Shown here: piece after piece, positions 1-64,000 of the stretch
How the letters are laid out: each line of letters opens with the position of its first letter
Numbering within the stretch: the first letter of the stretch is position 1
Origin: Terriglobia bacterium
GTDB taxonomy: Bacteria > Acidobacteriota > Terriglobia > 20CM-2-55-15
DNA length: 64,000 nt
Direction: 5' to 3'
NCBI GenBank assembly: GCA_963664115.2
Contig: CAXWPJ010000006.1
Coordinates: forward strand, 96,001 to 160,000
Translations under genes and position numbers: made by a program
Notes under the pieces: generated by a model
Told to the model about the DNA's origin: nothing
Databases searched by the model: none
The model's input: the letters and a program-made list of their open reading frames with translations, nothing else

Positions 1-1
1 C

Positions 2-691
2 GCGATCAGTATTTATCTCGCGACCGCACGTCTCAACATCAGCGCCGGCCGCTACGACGAAGCAGAGGAGTCCTTGCGTGCTGTGGATCAGCTGACCTCA
101 GGCGCCGGTCAGTCCGATGATTCTGAGGCTGACCGAGAAGAGCTCTGGGCCCTGTTCTATGAAGAGAGCGGAGACCGAGGACAGGCGATCGAGAGTTACC
201 GTCGAGGGGTGGTCCTTGATCCCTCCCGATCTGTTTATCTTCAGAAAATTGCTGAGCTTTACGCGCTGTCCAGACAGTGGGATGAGGCTGCCCTCTGGAT
301 GGAACGTTTCATTAAGACCGGACCGTACGCTGTTGCGACTTACTGGGAGCTGTTGGGTGAGTACCTAGCGGCTGGAGGCCGGGAGGAGGAATCGGTGGCG
401 GCTTACGAACGGGCTCTGGATCTGGAACCGTATTCCTACTTGGCACGACTTCGTCTTGCGGAGGTTCTTGAGGGGCGGGACGAGTTTGAGGCCGCGATCC
501 GCCTACTCGAGTTCCTCAGTGTTTATGCCCTGGACAGAAACGCCGAGATCTACACCCGCCTTGCCAACCTTTATACTCAAACGGGTCAGATTACCCAGGC
601 GCAACGGGTCCTTGATAAAGGTGCCCGGATCTTCCCGACGGACACGGTCATTTACCGCCAGCGTCTGACACTGGAGACGTATTCAAACTGA
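2..691 (+). CDS. TPR-repeat protein (5' partial; frame is open from the window start)
   Basis: Frame is open from nt 2; TPR-like helices (AIESYRRGVVLDP, AAYERALDLEP); stop overlaps next ATG (TGATG). Confidence 0.85.
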   Translation, partial: AISIYLATARLNISAGRYDEAEESLRAVDQLTSGAGQSDDSEADREELWALFYEESGDRGQAIESYRRGVVLDPSRSVYLQKIAELYALSRQWDEAALWMERFIKTGPYAVATYWELLGEYLAAGGREEESVAAYERALDLEPYSYLARLRLAEVLEGRDEFEAAIRLLEFLSVYALDRNAEIYTRLANLYTQTGQITQAQRVLDKGARIFPTDTVIYRQRLTLETYSN

Positions 692-1533
692 TGTTGCGCA
701 CGATTCTCATCTTGACCCTGCCACTGATTATTCCTCTCCAGTCCGTTCTGAAGGTCGATGTCAACCTGGTGAACGTTTTCGTGACCGTTCAGGACGAAGA
801 GGGACGCTATGTCGGAGGGCTGGGCCGCGAGGATTTCAGAGTGAGGGAGGACGGTGAAGAACGCGCTATCGAAATATTCGAGGCGACTGCGGATCTATCG
901 AGCAGCCTCGGTGTTCTCGTTGACAATAGCGGTAGCTCTGCCAGTATTCTTTCCTCGATCAAGTCGGGAGTCGAGGAATTTTCCCGGAGTCTGACACCGG
1001 AGGATGAAATTTTCGTGATGTCTTTCGCGATCGAAGCTGCAGTTGTGCATGATCTGCACGAAGACGTGAGTCGGCTGCCAGGCGCACTGAAGAGCTTGCG
1101 TTCATGGGGTACTTCCGTATTTTACGACGCACTATCCTCAGGTATCACCAAGACACGCGAAGCCAGCCATGAGCGAAAGGCGCTGATCGTACTGTCCGAC
1201 GGCAACGACAATCAAAGCCAGGCGTCTTATCTCGAAGTCGTTCGGGCGGCGCAAAGCAACATGGTGTTGCTGTATTTCGTCGGGATTGGCCCCAAGGTTT
1301 TGATCGACACCTATACCATGGATGGACTTGCATCGATGACCGGCGGTCGTGTCGTGCTGCTCGAACCCGATCAGGCTATCCCTGAAGCCCTCGAAAATAT
1401 ACGTGAAGAGTTGGGCCACCAATACTACCTGGGCTACCACGCGTCCGCAGAAAGCGGTTTCCACTCCATCGAGGTAGAAGTTCCAGATCGTGCCGTTACG
1501 GTGCGTGCCCGGGACGGTTATCTCGTCCAGTAA
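691..1533 (+). CDS. VWA-domain protein, acidobacterial VWFA-related type
   Basis: Signal-like N-terminus, KVDVNLVNVFVTV, MIDAS DNSGS, LSDGND, C-terminal QYYLGY...VRARDGY. Confidence 0.9.
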   Translation: MLRTILILTLPLIIPLQSVLKVDVNLVNVFVTVQDEEGRYVGGLGREDFRVREDGEERAIEIFEATADLSSSLGVLVDNSGSSASILSSIKSGVEEFSRSLTPEDEIFVMSFAIEAAVVHDLHEDVSRLPGALKSLRSWGTSVFYDALSSGITKTREASHERKALIVLSDGNDNQSQASYLEVVRAAQSNMVLLYFVGIGPKVLIDTYTMDGLASMTGGRVVLLEPDQAIPEALENIREELGHQYYLGYHASAESGFHSIEVEVPDRAVTVRARDGYLVQ

Positions 1534-1562
1534 CTTCCGCTCCTGAAGCTCCATCCAGGGGC

Positions 1563-1637
1563 CGGACACTTCATGCGATATTGTGACCTGGCCAGTGTGT
1601 TTCGTCTGAAGTGTCCGTCCCTTTCCTGAAGTGTCCG
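1563..1637. promoter_or_regulatory. Three copies of the 11-mer TGAAGTGTCCG (one inverted, two direct, 20 bp apart); candidate operator array
   Basis: CGGACACTTCA 1563-1573; TGAAGTGTCCG 1607-1617 and 1627-1637; intergenic, upstream of ORF 1690. Confidence 0.5.
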
Positions 1638-1689
1638 CCCCCTTTAATTCAACGGTTTGGACCCCATCTGTCCGCTTAGTCCCTGATAA

Positions 1690-2322
1690 ATGAAAAAGGC
1701 AAACGGGAGGAAGCCGATGGTTCAGTTAGGGTTCCGGATCCGAAACACCGTCTTTAATGCCGGCGTTGGTAACCGCCGAACCGCTATCCGTCCGATTACA
1801 TTCCATTTTCCGACGCTCGAGGAGGCCGCTCTTCTCGCGGTGGTCAGTGATTCTGGGAAAGTAGTCCCACGCGAACAAGTGTTCTCGCTGTCCCATCCCC
1901 GCACTGGGCCGGTGATCGAGGGATTTGTGGATTGTGCCCTGGGTGAGTTCGTGCGTGCCCAGTTAGAAGCGCTTTCCTCGGATGGCTTGCCGCCCGTGAG
2001 GTGTGAAGTCCATGGACTCGAGCCCTTCATGGAAACGTTTGAGCCCGAACAATCAGAACGGTTGCGTGACCTGATCAGTGTGTGCGAATTTCGCACCAAC
2101 GAGTTCACTCCAGAATCCGCCGTACGTTTCCTCAAAGATACAGGCTTCTTCGATCAGTACATCATCGTCGGCGTAAAGCACGGCAAAGGATGGCGCCGTT
2201 CGCGCTGCATTACCACTTTTGAAGGTCGTCCCGGCGATGCTGCAGCTATATTGGGTCATCTTGCGGACTACTTCACTAAAGAACAGCCGGATGATCAGCA
2301 GCAGGATGACCGCTACCTTTAA
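1690..2322 (+). CDS. Hypothetical protein
   Basis: 210-aa ORF filling the intergenic space; no motif recognised. Confidence 0.65.
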   Translation: MKKANGRKPMVQLGFRIRNTVFNAGVGNRRTAIRPITFHFPTLEEAALLAVVSDSGKVVPREQVFSLSHPRTGPVIEGFVDCALGEFVRAQLEALSSDGLPPVRCEVHGLEPFMETFEPEQSERLRDLISVCEFRTNEFTPESAVRFLKDTGFFDQYIIVGVKHGKGWRRSRCITTFEGRPGDAAAILGHLADYFTKEQPDDQQQDDRYL

Positions 2323-2371
2323 ATCCGTACAATCGGTGGCTTTCGACCGATCGAACAACGATGAAACCGTG

Positions 2372-2491
2372 ATGTCCCAGCTGGAGTGGATAGAGCGCAC
2401 CTGCCCGAACTGCGACTCTCCGATGGATTCCCAGAGCTGCAAATTGAAATGCCTCAAGTGCGGTTTCTTCAGATCCTGTAGCGATTTTTAG
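2372..2491 (+). CDS. Small CPxC/CxxCG zinc-finger microprotein (39 aa)
   Basis: MSQLEWIERTCPNCDSPMDSQSCKLKCLKCGFFRSCSDF; CPNC and CLKCG knuckles. Confidence 0.7.
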   Translation: MSQLEWIERTCPNCDSPMDSQSCKLKCLKCGFFRSCSDF

Positions 2492-2495
2492 GTTC

Positions 2496-4076
2496 TCATC
2501 CGCCCCCGCGCACTATTCCGTCCAGCATACGTGCCAGCGGGTATTCAGGTTCGATTGTGAGGATGATGTCCAGATAGTGCCGTGCCTTGTCCCTGTTTCC
2601 CTCGTCAAAATATTGAGCGGTTTTGATGTACCAGGTATTGATTTCGCTCCAGTAAATTTCTTCCAACCAGGGAGTGCTCCTCTGACGTTCCAGGAAGATT
2701 GCGGCCAGCGGAATCACCTTGTCCCGGGATGTTACAAGCCAGCGTTCCCGGAATGATTCGATCTGTTCTCTCAAGGCGGATTCCTCCAGGCGGGGGTTCA
2801 GCGAGAGCCGCTCTATCATCGCTTCTTCGAGTTCGTGTTCAAATTGAGTTTCTATGGGCCCTCGCGGAAACTGGCTTCGCTGTTGCCATCCCAGAGATTC
2901 GTGGTATGCAGCGTTCCAGTCGTCACGCAATTCGGAGATACTGATTTCCGGCTGTTCGCTCGTAAAGGAGTTGATGTCGTCTCTCTGTCGGACGAGAATT
3001 GTTTTACCGCTTTTCAATCTTTCCAGCGCCGCTTCCACCTCTTCGGCCAATGATGAGCCTTCAACCCATTCCTCGATAAATTCCACAGTCTCTTCGGGCA
3101 ATGAGTTTAGGGTAATCAGCCTCAGCACCTTGCCTACCACTCCTGGATCGCGCGAGCGATCCAGGAGTGGTAGGACTGACAACAGGTCTTCGCGATAGCT
3201 TCGAGAACGTGCGTGGGCGACAACTTCTTCCAGAATGCGATCCACGCCCCGCGTGTTGTTGGTTTCAATAAGAAGTTCAAGCCAGCGAAACGGGATATCT
3301 TCATGCAAATGTCGTCTCAGATTGTAGAGAACGTAAGGCAGCGCCAGAGCCCAGAGTTCCTTCAGGATTTCTCGGGCGCGCTCTTCCTGATGCTCTTCCA
3401 GAAGGGGTTCCGAAACTGTGAAGGCGAGCACTCGTGCCGCAACGGGGGTACGTATTGCGGCCAGCAGCTCCAGAGCCGTTTGGACCCGCACCGGGTCTTC
3501 AAGTGAATCGAAGAGCAGATCGGCAACTGCGGGGACACCCCCCGACCCAAGCTTAGAGAACCGTTCCAGCAGAGTTGTCCCCTCGAGTGCATTCCCTGCC
3601 CACTGTGCGATCCAGCCTCTTGCTTCGGCATCAATCGTAGTGTCGTAGGTGTCATGCTCAAGTGATTTCAGGAGTTGGTTTGTGTATGCGCGAACGACAG
3701 TGCCAACTACGTCCAAGGAAAAATCGACATCCTCTATCGCGCCGACGACGGTATCTGCGACGCGGCGTGGGGGGCCTTTCATGTCCGGATAAGCCGTGCG
3801 CAGAGATTCCGCCAGTCGTGCCCGGAGATCGACGTTGGGATTGACGTTGAGACGGATGCCCTGCTTAATTACGAATTGAAAATCGTCGTTCTCGAACGAG
3901 GGTTCGCCGTCCTGAATCAGACGCCCCATTTCCTGGAGGAGGAAGTCATCCGATTCGATACCGAATTCGACATCGTCAATCAAGGTTTGAAACAGTTCTG
4001 TGCTGTCCGCCATCGCGCGCTCGAACTGTTGTTTTGCCCGCATCAGATGTTTGCCGCCCGATTTCCTCATGAACAC
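2496..4076 (-). CDS. Hypothetical acidic all-helical protein (HEAT/TPR-like)
   Basis: 526-aa ORF overlapping the RNase II gene stop; C-terminal TPR-like segment. Confidence 0.75.
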   Translation of the reverse strand: MFMRKSGGKHLMRAKQQFERAMADSTELFQTLIDDVEFGIESDDFLLQEMGRLIQDGEPSFENDDFQFVIKQGIRLNVNPNVDLRARLAESLRTAYPDMKGPPRRVADTVVGAIEDVDFSLDVVGTVVRAYTNQLLKSLEHDTYDTTIDAEARGWIAQWAGNALEGTTLLERFSKLGSGGVPAVADLLFDSLEDPVRVQTALELLAAIRTPVAARVLAFTVSEPLLEEHQEERAREILKELWALALPYVLYNLRRHLHEDIPFRWLELLIETNNTRGVDRILEEVVAHARSRSYREDLLSVLPLLDRSRDPGVVGKVLRLITLNSLPEETVEFIEEWVEGSSLAEEVEAALERLKSGKTILVRQRDDINSFTSEQPEISISELRDDWNAAYHESLGWQQRSQFPRGPIETQFEHELEEAMIERLSLNPRLEESALREQIESFRERWLVTSRDKVIPLAAIFLERQRSTPWLEEIYWSEINTWYIKTAQYFDEGNRDKARHYLDIILTIEPEYPLARMLDGIVRGGG

Positions 4077-6016
4077 GCCCGGAATCGAATGTCACCCCTG
4101 ATGGGGTCGATGGACTCTATTTTTACGGTAATTGAATCGCCCAATTGCCAGCGAGTCCCATCGGATACTTTGCCTCGGATGAGGTAGTCGGTCAGTTCCA
4201 CGGTTCCTTTTCCGTCTATGACTAAAGCCTCGATGGGTTCATCCATTTTGTCCTGTGAAAGATGAGTCAGAATCCAATACATCGTCGATGTCTGTTCCAA
4301 CCTGCGCATATCCAGTTCTGCTGCTTCCGCAGACGTAATGATAACGAGCAGTTCGTCTCTGTCATATGGAAATGGCGTTCCTTCGATTGCTGCGACAAAC
4401 TGTCTCTGAGTGACAAGGTCGGCGTATCTTCGGATTGGAGAAGACACCTGAGCGTAGGCTCCCAGGCCAAGGCCGGAATGAGGACCCGGCGACAAGGACA
4501 ATCGGGAGCGTTTGAAGCTTCTTCGCAACAACTCGAATTGAATCGCTTCGGGAAATCCTTCGATGTCTGGCGGGGGAGAGTCGGGTGCTTCCTGCGTGCG
4601 AAAGATTATCGGCACACCCGTCGTTGCTGCACTGTCTGCAGCAAGGCTGTTAGCGAGTATCATCATTTCACTCACAATAAGCCGGGCCGGGGTGTCCACT
4701 TCGATGCGTTGCACGCTGATGTCTCCGTCATCGACCCGTATCTTGATTTCAGGACGGCGATGCGTTTGTGCTCCCTGGTCGGAGCGTTGTTCCTGAAGAT
4801 GAAGGGCGATCTGGTGGAGACGTACGAGAGACGTATCTCTTTCTTCCAGCAATCGGTCAGCAGATTCATAGGACAGTCGATCCGTCACCGTAACCGTTGT
4901 TCGAAACACACGGGAATCGACAAGCTCGTTATCGCGATTGAAACGGACCTCGACGCTGAAGGCCGGCCGGCGTTCTCCTTTGACGAGACTGGCAAGATCG
5001 GTCGACAGACGTGGGGGAAACATGGTGACTGATACATTAGGCAGATACAGGGTGGTAGACCTTTTGAATGCTTCCCGGTCGAGCGCGTCCCCTTTGTTTA
5101 CGAATGCGCTGACGTCCGCAATGTGAATTCCGACTGTCAGATTTCCGGCGTCTTCGGTAACGGTCAACGCGTCGTCCACTTCTACGGTTGCATCGTCGTC
5201 AATTGCCAACGTGAGCCGACCGCTCCAGTCTTCCCGCCTCCCACCCACCGTACTCGGATCCAATTTCTGCGAAGCTTCGACGACTTCGGCGGGAAACGAT
5301 GTGGATACTCCATGAATGATGAGGAAGCGATCTTCCCAAGCCTCGATGCGTCCCGACTGAACTAGTAAATCGTAGGCGATGTCTTTGGCCCGCGATTCAC
5401 CGGCAAGCTGTTCGAGGACACTTCCGACTTCGTCGCGCTCCTGCCGGCGGAGCCATATTTCGAGCCGTTCGGATATGGAATTCCAGTCGTGGGTGTCGGG
5501 TGGAGCGCCTTCCTGAATAGCGCGATTCAGAATGTTGCCGACGTGCTTTCGAAAATCCTCCTTTTCCTGTTCGCGCGCGATCCGGAGCCGCTGAGAATCA
5601 ACCTGTAGCCTGGCCCGGGGTTGGAAGCGGGTACCGTTACGTTTAAAAAACAACCCTCCGTCGGCAAGCCCACGAAAAATTGCGGATTGAGATTCAGGAG
5701 AGGGAGCACCGAAATAGGATTCGGCGAGCTCCGCCGGTTCGAATTCCCTCGATTCTGTCTGGACGGATTCCCACAGGAGTTCGACGTCAACGTCCCTACA
5801 AAGCGAATCGATGCGTTCCTGAATTGATGCTGCGGTCTCTTTAAACTCCGCTTCGGGAACGGCTGCGTGTACAACCACAATCCGAGACACGGGCACAGAG
5901 GACTCGCGGCCTCTTTGGTCGATGACGTGGATTTTTCTCTGTTCCCGCCGCCGGACATATCCAAGACGGAGCGCGCCCGATTCGAGAAACTCTATGATGT
6001 GCCCGTCCAACTCCAT
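4067..6016 (-). CDS. Ribonuclease II/R family exoribonuclease (RNB domain)
   Basis: AIDDDATVEVDDAL catalytic motif, EMMILAN, HSGLG..Y..SSPIRRYADLV. Confidence 0.93.
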   Translation of the reverse strand: MELDGHIIEFLESGALRLGYVRRREQRKIHVIDQRGRESSVPVSRIVVVHAAVPEAEFKETAASIQERIDSLCRDVDVELLWESVQTESREFEPAELAESYFGAPSPESQSAIFRGLADGGLFFKRNGTRFQPRARLQVDSQRLRIAREQEKEDFRKHVGNILNRAIQEGAPPDTHDWNSISERLEIWLRRQERDEVGSVLEQLAGESRAKDIAYDLLVQSGRIEAWEDRFLIIHGVSTSFPAEVVEASQKLDPSTVGGRREDWSGRLTLAIDDDATVEVDDALTVTEDAGNLTVGIHIADVSAFVNKGDALDREAFKRSTTLYLPNVSVTMFPPRLSTDLASLVKGERRPAFSVEVRFNRDNELVDSRVFRTTVTVTDRLSYESADRLLEERDTSLVRLHQIALHLQEQRSDQGAQTHRRPEIKIRVDDGDISVQRIEVDTPARLIVSEMMILANSLAADSAATTGVPIIFRTQEAPDSPPPDIEGFPEAIQFELLRRSFKRSRLSLSPGPHSGLGLGAYAQVSSPIRRYADLVTQRQFVAAIEGTPFPYDRDELLVIITSAEAAELDMRRLEQTSTMYWILTHLSQDKMDEPIEALVIDGKGTVELTDYLIRGKVSDGTRWQLGDSITVKIESIDPIRGDIRFRACS

Positions 6017-6018
6017 GG

Positions 6019-7641
6019 ATGCCTAGTATTTTACGCGACAGGCCGTTCCCTGGCGCAGAGGGTCCCTCACCCAGCCCGTTGCCGAAGCCTCGTGCTACAG
6101 TGGTCGACATGTCCGACGATGTTCTGGCTCCGCTGACCGGCCCGGGTATCCGCATACACGATAAGGCCGAACTCGAGGAGTTTCTCGCTCGTCCGAACGC
6201 GGTAGAGCTGGTTCAATCCTCTTCGTCTGAGCAGCTGTTTTTCACCATCAAAACCGTGGGCCTCGCCGATTCGCTCGCGTTGCTGGCACTGGTGACCGAG
6301 CGCCAGGTCTGTGGCTTTGTTGATTTGGATTGCTGGAGAAAAGACAGCTTTGTCCGAAAGCCCTTCATGGAGTGGATTGCGGCTTTCGTTCAGGTTGGCC
6401 CCGACGAGACAGTACGTGCTCTGTCGGGAATCGACGAAAATGTCATCGCGTTATTTCTGAAAGACTTGATTACGATCTATGAACTCGAGCGCGACGAGCC
6501 AGCCCCGGAAACAGAACTCGTTTTTACTCCAGACAATCGCTTTGCAATCCACCAGGACGAGACGGGCGAGTTGGCAACCATCTCTTCCCTCATTCTCGAC
6601 GCGCTGTTCCGTCACGCCCCGGATATGGGATATAGCCTTCTGCGACGGGTCCGTTACACGACACGCACCGTGCTCGAAGAGACTGCCTATCAGAACAAAG
6701 TACGACGTCTGGAGGTCGACGGTTTCGTCGATTACTACACAGCCCTGTCCATTTACGCCGGACCCCAACAGGGCGAAACGATGGCCCGCCCCAGATCTGA
6801 TGAAGACGACGATGAGGTTTGGGACGAGGACGATGCACCTCGGTTTCTTCCCACCGTCTTCGCCGATTCGATTTCCGAAGGTGGATATCTTTTGACCGCT
6901 CTCGGGGCGGTTCCAGCAAGCGTATCGGAGCGCCTGGCACAGGAGTTGACGGCGTTGGGGAACAGGATTCTGTCTGCAAATCTCGTCAATCTGGGGGAAG
7001 TCGAGAGTATACGCGGAGCCCTTAGTGAAATGCGGGAATATTTGACGATCGGTCTGGAATGTCTTTCCGATGGAGAATCGGGCGCTGCGGCTGCCGTGCT
7101 GACTGCGAATCATATTCAAAACGTTTTCAAAACTGGTTTCGATCAATTGGCGGGTTTGAGAGCCGTCGCGGAGCAACTTTCCAGGTTCCCTTCATTTAAG
7201 GCCGAATTGCTCGAAAGCCCTGATCAGGAATTCTACAATGGGCTGCTTCGGTTCAAGCCGCTCTTATGGGAAGACGGGCAGTATCGTAACTTTCAGAACG
7301 TGGCGGATGTGCGAAATGGGCGGAAGCGCATGGACGACATCCGGGTCGTATCGGAGGGTTTCCTGAGAATGTTCGCGGTGAGCGAAACGACACTTCGGAA
7401 GACGTTTAACACAGCCGTCATATGTCTGGCGACGTCTGGAGAGTTCGCCCCGCGTGCTATAGAAGCCAAAGTCCTGGAGCGGTTTGTGTCTGAGGGTTTG
7501 GTTTTCCCCAAATTGGATATGCCGGAAGAGCTTCAGGAGATTGCCGGGAAATGGCTCGATACGCTGCGAGAGGAACTCGAACCTTTAAGGGGTACGGTGA
7601 TCGATCCGCGTTTCGTCGACTCTGTGTTGATGCGTTTGTAG
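6019..7641 (+). CDS. Conserved hypothetical protein (DUF6178-like); true start probably downstream, around 6109
   Basis: 540-aa ORF; VDLDCWRKD and RRLEVDGFVDY motifs recalled from this family. Confidence 0.7.
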   Translation: MPSILRDRPFPGAEGPSPSPLPKPRATVVDMSDDVLAPLTGPGIRIHDKAELEEFLARPNAVELVQSSSSEQLFFTIKTVGLADSLALLALVTERQVCGFVDLDCWRKDSFVRKPFMEWIAAFVQVGPDETVRALSGIDENVIALFLKDLITIYELERDEPAPETELVFTPDNRFAIHQDETGELATISSLILDALFRHAPDMGYSLLRRVRYTTRTVLEETAYQNKVRRLEVDGFVDYYTALSIYAGPQQGETMARPRSDEDDDEVWDEDDAPRFLPTVFADSISEGGYLLTALGAVPASVSERLAQELTALGNRILSANLVNLGEVESIRGALSEMREYLTIGLECLSDGESGAAAAVLTANHIQNVFKTGFDQLAGLRAVAEQLSRFPSFKAELLESPDQEFYNGLLRFKPLLWEDGQYRNFQNVADVRNGRKRMDDIRVVSEGFLRMFAVSETTLRKTFNTAVICLATSGEFAPRAIEAKVLERFVSEGLVFPKLDMPEELQEIAGKWLDTLREELEPLRGTVIDPRFVDSVLMRL

Positions 7642-7672
7642 CACTCTCTAACAATTCTAATCCGTCTAGCTG

Positions 7673-8416
7673 ATGACAGGACGAACCATTATTCTAGCGG
7701 GCGGCTCCGGTGGACTCGGAGCTGTGCTGGCGGATTTCCTGGCCCAGCGTGGCGCCCGACCCATCCTGGGTTGTTTCCGGAACGTCGATCGTGCTCGTGA
7801 GATTGCCTCAGACATCGAATCGCGACACGGAGTGTTTGTCCCCGTGGTTGCAGGTGATGTGTTACAGGAGGAAACTCGGGTCCGGCTCATGGACGAGGCG
7901 TCTTCCCTGGGTCCGCTGTATGGAATGGTTCCCTTAGTCGGCGAGCCCGCTCGAGTGCCGATCGAGGAGGCCACCGAAGAGGATCTTCTGGCCGCGACGC
8001 GAATCAACTTCGTGGCACCGGTTCTGCTGGCGCGTGATTTCACCGCCAGGATCGGAAGAGGCGATGCCAGTATTGTTTTTGTGTCCACGATGCAAGCCGT
8101 CGGGATCTTTCCGGGCAGTACGACTTATGCGGCGCCCAAAGCGGCCCTCATCCATGCGGCGCGCATCCTGGCGCATCAGTGGGGCGGGTCTCACGGTGTT
8201 CGCGTTAACGTTGTTGCCCCCGGCGTCACAACCTCCGGTATGGCCGAAAAGAGTGTTGCCAGCGGGAAGTACAACCCTTTTATCGAACGCGGAGTCATAG
8301 CACGATTCGGGGCTCCGCTGGATGTTGCCCGCGCGATCGGTCTGTTCCTTGAACCGGACAACTATGTGACCGGTCAGGTGTTGACCGTGGATGGCGGTCT
8401 GACGGCGCGCAAATAA
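7673..8416 (+). CDS. SDR family NAD(P)-dependent oxidoreductase
   Basis: GGSGGLG, YAAPK catalytic motif, VRVNVVAPG, VTGQVLTVDGG. Confidence 0.93.
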   Translation: MTGRTIILAGGSGGLGAVLADFLAQRGARPILGCFRNVDRAREIASDIESRHGVFVPVVAGDVLQEETRVRLMDEASSLGPLYGMVPLVGEPARVPIEEATEEDLLAATRINFVAPVLLARDFTARIGRGDASIVFVSTMQAVGIFPGSTTYAAPKAALIHAARILAHQWGGSHGVRVNVVAPGVTTSGMAEKSVASGKYNPFIERGVIARFGAPLDVARAIGLFLEPDNYVTGQVLTVDGGLTARK

Positions 8417-8486
8417 TTCCCTGAGCCCGGTCCATTCCGGACAAACACCCTGACTCGACCCGATCTGACCACTGCCCTCGCTACCA

Positions 8487-9137
8487 TTGGGCGTGGCCAG
8501 TTTCAGCACCTTGATCGTCGACATTGAGACGGTCGGACAAGATAAGGAAGCGATCCCGGAACGTGCCCTGAAGATTCTTCTCGGTAGCCCCGGTACTGAC
8601 GGTACTGATGACGGCGAGGCGCAAGCGGAGATCGTAGACCGTTTCGGACTGGACCCATGTACGGGCCGGATTGTCTGCATCGGTGTCTACTGGCTCGAGG
8701 TCGATCGCTCGCGTGTGTATTGTCAGAGTGATGAACGCGAACTGCTCGCGAATTTCTGGGCCGACGTGGCCCAGATTCGCCCCACACGGTTTGTTACCTT
8801 CAACGGAAAGTCCTTCGATTTTCCGTACATCAACATTCGAAGCGCCATTCTGGGTGTAATGGCCCCGAGAGAGGCCTTATTAGACACCCGACGTTTTTCT
8901 ACGGACCGCCACTTCGATGTGCGCGAAACGCTGACCAACTACGATCGCTACAAAAAAGGAACTCTGGAATACTTTTGCGAAATATTCGGAGTGCCTTCTC
9001 CGAAGAACGGTATAGACGGAAGCAAAGTCGGTGCGTACTTCAAGGAAGGAAGAATCGACGAGATTGCCGAATACTGTCTCGCCGATTGCAAAGCGACCGC
9101 CAAACTCTATCAGCGAATCCGCCACTACTACCGATGA
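8487..9137 (+). CDS. PolB-like 3'-5' exonuclease (DnaQ/RNase H fold)
   Basis: VDIET (ExoI), TFNGKSFDFP (ExoII), YCLAD (ExoIII). Confidence 0.9.
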   Translation: MGVASFSTLIVDIETVGQDKEAIPERALKILLGSPGTDGTDDGEAQAEIVDRFGLDPCTGRIVCIGVYWLEVDRSRVYCQSDERELLANFWADVAQIRPTRFVTFNGKSFDFPYINIRSAILGVMAPREALLDTRRFSTDRHFDVRETLTNYDRYKKGTLEYFCEIFGVPSPKNGIDGSKVGAYFKEGRIDEIAEYCLADCKATAKLYQRIRHYYR

Positions 9138-9294
9138 CGGGAGCCAATTATTTAATCGTCGATAGCTGCGAGAGCGGAGTACGGACGTGAAACCCATAGC
9201 TGTCAATTCATAAAGTCTTGCACGGGCCTGTCACGCGACACGCTTCTCACTTCCCGGCTTGACAGCGGACCGGCACCACCCGTAGAAAGGATGC

Positions 9295-10470
9295 ATGACT
9301 TCCGCCCCTGGCCAATATGCCTTGCTGTTTGTTTGTTGGATATCAGCGCTCGTCACCCTCGCCATTTTTCTCGAGAGTTGGTTCGCTCTCACCCGCCGGC
9401 CCCGCCTGGCCACTCTTCGCTCGACCGATGCACATGGAGTCCTTTCGGTCCTCGTACCCCTTGGCCCCAAGGTGGCCTCTGCCCTTCGCTGTCTGGGATC
9501 GATTCTCGACCAGTCCTACCCGTTTATAGAGTTGCTCATCATTTACGACGAGAAAGACTCCAGCCTTGCAGGTCTGGCGCGTGAGTTCGCCGGACTCCGT
9601 TCGCAAGTTCCCGTTCGACTGATCCCGGTAGGTTTCTCGATCGACGACGAGACAACCCGGATCCGTGCGCTGGATCAGGCCCAGTCGAGTGTGCGGGGAT
9701 CCTGGATTCTTGTGGTGGATTCGGACGTGACTCTGGATCCCTGCGCTGTGGAATCGGTCCTGGAGTTTTCAGGAAGCGAAGACATTATGGCCTTGGCGCT
9801 ATCTCCCGGTATCGAGTGCCGATCTCTCGGGCAGAAACTCCTCGCGCCGTCTCTGGAATGGTTCGTTCGAATGATCGCGGTTGTAGACAGGGGCCGGGAA
9901 AAATCAACCCGCCTGAGTCTTTCCGCTCCCTTCTTGCTGCTTCACGGCCATACGCATGCCTTGATCAACAAAATGAACAAGTTGCCTGGTATTTTGAACG
10001 AGTCCGGCTGGACTCTCTGGAGCTATAGGATCGAGGGGCTGAAGACATTTCAAGGGGACGGTTCAGGTTGGATCGCTCGCGAGGCGACGATCCGGGCGAT
10101 AATGTCGAGTCTCAATACGGGCCCGTTAAGCGTCGGACGAGTGCTTGCATTCGTTTTGGGCAGCGCGGTCATCTCTATTGTTTCTGTGATTGGAATTCTA
10201 TTCGGGACCTTCGCAGGGCAGGGAGGCTTTGCCAGCATGGGAATCCTGTACTTTTCCGCTTTCAGCTACAGTCTCATGGCGACCTCTTATTTTTGCTACT
10301 CTCGCCGCCTGGGTGCGGCCGCCTGGTTTGCACCGTTCTGGTTTTTCTCTCACGCAATGGCGCTTCTGCTGACGTTATTCGAGTTGCAACGTTCCGTGCC
10401 CGACTTGCCGGGCGTTACGCCAGCAAGACATCACAAGCCGGACACTCAAATTTTCTCAGAACGAAAGTAA
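9295..10470 (+). CDS. Membrane glycosyltransferase family 2 protein (divergent)
   Basis: CLGSILDQSYP, VVDSDV DxD motif, N- and C-terminal TM helices. Confidence 0.8.
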   Translation: MTSAPGQYALLFVCWISALVTLAIFLESWFALTRRPRLATLRSTDAHGVLSVLVPLGPKVASALRCLGSILDQSYPFIELLIIYDEKDSSLAGLAREFAGLRSQVPVRLIPVGFSIDDETTRIRALDQAQSSVRGSWILVVDSDVTLDPCAVESVLEFSGSEDIMALALSPGIECRSLGQKLLAPSLEWFVRMIAVVDRGREKSTRLSLSAPFLLLHGHTHALINKMNKLPGILNESGWTLWSYRIEGLKTFQGDGSGWIAREATIRAIMSSLNTGPLSVGRVLAFVLGSAVISIVSVIGILFGTFAGQGGFASMGILYFSAFSYSLMATSYFCYSRRLGAAAWFAPFWFFSHAMALLLTLFELQRSVPDLPGVTPARHHKPDTQIFSERK

Positions 10471-10480
10471 TTTTCGTCGG

Positions 10481-10753
10481 TCATCGATTCCGTCTCATCC
10501 TTTGCGCAGTCCGACGCGGAACTTTGGCGTTCTGCATCTGTTTGAGGTTGTAGACGGTGAAGAAAGCGGTGGCTGCCGCCAGCAGTGCAGATATGACGAT
10601 GGCTGGAGTGCTGCCGAGTTGAATCGATCGAATGATCTGGATCGAGGCGATGACAAACAGGATAAACGCCGCCACCACCATGATGAAACGGTAGGCCACG
10701 GTTTCTCGGAAGGGAAGCACGGCCTCTTTCTTTTTGATCCGCTTGCGTCCCAT
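10481..10753 (-). CDS. Small two-TM membrane protein
   Basis: Basic termini with two hydrophobic helices. Confidence 0.75.
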   Translation of the reverse strand: MGRKRIKKKEAVLPFRETVAYRFIMVVAAFILFVIASIQIIRSIQLGSTPAIVISALLAAATAFFTVYNLKQMQNAKVPRRTAQRMRRNR

Positions 10754-10775
10754 GGCGCGTATTATACGCGGATCG

Positions 10776-11093
10776 TCAGAGAGTGCCCTCCAGCATCGTC
10801 AAAGCTTCCGTTAATTCATCCCGCGTGTGACCGTCTCCGGCCTGCGTCGCGACCGCGATCCCTTTTTGATAGGTTGATACGGCTTCCTGGACGCAGCTCT
10901 CGCGTTCATATAACTTTCCGAGCTGGTAATAAGTGGCAACATAGGCGGGATCGTTCTGGACAACTGTTTCAAATTCCTTAATCCCGTCATCGTGCTGGCC
11001 AAGCTTCATGTGCTCCATTGCCAGCGCATAGCGGGAAAACGAATCGTTCGGGTCTTCTTTGAGGAAACCCTTTAGCGCGTCAATTCGTGACAT
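10776..11093 (-). CDS. Small TPR protein
   Basis: DPNDSFSRYALAMEH...YYQLGKLYE...YQKGI. Confidence 0.88.
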   Translation of the reverse strand: MSRIDALKGFLKEDPNDSFSRYALAMEHMKLGQHDDGIKEFETVVQNDPAYVATYYQLGKLYERESCVQEAVSTYQKGIAVATQAGDGHTRDELTEALTMLEGTL

Positions 11094-11116
11094 AGGTTAA
11101 TGTGGATCCCGGTTGA

Positions 11117-11446
11117 TCAAAGCTCCGCCCACTTGCCCTCGCCTTCCCACACCCGGACAGTGAACGCAAACGTGAACTTGTCGGCCAGCTTGGTTCGTAG
11201 AAGCTCGCATATGTTCTCAACGGAAGGGTACTCGATAAAGTCGTTCAGGGACGTGTGATCGTAGAGGCTCAATACGGCCCGCAGGTCTTGTTTCATCAGA
11301 TCGAAGTCGAGGAGCATGCCCCCCGGACCGGTCTCCCCTTCGATGATGATCTCGACCTTGTAAGTATGACCGTGAAGCTGCCCGCACTTGGGGTGCCCAG
11401 GCAGGAAATGAGCGCAGTCAATGTGATCTGTAATGCCGAGTTTCAT
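11117..11446 (-). CDS. queD: 6-carboxytetrahydropterin synthase / PTPS family
   Basis: AHFL...C..LHGHTY, DH..LN, PSVEN, VWE motifs. Confidence 0.9.
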   Translation of the reverse strand: MKLGITDHIDCAHFLPGHPKCGQLHGHTYKVEIIIEGETGPGGMLLDFDLMKQDLRAVLSLYDHTSLNDFIEYPSVENICELLRTKLADKFTFAFTVRVWEGEGKWAEL

Positions 11447-11712
11447 ACATTAAAATAGGATGGGGCCCACCGGCCCCTCTAAAAGCAAACAATTAAGAGT
11501 GCACTAACAGGGACGCTATGCCGTGATGTAAGGAACTAGGACGCCGGCCGGTCCCCCCATGCCGCTTGTTGTTCGATTATGCCTGAATTGGCGGGGGCCC
11601 ACCGGAGACTTTGAGCGTAGACCTTCAGTGCCCACCAACGGCAGACTTGTTGTGGCTCGCTTAGAATAGAGCAAAAAAAAATGCAGCCGAAGCTGCATTT
11701 TAAAGTGAAGAA

Positions 11713-11742
11713 CGAATCCCCCATCAGATGATGGGGGATTCG
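11713..11742 (-). terminator. Hairpin terminator downstream of peptide gene 1
   Basis: CGAATCCCCCATC-AGAT-GATGGGGGATTCG perfect inverted repeat; minus strand continues TTCTTCACTTT. Confidence 0.8.
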
Positions 11743-11751
11743 TGGAATGCT

Positions 11752-11898
11752 TTAGCGACCGCCGTGGCCGCCACCGCCGCCTTTGCCTTTACCACCGGGG
11801 AACGGCCAAACAAGTTCGCCGGGAGCAATGCGCTCTTCTAATTCTTCTACTTTGATTTCGAGTTCGAGTTCGAATCCTTCGATATTCTTCGGTTCCAT
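11752..11898 (-). CDS. Putative RiPP precursor peptide 1 (48 aa): MEPKNIEGFELELEIKVEELEERIAPGELVWPFPGGKGKGGGGGHGGR
   Basis: Hand-translated; RBS AGGAGG upstream, terminator downstream; paralogue differs mostly at synonymous positions across the core. Confidence 0.88.
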   Translation of the reverse strand: MEPKNIEGFELELEIKVEELEERIAPGELVWPFPGGKGKGGGGGHGGR

Positions 11899-11926
11899 CC
11901 TGTTGTCCTCCTGACAGTAAGTATAC

Positions 11927-11953
11927 TTATCGGAGCGTTCGTCCTAAGATTCA
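11927..11953 (-). promoter_or_regulatory. Possible sigma28-type promoter for peptide gene 1
   Basis: Minus strand TGAA-N15-TCCGATAA versus consensus TAAA-N15-GCCGATAA. Confidence 0.35.
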
Positions 11954-12208
11954 CGCTCTAACAGAACCCCTCCGAAAAGGAGTCCGACGCTTGATTGCCC
12001 GTCATGGGAGCCCTGCGCTGAGCGGAAGCATATCATGGTCGACACGAGTGAGTACAAGCAAAAAAATACCTAAAACATCCGCCTAATCTAATATAAATAA
12101 AGTAATTATAGTTATTAATGTTATGAGGCGTTGAGATGTCTGAATTAGCTGTATTTGCTTGGAAAATCAAGGTCGGAGCCTAGGGAAAAGGCCTGTTTGG
12201 TCTGCACT

Positions 12209-12244
12209 AAAAAAAGCCCCCGCCAGACTGACGGGGGCTTTTTC
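12209..12244 (-). terminator. Intrinsic (bidirectional-looking) terminator downstream of peptide gene 2
   Basis: AAAAAAAGCCCCCGCCAG-A-CTGACGGGGGCTTTTT. Confidence 0.88.
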
Positions 12245-12258
12245 TTAATTTGCGACGC

Positions 12259-12405
12259 TTAGTGACCGCCGTGGCCTCCACCGCCTTTGCCTTTCCCGCC
12301 GGGGAAGGGCCAAACGAGTTCGCCGGGGGCAATCTTCTCTTCCAGCTCTTCTATCTCAAGTTCGAGGTCGAGTTCAATTCCTTTGATTGTGTCCTTAGGT
12401 TCCAT
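12259..12405 (-). CDS. Putative RiPP precursor peptide 2 (48 aa): MEPKDTIKGIELDLELEIEELEEKIAPGELVWPFPGGKGKGGGGHGGH
   Basis: Hand-translated; RBS AGGAGG upstream, terminator downstream; paralogue of peptide 1. Confidence 0.88.
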   Translation of the reverse strand: MEPKDTIKGIELDLELEIEELEEKIAPGELVWPFPGGKGKGGGGHGGH

Positions 12406-12527
12406 CCTGTTTCGTCCTCCTAATAAGAGTTATTCCCAATACGGGCACTGTTATGTTTCGGAGACACGATGCTTGTAAAGACTTTTCTGCAAAGCTCTTC
12501 TGTAGGGAGCTGGCCATTCGCCCCTCT

Positions 12528-14015
12528 TCATTCGAAGTAGTTGCCGAAGCGTTCGGCCAGATCGATCAAAGTCTTGGCGCCAAAACCGATCCCGCCCGCT
12601 TCGTAGTATTTCCAGGCCTTGTCTCTCATAAACGGACCGGCGATATCCAGGTGGGCCCATGCGGTTTTTTCAGGTACGAATTCCTGGAGAAACAGGCCGG
12701 CAGTCGAGGCGCCTGCCATCGCACCTCCAATGTTATTGATGTCCGCATATGGCGTGTTGAGCAAGGCCTTGTATTCCGCTGGAAGGGGCAGCTCCCAGAA
12801 GCTTTCTCCATGGTTTTCGCCTGAGGCGGTCACGGCGCGAATGAGCTCCGGGGAATTGCCCATGACGCCGGCGATACTTTGTCCCAGTGCACGAACACAA
12901 GCGCCGGTGAGCGTTGCGATGTCGACAATATGGGTTGCGCCCTCATCCCCCGCCAGGGCGAGACCGTCGGTCAGGATCAATCGTCCTTCCGCGTCTGTGT
13001 TGTCGACCATGATCGTCTTGCCGTTACGCGCCCTGAAAATGTCCCCGGGGCGCTGGGCTTCGCCGTCCGGGGAGTTTTCCGCCGCTGGAACGATGCCCAC
13101 GACGTTCACATTGGGTTTCAGTTTCCCGATCGCCTTCATCGCAGCCAGAACCGCCGCGCCTCCCGACATATCGCCCTTCATTTCGAACATCCGGTCAGGC
13201 GGTTTCAGAGAGATGCCTCCCGTGTCGAACGTCACACCTTTACCGACGAGAGCCAACCGGTGAGGTGATCCGTTGGCGCGATACGACAGACGTATCAACC
13301 TGGGTTTATTGGCGCTGCCCTTACCGACCTCGATCAGGCCATTAAAGCCTTCCTTCTTTAATTGATTGGCGTCCCAGATACGGACGTCCAGCTTGGATTC
13401 TTTGGCAATTGCGCGAGCATCTTCGGCCAGTCGCGCCGGCGTGACTACCGATCCCGGCTCGTTGATCAGATCCCGAGCGTAGTTGACGGCTTCCGAGACA
13501 GTCGTGTAACGGTCGAGATAGCGCCGGTTCTGTTCATCGTTCGATTTCAAGGTGATCAGATCCACTCTCATCTTGTCGAAGAAATCTTGCCGTTCTTTGT
13601 TGTCCTTCTTGTAGCTGTCAAAGCAATACGCGCCCAGAATCGCCCCTTCCACAGCCTTTCCAACAAAAGGAGCGGCGGCTTCTGTATTCATGACGATCGA
13701 AACCCGTCGCAGTCCATGATCGCGGGCGGTGTGTATCGCCTTTGCCACGTAAGTTTTGAGGTTTTCCCAGACGTTGAATGCCGGGTCGAGCGACGTGGAA
13801 TATACAGCAAGGTGAGTGGCCGCGCTCTTTCCCGTACGCGGGGCGAAGTATTCCCGGCGTTGCCGCTTCGTCCTGAACTTTCTCCGGAGGCCGTCGACGG
13901 TCGCTGCCAGGGGAGACCGTCCCAGGTCGTGTAGACGTGTTTCCTTGTCGAGTACGATCACAAGAAGGTCTGTCTTGACCTTCTGCGGATTATCATAGCG
14001 GAGTTGAACTTTCAT
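12528..14015 (-). CDS. pepA: Leucyl aminopeptidase (M17)
   Basis: LVGKGVTFDTGG, MKGDMSG, NTDAEGRL, DIATLTGA, WAHLDIAG. Confidence 0.96.
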   Translation of the reverse strand: MKVQLRYDNPQKVKTDLLVIVLDKETRLHDLGRSPLAATVDGLRRKFRTKRQRREYFAPRTGKSAATHLAVYSTSLDPAFNVWENLKTYVAKAIHTARDHGLRRVSIVMNTEAAAPFVGKAVEGAILGAYCFDSYKKDNKERQDFFDKMRVDLITLKSNDEQNRRYLDRYTTVSEAVNYARDLINEPGSVVTPARLAEDARAIAKESKLDVRIWDANQLKKEGFNGLIEVGKGSANKPRLIRLSYRANGSPHRLALVGKGVTFDTGGISLKPPDRMFEMKGDMSGGAAVLAAMKAIGKLKPNVNVVGIVPAAENSPDGEAQRPGDIFRARNGKTIMVDNTDAEGRLILTDGLALAGDEGATHIVDIATLTGACVRALGQSIAGVMGNSPELIRAVTASGENHGESFWELPLPAEYKALLNTPYADINNIGGAMAGASTAGLFLQEFVPEKTAWAHLDIAGPFMRDKAWKYYEAGGIGFGAKTLIDLAERFGNYFE

Positions 14016-14143
14016 CAGCCTTGGGTCCTCCAAAGTTATAGGGCGAGATCGCCCTCCATCATACGGGTAGACCTCATATCCGACAACGTTAGTGGCTGAA
14101 AGAAGGACCTGTTCTGGCCTCGAACTGGGCGATCTTGGGCCTT

Positions 14144-16528
14144 ATGCGCTCTAAACTCCAGGTGCGGCTTAAAGAGCAGCTCGATAAGGAAGAGTTGGTA
14201 CCCTCCCGGGACAAGGGCGACCCTTTCGTCCAGCTCCAGAACAATCCATGTGTGACCGGTTACCACAGGATTCCGGCGCGCGAGGCGAGTTGGGTTGATC
14301 TGCCGGATTCGCTGGATTCGAGATTCACCCGGGTGATGGTTGAGCGTGGAATCTCCAGGCTCTATTCGCACCAGGTGGAGTGCTACGAAAATGCCTGCAA
14401 AGGCCGCAACACGGTCGTGGTGACGCCTACAGCCTCGGGCAAGACCCTTTGCTACAACATCCCCGTATTACAGAGCGTCATCAAGAATCCGGACAGTCGG
14501 GCAATGTACCTGTTTCCGACCAAGGCACTGACCTATGATCAACTCGATGATCTCATCCAGTGGTCGGAAGCTCTGCCTGGTGAAATTAGCATTCATTCAT
14601 ACGATGGCGACACGCCATCCGACGCCCGCCAGGCGATTCGTGCCAAGGGCCACATCGTACTGACCAATCCAGACATGCTCCACAAGGGGATTCTGCCCCA
14701 CCACACCAAATGGGCTCGCCTCTTTGAGAACCTCGAATATGTGATCGTCGACGAACTGCACACCTATCGAGGCGTGTTCGGGAGCCATCTGGCCAACCTG
14801 TTTCGTCGCCTGGAACGGATTTGCCGCTTCTACGGAAGTGCCCCACGCTTTATCTGCACCTCAGCGACGATAGCCAATCCCAGGGAGCTGGCCGAGAAGC
14901 TCACCGGCAAAGAATTCGAGTTGATCGAATCAAGTGGTGCGCCAGAAGGTGAGAAGCATCTGTTTTTCTACAATCCTCCAGTTGTAAATCGGCATCTGGG
15001 CATTCGGCGTTCATACGTTCAGGAAACCCGGCGCATTGCGGCAGGGTTTATCAGCCGGGCGAAAGGATCCATCGTCTTTGCGAACAGCAGGCTGATCACC
15101 GAAGTGCTGGTCCGCTATCTCAAAGAGGACTTGCGTCCCGGGGTCGGGAAAGAGGACCTTGTGGTGGGCTATCGCGGGGGTTATCTGCCCCGGGAGCGCC
15201 GGGCTATCGAGCGTGGTCTGAGGGAAGGTGCCATCCGGGGCGTCGTTTCCACCAATGCCCTTGAGCTGGGCATCGATATTGGAAGTCTCGATGTCGCGAT
15301 TCTTGCCGGATATCCGGGAACGGTCGCATCGACCTGGCAACGTATGGGGCGAGCCGGGCGAAGAAGCGGAAGCGCCATAGGCATCATTGTGGCTTCGAGT
15401 GCCCCCTTGGACCAGTACATTGCCAACCATCCGGAGTATTTTCTGGAACAGTCGCCTGAAGCAGGACTGATCAACCCGGAAAACATCCACATCCTGATCA
15501 GCCATCTTCAGTGCGCGACCTTCGAATTGCCTTTCGGGGAGGATGAGTTGTTCGGTGTCCACGATGTTCGGGAGATCCTCGAATACTTATCCGAGAAAGG
15601 TTCCGTCCACAAGGCCGGGCAAAAGTGGCACTGGACGAGCGAGTCCTATCCCGCGGATTCGATTTCCATGCGGAGTATCAGTTCGGACAATTTCCTCGTG
15701 GTGGAAACGAGCGGGGAAGCCCGGATCATTGGCGAGGTGGATTACTCCAGCGCGTTTACAACGCTGCATGAAAAGGCGATCTATCTGCATCAGGGGCAGC
15801 AGTATTACGTCCGGAGCCTGGATATTCCCGAGCGGCGCGCCTATGTCAAACGTGTTGATTCCGAGTATTACACTGATGTGATTACCTACACCCACGTTCG
15901 GGTTCTGGATACGGCTGAAACGGAAAAAATCCATCAGCATGGAGAGGTGCATGTGGCGCACCAGGTCGTGGGCTTCAAGAAGCTGAAGTTCACTACGATG
16001 GAAAACGTCGGTTCGGGTGAACTCAGCATGCCGACCCAGGAGATGCATACGACGGCCTACTGGATTCGGATTCCGCGAAGTGTTTACGATCCGCTGTCTT
16101 TATCGGCGTCCGCCCGTTTGGATGGAGTACACGGTGTTGCCTACGCATTGGCGGCGATCGCATCTGTTTTTCTAATGTGCGATCGCCGCGATCTGGGATC
16201 TTCGGTTCAAACCGGCGCCGAAGAAACGACTCCGACCACCGAAGCCGCTCTTCGGAAAGCGTCCGAAGTTGAGCATGAACCCACGATCTTCATTTACGAC
16301 AACTACCCCGGAGGCATTGGACTGAGCCGGCCGCTCTATGAGGTTCGCGAGCGCGTTCTCGAGGAAACCCGGCACTTGATTCGGTCCTGTGGCTGTGACG
16401 AAGGATGCCCATCCTGTGTGGGGCCGTTTCCCGGAGCGAAAGAACCGTCTCTGGCCATTCTGGACGCACTGTGCGGTGGGACAGCGTCACAGAAAGCCCC
16501 CGCTGTCAGCCGGTTCTCTGAGGAATGA
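14144..16528 (+). CDS. DEAD/DEAH helicase with C-terminal DUF1998 four-Cys domain (MrfA/YprA/Hrq1-SftH type)
   Basis: PTASGKT, DELH, SAT, STNALELGIDIG, QRMGRAGR, C-terminal CGCDEGCPSC. Confidence 0.92.
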   Translation: MRSKLQVRLKEQLDKEELVPSRDKGDPFVQLQNNPCVTGYHRIPAREASWVDLPDSLDSRFTRVMVERGISRLYSHQVECYENACKGRNTVVVTPTASGKTLCYNIPVLQSVIKNPDSRAMYLFPTKALTYDQLDDLIQWSEALPGEISIHSYDGDTPSDARQAIRAKGHIVLTNPDMLHKGILPHHTKWARLFENLEYVIVDELHTYRGVFGSHLANLFRRLERICRFYGSAPRFICTSATIANPRELAEKLTGKEFELIESSGAPEGEKHLFFYNPPVVNRHLGIRRSYVQETRRIAAGFISRAKGSIVFANSRLITEVLVRYLKEDLRPGVGKEDLVVGYRGGYLPRERRAIERGLREGAIRGVVSTNALELGIDIGSLDVAILAGYPGTVASTWQRMGRAGRRSGSAIGIIVASSAPLDQYIANHPEYFLEQSPEAGLINPENIHILISHLQCATFELPFGEDELFGVHDVREILEYLSEKGSVHKAGQKWHWTSESYPADSISMRSISSDNFLVVETSGEARIIGEVDYSSAFTTLHEKAIYLHQGQQYYVRSLDIPERRAYVKRVDSEYYTDVITYTHVRVLDTAETEKIHQHGEVHVAHQVVGFKKLKFTTMENVGSGELSMPTQEMHTTAYWIRIPRSVYDPLSLSASARLDGVHGVAYALAAIASVFLMCDRRDLGSSVQTGAEETTPTTEAALRKASEVEHEPTIFIYDNYPGGIGLSRPLYEVRERVLEETRHLIRSCGCDEGCPSCVGPFPGAKEPSLAILDALCGGTASQKAPAVSRFSEE

Positions 16529-17868
16529 CCCGGTTCCGAAAGGCGCTGAACCGCCTTCGAGTTGAGAATCCTTCAACTCGTTTTTCGATTTCCGATCAAC
16601 TGAAATTTCTAGGGGATACTCCACGCCCGAAACCCCAGCGCGATAGCGCTCACAGCGGGAACAAGGTCGCTGTAGCTTCGCTTCCCGACGGTCGCATCGA
16701 ATCGACGGCTAACGGGAAGCACTACGTCATCACGAATTCCTATCCCGCCACCCACCATCACGGAAAAGTGTGCCTGGATCGGATGTCGTTGGACGATTTG
16801 TCGGTATTGCTCGAACTGGCGCGGTGCCCACATAAGGAGTTGGACCGCGCGCGGATCGTTTTTCTGGATACCGAAACGACCGGGGTCCAAGGTGGCACCG
16901 GAACATGTCCGTTCTTGATAGGATTGGGTTTCTTCCGTGGCGATCGATTCCAGGTTGTTCAATATTTCATTCGTGATTTCGATGAAGAGCCATCGATGCT
17001 GTCGGCTCTGGGTAAATTTCTTGAGCAATTCGAACTGATCGTGACCTACAACGGAAAAGCGTTTGATTTGCCCTTGGTTGAAAACCGTTGTGTCTTGTCA
17101 CGGTTGGATCTTCCATTCCGGCACCTTTCTCACTTCGATCTGCTGTTCACAGCACGCCGTTTGTGGCGAGCAAGTCAGGGAAGTTGCCGGTTAACAGCTC
17201 TGGAGGAGAAGCTTGTCGGATTCGGGCGTGGGCCTGACATCCCCGGATCCATGATTCCCAGGGCGTATTTCGATTATCTTCGGTCTTCCGATGCGAGCAT
17301 CATCACCAGCGTTTTTTCCCACAACGTCTACGATATATTTTCATTGGCTGCGCTAATGGTTCAAGCCTCAGACCAGGTTGTGTGTGATCCGGTTCTTGTT
17401 GACGAGGCCCTGGACCTTTATTCGCTCGGACGGGTTTTTGATAGAGCAAGTGATTGTTCGAAGAGCATGCGTTGTTATGAAATGGCATTGGAATCGCCAC
17501 TTCCTGCGGCAGTTCGGGTCCGTATCCTGGAGCGTTTGACGGTGCTCTATCGGAGGATTGGAGAACACAGGCGTTCCCTGGACAGCTGCGAGGAACTGAT
17601 CGCGCGTTCAGAGTTTAGTTTTATCGGGTACGAAGGTGCTGCGCTCTACTATGAATACCGTGGCCGCGATCTGGAAGCCGCGTCGAATGTGCTCGACCAG
17701 GCTCTGAACCGGACCGAAGGCCTGTCATGGATGGACCGTCGCCGGGCGAGCCTCCAGGCCCGAAAAGAACGAATCGAGAGAAAATTTCAGAAAGCTTCGA
17801 GAGTCGAGGAGGCACAGAAAGCGTTAACCGCAATGGCGCAAAGGCGCAAAGGTTTTATGGTGGGCTGA
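16525..17868 (+). CDS. RNase H-like exonuclease with C-terminal TPRs (MrfB/YprB type)
   Basis: FLDTETTG, TYNGKAFDLP, HNVYD; ATGA coupling to the helicase. Confidence 0.88.
   Translation: MTRFRKALNRLRVENPSTRFSISDQLKFLGDTPRPKPQRDSAHSGNKVAVASLPDGRIESTANGKHYVITNSYPATHHHGKVCLDRMSLDDLSVLLELARCPHKELDRARIVFLDTETTGVQGGTGTCPFLIGLGFFRGDRFQVVQYFIRDFDEEPSMLSALGKFLEQFELIVTYNGKAFDLPLVENRCVLSRLDLPFRHLSHFDLLFTARRLWRASQGSCRLTALEEKLVGFGRGPDIPGSMIPRAYFDYLRSSDASIITSVFSHNVYDIFSLAALMVQASDQVVCDPVLVDEALDLYSLGRVFDRASDCSKSMRCYEMALESPLPAAVRVRILERLTVLYRRIGEHRRSLDSCEELIARSEFSFIGYEGAALYYEYRGRDLEAASNVLDQALNRTEGLSWMDRRRASLQARKERIERKFQKASRVEEAQKALTAMAQRRKGFMVG
17827..17853 (+). repeat. Left arm of a 27-bp inverted repeat (CGCAAAG-type REP-like unit)
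   Basis: ACCGCAATGGCGCAAAGGCGCAAAGGT; 25/27 match to the reverse complement of 18146-18172. Confidence 0.8.
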
Positions 17869-18128
17869 TGGACCTGATCAGAAAGGTCGCTCTGGAACTG
17901 GAACAATACGAGCATCCCTTCTTTGAGTTTTCGGCAGCGGAAACTGTAAACGGTGTTGATGTGTGTGTGCGTTCGCAGCTGTCAGGGGTCCACTCGCCCG
18001 AATATCGATTCACCCTAAGCAAACGGGAAATCGACCACCCACAGTTTCGGTGGAGTTTCCAGGGATTGCTGTACGGAAATCTGAACGACTACATGGTCGA
18101 ACTCTTCACCCGCTCCCCGGGCGATTAA
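17868..18128 (+). CDS. Small hypothetical protein (86 aa) between the inverted repeats
   Basis: ATG overlaps the upstream TGA; MDLIRKVALELEQYEHPFF...FTRSPGD. Confidence 0.7.
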   Translation: MDLIRKVALELEQYEHPFFEFSAAETVNGVDVCVRSQLSGVHSPEYRFTLSKREIDHPQFRWSFQGLLYGNLNDYMVELFTRSPGD

Positions 18129-18145
18129 ACAATTCGACAAAAGAG

Positions 18146-18172
18146 ACCTTTGCGTCTTTGCGCCTTTGCGGT
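18146..18172 (-). repeat. Right arm of the 27-bp inverted repeat
   Basis: ACCTTTGCGTCTTTGCGCCTTTGCGGT, followed by related CTTCGTGTCTTCGTG. Confidence 0.8.
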
Positions 18173-18211
18173 GGAGTTCCGTCCGAATCTTCGTGTCTTC
18201 GTGTTGACCTC

Positions 18212-18850
18212 TTAAACCCGTTTGTCCTCGGACTCGCAAAGTTCCGCGACCGTGCAGTTCGCGCAGTCGGGCTTCTTGGCATCGCAGACCCTCCGGCCAT
18301 GGTGGATCAACAGATGACTGAACAGAATCCACTTGTCCCGCGCGATGACGCGCATCAGGTCCTGTTCGATCTTGTCTGGACGCGATTCCCTGGAAAATCC
18401 CAATCTTCGTGAGAGTCTTTGAACGTGCGTATCGACGACAACTCCTTCGGCCTTGCCGAACGCGACACCGAGGACGACGTTGGCCGTCTTGCGAGCCACG
18501 CCGGGCAGTTCCAGAAGTTGGTCCATTTCCTCTGGCACCCGGCCGCCGTGTTTACTGTCGATAATCTTCGACGCTTCACGGATATGTTTCGCCTTGTTGC
18601 GGAAGAAACCCGTCGAATGGACCATCTTTTCGAGAAGCCCCGCTTCGGCCCGGGCAAACGCACGCGCGGATCTGTATTTTCTGAATAGTGCGGGTGTGAC
18701 GAGGTTGACCCGTTTGTCCGTGCTTTGCGCTGAAAGAATCGTGGCGACCAGGAGTTGGAGTGGTGTAGTGAAATCCAGTTCGCAATCCGCGTCGGGATAC
18801 GTTGCCTCAAGAGCCTCAGTAATTTTCTCGAGCCGTCTTAAGCGCGGCAC
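18212..18850 (-). CDS. nth: Endonuclease III
   Basis: HhH LPGVARKTAN, VVDTHV, 4Fe-4S C-x6-C-x2-C-x5-C. Confidence 0.96.
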   Translation of the reverse strand: MPRLRRLEKITEALEATYPDADCELDFTTPLQLLVATILSAQSTDKRVNLVTPALFRKYRSARAFARAEAGLLEKMVHSTGFFRNKAKHIREASKIIDSKHGGRVPEEMDQLLELPGVARKTANVVLGVAFGKAEGVVVDTHVQRLSRRLGFSRESRPDKIEQDLMRVIARDKWILFSHLLIHHGRRVCDAKKPDCANCTVAELCESEDKRV

Positions 18851-19210
18851 CTATTTTTTCGCACCGCTGTTCGAGCCGGTCTTCGTGGGTTTCTTTGAAG
18901 TCGTTTTTTTGTCAGATGAGCTGGTCGAGTCGGTCTTGCCACCGTCGGCCTTTTTGTCTCCGTCCTTGTTCGAATCGGATTTCGATTCGTCCTTTTTGGT
19001 ATCAGTGGCTTCACCGTCGCCCTTGGAATCCTTCTTTGCGTAGTCGGTGACGTACCAGCCAGAGCCCTTCAATTGGAATGAAGATTGGGAAATCAGCTTC
19101 GTAAGGGTTCCGCCGCATCCTTCATGTATCTTGAGGAGAGGATCGGAGAATTTTTGAATTTTTTCAATGACTTCGTCGCATTTGCTGCAACCGTATTCGT
19201 AGATCGGCAT
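18851..19210 (-). CDS. FmdB-family zinc-ribbon protein
   Basis: MPIYEYGCSKC...HEGCGG...FQLKGSGWYVTDY with low-complexity tail. Confidence 0.92.
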   Translation of the reverse strand: MPIYEYGCSKCDEVIEKIQKFSDPLLKIHEGCGGTLTKLISQSSFQLKGSGWYVTDYAKKDSKGDGEATDTKKDESKSDSNKDGDKKADGGKTDSTSSSDKKTTSKKPTKTGSNSGAKK

Positions 19211-19355
19211 ATCGATTTAATAGCACAATGACTTCGATATTGGAAAGAGACAGTCCTCTGGCGCCGCCCGGGTTGATTCGGATCGGCCTATCCCATACAA
19301 TTTCCTTTTGGAGTCCGTACTTGATCGATCGCGCTCATAATTGAGGAGGCTACGA

Positions 19356-19739
19356 ATGAGGAAGCAGTTGTTCTGGGTATTGGGGGCGGCGTGCCTGTTG
19401 ATGGTGAGTGGAATTGGAGTCCCTGGTGTCAGTGGGGCTGAACCTCAGTCCAACTTCACGAATATCCAGGTGCTGACCGACATGTCCGACGGCGATATTC
19501 AGCGGCTGATGCAATCCTGGGCACGGCAACTGGGCGGCGTGTCCTGCATTGAGTGCCATGTCCAGGGAGATTTCGCCTCCGACGAATTGCCGACGAAGGT
19601 TGCTGCCCGGAATATGGCACGTATGGTGATGTCCCTTAACGAAAACTTCTTCCAAAGTCCGGAGTTTGAGAGTATCGGGCGCGAGGCCGAGTGTTTTATG
19701 TGCCATCAGGGATCGCTGGAAATCCCCCAGGCGGATTGA
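19356..19739 (+). CDS. Periplasmic dihaem c-type cytochrome (reaction-centre cytochrome c subunit-like family)
   Basis: Signal peptide; CIECH and CFMCH; NIQVL motif. Confidence 0.85.
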   Translation: MRKQLFWVLGAACLLMVSGIGVPGVSGAEPQSNFTNIQVLTDMSDGDIQRLMQSWARQLGGVSCIECHVQGDFASDELPTKVAARNMARMVMSLNENFFQSPEFESIGREAECFMCHQGSLEIPQAD

Positions 19740-19770
19740 CGCTGTAGCGGACTCAGGCGCTAAGGTATAG

Positions 19771-19803
19771 AATGGCGGCCCTTGATAGGGCCGCCATTTT
19801 TTT
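19771..19803 (+). terminator. Intrinsic terminator
   Basis: AATGGCGGCCCT-TGAT-AGGGCCGCCATT followed by a T-tract. Confidence 0.8.
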
Positions 19804-19828
19804 GTTTAAGGGTGTGGAGGTCGATGAC

Positions 19829-20374
19829 GTGATCGATGAGGTTAGAAAGATATTGGTGGAGCTCGGAGAGGACCCGACGCGCGACGGTCTGCAGAAGACG
19901 CCCGAACGCGTCGAGAGCTCGCTGCGCTATCTGACGAGCGGATACAAGGAGGATGCCGACGCGATCCTCAACGGTGCTCTCTTCGAAGTTCCCTACGATG
20001 AAATGGTGATCGTCAAGGACATCGAATTATTCAGCTTGTGTGAGCATCATCTCCTTCCATTTTTTGGGAAGTGTCATGTTGCTTACTTGCCCGATTCCAA
20101 GGTGATTGGTTTGAGCAAGATCCCACGCCTCGTGGACATGTTCGCCCGCCGGTTGCAGGTTCAGGAGCGCTTGACGATGCAAATTGCTGAGACGATCAAC
20201 GACAAGATACGCCCCCGGGGCGTCGGAGTCGTTGTGGAGGCGCAGCATCTGTGCATGATCATGCGCGGTGTAGAAAAACAGCATTCGGTGGCTGCCACGA
20301 GTTCCATGTTGGGGGCCTTCAAGGATGACCAGAACACGCGGAGTGAGTTCCTGAATTTGATCGGCCGGGCCTGA
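19829..20374 (+). CDS. folE: GTP cyclohydrolase I
   Basis: [30 protein letters not shown]; GGAGG before GTG. Confidence 0.96.
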
Positions 20375-20384
20375 GTGGATAGCT

Positions 20385-20990
20385 ATGGTCGACACGATCA
20401 TTTTCGATCTGGACGGCACGCTGACACTCGTTCCGAGTCCGTGGCGCTATGTGCACGAACGCCTGGGACTTTGGGATGAGGTGGCCTCGGGGTTTCTGGA
20501 TCAGTGGTTGGCCGGCGGCATTTCCTACGAAGAGTTCTGCCGGCGCGATTTCGGGCTGTGGAAGGGGCTGGAACTGGCCCAGATCGAGGAGTTGTTGGAA
20601 GAAATTGAGATCAATCCGCATCTTCCCGCTATCGTGGCTCGGTTGAGGGAACAGTCCATTCAATCCATTATCATTTCGTCAGGTTTTTCATGTGTTGCCC
20701 GCCGAATCCAGTCAGAGTTCGAATGGGAACCGCTCCGCATCTACGCGAATGAACTCATCGACGGTCCCGAAGTGAGGATTCGCGTTTCCGCCGATCTGGA
20801 TTCCCCGCTATCAAAGAAGCGCCTCGCGGAAACGGCGCTTAGTGAAATCGGAGGCGATCCGAGACGCAGCCTGGTGGTTTCAGACTCGAAACGGGATCTG
20901 GAGATGACGGCCCAGTGCCGGTACCACCTCCTGGTCGAAAACGAAGCCGATCTAGCCCAGGTACACGAATATCTGGATCTTCGCGGTTGA
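20385..20990 (+). CDS. HAD-superfamily phosphatase (SerB-like)
   Basis: FDLDGTL, ISSGF. Confidence 0.85.
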   Translation: MVDTIIFDLDGTLTLVPSPWRYVHERLGLWDEVASGFLDQWLAGGISYEEFCRRDFGLWKGLELAQIEELLEEIEINPHLPAIVARLREQSIQSIIISSGFSCVARRIQSEFEWEPLRIYANELIDGPEVRIRVSADLDSPLSKKRLAETALSEIGGDPRRSLVVSDSKRDLEMTAQCRYHLLVENEADLAQVHEYLDLRG

Positions 20991-20995
20991 ACACT

Positions 20996-21673
20996 ATGAA
21001 CGATTCGCTCAAATATAAGGCTGCCGTAGCGGCGCTGGACGAAGTAGGCGATGGCATGGCCGTGGGCTTGGGAACGGGTTCGACCGTGACCCATTTCATT
21101 CGGGAACTTGGCAACCGCGTGCGCGACGGCCTGAAAGTGACCGCTATCGCGACCTCTTCGCAGTCGGAGACGCTGGCACTCGAGGTCGGTATTCCCATCG
21201 TTACGTTTCAAGATCAGAAAGAGCTGGATCTTACCGTCGATGGGGCCGACGAAGTGTCACCCGAGCTCAACCTGGTTAAAGGTCTGGGTGGTGCGCTGGT
21301 GAGAGAGAAGATCGTTGCAGTTGCGTCTCGTCGACTCGTAATTGTCGTTGATGACAGTAAGTTGGTTGACCAACTCGGAACCCGCTCGCCAGTCCCCGTG
21401 GAGGTCGTTCCTTTCGCGGCTGACATCGTGATGCACCAGCTGGGCGCAATCGGTGGCCAACCCAGGCTTCGGGTCATGGAGTCGGGCCGGCCGTTTGTGT
21501 CCGACAACGGGAATTTCGTTGTTGACTGGCACTTTGGGCCGATAATAGATCCCCCAATGGTTGAACGGCGATTGAAGTCCGTGTCGGGTGTTGTCGACTC
21601 GGGAATTTTTTCCGACCTGGCGGATCGGGTGATTGTCGCCCGCGGGACCGGTTTGGAAATACTCGATCGCTAA
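20996..21673 (+). CDS. rpiA: Ribose-5-phosphate isomerase A
   Basis: GLGTGST, DGADE, KGLGGALVREK. Confidence 0.96.
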   Translation: MNDSLKYKAAVAALDEVGDGMAVGLGTGSTVTHFIRELGNRVRDGLKVTAIATSSQSETLALEVGIPIVTFQDQKELDLTVDGADEVSPELNLVKGLGGALVREKIVAVASRRLVIVVDDSKLVDQLGTRSPVPVEVVPFAADIVMHQLGAIGGQPRLRVMESGRPFVSDNGNFVVDWHFGPIIDPPMVERRLKSVSGVVDSGIFSDLADRVIVARGTGLEILDR

Positions 21674-21684
21674 CCCTAATCAAA

Positions 21685-22632
21685 GTGACGCCGCTTTTTC
21701 TTAAAGACAACGAGGTCGCCGATCTGGTGTCGGTTTCCGATGCGATCGGCGTTCTTCGAACCGCTTTCCGGCAACAGGCTGCCGGTGAAGCTACTTCCAA
21801 CCCTCGACAACGACTGGCAACCGGCACTGCTTTTCTGCACATGCTGGCCGGCGCTATCCCAGGTTACTTCGGATACAAAGCTTACGTGACGAGTCGAGCG
21901 CGGTCGCAGTTCATGTTCTTCCTGTTCGACTCCAATACTTGCGAGCAACTGTCGATCATGGAGGCGGACCGCCTCGGGCAGATCCGTACCGGCGCGGCGA
22001 CCGGAATAGCGACCGAATTCCTTGCACCCGATGATGTGACGGTGGCCACTATATTCGGAGCCGGGTGGCAGGCCCAGAGCCAATTGCTGGCAATGGATGC
22101 GGTTCGGGACCTCAACCGCGTCTGGATCGTCAACCGGCATCCGGAGCGTGCGGAGCGATTCATAGAGAAGATGGCACCGCAGGTAAAGGCAGAATTGAAG
22201 CCTGCCGTTTCTGCCGAAGATGCCGTTCGGGAAAGCCGGCTCGTAACGACGATAACCAACAGCCGTGAACCTGTTCTGTTTGGAGACTGGGTTGAGGCTG
22301 GGACCCACGTCAACGCGGCGGGAGGGAACATGTGGCTTCGCCGGGAAGTGGACGCGGATCTGGTTCTCGCTTCGGAGAGACTCGTCGTCGATTCGATCGA
22401 ACAGGCGCGGATTGAATGCGGAGAGTTCCTGCCCGTTCTGGTTACAGGCCGCAGGCACTGGGATGAAGTACTCGAGTTAAAAGATATAGTGGGGTCTCAG
22501 TGCGGCCGCGAAACGTCCGAGGAGCGGACGCTCTTTAAGTCTCTTGGACTGGGTCTTGAAGACGTGGCCCTTGGAGCCCTGGTTTATGAGCGGGCCAGGG
22601 AGCGAGGCGTGGGTCGGAGCGTAAATTTCTAG
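21685..22632 (+). CDS. Ornithine cyclodeaminase / mu-crystallin family protein
   Basis: RTGAA, GAGWQA, FKSLGLGLEDVA. Confidence 0.92.
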   Translation: MTPLFLKDNEVADLVSVSDAIGVLRTAFRQQAAGEATSNPRQRLATGTAFLHMLAGAIPGYFGYKAYVTSRARSQFMFFLFDSNTCEQLSIMEADRLGQIRTGAATGIATEFLAPDDVTVATIFGAGWQAQSQLLAMDAVRDLNRVWIVNRHPERAERFIEKMAPQVKAELKPAVSAEDAVRESRLVTTITNSREPVLFGDWVEAGTHVNAAGGNMWLRREVDADLVLASERLVVDSIEQARIECGEFLPVLVTGRRHWDEVLELKDIVGSQCGRETSEERTLFKSLGLGLEDVALGALVYERARERGVGRSVNF

Positions 22633-22637
22633 GGGTT

Positions 22638-22964
22638 TCAGGGCAGGGCTGGAATTTGCAGGTATAAGTCGTCACCCCGGACTTCGCATGGAAACGTGGG
22701 TGCAGTCAGAGTTTTTCCCTGGCAACTTCCGTCCTCGAGGCGGACCCTCCAACCGTGCCAGCCACAAATAATGACACCATCTTGTGCAATACCCTCCGTC
22801 AGCGGAAAACCCAGGTGGGGACAGAGATTTTCAAGCGCATAGAAGGTCTGATCCCACTGGAAAAGAGCGATGTCCCGTCCGTCAATCGTGACGCCATGAC
22901 CCATCCCGTCTTCGGGAACCTCTTCGACGGAACCCACACGGACCCATTTTGTCGTTGCCTCCAT
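22638..22964 (-). CDS. Rieske (2Fe-2S) ferredoxin
   Basis: CPH...CGWH. Confidence 0.92.
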   Translation of the reverse strand: MEATTKWVRVGSVEEVPEDGMGHGVTIDGRDIALFQWDQTFYALENLCPHLGFPLTEGIAQDGVIICGWHGWRVRLEDGSCQGKTLTAPTFPCEVRGDDLYLQIPALP

Positions 22965-23204
22965 TGCGACGCTCCCGGCAACAGTCTAGCAAGGGGACAG
23001 GCGCCTCATCCCAGAATCGACCCTTGAATCTCTTGGCTTGCGAATTCGGGAATCAATGCGGCTGTCTTGATGATGCTTCACCTCGACACAGGGCGTCGGA
23101 CGGCTTGGGCATACCGAAACCCAAGCGTAGACACATGTTATACTTACCTCTTTTCCGCTCGAAACTCAGTCGCCCGATATCATCGAAAGATTGCTCTGAA
23201 ACAA

Positions 23205-24794
23205 ATGTCAAATTTTAAAGTTCTGCTGACTGATGGGATCGACAAGGCCGGCGTCGACCTGCTGAGTAAAACTGAAATCATCGAGCCACTTCTCGAAGCG
23301 AAACCAGGGCGCCGGAAGCTACTTGAAATTGTTTCCGAAGTAGACGGCATCGTCGTTCGTAGCGCCACCCAGGTCGATCGCGAATTGATCGAAGCGGCCC
23401 CGAGCTTGAAAGTCATTGGCCGCGCCGGAGTTGGAGTCGATAATGTCGATATCGATGCCGCTACCGAACGCGGTGTCATCGTAATGAACTCCCCGAGTGG
23501 ATCCTCCACCACGACGGCGGAACACGCCGTGGCGATGATGTTCGCCCTCTCTCGCAACATTCCACAAGCATACCGCCTGCTTAAAGAAGGAATTTGGGAC
23601 AAGAGCTTGTTCAAAGGCGTGGAACTCAGAGCAAAAACACTGGGTGTGGTCGGGCTGGGCCGTATCGGAAGCGAAGTGGCGCGCATGGCCCGGGGAATCG
23701 GTATGACTGTGATGGCGTACGATCCTTTTATCCGACCCGACGCGGAACAGGCTGCGGGACTTCAACTGGTTGCACTCGATGAGCTGTTTGCCGAGGCCGA
23801 CTTCATCTCTGTTCATACACCGTTGACCGCCGAAACGCGAAACCTGATCGATGGTGCTGTTATCGCGGGTATGAAGGACGGTGTTCGGCTCATCAACTGC
23901 GCACGTGGCGGAATCATCAACGAGGCCGATCTTGCCGATGCCCTTGCTTCGGGTAAGGTCGCAGGAGCCGCATTTGACGTCTTCGATTCGGAACCGAACA
24001 CGGATTCTCCCCTGTTTGACCTGGACAATTTTATTGCGACACCGCACCTCGGCGCCTCGACAATCGAAGCCCAGCGCAAGGTGTCGGAAGACATATGCCG
24101 CCAGATTGCAGATTATCTGATTAAGAATACGATCCGCGGTGCGCTGAATTTTCCTCAACTCGATGCAGGGCAGCTCGACCGCTACAGGCATTTCGTGGAC
24201 CTTGTCACACGGCTCGCGACCTTCGCCATTCAGATCGCGGACGGTCCTATGGAGAGCGTTGCAATCCGGTATTCGGGAGAAGTGTGCGACATGAACCTCG
24301 AATATCTAACATCGACCGTTATGCGGAAGCTTCTTTCTCCAATTCTGGGTGAAGAGATCAACCTGATCAATGCCACACGAATTGCGCAACAGAGAGGCAT
24401 CAAGCTGGAAGAGACACGTGTGCAGGTACCGGAAAACTTTACGAGCCTGGTGCAGATAGAAGTCCGCACCGAAAGGGAATCGCGCCGTGTGTCGGGCACG
24501 GTGTTCACGGACAAGTTGCCGCGGATCGTTGCGGTGGATGGCTACGAACTGGAAGTCGTACCGCGTGGCCACATGATTTTCTTGACGAACAACGATAAGC
24601 CCGGTGTCATTGGTGACATCGGGACGGTACTCGGGAAATGCGGGGTCAACATTGCGGGTATGCATCTGGGCCGGGAGATCGAGGGTGGAACGGCCCTGGC
24701 TCTCTTGTTGATCGACGCTGCCATAAGCGAAGACGTCGTCAATCAAGTCAGAAATATTGAAAACGTTCTGACCGCGAAAGCTGTCCGAATCTGA
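23205..24794 (+). CDS. serA: D-3-phosphoglycerate dehydrogenase (type I, ASB and ACT domains)
   Basis: GRAGVGVDN, GLGRIG, NCARGG, TPHLGAST, NNDKPGVIG. Confidence 0.96.
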   Translation: MSNFKVLLTDGIDKAGVDLLSKTEIIEPLLEAKPGRRKLLEIVSEVDGIVVRSATQVDRELIEAAPSLKVIGRAGVGVDNVDIDAATERGVIVMNSPSGSSTTTAEHAVAMMFALSRNIPQAYRLLKEGIWDKSLFKGVELRAKTLGVVGLGRIGSEVARMARGIGMTVMAYDPFIRPDAEQAAGLQLVALDELFAEADFISVHTPLTAETRNLIDGAVIAGMKDGVRLINCARGGIINEADLADALASGKVAGAAFDVFDSEPNTDSPLFDLDNFIATPHLGASTIEAQRKVSEDICRQIADYLIKNTIRGALNFPQLDAGQLDRYRHFVDLVTRLATFAIQIADGPMESVAIRYSGEVCDMNLEYLTSTVMRKLLSPILGEEINLINATRIAQQRGIKLEETRVQVPENFTSLVQIEVRTERESRRVSGTVFTDKLPRIVAVDGYELEVVPRGHMIFLTNNDKPGVIGDIGTVLGKCGVNIAGMHLGREIEGGTALALLLIDAAISEDVVNQVRNIENVLTAKAVRI

Positions 24795-24823
24795 TCCGGC
24801 CGCAGGTTGCCAGGAGTTCTGTC

Positions 24824-27751
24824 ATGCTGGGGACGAGCGCATCGTTGGCACGGCACACCGTAATCTCCGTTCTATTATTTCTGATTGCTCCCATCAGTCT
24901 GACGGCGCAAGATCAGTTCGCCAACCTCGGTGGCACAGTCACCGAGGCATCCGGAACACCTGTTGAGATGGCCGAGGTTCGCCTCCTTCTGGCTGACGGC
25001 CGTGTTTTTGAAGCTGTAACTGGAAGTGACGGCAATTTCTCTTTTGAGATCGCGGAGCCGTTCCGGTTTGAGGTGGGGCGGGCCGGTTTCCGCACAGTGC
25101 GGACGACGAGTGTTTCCCTGACTCCGGGGGAAAGCTATGAAATTGATTTTGTCTTGCTGGCTGGAAATCAATCCGATGTAGAGCTTGTCGAACTCCTGCT
25201 GCGGGACCCGATCCAGTTCAACGAAGGATCGACTCCATTGGCCCGTGCGGATCTCCCCCGTTCAGATCGGCTTTTCGGTCTTCGTGGCGGGCTCAATATA
25301 TCCGGTATCGCTGAGGGTTCGAGCCAGCAGTGGATCGCTGCTTCCGGCAGCGTTTTTGCCAGTTCTCCCAACTCAACAGCTTTGATCGAACCCTCTCGGC
25401 TGTCGGCGGAGTTTACGTCCAATATGGGTGTAGACGACTCGCTTCCTCCCGGTAGTTCCAGGTTCAGTGGAAACGCCTATTATTTTCACCTCAACGACGC
25501 GCTCAACGCCCGTAACTACTTCGACCTTCCCGACGAGCCGATTCCACCGTTCAAGTATCACTTCTTCGGATTTGAGCTGGGAGGCCCATTGGCAGAGCGG
25601 ACGTTTGTTTTTGGCAGGTACTGGGGATTGCGTATACGGCAATCCGTGACCCGCGCGGCCACTGTTCCGCCCCCGGCCTGGATCACCGGTGACTTTTCCT
25701 CTCTAGTGGAGCCCATTCTGGACCCGGAGACCGGCTTTCCGTTTCCCGGTAATAGAATCCCGGCCGACCGTATCCATCCGGTCGGGGCAACTCTTGGGGC
25801 GCTCTTTCCCAGGCCGAACGTCGCCGGTGAAGATATCCAGAACTTCCGGACTGTGGGTGCTCTTCGGACAGTGGCCGATGCCTTTGGTGTCCGCATCGAT
25901 CACAGGATCACGGTGAGCGACGAAACTTCTTTCGAGTACCAGTACAGCAGAGACACCACGGATGACCCGTTCAACTTCGTCACCGGAATTACGAATCTGC
26001 CGGGTTTCGGGGTTCGGGATTCCCTCGAGACGCACACTCTGAGAATTTCGAATGCCCACGTGTTTTCCCCGGCTCTCGTCCATCAAGTCAGTTTTTCCCT
26101 CGGATATCTCGAGCAACCCCGCAGCATCCAGAGCAAGGCCGAGTATCCGGCCGTGATCATTACCGGGTTCTCCAATGTGGGCCAGGCCACCAACTTGCCG
26201 CAGCAGAGGCGCAACCGGACTCTTGAAGTTTCCAGCGGCGTGTCCTGGGTTCATAGACGTGCGACGACTCAGGTTGGCGGCAGCCTGCGACACTTCAACT
26301 TCGACGCGTTCATAGACCTGTTCAGCCGGGGGCAGTTTCAGTTCAATGCGGATTCTTATTCACAGAACTCTTTCGCGAACCTCTTGCTGGGCCTTCCCGC
26401 GAACGCCGTACGCATTGAGGGTGACACGGACCGTCAGTTTGATACCTGGACCAGCGGACTCTACATGCAACACGTGTGGAGTCCCCGCCCGGGCCTCGAT
26501 ATCAATATTGGGCTCCGCTACGACTATCAGACGCCGTTCAGCGAAGCTCGAGGGCGCGTCGCAAATTTCAGCGCTCAAGGGGCGCTCAAGGTGAGCCCGA
26601 AACAACTGTATGCGGTCGATGCCAACAACTGGAGCCCCCGGATTGGATTGGCCTGGAGTCCTATGGCCGATACTGTGGTTCGTGCGGGCTACGGGATTTT
26701 CTACGACAATCTGTTGGTCGGCGACAGCTTGTTCCTACTCGGTCTGAACCCGCCTTTCGCCAGTTTTGATGTCGAAAATAACGATCCTGTTCTCCCTCGA
26801 TTCGACCTCGGGAGCGTGTTCACAGATCCGACTTCTTCGATACCTCCAAGTGTGTTTTCGGCCTCTCCTTCTCTCCGGAATCCTTATGTCCAGCACTGGA
26901 ATCTCCTCATCAGTCGCACCCTGTTTTCCGACTACGACGTAAGCCTCGGCTATATCGGACAAAAAGGGACGCATCTTCGCCGACAGGTGAACCTGAACCA
27001 GCCGACGCCCGGACCGGCAGTCACTTTGGACGATCGGCGGCCGTTCACTGACTTTGCAAACATTTTCCAGTTCGAGACAAGCGCGTCGTCGACAGCGCAT
27101 GCTGCGGACATCAGCGTCGTGCGACGGTTCACAGGTGGGCTGGGATTCGGCGGGACGTATCGATTTGCCCGGATGATCGATGATGCCACGCTGATCAGTA
27201 TTCTTCCGCAGAACAGCCACGATCTGAAATCGGAGAAAGGACTTGCCGATTTTCACGTCAAGCATCGCCTTTCACTGACAGGCACGCTCGATCTGCCGTT
27301 TCTTAACGGGTGGCAGCTGCAGGGCATTGGCCTGTTTCGTTCGGGCACACCCCTGTCGGCGATTGTCAGCTCTGACGTGGCCGGAACGGGAAGCCCGATC
27401 GTCAATCGTCCGAATCTGATCGGGGATCCACGGGTCGACAATCCCAGCCCGTCCCGATTCTTCAATACCGAGGCCTTCGAAATTCCAGAACTGGGCAGGT
27501 TCGGTGATAGTGGCCGGAACGTCATCATTGGTCCCGGACTGGCAAACGTAGATTTGGCTCTGAGACGAATGTTCCGTCTTTCGGATCAATATCAGGTGGA
27601 GTTCCGTGCCGATTTCTACAACGCTTTCAATCACGCGAATTTCATCGCGCCGCCAGCGACACAGAATTTCGCTGATTCCCCGGAGTTCGGTGCGCTGTTC
27701 GTCGCGCGCTCACCCAGGACGATACAACTCGGGTTGACCTTATTCTGGTAG
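24824..27751 (+). CDS. TonB-dependent receptor, Oar-like, with carboxypeptidase-regulatory-like N-terminal domain
   Basis: LNARNYF, GLRYDY, NNWSPRIGLAW, RAGYGIFY, FRADFYNAFNH, C-terminal QLGLTLFW. Confidence 0.9.
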   Translation: MLGTSASLARHTVISVLLFLIAPISLTAQDQFANLGGTVTEASGTPVEMAEVRLLLADGRVFEAVTGSDGNFSFEIAEPFRFEVGRAGFRTVRTTSVSLTPGESYEIDFVLLAGNQSDVELVELLLRDPIQFNEGSTPLARADLPRSDRLFGLRGGLNISGIAEGSSQQWIAASGSVFASSPNSTALIEPSRLSAEFTSNMGVDDSLPPGSSRFSGNAYYFHLNDALNARNYFDLPDEPIPPFKYHFFGFELGGPLAERTFVFGRYWGLRIRQSVTRAATVPPPAWITGDFSSLVEPILDPETGFPFPGNRIPADRIHPVGATLGALFPRPNVAGEDIQNFRTVGALRTVADAFGVRIDHRITVSDETSFEYQYSRDTTDDPFNFVTGITNLPGFGVRDSLETHTLRISNAHVFSPALVHQVSFSLGYLEQPRSIQSKAEYPAVIITGFSNVGQATNLPQQRRNRTLEVSSGVSWVHRRATTQVGGSLRHFNFDAFIDLFSRGQFQFNADSYSQNSFANLLLGLPANAVRIEGDTDRQFDTWTSGLYMQHVWSPRPGLDINIGLRYDYQTPFSEARGRVANFSAQGALKVSPKQLYAVDANNWSPRIGLAWSPMADTVVRAGYGIFYDNLLVGDSLFLLGLNPPFASFDVENNDPVLPRFDLGSVFTDPTSSIPPSVFSASPSLRNPYVQHWNLLISRTLFSDYDVSLGYIGQKGTHLRRQVNLNQPTPGPAVTLDDRRPFTDFANIFQFETSASSTAHAADISVVRRFTGGLGFGGTYRFARMIDDATLISILPQNSHDLKSEKGLADFHVKHRLSLTGTLDLPFLNGWQLQGIGLFRSGTPLSAIVSSDVAGTGSPIVNRPNLIGDPRVDNPSPSRFFNTEAFEIPELGRFGDSGRNVIIGPGLANVDLALRRMFRLSDQYQVEFRADFYNAFNHANFIAPPATQNFADSPEFGALFVARSPRTIQLGLTLFW

Positions 27752-27790
27752 GTATACCCACACCTTAGCGCTAAACTAACGTCTAACGTC

Positions 27791-28822
27791 TTGAATATGA
27801 ACCAACGCAACAAACGGATAAGCCCCTTTCGGTATGTTCTGTGCCTGCTTGCCCTGCTTTCTTTGAGCCAGAATTCGCTTGAGGGGCAGACACCGGTCGA
27901 GCGTCCGGAAGTGCACGCGGAATTTGGTTTCGGATTCCTGCCCTGGTCTTCGGAGGCGATCGAGAGTCTGGATTCAGAAGACGTCCGAACGCTCATTTCC
28001 GGACTTCACAGGGGATGGTCCGTCGACAAGTTTATTAACGAGACCGAACGACCACGCCTTCGCATCCTCACGATAATGGATGAGCTGGAGACTGCCGGAT
28101 TAGTCCGCGGCCGATCCGACTTCGACATGAGACCGGGTTTTCCAGTGCTTTTTGAGCAAGACCTGGTGGCAATCGATCCGCTGCTGGAACGTTCCACCAG
28201 GGAATTCACAGAAATCATTGAAGACCATTGGGATGAGATTGAGACCTTCCACAGGTCGCTTACAGCCGGCCAGGAGTTCCCCGAGCCGCAGAACATGTAC
28301 CGTCTCGTTATCGGCGGCGTCCTTTTAGGGGGAATGATCGAAGTTCTCTTCGACGACAAGACTCTGCTGCCGGGCGCGCCCCGTCGGGCCAGGCGCGGCG
28401 ACACATATTACACGTGGATGGTAGAAGGAGAAGAGAACCGCAGTTACCTGCTGCGCCAGACGGACCGTGTCGGCCGTCACGAGGTGTTCTCGGTCGGTCC
28501 CGTTGCTGAAGAAAATGTTCGCATTCAGATCGATGTTGTGGCCCAGGAAGGCCCCGTATACGAAACCGAGGATGCAAGACGCTGGCGGGTATTCACCAGT
28601 GTTTTCTCGAGAGACTATCTCCTGCCCTACATAAAGAGTCAGCGAAGTAATTTCCTGAGTATTCACTCCGATATTGAGGCATCGAAGTACAGCGCGCTCG
28701 CCGAGTTCGTCGCCTGGTACTATCAAGAACTCGTTCAGCGGACTGCGGACTCTTTGGTCGCAAGCGGACGACTCGAAGCACCCGAGACGTCTTACAAATA
28801 CGCGCTCCGCGAAGCCCGGTAA
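27791..28822 (+). CDS. Hypothetical exported protein
   Basis: Signal-peptide-like N-terminus; 343-aa ORF. Confidence 0.7.
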   Translation: MNMNQRNKRISPFRYVLCLLALLSLSQNSLEGQTPVERPEVHAEFGFGFLPWSSEAIESLDSEDVRTLISGLHRGWSVDKFINETERPRLRILTIMDELETAGLVRGRSDFDMRPGFPVLFEQDLVAIDPLLERSTREFTEIIEDHWDEIETFHRSLTAGQEFPEPQNMYRLVIGGVLLGGMIEVLFDDKTLLPGAPRRARRGDTYYTWMVEGEENRSYLLRQTDRVGRHEVFSVGPVAEENVRIQIDVVAQEGPVYETEDARRWRVFTSVFSRDYLLPYIKSQRSNFLSIHSDIEASKYSALAEFVAWYYQELVQRTADSLVASGRLEAPETSYKYALREAR

Positions 28823-28982
28823 GCGGCCACCGCTTACACGGATTTAACGGGCCAGGCCCTGCTTGCCTGCAGCCCGCCTGCCGGCGTTTCAGTCAAGATC
28901 AGATTCGACATCCGCCCCCGGGATTTATCTGCCAGAAGAATCTGCCTAATTGCCGGCTCCACCCTCCTGCTAAAATACCCCG

Positions 28983-29360
28983 ATGGAAAATGATGTGACG
29001 ACGGTTGATTCCTTGGACCAGGTTGCCCGAACACTCGGAATCGGCAGTATCCAACGTCATATCTTTCTTTGTGCAGACCAGACGACGCCAAAATGCGCCC
29101 CGAGGGATGAAACCAATCAATCGTGGAGTTACCTGAAGAAACGGCTTGCGGAATTGGGCCTCCAAGGGGCTCAGTCCTGTGTTTATCGTACAAAGGCGAA
29201 CTGCTTGAGAGTCTGTCGACAGGGGCCGATCGCGGTTGTCTATCCCGAAGGCGTGTGGTACCACTCGGCAACTTCCGAGGTGCTGGAACGCATCATTAAC
29301 GAACACCTCATTGAAGGAAACCCTGTTGAGGAGTTCGTCTTCGCCAAGAATCCTCTGTAG
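28983..29360 (+). CDS. Thioredoxin-like (2Fe-2S) ferredoxin
   Basis: HIFLC...KC...KANCLRVC..GP..VVYPEGVWY. Confidence 0.92.
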   Translation: MENDVTTVDSLDQVARTLGIGSIQRHIFLCADQTTPKCAPRDETNQSWSYLKKRLAELGLQGAQSCVYRTKANCLRVCRQGPIAVVYPEGVWYHSATSEVLERIINEHLIEGNPVEEFVFAKNPL

Positions 29361-29370
29361 TTTGTTCGGC

Positions 29371-30771
29371 ATGGACAGATCGATGCATGAATCGGGAAGT
29401 CCCGGTGCGAGCGTGTCCTGGCGTGTTGCTGATCTGCGCACGGAAGCGGGTCAGCTCTTGACCTTGGGGCTTCCGGTCATTGGATCGCAGTTGGCGCACG
29501 TCGCGATGAACTTTGTGGATACCGTTATGGCGGGCAATCTGAGCCCGCAGGCTCTGGCTGCGGTGGCTCTGGGCAGCAGCATCTGGACCACGACAGCGCT
29601 GTTCGTAATCGGTCTCCTGATGGCCGTTACCGCTTCCGTTTCTCAACTCTTTGGTGCCGGCAGGCACGAGGAAATCGGCCGATTCGTCCGGCAGGCGCTG
29701 TGGCTCGGTCAGGGACTGGGCTTGGCGTGCTTTGTCTTCATCCGCCAGATCGACCCCCTTTTTTCCTGGTTGGAGATCGAGCAGGAGATCATTCCGACGA
29801 CCCTTGGATATCTGGACGCGATCACCTGGGGTCTTCCCGCCATGTGTGGATTTATCGTACTGCGGCATTTCAGTGAAGGCGTGTCAATGACCCGTCCCGT
29901 CCTCCTGATCAGCCTGATCGGATTGCTGACGAACATTGGCGGAAACTACGTTTTCATGTATGGCCGCCTGGGTTTGCCTGCGATGGGTGCGGTGGGATGC
30001 GGTTGGGCCACGGCCTTGGTGATGTGGATGATGTTGCTGTCGCTTACGATCTACGTATTCGTCGGGCCGTACTACCAGCGGTTTCACCTCTTCCGTTCCT
30101 TCGATTGGCCACGCAGGGATGACCTCCTCGAGACACTCGTATTGGGTCTGCCTATCGGGATCAGCCTGTTTCTGGAGGCCAGTCTCTTCGCTACAGTTGC
30201 CTTGCTGATGGGATCGTTAGGAATTAATGCAGTAGCCGGACACCAGATCGCGATCAATTTCGCGTCGATCACGTTCATGATTCCTCTCGGCCTGTCGATG
30301 GCCATTACAGTGAGAGTCGGCCAGGCCGTGGGTCGCGGCTCTCAGGGGGCGGGACGCCGTTCGGCCTTTGTCGGACTCGTCCTGGCTCTGGCCTTTATGT
30401 CGGCCTCCGCTACCACCATGTTCTTGTTTCCTGAGTGGATCGTCGGAATTTATACGGACGATCCGGAGGTCCGGTCCATCGCCATGGATTTATTGTTAAT
30501 GGCCGCCATCTTTCAAATCTCGGATGGCGCTCAGGTGGCCGGAGCGGGAGCGCTTCGCGGACTGAAAGACACGACGATCCCGATGGTGATGACGCTGATT
30601 GCGTACTGGGGCTTGGGCCTGCCCCTGGGATATACCCTGGGGATTGTGCGTTCGATGGGACCCCAGGCGATGTGGATCGGCCTCATCGCCGGGCTGACAG
30701 TCGCCGGAGTTTGTCTGAACGGTCGCTTTTACTGGATCACACGCCGCCCGGAGAGGAACGCTCTTCTTTGA
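29371..30771 (+). CDS. MATE family efflux transporter (NorM-like)
   Basis: VDTVMAG, LGLPIG..E, AGHQIA, GALRGLKDT. Confidence 0.93.
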   Translation: MDRSMHESGSPGASVSWRVADLRTEAGQLLTLGLPVIGSQLAHVAMNFVDTVMAGNLSPQALAAVALGSSIWTTTALFVIGLLMAVTASVSQLFGAGRHEEIGRFVRQALWLGQGLGLACFVFIRQIDPLFSWLEIEQEIIPTTLGYLDAITWGLPAMCGFIVLRHFSEGVSMTRPVLLISLIGLLTNIGGNYVFMYGRLGLPAMGAVGCGWATALVMWMMLLSLTIYVFVGPYYQRFHLFRSFDWPRRDDLLETLVLGLPIGISLFLEASLFATVALLMGSLGINAVAGHQIAINFASITFMIPLGLSMAITVRVGQAVGRGSQGAGRRSAFVGLVLALAFMSASATTMFLFPEWIVGIYTDDPEVRSIAMDLLLMAAIFQISDGAQVAGAGALRGLKDTTIPMVMTLIAYWGLGLPLGYTLGIVRSMGPQAMWIGLIAGLTVAGVCLNGRFYWITRRPERNALL

Positions 30772-30798
30772 AGAGCCCCACAGCATGGGCTCAAGGCA

Positions 30799-31128
30799 AT
30801 GCTCTTTTTTGGGAGACCGCTAATGTACGTCGTCTTCAGCATCAACAAGATCAAAGCGCCCCACCTCGACGATTTCGTGAGGAACGTTCGTCTCCACGCC
30901 GGTCGGAGCAACCGCGAGCCCGGCTGCGTCCGCTATGAGGTGCTCGAGGACACTGCAGATCCCCAGACAATCTGTCTGTATGAGGTGTTTGTGGACGAGG
31001 CTGCCTTTCACCGACATGTGAGGGCTTCTTACTACCTGGAATGGATGCAGATGTCTAAGGAGTGGCGGCACCGCGAGCAACGTACCCGTCACGTCCTGAA
31101 GTTCCTCCACACTCCTCTCACCCCCTGA
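30799..31128 (+). CDS. ABM / LsrG-like putative quinol monooxygenase
   Basis: EPGCVRYEV...LYEVF...AFHRH. Confidence 0.85.
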   Translation: MLFFGRPLMYVVFSINKIKAPHLDDFVRNVRLHAGRSNREPGCVRYEVLEDTADPQTICLYEVFVDEAAFHRHVRASYYLEWMQMSKEWRHREQRTRHVLKFLHTPLTP

Positions 31129-31190
31129 CCGGCATGCCCCCGAACTTCGGAGCGGAAACCTCGCCTGAGGGCGCTCGCGAACCTCCATGA

Positions 31191-31715
31191 TCAAAAATCA
31201 AAGCCGGCAAACAACCTGAACAGGAGGCCGCGGTACAACTCGATGTTAAAAACGTGTTCAAAGAGGAGATAAACGACGATCGTCACGCCAACGGTCACAC
31301 ACACCGACAAGCGCGTCGATTCCTTTGAGACAAGTCGCAACAAGACAAACATGAACGCTGCCATGCCTGCGTAGTGACCCATAACAAAGATCAAAGCCAG
31401 CAGCAGCGCCATCCAGGCGATAAACCCGATGGCGACGTTAACTTTTCTGTTCTGTCCGCGGACGGCTCGCGATAGTTCCGCCAGCAGAACGTCCTGTTCG
31501 GTGGCTGCTCTCGTCTGTAACAACTGCGCGGCAATAAGGAACAGCAGCGGGACCATTATGAAGAGTGGCGCTCTGGCCGAGACGATGTCGTAGTTTAAGG
31601 CCACCACAAACCCGGCGCTCACGACGATCCCGATAAACGAGACGAAGCAAAGCTCCAGCGCCGCCTTTCGAGGACCGCCCCGCTCCGCCCCGGTTTTCTG
31701 CTTTTCGTCCGTCAT
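31191..31715 (-). CDS. tctB: Tripartite tricarboxylate transporter TctB-family small membrane subunit
   Basis: Four to five TM helices; ATGA overlap with the tctA stop. Confidence 0.75.
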   Translation of the reverse strand: MTDEKQKTGAERGGPRKAALELCFVSFIGIVVSAGFVVALNYDIVSARAPLFIMVPLLFLIAAQLLQTRAATEQDVLLAELSRAVRGQNRKVNVAIGFIAWMALLLALIFVMGHYAGMAAFMFVLLRLVSKESTRLSVCVTVGVTIVVYLLFEHVFNIELYRGLLFRLFAGFDF

Positions 31716-33226
31716 CGTGTCAGGGGCTCTGCCCGTCTGCGATCCCGGAGGATCGTCCATACGTTGTAGCCGAGGAACAGGATCATAATGAGTGTCAGTG
31801 TCAATGGAATTGGGTCAAAGATGAAGTACGGTCCGGACAATTGAAGTGCCAGGTAGAGATTCCGTTCGACGGGAAAGCCGAGAACGAAACCAATCAGCAA
31901 CGCAGCCCTCGAGTAATCCAACTCTTTCATAAGGTAGCCAATGACACCGAAAACCAGTGCGACTCCAATGTCAAACCAAGATCGCCCGACGGCGAACGCG
32001 CCCGTAAAGACGATCGCGATGAGGACCGGCACCATGATTCCTCCCCGCAGTCCCGTTACTCTGCTCAGAGGATTGACAAGAAACATGCCGCCGACCATGC
32101 CGATGAAATTGCCGATAATTATCGTAAAGATCATTATGAAGACGACATCGACACGCGTGGTCACCATGTTCAGTCCGGTTTCCTGCCCGAGAACGAAGAG
32201 TGCACTCAGGAGAATGGCCATTGAAGAACTTCCGGGTACGCCGAACGCTATCGTCGAGGCGAGCGCTCCGCCTTCCACGGCGTCGTTTGCCGCTTCAGAT
32301 CCTATGACGCCTTCGATATTCCCCTTTCCGAAAGTGTCTTTGGTTTTGGAGGATTGCTTCGCATGCCCGTAGGCTATGAATGCGGCAGCAGCACTGCCCA
32401 GGCCAGGAATCAAGCCCATCGTGACACCGATTGCGCTGCACCGCAGAACCAGCCACCAGTGCTTGAATGCTGATATGACTCCCTGAAAGATCTGCTTTTG
32501 AGTTTCCCTGGCCGAGAGCCTGCGATGGCCTTCACCGGTCAAGGTGCCTCCTCCAACCCAGAGCTCGAACATCTCCGCCACGGCGAACAAACCGAGAATG
32601 ACCGGCACGAGTTCGAGCCCGTCGCGCAACTCAAGCAATCCGAACGTAAATCGTTCCTGATTCGTTACGTTGTCGAGACCAATCATTGCCAGCAGCAATC
32701 CGGCCAACGCCGCAATAAGGCTACGGGAAAGGTCCTCCTTACCCAGCACCGCCACAAACGTCAGTGCCAAAAACGCCAACACGAAAATCTCCGGTGGGCC
32801 GAAGAACAATACGATCTGTTGCAACACCGGTAATAGCAGGGCCAGGGTGAAGGCGCCAAAGGTTGCGCCCAGAAAACAAGCCGTCAGAGCCGCCCCGGCT
32901 GCCATGGCCCCAAGGCCCTTGTTTCTCATGGGTGGACCGTCCAGCAGGGTTGCCGCGTTCTGGCCGGTTCCCGGCGTGCTGAAAAATATGGCGGTCAGTC
33001 CACCGCCTTGAGCGACCGTTGCGTGAGCGCCGAGCAGAAATGCGATGCCGGGCGCCGGATCCAGTGAATAGAGGAAGGGGATCACCATCGCCATTGCAAA
33101 ATGGCCGCCGAGACCCGGGATCACGCCAATCATCAGCCCAAGCAGCGAACCCGCCAGCAGGTAGGGAAACACTTCGATGCTGATCGACTGTAGAAATCCG
33201 CTCAGAAGGCCGTCGACTATACCCAT
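31712..33226 (-). CDS. tctA: Tripartite tricarboxylate transporter permease TctA
   Basis: GVIPGLG, TPGT..NAAT.LDG, GLIPGLG, EAANDA, GVPGS. Confidence 0.92.
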   Translation of the reverse strand: MGIVDGLLSGFLQSISIEVFPYLLAGSLLGLMIGVIPGLGGHFAMAMVIPFLYSLDPAPGIAFLLGAHATVAQGGGLTAIFFSTPGTGQNAATLLDGPPMRNKGLGAMAAGAALTACFLGATFGAFTLALLLPVLQQIVLFFGPPEIFVLAFLALTFVAVLGKEDLSRSLIAALAGLLLAMIGLDNVTNQERFTFGLLELRDGLELVPVILGLFAVAEMFELWVGGGTLTGEGHRRLSARETQKQIFQGVISAFKHWWLVLRCSAIGVTMGLIPGLGSAAAAFIAYGHAKQSSKTKDTFGKGNIEGVIGSEAANDAVEGGALASTIAFGVPGSSSMAILLSALFVLGQETGLNMVTTRVDVVFIMIFTIIIGNFIGMVGGMFLVNPLSRVTGLRGGIMVPVLIAIVFTGAFAVGRSWFDIGVALVFGVIGYLMKELDYSRAALLIGFVLGFPVERNLYLALQLSGPYFIFDPIPLTLTLIMILFLGYNVWTILRDRRRAEPLTR

Positions 33227-33463
33227 ATTATCGCCGCTTATCCGTCAATCATCCGCCGTTCGCGACCGGTCCGCTTAGGGAAAAAGTATTGGCGAGTGTA
33301 CTCCGTGAAGCGGTGCAACTGTAGTCCTGACTTCGGCGACGGGCGCGGTCTGGTTCAGGTCAGCAGGGAATGCTGTTCAAGGTAAAGGAACGAGAGGTGT
33401 CGGTAGTGCATCAGTTTGAAATTAGACGTTAAATCCTTTCACGCCTCCGATATGCTTAGAGGC

Positions 33464-33697
33464 ATGGCAAAGAATCCCAAGACGAAGCGACCCGCCGACG
33501 TGGTCGGGAATGCCGTGCGCGTGATGCAGATCGCAACTGGTGATGCTGAAGAAGAAGAGAAGGACCCTGACGCCATTGCCCGTGGCAAGAAGGGCGGTAA
33601 GGTCCGTGCGTCGAAGCTGTCAGCCCGCAAGCGCCGTGAGATCGCCAAGAAGGCGGCAGAGGCGCGATGGGCGAAGGAGCACGCCAAAGATAATTAG
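33464..33697 (+). CDS. Small basic IS-associated protein (histone H1-like/KGG motif)
   Basis: KRPADV...RGKKGGKVRA.KLS..KRREIAKKAA.ARW. Confidence 0.85.
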   Translation: MAKNPKTKRPADVVGNAVRVMQIATGDAEEEEKDPDAIARGKKGGKVRASKLSARKRREIAKKAAEARWAKEHAKDN

Positions 33698-34800
33698 AGC
33701 GGCCGAATTTGGTCCCGGAGTTCTTTAGATTCCCTGCTGTCGGGCCTGTGCTTTCCGGAAATCGCCGTTACGTTCCTCAACCCGAATATCAGACCCTCCA
33801 CCTCATCCGTCCCGACACAGAGGTCCCGCGCTACGTCTGCATTCTTAACACCACTCTTCTTCAGGTCGCCGAAAACGCTTTCGAGCACCTGTGATGTTTC
33901 GCGTTCGATGCCTTCCGGCTCCCACGATCTACCGTGCTTGTTTAATTCAATGCAGATGCCGCGATAGTAGTAGTCGGTTATCAGCCCTAGTGTGTGGAGA
34001 CGGTGGGCTAGAAGAGAGACCGATACCTTCCAAATCTTCTTTTTTGAGGCGAGCGTCGAAACTGTTGGAGCACGCAGACGCCCAACGTTCGCCAATGCGC
34101 TCTTCTCTGGAACCAAAAACACTCCCGCGAATGTCTGGGCCTCTCTTTCAAAGGGTTGGCCTACCTGCTTGCGGTGGTGGTGGCGCAGCACGAGATGGCC
34201 CAGTTCATGAGCGGCATCAGTGCGGGAGTGCTCTGGAGTCTTGATGGTATTCAGGAACACCATCGGCACATCATCTGCCCAGAGCGAGAAGGCATCGACG
34301 TTCCTGGTCCTTTCGATCAGGGAAAACACCCGGACGCCTTTCGCTTCCAGAAGGCGAACCATATTACCAATTGGCCGCTCACCAATCCCCCAATACTGTC
34401 GCAGGACCGTCGCCGCGACAGGGGGCTTGTACATGGACAGGTCCGGGATATCTGGCTCAGGAAGGTGGTACTTCGCGTCGATCCACTTGTTGAGTTCCCA
34501 CGCAATCCCAGCTACTGAAAATGCCGAAGCCTTCTCTGCGGCAGACATCGTGCTGAGCGCACGGAATGAAGCGGATCCAAGTTTTGCGAGGTCTCCACGA
34601 TAGAAGAACGAAACTGGAAAACGTAGCACTTCGGAAAGCGACACGATCTCGCCTTCGGTGGGCTCGACCTCTCCGGTGATGAATCGGTGGAGCCGTTCGC
34701 GGCTTATTGCGGACTGCTTCGCCAGAGAAACCTTCGTGAGTCCGCGACGCATTCGCGCCAACTCCATCCGGTCCGGATTGAAGATGGTGTCAGTTGCCAC
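33694..34800 (-). CDS. XRE HTH plus ImmA/IrrE Zn-metallopeptidase (RmrA-like antitoxin)
   Basis: N-terminal LARMRRGLT HTH; AHELGH (HExxH); EREAQTFA. Confidence 0.92.
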   Translation of the reverse strand: MATDTIFNPDRMELARMRRGLTKVSLAKQSAISRERLHRFITGEVEPTEGEIVSLSEVLRFPVSFFYRGDLAKLGSASFRALSTMSAAEKASAFSVAGIAWELNKWIDAKYHLPEPDIPDLSMYKPPVAATVLRQYWGIGERPIGNMVRLLEAKGVRVFSLIERTRNVDAFSLWADDVPMVFLNTIKTPEHSRTDAAHELGHLVLRHHHRKQVGQPFEREAQTFAGVFLVPEKSALANVGRLRAPTVSTLASKKKIWKVSVSLLAHRLHTLGLITDYYYRGICIELNKHGRSWEPEGIERETSQVLESVFGDLKKSGVKNADVARDLCVGTDEVEGLIFGLRNVTAISGKHRPDSRESKELRDQIRPL

Positions 34801-35476
34801 GGCGACGAACTTCGACTATCGGCTCGACTGGCTCGTCTTCGGGTCTGGGCATCACTTCAGGACTTCCCGGAATGCGCCCGAGTATCAGCCGCTCTGACCA
34901 CGCGGTTATCTTTCCTGCTTCATCAATCTTCGTCGGATGCGAAAGTTCGGACCGGAGTTCACCGTCAACGAGGCAGTGGAGGAGAAACCACGTCAACTGG
35001 TATTTGTCCTGCCCATCGTCATCTGGGGCAAACACTTCTGCGTTGGTTTGTTCGGCGGAGTTGACGAATTCCAAGGCGGCTTGTCGATTACGGTAAACGA
35101 CGCGCCGAGTGACCAACCCCTTTCCATGTCTTGTCGTTGGCTGACGCGCCACGCTGGCGGTTCCCGTCCACTCGTCGCCGCTTGCGACAACGATAGCCAT
35201 CCTGCCGTCAGGAGCTACCAGCGTCTCGAAGTTTTTGGTCGATTCCCGAATCCAGCCGAGCGGTAGCCCGAGTTCTCGGAGGCGGCACGTCGATTCACCG
35301 TACATGACGCTGCCACGATAGGTTGCCGGATGATTCTCTGTCGTTCGTGCCCGGTCCGCCATCCCGGCCTCAAGCGCCGAGAGCAATAACTCGCCGCTAA
35401 GGGTTGACTGCAATTCGCGGAGCCGCTGCTCCACCTGTATCGGTTCCGAAATGATGATCCTTTCTATCGAACTCAC
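34790..35476 (-). CDS. Hypothetical protein, putative toxin/effector partner of the XRE-IrrE protein
   Basis: Overlaps the antitoxin start; KG, ELRSELSHP and WSERLIL motifs. Confidence 0.75.
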   Translation of the reverse strand: MSSIERIIISEPIQVEQRLRELQSTLSGELLLSALEAGMADRARTTENHPATYRGSVMYGESTCRLRELGLPLGWIRESTKNFETLVAPDGRMAIVVASGDEWTGTASVARQPTTRHGKGLVTRRVVYRNRQAALEFVNSAEQTNAEVFAPDDDGQDKYQLTWFLLHCLVDGELRSELSHPTKIDEAGKITAWSERLILGRIPGSPEVMPRPEDEPVEPIVEVRRRGN

Positions 35477-35502
35477 TTAAACCCCCTTAGTTCGGGCGGT
35501 GT

Positions 35503-35548
35503 CACATTTTCGGATCTCATTATAGATCGAGAAATGTGCATAGCTCAA
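35503..35548 (-). promoter_or_regulatory. Sigma70 promoter of the cargo operon inside an inverted-repeat operator
   Basis: Minus strand TTGAGC-N18-TATAAT; IR CACATTTTCGGATCT/AGATCGAGAAATGTG (35503-35538) brackets the -10. Confidence 0.65.
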
Positions 35549-35595
35549 GCTCTAAACTGAGATATCCTTTGTTTTCATTAAATTGAATGAAACCA

Positions 35596-35624
35596 TTGAC
35601 AATGCTTATAGGTTTAAGCATAAT
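35596..35624 (+). promoter_or_regulatory. Transposase promoter with palindromic operator
   Basis: TTGACA-N17-CATAAT; ATGCTTA-N6-TAAGCAT palindrome at 35602-35621. Confidence 0.7.
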
Positions 35625-35631
35625 AGTCAGT

Positions 35632-36516
35632 ATGAATAAGCTAGACACCAACGCCCGCGCTCAAATCCTTCACTTACTGTGCGAAGGAAACTCCATGCGT
35701 TCGGTCTCCAGGATCGCAAACGTGTCGTTCAATACCGTTAATAAGATCCTGATAGACTCGGGTCGCTCTTGCGCTACGTTCCATGATGAAAGAGTGCAGA
35801 ACGTAAAAGCAAGACGGGTCCAGTGCGATGAAATTTGGAGCTTCACCTACGCCAAACAGAAGAACGTCGGTACGGCTAAAAAGGCCCCTGACGGGGCTGG
35901 TGATACGTGGACGTGGACGGCGCTGGACAGCGACAGCAAGCTGATCGTGTCATGGCTGGTAGGTGGACGAGACACCGAATATGCCGCGATGTTCATGGAC
36001 GATGTTAAGAACCGTCTCGCCGGTCGCGTCCAGTTGACCACAGACGGACTTAAAGCATACCTGGTGGCAGTTGAAGGCGCTTTCGGTGCGGATGTCGATT
36101 TCGCACAACTTGTGAAGCTCTACGGCGAACCGAAGACCGCCAGTCCGGAACGCAAGTACAGCCCTTCAGAATGCACGGGTACACGATGTTACGCGCGGGA
36201 GGGACGCCCAGACCCGAAGCACATTTCAACGTCTCACGTCGAACGCCAAAATTTGACAATGCGGATGCACATGCGGCGGTTTACTCGCCTGACCAACGGA
36301 TTCTCGAAGAAGTTTGAGAATCACATGTGGATGGTTGCCTTGTACGCGGTCTATTACAACTTCCTGAAGATACATAAGACCCTGCGAGTGACGCCAGCGA
36401 TGGAAGCAGGTTTGACGGATCGAGTTTGGACGTTTGAGGATATTGTTGGGCTGATCGACGCGAACGCCCCGAAGCCGGGATCACGCGGACCATACAAGAA
36501 GCGGATTTCAAACTGA
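35632..36516 (+). CDS. IS1-family DDE transposase (single ORF)
   Basis: N-terminal HTH, QCDEIW, TTDG, STSHVERQNLTMR..RRFTRLTNGFSKK; stop codon lies in the right TIR. Confidence 0.93.
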   Translation: MNKLDTNARAQILHLLCEGNSMRSVSRIANVSFNTVNKILIDSGRSCATFHDERVQNVKARRVQCDEIWSFTYAKQKNVGTAKKAPDGAGDTWTWTALDSDSKLIVSWLVGGRDTEYAAMFMDDVKNRLAGRVQLTTDGLKAYLVAVEGAFGADVDFAQLVKLYGEPKTASPERKYSPSECTGTRCYAREGRPDPKHISTSHVERQNLTMRMHMRRFTRLTNGFSKKFENHMWMVALYAVYYNFLKIHKTLRVTPAMEAGLTDRVWTFEDIVGLIDANAPKPGSRGPYKKRISN

Positions 36517-36556
36517 TGCACTACCGAGGTGTCGGGTCATTGCGGTCAGGAGACGA

Positions 36557-37645
36557 CTACAGCTCGCCTTTGATCGCCCTGACAAACAACTGCTTGATCT
36601 CATCCGGCATGACGGTTGCGTCAACAACGAATTGCCGCATCTCCTCGGCTGAAGCATAGCTGATCGGCCGTCCGGATCTTTCAGCGTCCGCTAGCAATTC
36701 GGGATCATGGAGGGCGTTGTAGAAAGCTTCACTCAAAAATTCAACTCTGTCGGGCGGCGTACCCGGGGGTGCCGCGATCGGACGTCCGACCGCATGCAGG
36801 TTTGCCCAGGCCGTGAGAATGGCCCGGGTACGCCCGGGATCAGCGGTCTGGTCGACCAATTCAGAGGTGGTGGGTACATCGGGAAGTTCTGGAATTCTTT
36901 GCTGGCCGCTCTGGAGAACAACCGTATCCCTGCCCGTGCCGACTGCATCCAGAGCGCTACCCCAGGATCCCCATGTGCCGATGATATCGCCCCTGAGCAT
37001 TGCCTGTCTCACCACAGCCGAGCTATCGAAGCCGTGGATGACATCCAGCGGGAAATCGAAGGCCTCGTTGGTAATGACGGCGTCCACATACGTGCTGCCG
37101 CCCAAGCCGGTTGCGCCGATCTTGAGCTGGCTGCCGGATTGCCATATCTCTTCAATGGATTCGAAGCCGCTATCAACGGACACGGCAAAGACCCTTGGAT
37201 CGGACACGACACGCCCGAGGAACTCAAACTCGGCGATCTCATAGTCGGCACCCTGAATCCCCGCGATTTCATTCGTTACCATGGCGCTGCCGTTAATCAT
37301 GCCGATCGTCAGGCCGTCACTGGGTGCGTTAAATAAATCGTTAACACCCCTCATGCCGCCGGCACCGGGTAGATTGACGATGTCTACACGCGCGCCGGTA
37401 TAATTTTCAATATAAGGCGCAAGGAGACGCCCATATTCATCGTATCCACCGCCAGGGATGTAAGGGACTATCCAGCGAATACTCCGGCCGTCATAAAAAG
37501 CCGCGGCACCCGTTTTGGGTTCCCCTCCGTTGTCCTCAGACTGGCAGGACGCCAATCCGCATAGAGTGAGTGCGACAATCAGGCCCAATCCCATCATCCG
37601 GTGCACGATCCTGGCATGTCCCATCGGTTTCTCCCGAAGTGTCAA
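36557..37645 (-). CDS. tctC: Tripartite tricarboxylate transporter substrate-binding lipoprotein (TctC/Bug)
   Basis: IVPYIPGGGYD, NLPGAGG, PDVPT, AAPPGTP; lipobox-like LASC. Confidence 0.9.
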   Translation of the reverse strand: MTLREKPMGHARIVHRMMGLGLIVALTLCGLASCQSEDNGGEPKTGAAAFYDGRSIRWIVPYIPGGGYDEYGRLLAPYIENYTGARVDIVNLPGAGGMRGVNDLFNAPSDGLTIGMINGSAMVTNEIAGIQGADYEIAEFEFLGRVVSDPRVFAVSVDSGFESIEEIWQSGSQLKIGATGLGGSTYVDAVITNEAFDFPLDVIHGFDSSAVVRQAMLRGDIIGTWGSWGSALDAVGTGRDTVVLQSGQQRIPELPDVPTTSELVDQTADPGRTRAILTAWANLHAVGRPIAAPPGTPPDRVEFLSEAFYNALHDPELLADAERSGRPISYASAEEMRQFVVDATVMPDEIKQLFVRAIKGEL

Positions 37646-37801
37646 GTGAGCTTAACGCTCCTGCGCAATTCCCGGAAAAGTATGCAGCAAGGTTTCCGTA
37701 TATTACAAGCGTGTATCGTCGATCAGAACGTTATCCATGCAATACTGATTTTTGCTATCCTCGTTTCTTTCAGCTGACGTCAGGGTTCCCCGAAAATAAC
37801 G

Positions 37802-38395
37802 ATGAAAGATCCTTCCACTAACCCAGACGCAGATCCCTCGCCCGGGAACTACCACAGTCAGAAAGATCGAATCTTTGTTCGATCGATTCGGGGTGAGTAT
37901 AACCTGAGGGAGGAACTGAAACGCCTGCGCTCGATGCCGCGAGTCCGGAAAGCCAAAAACATCAAGTTCGTCGACGGTCCGCAAACCTACAGCCGCCACT
38001 ATGTGGAACCGAAGGACGGTATCACCCAGGCGTTTCACTTGCACCTGGAGGAGTACGGACCTGGCGGCAGGTCGCAGAAGCACGGTCACGTAAACGAAGC
38101 GGCGTTTTATATTCTCGATGGGGAAGGCTATGAAATTCATGATGGCCAACGTTATGACTGGAAAGCTGGCGACATTGCGATCGTGCATAACAATTGCGTG
38201 CACCAGCACTTCAACGGGAGCGACACGAAGCCGGCGCGTGCACTGGTTATTAAGACGAAGCCGATGTTTCTGTTTATGAACATGCTGTTTCAAAAGCAGG
38301 TTGTTCCCCGTCCCAGTACCCCGGCGCCCGGTGGGGAAAACTTTTCCGCACGGGAGGAAGAAGACGACTTCAACCACCCGAAGGGCGGTTACTGA
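37802..38395 (+). CDS. Cupin-domain protein 1
   Basis: KHGHVNEA.FYIL.GEG...WKAGD...HQHFN. Confidence 0.9.
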   Translation: MKDPSTNPDADPSPGNYHSQKDRIFVRSIRGEYNLREELKRLRSMPRVRKAKNIKFVDGPQTYSRHYVEPKDGITQAFHLHLEEYGPGGRSQKHGHVNEAAFYILDGEGYEIHDGQRYDWKAGDIAIVHNNCVHQHFNGSDTKPARALVIKTKPMFLFMNMLFQKQVVPRPSTPAPGGENFSAREEEDDFNHPKGGY

Positions 38396-38397
38396 TC

Positions 38398-39003
38398 ATG
38401 GCCTGGGGCGAAACGTCAGTCTGGCTTGCGGGAGTTGAGAACGATGCTCTCTATCAGAAACTGCTCGACGACGCTGAATCCGCACCGGAGCGAAACGCCA
38501 AACGTAAGAAAATAATAACGCCGGCAGAGATGCCCTGGGAAATGTCTCGCCAGGGCATACTCAAACATCTGATTAATGAACAGATGAATACACGGATGGA
38601 AACGGTCGACGCCTACATGCAGATCATTCCGCCCCGAAGCCGGTCCGGCAAGCACCGCCACCTGGCGGAAGAATGCCTGTATGTTCTGGAGGGCCATGGT
38701 TATGATCTGCACCAGGACTGCGATGTGGAGATAACCGACGACTATCACTGGACGCCTCAGGAAGAGATTCAGCGCTTCGACTGGGAGGCGGGTGATGTCG
38801 TTTACATTCCACCAAACACCATCCATCAACACTTCAACGCCAACCCGGATCGTCCCGCCCGACTGATTTCGTCGATCAACCGAGTTTTTAAGCATAGCGG
38901 CTTAAACGATCTCGAACAGATCGAGGATGCCCCCGAATTTGAGCCCGGCCGCAGGCTTACACCGGAGTATGTGAGTGCATTGTTGCGAGGCGAAAAGCCT
39001 TGA
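38398..39003 (+). CDS. Cupin-domain protein 2
   Basis: KHRHLAEE.LYVLEG.G...WEAGD..YIPP...HQHFN. Confidence 0.9.
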   Translation: MAWGETSVWLAGVENDALYQKLLDDAESAPERNAKRKKIITPAEMPWEMSRQGILKHLINEQMNTRMETVDAYMQIIPPRSRSGKHRHLAEECLYVLEGHGYDLHQDCDVEITDDYHWTPQEEIQRFDWEAGDVVYIPPNTIHQHFNANPDRPARLISSINRVFKHSGLNDLEQIEDAPEFEPGRRLTPEYVSALLRGEKP

Positions 39004-39067
39004 CACCCCCACACAAGCCATGTGCGCCCCGTGATGTCCGGCGGGGTGCGTCGCTGAGGATTTCCCT

Positions 39068-40039
39068 CTGTTAGGTGTCTACCTCGCCCTGGCCTCCGCG
39101 GCAACCTTTGGTTTGAACAACGCGTCGCTGCGACGTGGTGTGCTTACAGGCAGCGTTCTGCATGCCATGGCCATTACGGTACCGCTGGGCGTACCGCTTT
39201 TTGCGTTGGCCTGCCTGCTGTTTGGTGGCTTTGAAGCAATCCCCCGACTCGCACTGCCGGGTTGGTCCTGGATGGCGCTCGCAGGCGTGGTCCATTTTGT
39301 AATCGGCAGGTACGGTAACTACCGGGCCACCCGGGCCATTGGCGCAGCACTCTCAGCTCCGATACAACAACTGAGCGTGCCCGTTTCCCTGATCCTCGCC
39401 ATCGGCTTGTTGGACGAGGTCCTTACACCGCTGAAGCTTGTTGGTTTGGTCCTCGTCATGGCGGGCCCGGCCATTGCCCTCAGGCGGGGGAAGGTGTCGG
39501 ACATCGCTGGTCCAGGGTCAGCTTTTGTCCCGAGCTATAGTGAGGGCGTAATCTGGGGTTTGGTCAGCGCGTTGGGTTATGGTACGAGTCCGTTGTTAAT
39601 CATGATGGGTCTGGGCCCCGATGGCGGGCTGATCGACAGTCTGGCCGGTGGTCTCATATCGTATTCCTCAGCGGCCATCGTCGTTGCTGTTCTGGTCCTG
39701 TTCGCCGGTGGCACGTCGTACATACGGGAGCTCGATCCTACTGCGGGAAAATGGTTCCTCGCTTCCGGAATACTTGTGTTTTTCTCACAGATGTTTCGCT
39801 ACATGGCTCTTGCTGTCGCGCCGGTTTCGGTGGTCGTGCCGTTGCAGAGATTGTCGGTCGTGTTTCGCGTGATCTTCAGTTGGATCCTGAATCGGGATCA
39901 CGAGGCGCTTGGATTCCCGGTACTGGCAGGCATTGCCCTATCGGTCGTCGGTGCGCTTGCCCTCACGGTGAGTGCTGAGTTCGTGGCATCGCTCGTCGGA
40001 GCCGACTGGGCGACGAGTCTGACGGTTGAGTGGCCCTAA
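39068..40039 (+). CDS. DMT/EamA-family transporter (probable CTG start)
   Basis: About 10 TM helices; first helix LGVYLALASAATFG lies upstream of the first TTG; GAGGA at 39056-39060. Confidence 0.8.
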   Translation: MLGVYLALASAATFGLNNASLRRGVLTGSVLHAMAITVPLGVPLFALACLLFGGFEAIPRLALPGWSWMALAGVVHFVIGRYGNYRATRAIGAALSAPIQQLSVPVSLILAIGLLDEVLTPLKLVGLVLVMAGPAIALRRGKVSDIAGPGSAFVPSYSEGVIWGLVSALGYGTSPLLIMMGLGPDGGLIDSLAGGLISYSSAAIVVAVLVLFAGGTSYIRELDPTAGKWFLASGILVFFSQMFRYMALAVAPVSVVVPLQRLSVVFRVIFSWILNRDHEALGFPVLAGIALSVVGALALTVSAEFVASLVGADWATSLTVEWP

Positions 40040-40368
40040 TTTCCCGAAGCGGAAATCTCGAGGGCCGCGGTCTCTACCGAGCCATCCGGGGAGGTTGACG
40101 TCTGGCGCCGCAGGAAGAGCGCCTGTCCTATAACACAATTCACCCATAGCATTTCGTTGGTTCTACTTGTCTCTAATTCTGCTCAGGAGATGGCATCATC
40201 TGGTATTTGCCAGGATATCGTTCAGTCGCCGTAGAAGGGGCCGAATCCACGCTTCCGGTTGGCCAGTTGTACATCCAAGTGACTGATTCAAATCACAAAA
40301 GACGTAGTTGAGGCTTCTCGTTTTTAGACCCAGGGATCTCAGTGTCCGAGAATGTCGTTTAACAGGCG

Positions 40369-40396
40369 TCGAGAATTTAATATCGAGAATTTAATA
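40369..40396. repeat. 14-bp perfect tandem duplication
   Basis: TCGAGAATTTAATA twice. Confidence 0.8.
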
Positions 40397-40464
40397 GCGT
40401 CTAACTCCCTGCCTTAGTATCCTTTACCGAGTTTTTCGCGGTTTTTCAGCGACACACTTCAAAC

Positions 40465-41085
40465 ATGGAATCCGGCACCAAACTCGGCCACTACGAGATC
40501 TCAACGCCCTTAGGTAAGGGTGGAATTGGTGAAGTGTGGCGTGCGCGGGATACCAAGCTCGGGCGTGAAGTTGCGATCAAGACTCTGCCCGAGGAGTTTG
40601 CTAAGGATGCTGATCGGCTCGCACGGTTTGAACGTGAAGCCAAACTGCTTGCCTCACTAAATCATCCGAACATTGCAGCCATTCACGGGTTTGAAGAAGA
40701 CAATGGCACGCACTTCCTCGTTCTCGAACTCGTCGAAGGCGACACAGTGGCCGATCAGTTGGAGCGTGGGGAGATTCCCGTTGAGGAATCTCTCAAACGC
40801 GCATTGCAATTTGCAGAAGCACTCGAAGCTGCCCATGAGAAGGGTGTGATTCATAGGGACCTCAAACCCGCGAATATCAAAGTCACACCTGATGGCAAAG
40901 TGAAGGTGTTGGACTTTGGACTGGCGAAGGCGTTTGAAGGGGATGCTGTTGACGCAAGTGTATCGAACTCTCCGACACTCAGTCTGGCTGCGACTCAGCA
41001 GGGCATCATCCTGGGCACTGCTGCGTATATGAGTCCCGAGCAGACCCGCGCTCCAATGAAAGCGAACCTTATCCAAATGCAATAG
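40465..41085 (+). pseudogene. Truncated eukaryotic-type Ser/Thr protein kinase
   Basis: GKGGIGEV, VAIK, HRDLKPAN, DFGLA present; similarity ends just after YMSPEQ, so subdomains IX-XI are missing. Confidence 0.85.
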
Positions 41086-41086
41086 A

Positions 41087-41692
41087 GTGATCTATTCCAT
41101 GAAACCCGGCGTGACAGCTTCGATCGTAGCAGCTTTGATGATGGCCGGAGTCAGTACGCTTGGGGACTTTCTCTGGGCGGACGTTCTTCCGCGGCCACAT
41201 CCGGCGTTCTACGGTGTCATCCATGGCGGGATTCTCTTCCTCTGCGTCGGTCTCATTCTTGGCGCATCAGCCAGACGGCCCTTGACCGGTGCCATCGGGG
41301 CGGCAGCGATCGGCGCACTGGCGTCGGTGGGTTTCTATGCGTTCGTTCCGTTTGCGGGATATTCGGTGATGTTCCCGCTTTGGATCGGTGTATGGGTAGC
41401 TCTCGGCGTGTTGCACGAAAGTCTTCACGTGCGGCGAGTCGCGCTTCGCTTCGCGTTGACCCGGGGTGGGCTTGCGGCAATTGCCGCCGGGTCAGCCTTC
41501 TACTTGGTTTCGGGGATCTGGTTTCCCTTCGATCCGCAGGGTTGGGATTTCACGGTGCACTTCGGCGCCTGGACGATCGCATACTTCCCCGGGTTCGCAG
41601 CTCTCCTCATCAGCAGATCCGACTTTCGGAGGCGAACAAACCCCAACGTTGGACGCTCGGGTGCGGTGGTCGGGACAGACGGATCAGACTGA
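41087..41692 (+). CDS. Hypothetical integral membrane protein
   Basis: About six hydrophobic helices. Confidence 0.75.
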   Translation: MIYSMKPGVTASIVAALMMAGVSTLGDFLWADVLPRPHPAFYGVIHGGILFLCVGLILGASARRPLTGAIGAAAIGALASVGFYAFVPFAGYSVMFPLWIGVWVALGVLHESLHVRRVALRFALTRGGLAAIAAGSAFYLVSGIWFPFDPQGWDFTVHFGAWTIAYFPGFAALLISRSDFRRRTNPNVGRSGAVVGTDGSD

Positions 41693-42108
41693 GAATTTCA
41701 GCGTCCGGCTCAGCAAGCCAAAAGTCCGCTTCTCTTCCGTCCGACCTCCCTTCTTTCATTCTCAAGTCCTGTATCATCGTGTCGGAAGTTGAAAATCCTC
41801 TGTATTTAGGCCGATTCTCAACTACTGACAAATCCGTGTGTCTCAGTTGAGCTTTTCTTGCTAATAAATTTCACCCGTAGTCGAATTTATAAAGAATATC
41901 AGGCGTCAGAATCAGCGTACGCTATGGCATTGACACCCACTACAGCAAAGTAACGAGCATAGACGCTGTTGATAGCCGAGTAATACAGGATCTTGTCGCG
42001 CCATTCCGATCTTGCATCAGCGCCCAGCTGCCCGTGTCGGCAAGAAGAATTTACGAAGGCCGAGCCCTTTTGTGGCAGTATTGGTTATCCGCAAGGGAGG
42101 GAGAGATC

Positions 42109-42837
42109 ATGCGCATGACCGCGTTAGTTTTCGCTTTGGTGCTGTTGCTGCCTGGACCCGCAGTCGCCCAGGAATGGGAGGAGTATGTCAACACGCAAGA
42201 CGGCTTTAGAGTGAACTTTCCGGGGCAGCCCGAGGTGAGAGAGACCACCTGGACGTCGCAAATGGACTACATCCTTCCCGCGCGTGTTTACAGCGCCGGC
42301 AGAGACTCCGAGCACTACTCGGTCACAGTTGTCGATTACACCGATCTGGAACGACAGGGTATCGAGCGTTCCAAGACGTGTCCCCCCGGCAACGCCCAGT
42401 GCCGTGAAAACGCCCCCGACACCATCGGGCCCGGGTATTGGAAGCAGGATGAGCGGGGGGCGATCGTGTATGCGACGTCCAAGCTCCTTCAGCGGGACGC
42501 CACGCTCACAAATCTGGTTTGGGACTGGCAGGACATGGTTGAAGGACACTCCATACACCTGACCAACAACGCCGACCAGTCCCGCACCTTTGCGTACATC
42601 CTGATGCATGAAAACAAACTGTATATTCTGGAAGGCACGGTGCCGCAGGGATACCCGGAGCCAGGCTTGTTTCAGCAGTCGATGGGGTGGGTTGACAACG
42701 ATGGGAATAGGATTCGTTACCAGATGATTTATTCCAACTCGTACCACGGAATGGGCGTGTACCCGGTACCGCCTATCGCTGGCACCGGTGGGGGCGTTGG
42801 CGACGGTGCCGGGGTTCCGGTGGGTGGTGGCAGATAG
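42109..42837 (+). CDS. Exported hypothetical protein (paralogue A)
   Basis: GGGAGG RBS; signal ending AVAQ; FPGQP, CPPGNAQC. Confidence 0.85.
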   Translation: MRMTALVFALVLLLPGPAVAQEWEEYVNTQDGFRVNFPGQPEVRETTWTSQMDYILPARVYSAGRDSEHYSVTVVDYTDLERQGIERSKTCPPGNAQCRENAPDTIGPGYWKQDERGAIVYATSKLLQRDATLTNLVWDWQDMVEGHSIHLTNNADQSRTFAYILMHENKLYILEGTVPQGYPEPGLFQQSMGWVDNDGNRIRYQMIYSNSYHGMGVYPVPPIAGTGGGVGDGAGVPVGGGR

Positions 42838-42975
42838 TCCCGGAGGTACTGGATCCAGCGGTCTCTCCTCAGTTGCAGCCCGTTAAACATTGCACGCCCC
42901 GCTTGTTTCGTCTATGCTCTCGCCTATTATTCCTGCTTCTTTTTTGCAGTTTTTTGAAGACGCTGGAGGGGGTGA

Positions 42976-43701
42976 ATGATGCGCCTGATTCCAATTGTTT
43001 GGGCAGTCCTGGTGCTCTCAATGTCGGAGCCTTCGTTCGCCCAGGAATGGATTGAGTTTGCCAGTCCGGAAGATCGCTTCACGTGCAATTTCCCAGGCGA
43101 ACCGACCGTATCTGAGACCACCTATCTATCGGAATATGGCGCCGATCTGCCGGCGCGTGTTTACAGCGCCACCCAAGGCCAGAGCCGCTATTCCGTAACG
43201 GTGGTCGATTACAACCAGGCCCAACCGATACTTACAGAAAAAGCCGAGGCCTGCCCACCCGGCGCCGAACCCTGCAGGGGAGGAACCAACACCGGTGCGG
43301 GATACTGGAGGAATGATGTGCGCGGCGCGATTGTCTATGCGTCGTGGCAGTTAATGCAACGGGACGTTGAGTTGACTCACTACATGTGGAATTTTGTCGA
43401 CCTCGTGGAAGGGCACCAGCTACACCTGACCAACAACACCGATAGATCCCGTACGTTCGCGTCGATCTACATGCACGAAAACAAGCTATATATCGCGGAG
43501 GGAATCGTGCCGGCGGGTTACCCAGAGCCGGGGATCTTTCAGCAATCGCTAGGATGGCTCGACGAGAACGGGATCGGGCTTCGCTATCAGGCCGTCTACT
43601 CCAACGGATCCCCCCCACCCCCCCGTGTGGACCGAGCGACTCGGCCGGGTCAAGGCCGGATTGACGCTCCTGAGGCAGGTCAAGGGCGGCAGGAGCGCTA
43701 G
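42976..43701 (+). CDS. Exported hypothetical protein (paralogue B)
   Basis: GGAGG RBS; signal ending SFAQ; FPGEP, CPPGAEPC; aligns end to end with paralogue A. Confidence 0.85.
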   Translation: MMRLIPIVWAVLVLSMSEPSFAQEWIEFASPEDRFTCNFPGEPTVSETTYLSEYGADLPARVYSATQGQSRYSVTVVDYNQAQPILTEKAEACPPGAEPCRGGTNTGAGYWRNDVRGAIVYASWQLMQRDVELTHYMWNFVDLVEGHQLHLTNNTDRSRTFASIYMHENKLYIAEGIVPAGYPEPGIFQQSLGWLDENGIGLRYQAVYSNGSPPPPRVDRATRPGQGRIDAPEAGQGRQER

Positions 43702-43740
43702 TCGCGAAAAGTTATTCTATCGACAACGAGGAGGGTAAGC

Positions 43741-44142
43741 ATGCGTTTCAAACTAGGTCTTGGTCTTGTGGCGATTTGTGGCGTTGCTCTCGCCTTGCCG
43801 GCGTGGGCACACCACTCCCACGGCAACTACGTCGACACGTTTATTGATATTGAAGGTGTGGTCAAGGAATTTCACTTGATCGCCCCGCACTCCTGGATCT
43901 ACCTGGAAGTCATCGACGCCAATGGCGATCCGCAAATGTGGGCTTTGGAAGCAACCGGTCGCGCGGGGCTCGAAAGAATAGAAGTGACGCGCGACTACCT
44001 CAAACCGGGCGACACTGTCAAAGCGCGCTGCCATCATCACAGGGACGGCTCCAACGGCTGTCTTCTGGGATTTCTGAAAGCCCAAGACGGAACCGTCAAA
44101 GATTGGGACGGCAATAACGCGCCTCCACCGACTGATTTCTGA
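43741..44142 (+). CDS. DUF6152-like exported protein
   Basis: Signal ending AWA followed by HHSH; PHSWI, WALE, LKPGD motifs. Confidence 0.8.
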   Translation: MRFKLGLGLVAICGVALALPAWAHHSHGNYVDTFIDIEGVVKEFHLIAPHSWIYLEVIDANGDPQMWALEATGRAGLERIEVTRDYLKPGDTVKARCHHHRDGSNGCLLGFLKAQDGTVKDWDGNNAPPPTDF

Positions 44143-44768
44143 GAGCTCCGGACTGACTGCTTGAACAGTTTTAACTAGACTGCGACACTATCTCCAGATC
44201 ACCGAGAGTTCGAAATCTTCGGTGACGCGGCTTGTTCCGCGGCGGGTGGTTTGGCCCTCTCACAGCCAAGAATGGAGGTGAGCCAGTGCCAATAGCCAAA
44301 AAGTTCATCAACGTATTGCGAAGAGAGCGAAATGGCTCTTGGAAGCATTTCTGGGGAATGTGGAACGCAATGCCACCCGAGGAGCTGCAACGCTAGCCGA
44401 TTCTTAGGTTCAAGTCCTGATCATTCATCTTCTCGGACGTTGACGACAGGACGACCACCATTCCTGGGAACTCTCGCCTTTTAGATAGTCACGGGTCGTT
44501 TTCCCTCGGCCGATTTGTGCGTCTAAAAACCATTGCGAGGAGCGCAGAGGTCCTTCAACGCGATTTCGCGCCGCACGATCCTGGAATGAGATTCTAGTTC
44601 CAGCGCAGAAAATTTTCATGGCCAGGGTGTTCTTGTTTTGACTCTCCCGCTCGGCTACGAGTTATAATCGGTCCATCTTATTACTGACGTTTACTGAAAT
44701 GTGCTCTTGGCCCATGTTCCTTCGTGGGGCCGATCGCGCGAAACACGTTTCGACATGGGGGTAATCCA

Positions 44769-45329
44769 ATGAAACGCATGATTCTCATCATTCTCGGTCT
44801 CGCTTCGCTGACGTTTTCAACAAGCCTGTACGCACAATCGGACGCGGAAATCATCGAACGGGCGCTTTCGGCGGCGCCGGCCCGGGGTCGCGACGCGACC
44901 GCGGTCATCAAGTGGAACGCCGACTACACTTACGAAACGATAAGGGAAGGCACCAACACAATGGTCTGCTTCGACCGGTCCGGGGAACCACACCAACGGC
45001 GGCCGTTCGCGATGCACTGCACCAACGTAGGGAACCTGCCCAGGGAAGCACAGAACCGGCGGTTCGCGGATGAGGCCGCAAACAACGAAGAGCTACAGGC
45101 GATACATCGCGCCGCCGAAGAGGCCGGAACCCGCGTGGCTCCTGAGTTCGGCTCGGTGTTCATCTCCAGGAACGGCGATGACGCGGCGAGTGCCCGAAAT
45201 CACACGACCATTGCCGTGCCAGGCGCCACGACCGAGTCCCTCGGACTGCCTGAAAATTCCAACGAGGGCGGTGCCTGGATCATGCAGGCAGGTTCGAGCT
45301 ACGCCCACATCATGACGCCGGGGAGCTAG
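44769..45329 (+). CDS. Exported hypothetical protein
   Basis: Signal peptide; ALSAAP...GTN..VC...WIM..G...AHIM.P. Confidence 0.8.
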   Translation: MKRMILIILGLASLTFSTSLYAQSDAEIIERALSAAPARGRDATAVIKWNADYTYETIREGTNTMVCFDRSGEPHQRRPFAMHCTNVGNLPREAQNRRFADEAANNEELQAIHRAAEEAGTRVAPEFGSVFISRNGDDAASARNHTTIAVPGATTESLGLPENSNEGGAWIMQAGSSYAHIMTPGS

Positions 45330-45400
45330 CGACCTGCAGGTGTGACAGACGGATTACGACACGCTTACCTCGCGCAGGTCTGGAAGGTGTGCGTGAAGAA

Positions 45401-45441
45401 TTGACAGGCAGGAGATCGTCGGTTCGAGTCCGGTCGATCCA
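45401..45441 (+). pseudogene. Degenerate 3' half of a tRNA (Val-GAC-like)
   Basis: TTGACAG-GCAG-GAGATC-GTCGG-TTCGAGT-CCGGT-CGATCCA; no D-arm or 5' acceptor strand found. Confidence 0.5.
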
Positions 45442-45461
45442 ATTTTAGATCGCAACAACAG

Positions 45462-45489
45462 AGGCGGGTCCAGGCGGCCCGCCTTTTTT
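45462..45489 (+). terminator. Intrinsic terminator after the tRNA remnant
   Basis: AGGCGGGTC-CAGGC-GGCCCGCCT followed by a T-tract. Confidence 0.7.
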
Positions 45490-45614
45490 CGTGTCCAAAC
45501 CGAGCTCCACATGGGCCGAGGCTGGTTGCGCTTGGAACCCCGTCCTGTTCGCTTCCGATTGTGCGCTTGATTCGGCCTTTTCCATGGTTGCCAGCAGCTG
45601 TAAACGACCTGAAT

Positions 45615-47855
45615 CTATCGATGGAGCGAGTAGGTGATCTTTGTCGTGAGAGAGCGGTCCGAGATGCCTGAAAAAACACCATCGGTATAGCGGGTCTCGT
45701 TGTAAACGATATGGAAATTGTCAATTGTCCGGAAGATATAGTTGAATCGCAGTTGCAGCGCCGCCAGGTCGCCTGAACTGTTGTACTGGAGAAAGGCCGA
45801 TGTCAGGAGATTGTTGGTAAAGGAAACGTTCGCACGAATCCCGACAAGATGGGTGTTGAAAGCGCCCTCGCGTAAGTCGATCGCGTTGAATCTGTAACTG
45901 GGAATGAAGTTGATATTTTCGTTGGGCCGTATGTTGCTATCCAGGTTCAAGGATCGCTTTGTGCCGTTGTAAAAGTTCCCGATGTCCACTCCGGCGCTAC
46001 CGGCAAAGCTTCTGCCGTTGAAGGAGCGAAAGCTGAGGCTGGCCGCGTTCCATTGATAGGTTCCCACCGGCAAGGTCACGCCGGGACCGATCTGGAACTC
46101 TCGGGAAAGACGTTCCAAATCGTTCCGAAGATTGAATTGCAGCCGATCACCACTCTGAAAAACAGCGGCCAGCTGCAGTCGCGTCGTCCGGCTTTTGAGC
46201 ACGTTCGCGTCGTCGTGAAAGTAAACGAAGTCCGGATTGAATTCGAAGTTGCGGATGAGGTCGCCGCCGGGTCGTGGTCTGACGTAGAACCGCGCTCCGA
46301 TCATCCGATCCCGGCGCCGGGCAAACCCGATTCCAGGATCGAAATCGGGGTCGATGTCGATGTAATTGACGCCCGCAGAAATCAAAGCGTCCTGCCACAG
46401 GACTCCGAGTTGACGGGCCGTTTGCTTGCCGCTGATCCCGGTGCTGGATGACTTTGCGAATAGACCACCCAGGGTCAAATGGTCTTTCAGGACAAAGTTT
46501 GCATCGACACCCGCCAGGCGGTTGGCGTCGCCCTGGCTCTGCCGGTTCGTAAAAATAGTGCCGATATAGGAACGACCCAGGATCTCCTTGCGAACCCGTG
46601 CCACCATGAAGTTTTCGCCTGGCTGCTGCTGATAGTCGTCGGTTTGTACGTTAAGAACGCCCAGGTCGAACCCTCCAACTTTCCCTGTCAGCTTGCCGCC
46701 CCCGACAATCGAAATGGGTTGGCCCGATTCAGACAAGCCAATCCTCCGACTGTAAAACAGTTCCAGGGGAGGCGGCCCGAAATGAAGAAAACTCACTCTC
46801 ATCTTCAAGGAATCGGCGCCTTCGATGAAGAACTGCCGTTTTTCCTGGAAGAAAAGGCTGAAGCGAGTCAGGTTGACCTGCTGTGCATCGACTTCGACCT
46901 GTCCAAAATCCGGATTGAACGCCAGGTCAGCCGTGAGGTTTGAGGTCAACGCAAACTTCAGGTCATCGATACCCACATCCCACACTTTTTGCGTTCCATT
47001 AGACCTGTCGGCGGCGAGTCGCTTGAGGCCTGCGACTACGTATGGACGTATGCGCAGACGTTCTTCCTGTGTGATTTCGCTCAGCCCTTCCAGGTGCCCC
47101 GCTTGCGAGACGTGATTGAACTGAAAGTTACGATTCCACCCCGACCAGTAGACAAACTCGTTTTTTCTCTTGATCACCCGCTCGAAGTTGATGCCCCATG
47201 TCTGTTCTGCCGCTGCCGAAAACCGGAGTATCTTGAACGGGATCGAATACTCGGCGGTCCACCCGTTTCCGGTAATGACGCTGGCCTCGGTCCACTGCTC
47301 ATCCCACTCGCTGCTTACGCGATCCGACTCGTTGCGTATGAGGGCATCAAACCGGGTTCCGAGTGGGTTGACGCGGAACAGGAAAGCGTTCCGATGATCA
47401 TGGAATGTATCGAGAATGACCGTGAAGGTGTCGTCACCCTCGAGAGTGCTGTCACGCTGCAGTTGGCTGGCCCGAATCCGATCCGGTTCGCTATCTTGAA
47501 GTTCCACTCCTACGTAAAGATTGGCTTGGTCGTAGGCAATACATACGCGGGTGGGTTCGGTGGCTTGCTGACCTTCTAGCGGTTCCTTCTGATAGAAATC
47601 GGAAATACCACACGCTCCCTCCCATATGGTTTCGTCGAGCTGGCCATCGATCAACGGTGCCTGACTGACCTGCTGAGCGTAGACCCCGGGCCGCGCTTGA
47701 TCCTGCGAGGGAGAGACCACCGCGAAAGCGTCCGTCGAGAAAAGCAGGAGGCACAGCAGAAGTGCTCGGAGGTGCCGGTGTGTTACAGCTGCGGAGCAGA
47801 AAAACAGAAGGTGTCCCGAACTCACTTGAAACCTGGTGGCGATTTGCTCCGACAT
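45615..47855 (-). CDS. CBM9-like plus DUF5916 outer-membrane-type protein
   Basis: IDGQLDE..W, GWTAEYSIPF, NPDFGQVEVD, EKRQFFIEG, FYSRRIG. Confidence 0.85.
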   Translation of the reverse strand: MSEQIATRFQVSSGHLLFFCSAAVTHRHLRALLLCLLLFSTDAFAVVSPSQDQARPGVYAQQVSQAPLIDGQLDETIWEGACGISDFYQKEPLEGQQATEPTRVCIAYDQANLYVGVELQDSEPDRIRASQLQRDSTLEGDDTFTVILDTFHDHRNAFLFRVNPLGTRFDALIRNESDRVSSEWDEQWTEASVITGNGWTAEYSIPFKILRFSAAAEQTWGINFERVIKRKNEFVYWSGWNRNFQFNHVSQAGHLEGLSEITQEERLRIRPYVVAGLKRLAADRSNGTQKVWDVGIDDLKFALTSNLTADLAFNPDFGQVEVDAQQVNLTRFSLFFQEKRQFFIEGADSLKMRVSFLHFGPPPLELFYSRRIGLSESGQPISIVGGGKLTGKVGGFDLGVLNVQTDDYQQQPGENFMVARVRKEILGRSYIGTIFTNRQSQGDANRLAGVDANFVLKDHLTLGGLFAKSSSTGISGKQTARQLGVLWQDALISAGVNYIDIDPDFDPGIGFARRRDRMIGARFYVRPRPGGDLIRNFEFNPDFVYFHDDANVLKSRTTRLQLAAVFQSGDRLQFNLRNDLERLSREFQIGPGVTLPVGTYQWNAASLSFRSFNGRSFAGSAGVDIGNFYNGTKRSLNLDSNIRPNENINFIPSYRFNAIDLREGAFNTHLVGIRANVSFTNNLLTSAFLQYNSSGDLAALQLRFNYIFRTIDNFHIVYNETRYTDGVFSGISDRSLTTKITYSLHR

Positions 47856-48102
47856 GGATCGATCGCAGTTTGTGAGGAGCGTGTCATTGTTTGAGACAGG
47901 AAGCTGTGGGGTGCATCAGCATTGGTTCGTTCATATTGTTAGTGAATACGCGCGGCCCGGGCAAGGGAAAATATCGTACCTCAGGCTGAAGACCTTTTGA
48001 AATCAGGACATAGGCCTTTCTGAAGGCACCGCGAACCCTCCACCCTGCCCCCGCCACCGGGTCCGGAGGAGTCCACTGTGGGGAGTATGATGACTCCGTA
48101 AG

Positions 48103-49950
48103 ATGTCAGAAGCCGTCTCCAAAACGTTTCCGGTCGAGCAAAGCCCTCACGAGGTTCTGGCCCGTGTATTCGGCCATGCCGGTTTCCGCGGTCTGCAGGA
48201 AGAAATCGTCAACCATATTGTCGGTTCAGGTGATGCTCTTGTCCTCATGCCCACCGGGGGAGGGAAGTCGATCTGCTACCAGGTGCCTGCGCTGTGTCTG
48301 CCCGGCATGGGTGTGGTGATTTCACCTCTGATCGCTTTGATGGAAGATCAGGTGGCGCAACTGTGCCAGTCCGGTGTACGTGCTGTCGCTCTGACCTCCA
48401 ACCTGGGTCGCGCCGATTCCCAGGCCGCGCGTGGGGCGATCGACGCGGGTGAACTCGAAATCCTGTATGTGTCTCCGGAACGTTTGCTCACAGACAGTCT
48501 TCTGGAACAGCTTGACCGCTCGGAGATCGCGCTGTTTGCAATCGACGAGGCGCACTGTGTCAGCCAGTGGGGGCACGACTTCAGGACCGAATACCGAAAA
48601 CTTGCCATGCTTGCGGATCGTTTCCCATCGGTGCCCCGAATTGCGCTGACAGCCACTGCGGACGAAGTCACGCGACGCGACATCGTCGATCAGCTCCGTC
48701 TAGAGCGGGCCCGGGTATTCATCGCCAGCTTTAACCGGCCAAACATCCATTACCGCGTGCGAGCGAAAGACAATCCGAAACGTCAGGTACTTGAATTCAT
48801 CAAGTCCGCGCATCCCGGCGAGGCGGGCATCGTATACGCGATGAGTCGAAAGAGTGTGGACCGAATGGCGGTTTACCTGGAAAAGGAGGGCGTTCGTGCC
48901 TTGCCTTACCATGCGGGACTCGATGCTCAAACGCGGACGCGCAATCATCAGCGCTTCATCATGGAAGAGGGAGTCGTGATTGTCGCGACCATCGCTTTCG
49001 GCATGGGCATCGACAAGCCGGACGTGCGTTTCGTTGCCCACATGGACATGCCGAAGTCCTTCGAGGCCTACTACCAGGAAACTGGCCGGGCCGGGCGTGA
49101 TGGGCTGAGTGCCGACGCCTTCATGGTCTACGGTCTCCAGGACCTGGCGTTGCTTCGGGGCCTGATGGAGGAGTCGACGGCGCCCGAAGCGGTTCGGAGG
49201 GTCGAACACAGGAAGCTCGAAGCTCTGTTGGGTTATTGTGAAACCCCGCGTTGCCGGCGTCAGGTCCTGCTTGAATATTTCGGCGAACAGATTGATCCCT
49301 GTGGCAATTGCGATACCTGTCTGGAGCCGGTGGAGTTGATCGATGCGAGTCGGGAAACGCGGCTGGTCCTCTCCGCAATTCACCGTTGCGGGGAGTCTTT
49401 CGGTACCCGGCACATCGTTGACGTGCTTGTCGGAAAGAATACTGAGAAAGTGCAACGATTTCGGCATGAGCGGCTCAATGTCTTCGGAATGGGCCATCAT
49501 TTGAAGGACAGGCAGTGGCAGGGGATTTTGAGGCAATTGGTGGCTCTCGGAATGATCCGCGTCGATCTGGAGAACCACAATGTGTTGCGCCTGGGTCCGC
49601 GCGACCGGGTCATGCCCGTTTTACGGGAAGAAGCGACTGTGTCACTGAGGAAGGACGCCGGGCGGCCGGCACCGAAAGCCAAAACCAGGGCTGAACGGAA
49701 GGCTGCGATCCCCTACGAAATCGCGTTACCTGAGGACCGTGCTCTCTTCGAGGCACTCCGATCCAAGCGTCTGAAAATCGCCCAGGCTCAAAATCTGCCC
49801 GCATACATCGTGTTCAATGACGCAACACTGGTCGAGTTCGTACGGCAACGGCCGAGTTCCGAGGCCGAGTTCGCCGAGATCTCAGGCGTCGGGAAATCCA
49901 AACTGGAGCGATACGGTAAAACTTTTCTTGAAGTGATCGCCCTTTCCTGA
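48103..49950 (+). CDS. recQ: ATP-dependent DNA helicase RecQ
   Basis: MPTGGGKS, DEAHCVSQWGHDFR, QETGRAGRDG, Zn/RQC, HRDC. Confidence 0.97.
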   Translation: MSEAVSKTFPVEQSPHEVLARVFGHAGFRGLQEEIVNHIVGSGDALVLMPTGGGKSICYQVPALCLPGMGVVISPLIALMEDQVAQLCQSGVRAVALTSNLGRADSQAARGAIDAGELEILYVSPERLLTDSLLEQLDRSEIALFAIDEAHCVSQWGHDFRTEYRKLAMLADRFPSVPRIALTATADEVTRRDIVDQLRLERARVFIASFNRPNIHYRVRAKDNPKRQVLEFIKSAHPGEAGIVYAMSRKSVDRMAVYLEKEGVRALPYHAGLDAQTRTRNHQRFIMEEGVVIVATIAFGMGIDKPDVRFVAHMDMPKSFEAYYQETGRAGRDGLSADAFMVYGLQDLALLRGLMEESTAPEAVRRVEHRKLEALLGYCETPRCRRQVLLEYFGEQIDPCGNCDTCLEPVELIDASRETRLVLSAIHRCGESFGTRHIVDVLVGKNTEKVQRFRHERLNVFGMGHHLKDRQWQGILRQLVALGMIRVDLENHNVLRLGPRDRVMPVLREEATVSLRKDAGRPAPKAKTRAERKAAIPYEIALPEDRALFEALRSKRLKIAQAQNLPAYIVFNDATLVEFVRQRPSSEAEFAEISGVGKSKLERYGKTFLEVIALS

Positions 49951-49967
49951 ATTGATTTCGATGCCGG

Positions 49968-50035
49968 GTCAACTACCCGTCCGCTTCTGAGCCGCTTGGT
50001 TAGACCCGCACATCAATAGTCAAGGCGTCGGGCTT
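49968..50035 (+). mobile_element. Possible degenerate IS200/IS605-type end palindrome
   Basis: GTCAACTACCCG...GGCGTCGGGCTT resembles the GTCAACTACCC-hairpin-GGGCTT end motif; stem imperfect and no transposase nearby. Confidence 0.35.
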
Positions 50036-50081
50036 ACGCTGAGAGCAAGAATAAAACCAGTGGTTTACACGGATCAGACGG

Positions 50082-50555
50082 TTGATACAGACAGTCATCA
50101 CAAACGCAATGACGCCGGATGAGTTCTGCGAAGCGCGAAAGCTGTTTGAGGAATACGCGGAATGCATCGGTCTCGACCTGGGCTTTCAGAACTTCGCCCG
50201 GGAGCTTGAAGAATTGGAACAGATGTACGCTACGCCTGCAGGCTGTCTGTTGTTGGCCTCCCAGCTCGGACTGATTGTTGGTTGCGTCGGCCTGCGTCGG
50301 TTTGAAGGAGAAATCTGCGAGATGAAGCGGCTTTACGTGCGTCCTTCCGTTCAGGGACAGGGTTTGGGGCGGGCCTTGGCCGGTGCTGCGATCGGGCAGG
50401 CGCGCAAACTGGGTTACAGACTTATGGTGCTGGATACGCTCGCTTCGATGAAACCGGCAAGAAAACTGTACCGCTCGCTCGGCTTCCGTGAAACGGATCC
50501 CTATTACGACAACCCTATCGAAGGCGCAGTGTATATGGAATTGGATCTAACCTAG
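50082..50555 (+). CDS. GNAT acetyltransferase
   Basis: CEMKRLYV, QGQGLG, LDTL, LYRSLGF. Confidence 0.92.
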   Translation: MIQTVITNAMTPDEFCEARKLFEEYAECIGLDLGFQNFARELEELEQMYATPAGCLLLASQLGLIVGCVGLRRFEGEICEMKRLYVRPSVQGQGLGRALAGAAIGQARKLGYRLMVLDTLASMKPARKLYRSLGFRETDPYYDNPIEGAVYMELDLT

Positions 50556-50690
50556 GTCAGACGTTCATTGCTTGTTAGTTTCGTCAGTGTCTGAAGCGAT
50601 CATTTGTTCTACTGAACGCCTGGGCTCAGCCGGGTTCGCCAGCGAAGAGGTCGCACCATCTCGAATCGGGAGTCGACGGTTTTTGTTCGC

Positions 50691-51479
50691 TTACAGGGCC
50701 CGCCAGTACGGAGACTTGTGGCTGATGTTTCCGTTCACCAGGCTGATGGAAGATTCAAATGGATCCTGCAGGCGGTTGATCAGTAACAGATGGGTCAGTC
50801 TGACCGCCGCCCGGGACGCGAGGGATTCGGCCAACTCCCGGTCTTCGTCTGAGAAGGGAACGACTTCACCCATTACCGGATGCCTGGCGTTCGACAGCTG
50901 GAGGACGCCGACGATTTCATTTTCGTCGTTTTTCATCGGGACGACCAGGAATGAGCTTGAACGGTATCCGGTCCTTCTGTCGAACTCGCGAGTGAGGGAA
51001 AAATCGAAACCTTCATCGGTGTAGGCGTCGGCGATGTTCAGCGAGGTGTCGTGGTGATAGGCATACGCTGCGACGTTCGAATCGATCGGGTTGTCGTCTT
51101 TGTCGTACAAGGGAATTGGAGCCGAAGGCATCTCCGGGCCCGAGGTGCCACACATCGCGATGTCGAGGGAATCGGTACGCATGATCCCGATCTTGAGCGT
51201 GCGCTCCGCCGTCACCCGATAGATCGTCCCACTGTCTGCGCGGGCTGTGTGCTTCGCCGCGGCCAGAATGGTTTCGAACAGGTGGCCGATGTTGGTTTCC
51301 GCCGATAGCGCTACGCCGACCTCGATCACTTGTCTTCGACGTTCATTCAAGTCGGCGGGATCCGCTGGAATTTCGAGGTGACTCCACGGGTGCAAACGCG
51401 GCGTGAACCCCACGACACCATCACTTTCACGGACGTTTTCCAATGCCGCTTCGATTTCGTCTTTTCTTAGTGCACGCAT
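50691..51479 (-). pseudogene. Truncated GAF-only paralogue of the adjacent HD-GYP gene
   Basis: Aligns to the N-terminus of 52018-53814, then frameshifts at KSPY. Confidence 0.8.
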
Positions 51480-51635
51480 GTCCTAATTGATCCTGGCTAC
51501 GGACGCCTGATCGATGGCGGTCGGGAATGCCGCAACGATTCCTCCAAGTCAATGAATATCCAGTGCGTTTGCTCTCAACCGATCCGGCTAAGTCTTTGCC
51601 GCGCACTTTGACCGTCTATGAACGTTATAGAGACC

Positions 51636-51662
51636 TTATCGGCTGTGTTTGGCATTCCTTTA
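51636..51662 (-). promoter_or_regulatory. Sigma28 (FliA-type) promoter
   Basis: TAAA-N15-GCCGATAA exact consensus. Confidence 0.75.
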
Positions 51663-51705
51663 GGTACAAGTGGAATTGGGGTTGGGAAAACGCAGAGTAT
51701 TGATC

Positions 51706-52016
51706 GAGGGATCAGACCTTGCGATGATCAACCGGCCAGAGATTCGATCGTTTCGACTTCTTCAGCCGTGAGCGTGAGGTCACGGCTTGCGAGGCCCTGT
51801 TTCATATGGTGTGTGTCGCTGGTGCCCGCCAGCGGCAGCATCCCGATCGCCTGAGCGAATCGGAACACGACCTGAGCCGGTGTATGGTTGCCACGTGCGG
51901 CAACCTCTCTGATGAAGGGATGACCGAGAATGTCGGGATTGGCCGTGAGGAGAGAAAAACCCTGATAGACGATGTTTCGCTCACTACAAAACGCGTGCAC
52001 TTTCCGGTCCCATCCG
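51706..52016 (-). pseudogene. Duplicated 3' fragment of the aldo/keto reductase gene
   Basis: 311-bp near-identical copy of 53948-54258. Confidence 0.9.
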
Positions 52017-52017
52017 C

Positions 52018-53814
52018 TTAGTCGGTTGCAGGTGGCGGGATGTAGCCTGGAACCTTCGACAGGTCCACTTCATCGATCTGGTAGGCATCCAGGTACTCTC
52101 GGGCGTATCGCAGATAGACCTTTTCCCACATGAAGACGTCGAAGAGATCCGGATCGATATGACCATTGAGTTTTAGCTTGCCGAGAATCTCCAGCGATTC
52201 CGAGAGCGTCTTGCCTTTCTTGTAGGGACGGTCCTTGGCTGTCAGTGCCTCGAAGACATCTGCGATTCCCATGCAACGTGCTTGCACGGACATCTGCTCG
52301 CGTGTGAGACCTTGTGGATAGCCGGTCCCGTCCATATGCTCGTGGTGACCGCCCGCGTACTCGGCAACGTTGCTGAGGTGCTTTGGCCACGGCAGCGCCC
52401 CCAGCATCCGGTTTGTCGCCTCGATGTGATAGTTGATGATCTTGCGCTCGGCCTGGGTCAGCGTTCCCGCTCGGATCGTCAGATTCTCAATTTCGTTCTC
52501 AGTCAGGAAGTCACTGTGACGACCGTCGACATCCCTCCAGCAGTATTTAGAGGAAATGTGGATCACCCGCCGGACATCTTCGGGATTCATGAACTCGCCA
52601 CCGACATTCGAAAAACGCAGGAACTGGCGGTCTTCCTCGATTTCGGCAACGCGCACTTCGAAATCGCGGTCGGCGCTTTGATCATTACCCTCCTGACGGT
52701 CTTCGAGCTTTTCAAGTTTCGCGCGGAGCATCGAGATCTCAACATCGCGGCGCACCACCTCAAATCGAGTGTCGATGGTGTTGATGCGATCGTAGATCGT
52801 TTCCAACTTGGTTGCCTTGTCGACGACGTGTATTGGACTGGTAACTTTGCCGCAATCATGCAGCAGTCCGGCGATCTTCAGTTCGTAGCGATCTTCTTTA
52901 GTCATGGCGAAGCCGCTGAGGGGACCTTCAGTGCAGTCATCGACAGCATCGGCCAGCATCATGGTTAACAGTGGTACGCGGTCGCAGTGTCTGCCCGTGT
53001 ACGGAGACTTTTCATCGATCGCTCCATTCACCAGGCTGATGAAGGACTCGAATAGTTTCTCCAGGCGATTGATCAGCAAGCGATTGGTCAACGCGACCGC
53101 CGCCTGGGACGCGAGCGACTCGGCCAGCTCCTGGTCCTCGTCTGAGAAGGGCACGACATCATCCGTTACCCGATCTCTGGCGTTCAACAACTGCAGGACG
53201 CCGATGATTTCGTTTTCATGGTTTTTCATCGGCACGGTCAGGAATGACTTCGAACGGTATCCCGTCTTTCTGTCGAATTCCCGTGTACCGGAGAAATCGA
53301 AGCCTTCTTCGGTGTAGGCATCGGCGATGTTCAGCGTTGCATCGTGGTGGTAGGCATAGGATACGACGTTCGAATAAATCGGGTTCTCGTTCTCGTCGTA
53401 CAAGGGAATTGGAGCAAAAGGAATTTCCGGGCCTGCCCCGCCACCCATCGCGATATTGAGAGAATCCGTACGCATGATCTCAAATCGAAGCGTGCGCTCT
53501 TCCGTCACCCGATATAGCGTTCCACCGTCTGCGTGGGTCGTGTTTTTCGCCGCGGTCAGTATCGTCTCGAGCAGGTGGGCGATATCGGTTTCAGTGGAGA
53601 GCGCCACGCCGACTTCGTTCAGTTGTCTTAAACGTTCGATCAGGTCGCCGGAATCCGGTCCCAGTCGGAGGTGGCTCCACGCCTGCAAACCGGGCTTAAA
53701 AGGCACTACACGGGCACTTTGAATGACGTTCTCCAGGGCCGGTTCGATTTCGTCTTTTCTTAGGGCACGCATCACTGCTCCATGTCCTTGAAATTCCGGT
53801 GTGTGTCCCCGCAT
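52018..53814 (-). CDS. GAF plus HD-GYP cyclic di-GMP phosphodiesterase
   Basis: GAF domain; LLHDCGK, HHEHMDGTGYP, ADVFEALT..DRPYK. Confidence 0.93.
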   Translation of the reverse strand: MRGHTPEFQGHGAVMRALRKDEIEPALENVIQSARVVPFKPGLQAWSHLRLGPDSGDLIERLRQLNEVGVALSTETDIAHLLETILTAAKNTTHADGGTLYRVTEERTLRFEIMRTDSLNIAMGGGAGPEIPFAPIPLYDENENPIYSNVVSYAYHHDATLNIADAYTEEGFDFSGTREFDRKTGYRSKSFLTVPMKNHENEIIGVLQLLNARDRVTDDVVPFSDEDQELAESLASQAAVALTNRLLINRLEKLFESFISLVNGAIDEKSPYTGRHCDRVPLLTMMLADAVDDCTEGPLSGFAMTKEDRYELKIAGLLHDCGKVTSPIHVVDKATKLETIYDRINTIDTRFEVVRRDVEISMLRAKLEKLEDRQEGNDQSADRDFEVRVAEIEEDRQFLRFSNVGGEFMNPEDVRRVIHISSKYCWRDVDGRHSDFLTENEIENLTIRAGTLTQAERKIINYHIEATNRMLGALPWPKHLSNVAEYAGGHHEHMDGTGYPQGLTREQMSVQARCMGIADVFEALTAKDRPYKKGKTLSESLEILGKLKLNGHIDPDLFDVFMWEKVYLRYAREYLDAYQIDEVDLSKVPGYIPPPATD

Positions 53815-53871
53815 CCCCTCCGGTTAAATCCTCGGAACACACCTCGAATGTCAGTAGACCTCACATTGATC

Positions 53872-53899
53872 TTATCGGCTATGTTTACCCATTCATTTA
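53872..53899 (-). promoter_or_regulatory. Sigma28 (FliA-type) promoter
   Basis: TAAA-N16-GCCGATAA. Confidence 0.7.
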
Positions 53900-53969
53900 G
53901 GAGCAGGTAGACCTAAGGAAAGCAAAATGCACGGGGCCCCAGGAGTTGAGGGATCAGACCTTGCGATGA

Positions 53970-54806
53970 TCAACCGGCCAGAGATTCGATCGTTTCGACT
54001 TCTTCAGCCGTGAGCGTGAGGTCATGGCTTGCGAGGTCCTGTTTCATATGGTGGGTGTCGCTGGTGCCCGTCAGCGGCAGCATCCCGATCGCCTGAGCGA
54101 ATCGGAACACGACTTGAGCCGGTGTATGGTTGCCACGTGCGGCAATCTCTCTGATGAAGGGATGACCGAGAATGTCGGGATTGGCCGTGAGGAGAGAAAA
54201 ACCCTGATAGACGATGTTTCGCTCACTACAAAACCTGCGCACTTCCCGGTCCCATCCGTGGATGGCATAACAGCGGTTCTGAACGAATCGAGGAGCCTCG
54301 CCATGGAGGGCGGTCATCTGTTCAAGGTGCAGCAGTGAAACATTGCTGACGCCCAGGAGTCGGGCTCGGCCCGCATCGCGTTCGGCCACCATCGCAGTCC
54401 AGACTTCAGCGTCCGCATCGGTCCAGCCATAGTGGGCTGAGGGGCCGTGTAATACGTAGGAATCAACGTAGTCCGTGCCCAGATGCTCGAGCGAACTGGC
54501 CATCGATTGTGCGACCTGAATGGACAGTCCCGCCGCCGGATCGTAAGGTAGCCGGTGGTCCTGACCACTCTGGTAGGTAAATTTCGATTGCAGGAATAGG
54601 TTTTCGCGCCGGACCAGGTCTGCGCCATACGCCGCAGCCAAGGCTGCCCCCACTCCGGCTTCGACGTAGTGCCGACGCTGGTTCGCGGTGTCTATACCGC
54701 GGAAGCCCGCTCCGAGAGCAAGCTCGGTGAGGGCCTGCGTGCGGTCTTCTTTCCATGCAGTTCCATAAAGGAAGTCCGGAATGGGTGTCGACTGATTTGT
54801 CGTCAT
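53970..54806 (-). CDS. Aldo/keto reductase
   Basis: YGTAWK, GFRGIDTA, DSYVLH, LGVSN. Confidence 0.93.
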   Translation of the reverse strand: MTTNQSTPIPDFLYGTAWKEDRTQALTELALGAGFRGIDTANQRRHYVEAGVGAALAAAYGADLVRRENLFLQSKFTYQSGQDHRLPYDPAAGLSIQVAQSMASSLEHLGTDYVDSYVLHGPSAHYGWTDADAEVWTAMVAERDAGRARLLGVSNVSLLHLEQMTALHGEAPRFVQNRCYAIHGWDREVRRFCSERNIVYQGFSLLTANPDILGHPFIREIAARGNHTPAQVVFRFAQAIGMLPLTGTSDTHHMKQDLASHDLTLTAEEVETIESLAG

Positions 54807-54855
54807 CGCATCAGGTTTCTATGGTCGGCAGTCGTCGACGATGGCCACGGATAGC

Positions 54856-55257
54856 TTATCGATTCATGTGCGTGGTTCGTTCGGGGACGATGGTGTAGGT
54901 GACACGCACTTCTTCAGGAGTTCGGAACGGGTACGCGTCGAGATCCATATAACGCTTCGCCAGTGAATCGATATGCGCGTCCGCCGCGGATTCATCGATT
55001 GTTTCGACGTGTCCGCGGACTTCCAAATAGCGATAGGGATTGGTCGGTTCGGTCATGACGATCGCGACTCTGGGATCGCGGCGCATGTTCTTGTCTTTTA
55101 CCCGACCTTTCGCGGAGTTGATCCGGATATTGCTGCCGTCGTAGTCGAACCAGACAGGCGTGACCTGCGGGCTGCCGTCAGGCATCACGGTTGAAAGCGA
55201 CGCAACGATTGGCTTATCCAACAGGTCTTTCATTTCTTCCGGGATGACGCTGCTCAT
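54856..55257 (-). CDS. PPOX-class (F420/FMN split-barrel) oxidoreductase
   Basis: DGSPQVTPVW, KNMRRDPRV, YLEVRG. Confidence 0.9.
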   Translation of the reverse strand: MSSVIPEEMKDLLDKPIVASLSTVMPDGSPQVTPVWFDYDGSNIRINSAKGRVKDKNMRRDPRVAIVMTEPTNPYRYLEVRGHVETIDESAADAHIDSLAKRYMDLDAYPFRTPEEVRVTYTIVPERTTHMNR

Positions 55258-55432
55258 GCAATGCTCCTTTTTTTGTTTCTAAAAATATAGCGATCCGCGG
55301 TCCGATCGGTCCGATTCCAGGGCAAAAGTATACTGTACTCTTCCATAAAAAATTGCGGGCCCGGGCGAACAACAAGTCGAAAGGCCTGTGATGGCCCCTC
55401 GCAGGCTTATGTTCTATCCTTCAAGAGACACG

Positions 55433-56047
55433 ATGACTCGAAAAACCGCTTATCTCATCCGCCATGCTCAAAGCCACCCTTCATCTAAAGTGGCGGAGGC
55501 GGACTGGCCCCTGAGCGAGCGTGGACAGCAGCAGGCGGCCCAGCTTGGCCCTCTATTGGAGCCGCTCGACATCGACCGGATGTATTCCAGTCCCTACCTT
55601 CGCACACTGAGCACAATCGATTCGTTTGCGAAAAGTCAGGGACTGGAGGTCATTGTGGATTCCGACCTGCGTGAGCGCAAGATCACCGACAGGGTTCGAA
55701 AAGACTTTCCGGAACTCTGGTTGCGGTCCTGGCAGGATTTCTCCTTTGCCTTGCCGGGATGCGAAAACTCTTTCGACGCACAACGGCGATTCGTTGGCGC
55801 GGTAAGCCGTATCGTGACGGAAGAAACTTGTTCCACGATAGCGATCAGTGCTCATGGAAACGTCATCGCGCTCATGCTCAACCACGTGGAACCCGGATAC
55901 GGATGGGAAGAGGCGGATGGTCTGAGAAATCCGGACGTAGTCAAACTCGAACTTACCGGCGGAGGTCTCCGTTGGGATCGGGGTTTCCGTCTTTCCGGAA
56001 TTGACAACATCGTCACCCTCCATGAGGACACACCCATCGATTGGTAA
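55433..56047 (+). CDS. Histidine phosphatase family protein
   Basis: LIRHAQS, SSPYLR, LRER, AHG. Confidence 0.92.
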   Translation: MTRKTAYLIRHAQSHPSSKVAEADWPLSERGQQQAAQLGPLLEPLDIDRMYSSPYLRTLSTIDSFAKSQGLEVIVDSDLRERKITDRVRKDFPELWLRSWQDFSFALPGCENSFDAQRRFVGAVSRIVTEETCSTIAISAHGNVIALMLNHVEPGYGWEEADGLRNPDVVKLELTGGGLRWDRGFRLSGIDNIVTLHEDTPIDW

Positions 56048-56605
56048 GTTGCGACTGCCTGAGATCAAGGCGCCGCTCACTCAAAGCAGTCAATCAGGAT
56101 CGATAATCACGTACTTGCAGGAGGTGCCTCAGGACAGCTCAAGGAAATCGCGACACCGTTGCACCGGAAATGACTCCGATGTCCAATCTCTTTCTGTCTA
56201 TGCTCGATCAATTGGGAGTTGATCCGGAGAGCTTCGGCGACAGTAGCGGTAAGCCGGACAGTTCATTTGGCCTCGCGCGACAACAATCCTTATAAATCAA
56301 TCGCTTAGTAGAAGTCGGTGCTGGCCTCGAGCTGGGCTGGAACGACGACAGTCAATCGACCGATATATTTATGTAACCAATTACCATATTTGCCCGTATT
56401 TCCGGTTAATAGGAGTAGCAAAGTACCTTACTCCTTTGGCGGCCCGCTGGCTTGAAAAAGCGTTCACCCTAAAGGCCGGTGGGCCTCCATGATGCAGTGA
56501 TTTCGTCCCCCTTGCGGGAAGCATTCCGCTCCTGGTTTCCAGTGACACTCACGTTGATCGTGCGCCCCTCCACACGTACTATGAAAGGGCTGTCAGAGGT
56601 TCGCC

Positions 56606-57193
56606 ATCGATACGCCCATCCATTTTTGTCGATTTCGGGAATCGGACCTGCCCGAGATTACGCGGCTTATTCAAGAAAACCTGGTCTGGAAGCTCTCCGA
56701 ATCGGAACGCGCGGACGGTTTCCTTTCTGTCGATTTCGGGCCCGAGCAAATCATTCGAATCGACCGCAGTATTCCGATCGTCGTTGGACAACGGGGGCAG
56801 TCTTTAGCAGGATTTCTGATGGGAAGCACTCTCGGCGAGAGTGCCAGGATTCCTATTCTCGCCAAGATGATCGAGTGCTACGACTCGGTTCGCTTCGACG
56901 GGCGGTTCCTCAACGAATACCGGTCGTACGTATACGGCCCGGTCTGTGTCGACCGGGCCGTTCGTGGTCAGGGAGTCCTCGAAAGTCTCTTTCGTGAGTG
57001 TCTGGCACAACTCGCGGGTCGGTTCGAAGTGGGTGTGCTATTCATTTCCGCCGAAAATCAGCGTTCCATCGAAGCGCACCGGCGCAAGCTAGGGATGCGG
57101 TGGGTCGGTGAATTTGAGTTCGAGGCAAAGGTGTTTCACGTTCTCGCGTTCCACCTGCCAGATTCGCCAACAAAGAACGCCCGTAAGGGTTAG
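56606..57193 (+). CDS. GNAT-family protein; N-terminal part has no canonical start (ATC start or start-codon mutation)
   Basis: Frame is open from a TGA at 56582; DGFLSV and YGPVCV..RGQG motifs; GAGG 6 nt before ATC at 56606. Confidence 0.7.
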   Translation: MDTPIHFCRFRESDLPEITRLIQENLVWKLSESERADGFLSVDFGPEQIIRIDRSIPIVVGQRGQSLAGFLMGSTLGESARIPILAKMIECYDSVRFDGRFLNEYRSYVYGPVCVDRAVRGQGVLESLFRECLAQLAGRFEVGVLFISAENQRSIEAHRRKLGMRWVGEFEFEAKVFHVLAFHLPDSPTKNARKG

Positions 57194-57231
57194 CGAAATT
57201 ATATAATGGCGTCCATTCTCAGGAGGTTGTT

Positions 57232-58308
57232 GTGATGGATCGAATCCGTTTCTTGTTACCTGTCCTGTTAGTCAGCCTGTCCGCGTGCGCGCCGGGCGAA
57301 CCGGTGACGCCTGATGGAGACGCGGCAGGGAGCGCCGTGCCAGCCGGGACGCTGCACAACGGACCGGCGTTCCAGTTTAATGAAATTGCCGAGGGTGTTT
57401 ACCATATCGTGGGTACGGGGTCGCTGACCGCCGGTGCGAATTCCGTCGCAATCGTTAATGAAGAGGACGTCATGCTGGTGGATTCCCACATCTCACCCGC
57501 AGCCGCATTTGTGCTCCAGGAAGAGCTCCTCAACATTACCGACAAACCGATCCGCTATGTTGTGAACACGCACTATCACTTCGATCACGCGGATGGGAAC
57601 CAGGTGTTTGGCGACGACGTCGAGGTAATCGGCCATCGCTTCACGCGTGAGGCCCTGGAAGGGAATCCCCTGGAGGGGCGAACGTTTCAGACCTTCACTT
57701 CAGGCATTCCCGGACAGATCGAACAGTTGCAAATCGACGTTGACGGGGCTTCGGAAGCAGACCGCGCCGAGCTGGAAGAGCGGTTGTTTGTTCTGGAAAA
57801 CTACCGCGATGCTCTTGCCGAGGTCCGACCCACGCCGCCAAACCTGACGCTGGATCGAAAGATGACGATCTTCGCAGGCGACAGAGAGATCCAGTTGTTG
57901 TTCGTCGGCCGTGCGCATACGGGCGGTGACGTTCTTGTCTACCTGCCTGCTGAGGGAATTCTGTGCAGCGGTGATCTGCTGGTGGAGGGCCTCGCGTTTA
58001 TGGGAGACGGGTATGTTGACGAGTGGATCGGTGCCTTGGACGCCGTCGCCGAGCTGGACTTCGATACCGTACTGCCCGGGCATGGAGCGGCCTTTACAGG
58101 GAAAGACAAGGTCGCTTCTTTCAGGTCGTACCTGGCGGACCTCTGGACCCAGACAAACCAACTTCACGGGCAGGGTGTTTCGGCCCCAGATGCTGCGGCA
58201 ATGGTGGATCTGACGGTCCACAGCAATGCATACCCGCAGATTGAAGGCCCGGGTGCTGATGCTTTAGCCGTTCAGCGGATCTACGAATTGCTGGATGGGG
58301 AAGAATAG
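57232..58308 (+). CDS. MBL-fold metallo-hydrolase lipoprotein
   Basis: Lipobox LSAC; THYHFDH, AHT.GD, GDL, PGHG. Confidence 0.93.
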   Translation: MMDRIRFLLPVLLVSLSACAPGEPVTPDGDAAGSAVPAGTLHNGPAFQFNEIAEGVYHIVGTGSLTAGANSVAIVNEEDVMLVDSHISPAAAFVLQEELLNITDKPIRYVVNTHYHFDHADGNQVFGDDVEVIGHRFTREALEGNPLEGRTFQTFTSGIPGQIEQLQIDVDGASEADRAELEERLFVLENYRDALAEVRPTPPNLTLDRKMTIFAGDREIQLLFVGRAHTGGDVLVYLPAEGILCSGDLLVEGLAFMGDGYVDEWIGALDAVAELDFDTVLPGHGAAFTGKDKVASFRSYLADLWTQTNQLHGQGVSAPDAAAMVDLTVHSNAYPQIEGPGADALAVQRIYELLDGEE

Positions 58309-58375
58309 ATAGTGCGGGACGGAGACCTGATTCTTAGAATTGCGCCTCCGTCCCTGAACTAAGCGACCACCCCCA

Positions 58376-59215
58376 TCATCGCCGGCGGACGTCGGAGGCC
58401 AGCCCCAGGCTCTCCAGCAAACGGACCGTATACCAACCGCAATCAATTTGCCACAAGTGTCGGCCAAACGATGCTGAGCTTGGAGAGGCGTGGTGGTTTT
58501 CGTGCCAGTTTTCGCCCCACGCTGTCAGCTGCAGCGGCCCCAGCCACCATATGTTCCGTGCCGATTCCTCTCCGATGGGTATGTCCTTTTTCATGTGAAG
58601 GATGCTGTTGACGGCTGCCTGCAGGTGCAGGGCATAGGCGAGCCGAATCCCGCCGAGCCAGAACAGTCCGGGCCAGCCAAAGAGAAACCATCCGCAGGTC
58701 AACGATGTGGCTATCAGGGGGATGTGGATGTGTTGCCAGAAGCGATAGCGCGGGGCCAACAGGTCTGGACACCATCGGCTGAGACTGCATTGCGGTATCT
58801 GGTAGAGACATCGCAAATGGGCCCACCAGAATCCACCGTAGCGGGGGCTGGATACATCGTCCACTGTATCTGAGTGCGCGTGGTGATATCGGTGATTGGC
58901 GACCCAAGTACCGGGGACACCGGAACCGTTGAATACTGCGAAGAAAATGAGTAATTGTTCCGCAAACGGGTTCAGCCGCAAGGCGCGATGAGACAACGCG
59001 CGGTGATAGGCGACGGTGGTTCCCAATCCTCCTAGACCGGTCATCGCGAGCGCTGTCAGGAAGACGGGCCACCCGGGAAGAGGAAACAGGACGAGTCCTA
59101 CTCCAGCTAAGGCATGAATCAATATGAGATAGATGAAAACTGCAACGTCACCGTTGTTGGTTTGATACCACGGCTGGGTCCAGGGATGTGGGCGAACCTG
59201 CCCTGTATTTTGCAT
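58376..59215 (-). CDS. Fatty acid (acyl-CoA, delta9-like) desaturase
   Basis: His boxes HRALSH, HRYHH, HENHH. Confidence 0.93.
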   Translation of the reverse strand: MQNTGQVRPHPWTQPWYQTNNGDVAVFIYLILIHALAGVGLVLFPLPGWPVFLTALAMTGLGGLGTTVAYHRALSHRALRLNPFAEQLLIFFAVFNGSGVPGTWVANHRYHHAHSDTVDDVSSPRYGGFWWAHLRCLYQIPQCSLSRWCPDLLAPRYRFWQHIHIPLIATSLTCGWFLFGWPGLFWLGGIRLAYALHLQAAVNSILHMKKDIPIGEESARNIWWLGPLQLTAWGENWHENHHASPSSASFGRHLWQIDCGWYTVRLLESLGLASDVRRR

Positions 59216-59393
59216 TCGTATTCCTGCCTTCTATGTGAAGAAAGTTGCTCTTTAAAATGGTGGGTTCAGTGTGTGGCTCGGAGCGACCTCCAGGCTGCAA
59301 TTCAGACCGGAGTAATAGTAACATTGGAATCCGCAATTTGTCGCCGAGACTCACCCTCCCCGGGGGACCGTCTTATTAGAGCGAAGGAGAGAT

Positions 59394-60509
59394 ATGGCTT
59401 TCAAGTACCGTGCCGATCAGGTGGGCAGCTTCCTGCGTCCTCCGCAACTATTGGATGCGCGCGAGGATCCAGGTATTTCCCCTGACGAGCTCAAAGATAT
59501 CGAGGATCAGCACATTCTTCATGTGTTGGCGCGGCAGAAGGACATCGGTCTCGAGATTTTTACCGACGGAGAATTCCGCCGCAGCAGTTTCATGGGCGAC
59601 TTCTATGATTCGGTTGAAGGATTGGACACACGCGGGACCGTCGAACGGAAGTGGAAGCAGAGTGAAGCCGGTGACCCTAAGAGCGGTGCGTCGGCGATTC
59701 CTCTGCTCGGTGTCGTCGTCGAACCCATCAAGCAAACAAAGCGTCTTGCGAAGGACGAATTGGACTTTCTGAAACAGCACAGTCCGGGCGACATTAAGAT
59801 GACGTTGCCGACTGCGAACCAGTTTCCGGCGATCATGTACAAGAAAGGGCTTAGCGAGTCGGCCTATCCCACGTATTCGGATTTCCTGTGGGATATCGTC
59901 CCTATCTTTAGATCCGAGATCGAATCACTGGCGCGTGAGGGCGTGTCCTACATTCAGATCGATGCTCCACGTTATACCTATTACATTGACCCCAAATGGC
60001 GCCGTTACGTCGCCAACGAGATGGGCGTCGATCCGGATCAAGCCCTGGACGAAGCCATTCGGGTCGACAACGCTTGCCTTGAAGGTGCAAAGAAGGCGGG
60101 TGTTACTCTGGCCATCCATCTCTGCCGCGGGAACAACAGAAGCCAATGGTACGCTGAAGGTGGCTACGATCCGATTGCCGAAAAGCTGTTCAACGAACTT
60201 AACGTAGACGTTTTTCTGCTCGAATATGAATCCGAGCGTTCCGGAAACTTTGAACCCCTGCGCTTTGTTCCTGACGACAAGGTCGTCGTTCTGGGTCTTC
60301 TTTCGAGTAAAGTGCCCGACTTGGAGTCGTCCGACTCGATTGTCTCTCGGATAAAAGAAGCGTCTCGATACGTGCCACTCGACAACTTGGCACTCAGTAC
60401 GCAGTGTGGATTTGCGTCGATGAAGGAAGGCAATCTGCTGACCGAAGACGACCAGTGGAAGAAGTTGGAGCGCGTCGTCGATACGGCGCGTCATGTCTGG
60501 AAGGCCTAA
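59394..60509 (+). CDS. Cobalamin-independent methionine synthase II family protein
   Basis: VGSFLRP, TDGEFRR, HLCRGN, LEY, QCGFAS. Confidence 0.93.
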   Translation: MAFKYRADQVGSFLRPPQLLDAREDPGISPDELKDIEDQHILHVLARQKDIGLEIFTDGEFRRSSFMGDFYDSVEGLDTRGTVERKWKQSEAGDPKSGASAIPLLGVVVEPIKQTKRLAKDELDFLKQHSPGDIKMTLPTANQFPAIMYKKGLSESAYPTYSDFLWDIVPIFRSEIESLAREGVSYIQIDAPRYTYYIDPKWRRYVANEMGVDPDQALDEAIRVDNACLEGAKKAGVTLAIHLCRGNNRSQWYAEGGYDPIAEKLFNELNVDVFLLEYESERSGNFEPLRFVPDDKVVVLGLLSSKVPDLESSDSIVSRIKEASRYVPLDNLALSTQCGFASMKEGNLLTEDDQWKKLERVVDTARHVWKA

Positions 60510-60577
60510 TAATAGTGAGGACAGTGTGTCGGCCGGGCCCGGAACCGGGCCGCGGTCTCGAATTCTCCTCGAGGCTC

Positions 60578-61249
60578 TCAGCTCTTGTGAGCTAAAAAGA
60601 TGGTATGGCGGGGCCCGCCTTTTTTCCCCCGGCCGCGAACCTGCTCCACTTCGACCCTGAATCCTGCATAGCGAAGGCGTTGCTCGAACTTTCTATCTTC
60701 CCGGGCGGACCAGACCGCCAGCACCCCGCCACTTTTGAGGGCCGAGTGGGCGGAGGCCAATCCTCCGTCGTCGTAGAGTCGCTTGTTGCCGGATGTGGCA
60801 AATGCGCTTGGGCCGTTGTCCACGTCGAGTAGCACGGCATCGAAGCGGTCGGGAGCTCGGCTGAGCGTGACCGCGACATCGTTCACGTCAACCTGGACCC
60901 GCGTGTCATCGAGCGGGTGGCTGGTCAGTGGGCCGAGCACGCCATGGTTCCATTCCACAACTGCGGGTACGAGTTCTGCGACAACAACCGAAGCGTCGGG
61001 TGGCAGCAGGTCCAGCGTCGCGCGCAGCGTAAAGCTCATTCCGAGGCCTCCGACGAGAACCGACGGTTGCTCCATCGTCCGCGCCCTGCGGCAGGCGAGT
61101 GTGGCCAGGGCCTCCTCTGAGCCGTGCATGCGGCTCGACATGAGACTCTCCCCGCCTGCGAGAATGATGTACTCCCGGTCGCGGCGTGTCAGTTTCAGGT
61201 CTGTACCATCGGGGCTTAGTGATTCTCCGAGCAACTCCAGGTATTTCAT
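60578..61249 (-). CDS. Spermidine synthase-like SAM-dependent methyltransferase
   Basis: LMSSR.HGSE, VGGLG..FTL, LDVDNGP, AVWS. Confidence 0.85.
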   Translation of the reverse strand: MKYLELLGESLSPDGTDLKLTRRDREYIILAGGESLMSSRMHGSEEALATLACRRARTMEQPSVLVGGLGMSFTLRATLDLLPPDASVVVAELVPAVVEWNHGVLGPLTSHPLDDTRVQVDVNDVAVTLSRAPDRFDAVLLDVDNGPSAFATSGNKRLYDDGGLASAHSALKSGGVLAVWSAREDRKFEQRLRYAGFRVEVEQVRGRGKKGGPRHTIFLAHKS

Positions 61250-61310
61250 TGAGTCATTGCCGCAAAGAGGTGGGTCGACGGTCTGTGCAGACGACGCTGT
61301 TCATCATACA

Positions 61311-61352
61311 AAAAGAAAGAGAGCGGGTTTCCTACCGCGCTCTCTTTCTTTT
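61311..61352 (-). terminator. glnA terminator (bidirectional-looking)
   Basis: AAAAGAAAGAGAGCG...CGCTCTCTTTCTTTT. Confidence 0.85.
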
Positions 61353-61372
61353 CTGACCTGCTGAGTAAGCGA

Positions 61373-62782
61373 TCAGCAGCTGTAGGACTGCTGAAACTCG
61401 ATTGGGTGGGTCCATTGTCTCAGCGTAGTGACCTCTTCCATTTTCAAATCGATGTAGGCGTCGATCAGATCGTCGGTCATCACGCCCCCCTGGGTGAGGA
61501 ATTTGCGATCTTTGTCGAGAGCTTCCAGCGCGTCGTCCAGAGACGAACAGACCGTGGGCAGCTTCGCTTCTTCCTTCTCAGTCAGCGCGTACAGATCCTT
61601 GTCCATCGGTTTGCCCGGATCGATCTTGTTCTGAATGCCGTCCAGGCCCGCCATCATCATGGCAACGAAGCAAAAGTAGGGGTTTGCGGTGGAATCCGGG
61701 AACCGGACTTCGACGCGGCGTTGGTTCGGATTGGCAACGAAGGGGATCCGGATAGCAGCCGAGCGATTGAGCGCTGAATAGACCAGGAACGTTGGCGCTT
61801 CGAAGCCCGGCACGAGCCGCTTGTAGCTGTTCGTGCTCGCATTCGTGAAAGCGTTCAAGGCCCGTGCATGTTTAATGACGCCCCCGATGTAGTACAGGGC
61901 GAGCTTGGAAATGCCGCCGACTTCCTTGCCCGCAAACACGTTTTTGCCCTTTTTCACCAGTGACTGGTGGACGTGCATTCCATTCCCGTTGTCGCCAACC
62001 AGCGGTTTCGGCATGAAGGTCGCCGTTTTTCCAGCCTGATGCGCGACGTTGTGAATGACGTACTTCAATATCTGGATCTGGTCCGCCTTATCGACCAGAG
62101 ATCCGGCGGCGACACCGATTTCGCCCTGGCCAGCGGTCGCCACCTCATGATGGTGTACTTCGGATACCAGACCCATGGCGTTCAGCGCCACGCACATGTC
62201 CCCGCGAAGATCGCTTAGCGAGTCGACCGGGGGAACGGGAAAGTACCCCCCCTTTACGCCGGGCCGGTGGGCCAGATTGCCGCCGGGCAGATCATGACCC
62301 GAAACCCATGATGCTTCGTTAGAGTGGATTTCGTAAAACGCTCCCTGCATTTCCGCTCCGTACTTCACGTCGTCGAACACGAAGAATTCATTTTCCGGTC
62401 CGAAAAACGCATTGTCTGCGATCCCGGTTGACTTGAGGTATTTGAGGGCTCGCTTGGCGCAGGTACGCGGGCAGCGCTCGTAGCCCTCTCCAGTCAGCGG
62501 TTCGACGACGTCGCAGCGAATGTTGAGCTGTTTGTGTTTTGCAAAAATGTCAATGACCGACGTCTCTGAATCGGGCATCAGGATCATGTCCGATTCATTA
62601 ATAAACTTCCAGCCGGCAATCGAGGATCCGTCGAACATCTTTCCGCCCGTTAGGAAGGTCTTGTCAACCTCCCCAGCGGGCACCGTGACGTGCTGTTCTT
62701 TACCTTTGGTGTCGGTGAAGCGAAGATCGACGAATACGACGTCTTCCTTTTTTATGAGTTTAAGTACATCAGCGGGTGTCAT
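61373..62782 (-). CDS. glnA: Glutamine synthetase type I (beta)
   Basis: [44 protein letters not shown] adenylylation loop. Confidence 0.97.
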
Positions 62783-63269
62783 CGTTGGGTGAAACCTCCA
62801 TATAGAACGAACCGAGTTTGTCTTGGTTTGCTGGCCGGCTGTTTACGGGGACTGGCCCCGCAAGCCGCTTATTCTACATTAGGTTCGAAGTTCTGCACAA
62901 AAGTATTGTGGCAGCGGAATGAGCGATTGGCGGGTATAGCGGTGCCTTGACGGCCTTGAAGAGGCGATCATCGCTCGACTGGCCAATACGCGCCGGCTCG
63001 CCCACATTCCGGTATCCCGGTTATTGAGTATGCCCTGGCGATATTGAAAGAGGTCACCCCAGCGTATCGGCCTGAATCCGAACGTCCTCAACTCGAGGAG
63101 ACGATGTTAAGTTGTCCGCCGCCGATTCTTCTGTAATCCATTGCGGACCAGTGGCCGATTAGACGAGAGAGGACCAGCGATCTGGGCCAGACGAATTTGA
63201 AAGACGACCGGACCGGCTTCGAGTGGCGAAATACAGTCCGTCTGTGTTTCGGAAGGATGAATTAGAGGT

Positions 63270-64000
63270 ATGGCTACGCCTAGAAATAAGGTTCCAATCA
63301 CCCAGGAATCCAATTTCGAGATCCAAGCGTCGCAACCGGCCGGCTTCGGGAAAGTTCCCGGCTTCCGTATCGGCGACATTTTGCTGGACCGGAAACTGAT
63401 CACCGAGGAGCAACTCCGCGACGTGTTGCAACGCCAGAAGTCCTCCGGTAACAGACTCGGGACCTGTCTCCTCCAGATGGGTTTGATCGACGAAGAAACC
63501 CTCGCTCAGACACTGTCCGAACAATACAAAATTCCTTACGTCAACCTGGACCAGGTGGAGCCGGACAAAGAGACGGTTCTCCTAATTCCGAAGAAGCTCG
63601 CCCTACAATGTCAGGCGATACCGCTATCCAGAACCGGCACCTCGCTCCTTGTCGCGATGCTCGATCCATCCAACCTTGCGGCCATTCAGGAGCTGAAGTT
63701 CGCAAGTGGACTTGAAATTCAGGTGTTTGTTGCGCCCGAATCGCAGATTCGTCGCGAGATCCAGAGGTTCTACGATGAGTCGTCCCCGGAGTCCGGTGAT
63801 GAGGAATTGCCCCGGACGGAAGCCGTTGATGGTGAAGTCTATGACCGGCTCCTGCACTCCGATCTGAGCGAGGCGTCAGTAGAGGTCATCGACGAAACTC
63901 CCGAAGCCGTCGACGTATACGCGCTTGAATCCATGTCCGGCGAGGACCGCGTCGTCGATCTGGCGAACCTGATTCTGGTAGACGCCGTGAGGAGGCATGC
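63270..64000 (+). CDS. PilB/GspE-type secretion ATPase N-terminus with MshEN-like motif (3' partial)
   Basis: RIGDILL..KLIT.EQL..VL..Q....RLG.CLL.MGLI; VAMLDP; ends at VVDLANLILVDAVRR. Confidence 0.85.
   Translation, partial: MATPRNKVPITQESNFEIQASQPAGFGKVPGFRIGDILLDRKLITEEQLRDVLQRQKSSGNRLGTCLLQMGLIDEETLAQTLSEQYKIPYVNLDQVEPDKETVLLIPKKLALQCQAIPLSRTGTSLLVAMLDPSNLAAIQELKFASGLEIQVFVAPESQIRREIQRFYDESSPESGDEELPRTEAVDGEVYDRLLHSDLSEASVEVIDETPEAVDVYALESMSGEDRVVDLANLILVDAVRRH

Follow-up and report, generated by a model that had tools for sequence, protein, structure and literature searches.

The window analysed here, a 64,000-nucleotide stretch of a Terriglobia genome (G000), contains two genes for peptides of 48 amino acids that combine a leader found beside RRE-M50-HlyD genes in relatives with a short conserved head, and the hexapeptide of that head, ELVWPF, also stands in the pro-region of two secreted S8 subtilases of the same genome. 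We consider the best explanation, with a probability of about 0.4, to be that the genes encode an exported, unmodified signal peptide of 7–9 residues, which would be cut at the AP end of its leader by an RRE-M50 protease and recognised by a cognate S8 subtilase. The peptides do not look like enzyme-modified RiPPs; they are probably unmodified and would serve as a peptide signal or a protease regulator. With this reading, a set of small precursors that is undescribed and found across the family acquires a concrete, testable processing route.

Two conserved precursor genes and their relatives

Both 48-residue reading frames are present on the minus strand as originally predicted, gene 1 at 12259..12405 and gene 2 at 11752..11898. 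The leader extends to Pro27 in the product of gene 1 and to Pro26 in that of gene 2, followed by the head GELVWPF (12304–12324 and 11800–11820, respectively) and a Gly/Lys/His tail, the C-terminal residue being His or Arg. Each frame has a GGAGG site ahead of its ATG and a hairpin with a T-run past its stop codon. For gene 1, the sequence and an alignment place the ribosome-binding site (GGAGG...ACAGG) at 12406..12421 on the minus strand, and a likely intrinsic terminator was read from the sequence at 12207..12243 on the same strand, a hairpin that is absent from the list of our hairpin scan and at which Rfam attenuator matches are sub-threshold only. Gene 2 is preceded by a conserved minus-strand region (11899..12060) with promoter-like hexamers and a short stem whose loop contains the ribosome-binding site; four of the five pairs of this stem are kept in all eight sequences and none varies, so the stem has no covariation support, and a Rfam scan of the region returned no family at the gathering score. 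The same region has two GGA motifs, which resemble CsrA sites; a weak test with a short pattern found no CsrA-like gene. Downstream of gene 2 are two terminator-like hairpins (11678..11743, minus strand), one of which the hairpin scan places at 11743–11712. An M17 leucyl aminopeptidase gene (pepA, 12528..14033, minus strand) upstream and a queD/PTPS-like gene (11117..11446, minus strand) downstream provide synteny landmarks and are given for context only.

The claim that selection acts on the peptide was borne out. Over the 20 identical codons from IAP onward, genes 1 and 2 differ by seven synonymous and no non-synonymous changes, and a third copy on another contig of the same genome (G000:C10:411022-411165) differs from window copy 2 at 6 of 14.5 synonymous and 1 of 48.5 non-synonymous sites. 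Across the leader and head of 14 distinct DNA variants, the uncorrected pN/pS is 0.32, with pN below pS in 90 of 91 pairs. At the sequence level, both frames are confirmed as real genes under purifying selection. Expression is only hinted at: a metatranscriptome contig of 259 nucleotides spans a homologue of copy 2 (108 of 123 aligned letters alike) at a depth of 92, its neighbouring contigs having depths of 3.5–3.8, in data that consist of contigs only and allow no ranking of genes from depths. Other RNA runs yielded short pieces only (X2, X3) or nothing (X10).

Homologues were looked for and are present in 28 of the 34 other genomes of the same Terriglobia family, as judged by a profile built from 24 homologues, which matches 1 of 26 genomes from other families of the class. 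Against 1.84 billion representative proteins, the profile produced 160 matches at E ≤ 0.001, and the named relatives carry the labels Terriglobia or Acidobacteria. Most copies read in relatives' loci sit between pepA or an aconitase-like gene and queD; several homologues are located away from this position, and with positional evidence only, we rejected a functional link to pepA, queD or queA. Neither Pfam nor NCBIfam has a family for either window peptide (P0001, P0002), a comparison with the NCBIfam precursor models, daptide precursor models included, gave no match at E ≤ 1, and the ESM Atlas holds unnamed clusters only, at 0.80–0.83. In the literature accessible to our search, we found neither the family nor its hexapeptide match to S8 enzymes described.

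The C-terminal end of the leader follows the consensus EELEx[KR][IV]AP, with EELEE[KR]IAP as the form found beside RRE-M50-HlyD fusions. Heads and tails were parsed from 150 listed of the 160 matches: 112 of those listed have a single parsable leader, which is followed by a [ED][TL]V[LWF]P[LF] head in 77 cases and by other cores in 35. The commonest head among the matches listed is ETVLPL (61 of 77). Past the final PL or PF, 13 of these 77 stop at once and 64 continue for at least five further residues, with none in between, the tails being rich in Gly, Pro, His and Arg. This pattern identifies the head as the conserved unit, with the tail behaving like a dispensable appendage. Conservation of the core is limited to its first 7–9 residues, at odds with the product of 21–22 residues that had been proposed. 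This behaviour of the tail also argues against a fixed GGH metal site, another part of the original prediction; among the 77 parsed members of the matches listed, 9 have GGH or GHG in the tail and 13 lack a tail altogether.

The same leader is found on other cores. Some 20 multi-repeat precursors carry NHNET-type cores (P0034, P0046, P0048, P0058, P0061, P0062, P0087 and others), one of which exceeds the ammosamide leader cut-off, and a literature search returned nothing relevant on them. G000 itself has a second same-leader family with Cys-containing cores of 45–50 residues (C5:298134-300599, C5:58669-58869 and C11:140035-140679; L002–L004), whose tandem arrays on C5 and C11 have been interrupted, either by insertion sequences or by a frameshift. 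An eroded leader-like frame, lacking a start codon and lying behind an insertion sequence (G000:C10:414596-414682, L001), is likely a pseudogene of the peptide family.

The leader and its probable partner

An RRE-type leader would suit the precursor of an enzyme-modified RiPP, cross-linked or PEARL-extended, or of a metal-binding peptide, and some same-leader peptides in other phyla do adjoin a FliB-like or other methyltransferase, and a radical SAM gene is found close to one family copy (L142). We nevertheless regard this reading as very improbable. No modifying enzyme was found beside the gene in the window or in the relatives' loci read, where the neighbours are pepA, queD and a TPR gene and where, at the level of the locus, DapB, DapC, DapD and DapM are absent. 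The genome, which is 97% complete, returned no match for PqqD, SPASM, YcaO or DUF692 in searches with positive controls; SPASM radical SAM proteins (TIGR04085) are among these absences. It also had no match for LanB (PF04738) or LanC, for which the control genomes were blank too, and its single P450 is unlinked to the precursor genes. The W-x-F cross-link that had been suggested is not supported: no SPASM radical SAM enzyme was found, and the W-x-F motif itself is present in 4 of 77 parsed heads among the matches listed. Membership of the PEARL/ammosamide type was likewise not supported: short relatives score 15–16 bits against a cut-off of 30 for the ammosamide scaffold model (NF033737).

Three further loci (L068:7917-9733, L069:8092-9471 and L072:7645-8757) comprise a large protein with the leader motif close to its N-terminus and, in other phyla, same-leader peptides that adjoin a FliB-like lysine methylase in one case and a methyltransferase in another. 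We considered the C39 transporters of G000 as the exporter and rejected them, since they sit with a double-glycine peptide locus; there, a bacteriocin-like double-glycine peptide is found with ABC, C39 transporter and HlyD genes in a duplicated arrangement (L045:6592-12328 and L046:7038-12772, on C9 and C10).

A different partner emerges from gene neighbourhoods. Contig C4 of G000 encodes a 760-residue protein with M50 and HlyD domains, residues 9–376 of which match the model of the daptide intramembrane protease at E 1.7e-67, with 228 bits against a cut-off of 300. Its first 101 residues are predicted, at a pLDDT of 91, to fold into three strands and three helices, and the top structural matches of this domain are PqqD and lasso leader-binding proteins (TM 0.61–0.68, best E 4e-3, none under 1e-3). 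The predicted model is therefore that of an RRE, in line with the earlier idea of an RRE-bound leader; a search of G000 found two RREs of this family and no more.

Directly behind the M50-HlyD fusion, two congeners encode a short peptide that shares the leader (cores SEIWWPF and SGSLWPF). The presence of fusion and peptide agrees in 29 of 34 family genomes, 25 having both the peptide and the M50 gene and 4 neither, with 3 having the peptide only and 2 the M50 gene only; the four that lack both belong to one genus and hence count as one event. In other phyla, as labelled, leader peptides adjoin the same fusion in 5 of 10 loci, one of them with seven tandem copies. The recurrence of this linkage within the family and beyond it upholds the view of the peptides as precursors with an RRE-type leader ending in AP, and we are confident that the leader serves, or once served, as the tag for the RRE-M50-HlyD protein.

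Ten family genomes share the order fusion, short same-leader peptide and membrane protein of about 815 residues. HD-GYP, GAF and GGDEF domains were detected in the three of these membrane proteins that were scanned, and their membrane part resembles MASE9, which we treat as a lead. The operons concerned (L132, L133, L135–L139, L151, L312 and L313), in which the peptide mostly has a core of 7–13 residues, are candidates for a peptide-to-c-di-GMP circuit. On contig C2 of G000 (L048:7411-20000), a complete operon of TolC, adaptor, GAF-HlyD, RRE-M50-HlyD and SecA-like genes precedes the gene for a LEPR-XLL giant protein. The motif at the N-terminus of this protein is similar to the peptide leader, which hints at very small and very large cargo using one kind of machine. 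The literature search returned no paper that combines RRE, M50 and HlyD. The RRE-M50-HlyD module is widespread, and the literature found names no substrate for it; in the present case, a leader, predicted cut sites and a cognate secreted protease can be set beside the module, together with a candidate c-di-GMP receptor in relatives.

In the clade of the window, this apparatus is damaged. A survey of 22 of the 28 genomes with a match found the RRE-M50-HlyD gene disrupted in 9 of 11 genomes of the genera g1, g4 and g10, which have PF-type heads, each disruption being different, and 10 of 11 fusion copies in other genera without a break in the assembled part; of the neighbouring control genes, some of them housekeeping, 58 of 60 were intact. 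In the fusion of G000, about 25 conserved C-terminal residues are replaced by an insertion sequence and no short peptide follows; contigs from three of four DNA runs stop in the same insertion-element end, without formally bridging the junction. In all five genomes of the genus, the candidate receptor gene is either lacking or fragmented; the short peptides that accompany it differ, in most genera, from the ELVWPF head.

The pathway may be decaying in this genome, and the genes could be small, intact leftovers of a peptide system that an insertion-sequence-rich clade is losing, with no working pathway now in this organism. Besides the broken exporter and receptor, the early end of one of the two S8 frames of G000 and the interrupted same-leader paralogues on C5 and C11 would fit such a history, as would the size of the gene, which at 150 nucleotides is a small target for lesions. 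We hold it to be rather unlikely, because three copies are intact with a strong synonymous excess, the upstream elements are conserved, a relative offers a hint of RNA, and the RRE and M50 parts of the G000 fusion remain one open frame with an HExxH motif.

A shared hexapeptide in secreted subtilases

Two secreted S8 subtilases of G000, encoded on C11 and C2, read AP-ELVWPF-GGR right behind the prodomain, and window-type peptides read AP-G-ELVWPF-PGG at the matching place. The signal peptide and the D/H/S motifs of these enzymes were read from the sequence, and the S8 domain was identified by a domain scan. Across the six frames of G000, the pattern [ED][LT][VI][WF]PF has five occurrences, namely the three peptides and the two S8 proteins, and the chance expectation for ELVWPF is 0.035 per genome. 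This match between an S8 pro-region and a conserved peptide head is, as far as our literature search reaches, new, and an exact match of this kind that tracks lineages is unusual.

The S8 family concerned occurs in 21 of the 34 family genomes and in none of the 26 others. In genus g4, DTVFPF is found both in five S8 proteins and in the peptides of their genomes; in genus g10, the S8 proteins read ETIFPF and the peptides ETVWPF. When 17 S8 proteins of the clade were compared with a peptide of their own genome, eight matched at 6/6 positions, two at 4/6 and seven at 2/6 or less, and the eight with a full match reached 3–5/6 against peptides of other genera. In three congeners (G001, G002 and G004), the S8 gene lies inside the peptide locus; these three proteins lack the Pro of the motif and are among the seven without a match. 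A tree of 27 S8 catalytic domains places the motif in a single clade only (support 99) and implies about two concerted changes; with about two independent events, the covariation is suggestive rather than statistically shown. Of 47 linkers parsed from 80 metagenomic S8 loci, 45 have no such motif, which is therefore not a general S8 feature; the fetched flanks of these 80 loci, many of them short, contain no leader peptide. In addition, seven of nine genomes of genus g7 have peptides and no match for this S8, and many genomes with ETVLPL peptides also lack it.

The residue after PF is mostly Gly, Ser or Ala in the S8 linkers and Pro in all three G000 peptides, and a Pro at this place would hinder cleavage by a subtilisin. 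A model of the S8 protein (pLDDT 81) resembles ProN-Tk-SP (E 6e-27), and a run with pLDDT under 50 begins right after Phe74 of the motif (residues 75–84). In this model, self-cleavage could fall either before or after ELVWPF; a profile alignment to solved pro-subtilases did not reach the linker. Separately, S8 loci L213–L277 show a near-invariant Pro at a fixed distance past the last prodomain strand, followed by a hypervariable linker, in a set for which the search pattern itself required Pro and in which some rows lacked it; as a sequence pattern, this may indicate an unusual specificity of S8 self-cleavage.

Proposed processing route, alternatives and known systems

In the reading that we prefer, the leader would dock on the RRE-M50-HlyD membrane protease-adaptor encoded elsewhere in the genome, the M50 domain would cut after AP, and the core would be passed outward. 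The cognate secreted S8 subtilase would then recognise the head, and an unmodified peptide of about 7–9 residues, GELVWPF or a little longer, would be released as a cell-to-cell signal. Most known examples of such peptide signalling come from Gram-positive bacteria. Several observations weigh against such a route: the precursor genes are orphans, so that their pairing with the fusion would be in trans; the exporter is disrupted in 9 of 11 clade genomes and the candidate receptor is lost in the genus; 7 of 17 clade S8 proteins have no match and two match at 4/6 only, the exact matches amounting to about two independent events; and Pro follows PF in all three G000 copies. From the S8 match, one would expect either a maturation protease dedicated to an unmodified signal or a natural subtilase inhibitor of very small size.

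The inhibitor is unlikely in our estimate. Here, the head would be a free copy of the S8 propeptide end that regulates the protease, with ELVWPF filling subsites S6–S1 and the Pro blocking cleavage, as a competitive inhibitor or an in-trans switch. The difference after PF, Gly, Ser or Ala in most linkers and Pro in the G000 peptides, would suit this role, as would the low-confidence run that starts right after Phe74, the lack of the in-cis motif in the three S8 proteins encoded beside peptide genes, and a function that is independent of the lost receptor. There are two precedents: an inhibitor entry (1bh6) whose title indicates that subtilisin accepts Pro-Phe at P2-P1, and the LIPY/F motif, with its central Pro, that blocks intracellular subtilisins (PMC6220982). 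However, the LIPY/F pattern fits only 1 of 77 heads among the matches listed, and the peptide family is older and wider than the S8 match, with 61 of 77 heads being ETVLPL in lineages whose S8 proteins lack the motif; with the exporter damaged, the peptide would also need another route to the Sec-secreted enzyme. Alternatively, the S8 protein could release or expose the same hexapeptide from its own pro-region, in which case a single receptor or binding pocket would be served by both protease and peptide. At the prodomain end, a near-invariant Pro precedes the motif and Gly-Arg follows it, which would make the motif excisable, and LicP puts a linker Trp into a pocket after self-cleavage (PMC6054071); however, no receptor for PF-type heads was found and the candidate is lost in this genus, and we find the idea improbable.

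A broader proposal, which we advance tentatively and at odds well short of even, is that an exported peptide of 7–9 residues and a secreted subtilase have arrived at the same hexapeptide by convergence, and that the peptide, as an in-trans copy of the propeptide end with a gene of its own, switches the protease off or on. If so, leader-directed M50-HlyD peptide export of two-membrane bacteria would be tied to the control of extracellular proteolysis.

Among known systems, several resemble the present one in parts. The ammosamide/lymphostin PEARL scaffold peptides (NF033737) share an acidic leader, and the short relatives reach 15–16 bits; they remain below the cut-off of 30, no PEARL was found (in a search whose control was blank), and the core here is long past the motif. 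RiPPs cross-linked by radical SAM enzymes or P450s differ in that G000 has no SPASM protein, its P450 is unlinked and an aromatic x-x-x motif is not conserved (W-x-F in 4 of 77). The LIPY/F pro-peptide of intracellular subtilisins (PMC6220982) likewise places a hydrophobic-hydrophobic-Pro-aromatic motif in a subtilase pro-region. Its pattern, [LVI]-[IFLV]-P-[YFH], is not fitted by VWPF but is fitted by the DTVFPF and ETIFPF linkers and by 1 of 77 heads; the S8 proteins described here differ in having a signal peptide and a folded prodomain with a structure like ProN-Tk-SP, and their motif also occurs in a separate gene.

Kamneva et al. 2015 described a type I secretion-related module of M50/HlyD, GAF-HlyD, TolC and SecA_DEAD proteins, for which the accessible part of the paper (PMC4452313) names no RRE, leader or substrate. 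The M50-HlyD protein class is the same, and all four components (M50-HlyD, GAF-HlyD, SecA_DEAD and TolC) are found in one locus for the C2 paralogue of G000, a complete example beside the LEPR-XLL giant protein. They are not found together at the C4 and peptide loci: the C4 gene has no adjoining SecA, TolC or GAF partner and is linked in relatives to short peptides and an HD-GYP/GGDEF gene.

Two further systems offer parallels. In daptides, the leader, with its motif ELExMEAP, is removed by an RRE-fused site-2 protease (10.1101/2023.03.08.531785). The peptides described here have a similar, not identical, acidic leader that ends in xAP (EELEE[KR]IAP) and several precursors per genome. An RRE-M50 homologue of MpaP/DapP (NF041824), similar over 370 residues, is encoded in trans; it scores 228 bits, below the cut-off of 300, and is truncated at its C-terminus. 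Unlike in daptides, the protease is fused to a HlyD adaptor, the precursors are orphans, the host is a two-membrane bacterium, the invariant C-terminal Thr is replaced by His or Arg, and no DapB, DapC, DapD or DapM was seen at the locus. In lichenicidin and cytolysin biosynthesis, a PCAT is followed by a secreted S8 protease (LicP/CylA), an order of exporter-then-S8 processing that is reviewed in PMC10885120; LicP cleaves itself at NTAVNE and its substrate at NDVNPE (PMC6054071). An exporter-linked protease, a secreted S8 enzyme with triad motifs read from the sequence, and a pro-region hexapeptide like that of the substrate, here with a 6/6 match, are common to both. In our case, however, the M50-HlyD fusion takes the place of the C39-ABC transporter, the peptide cluster contains no C39-ABC and LanM (the C39 transporters of G000 belong to the double-glycine locus), there is no lanthionine chemistry, and the shared hexapeptide is the conserved head and probably the product, whereas in LicP/CylA systems it is a discarded leader remnant. 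By analogy, the peptides of the window would work like daptide leader removal joined to a second processing step of the LicP type, as a member of neither family.
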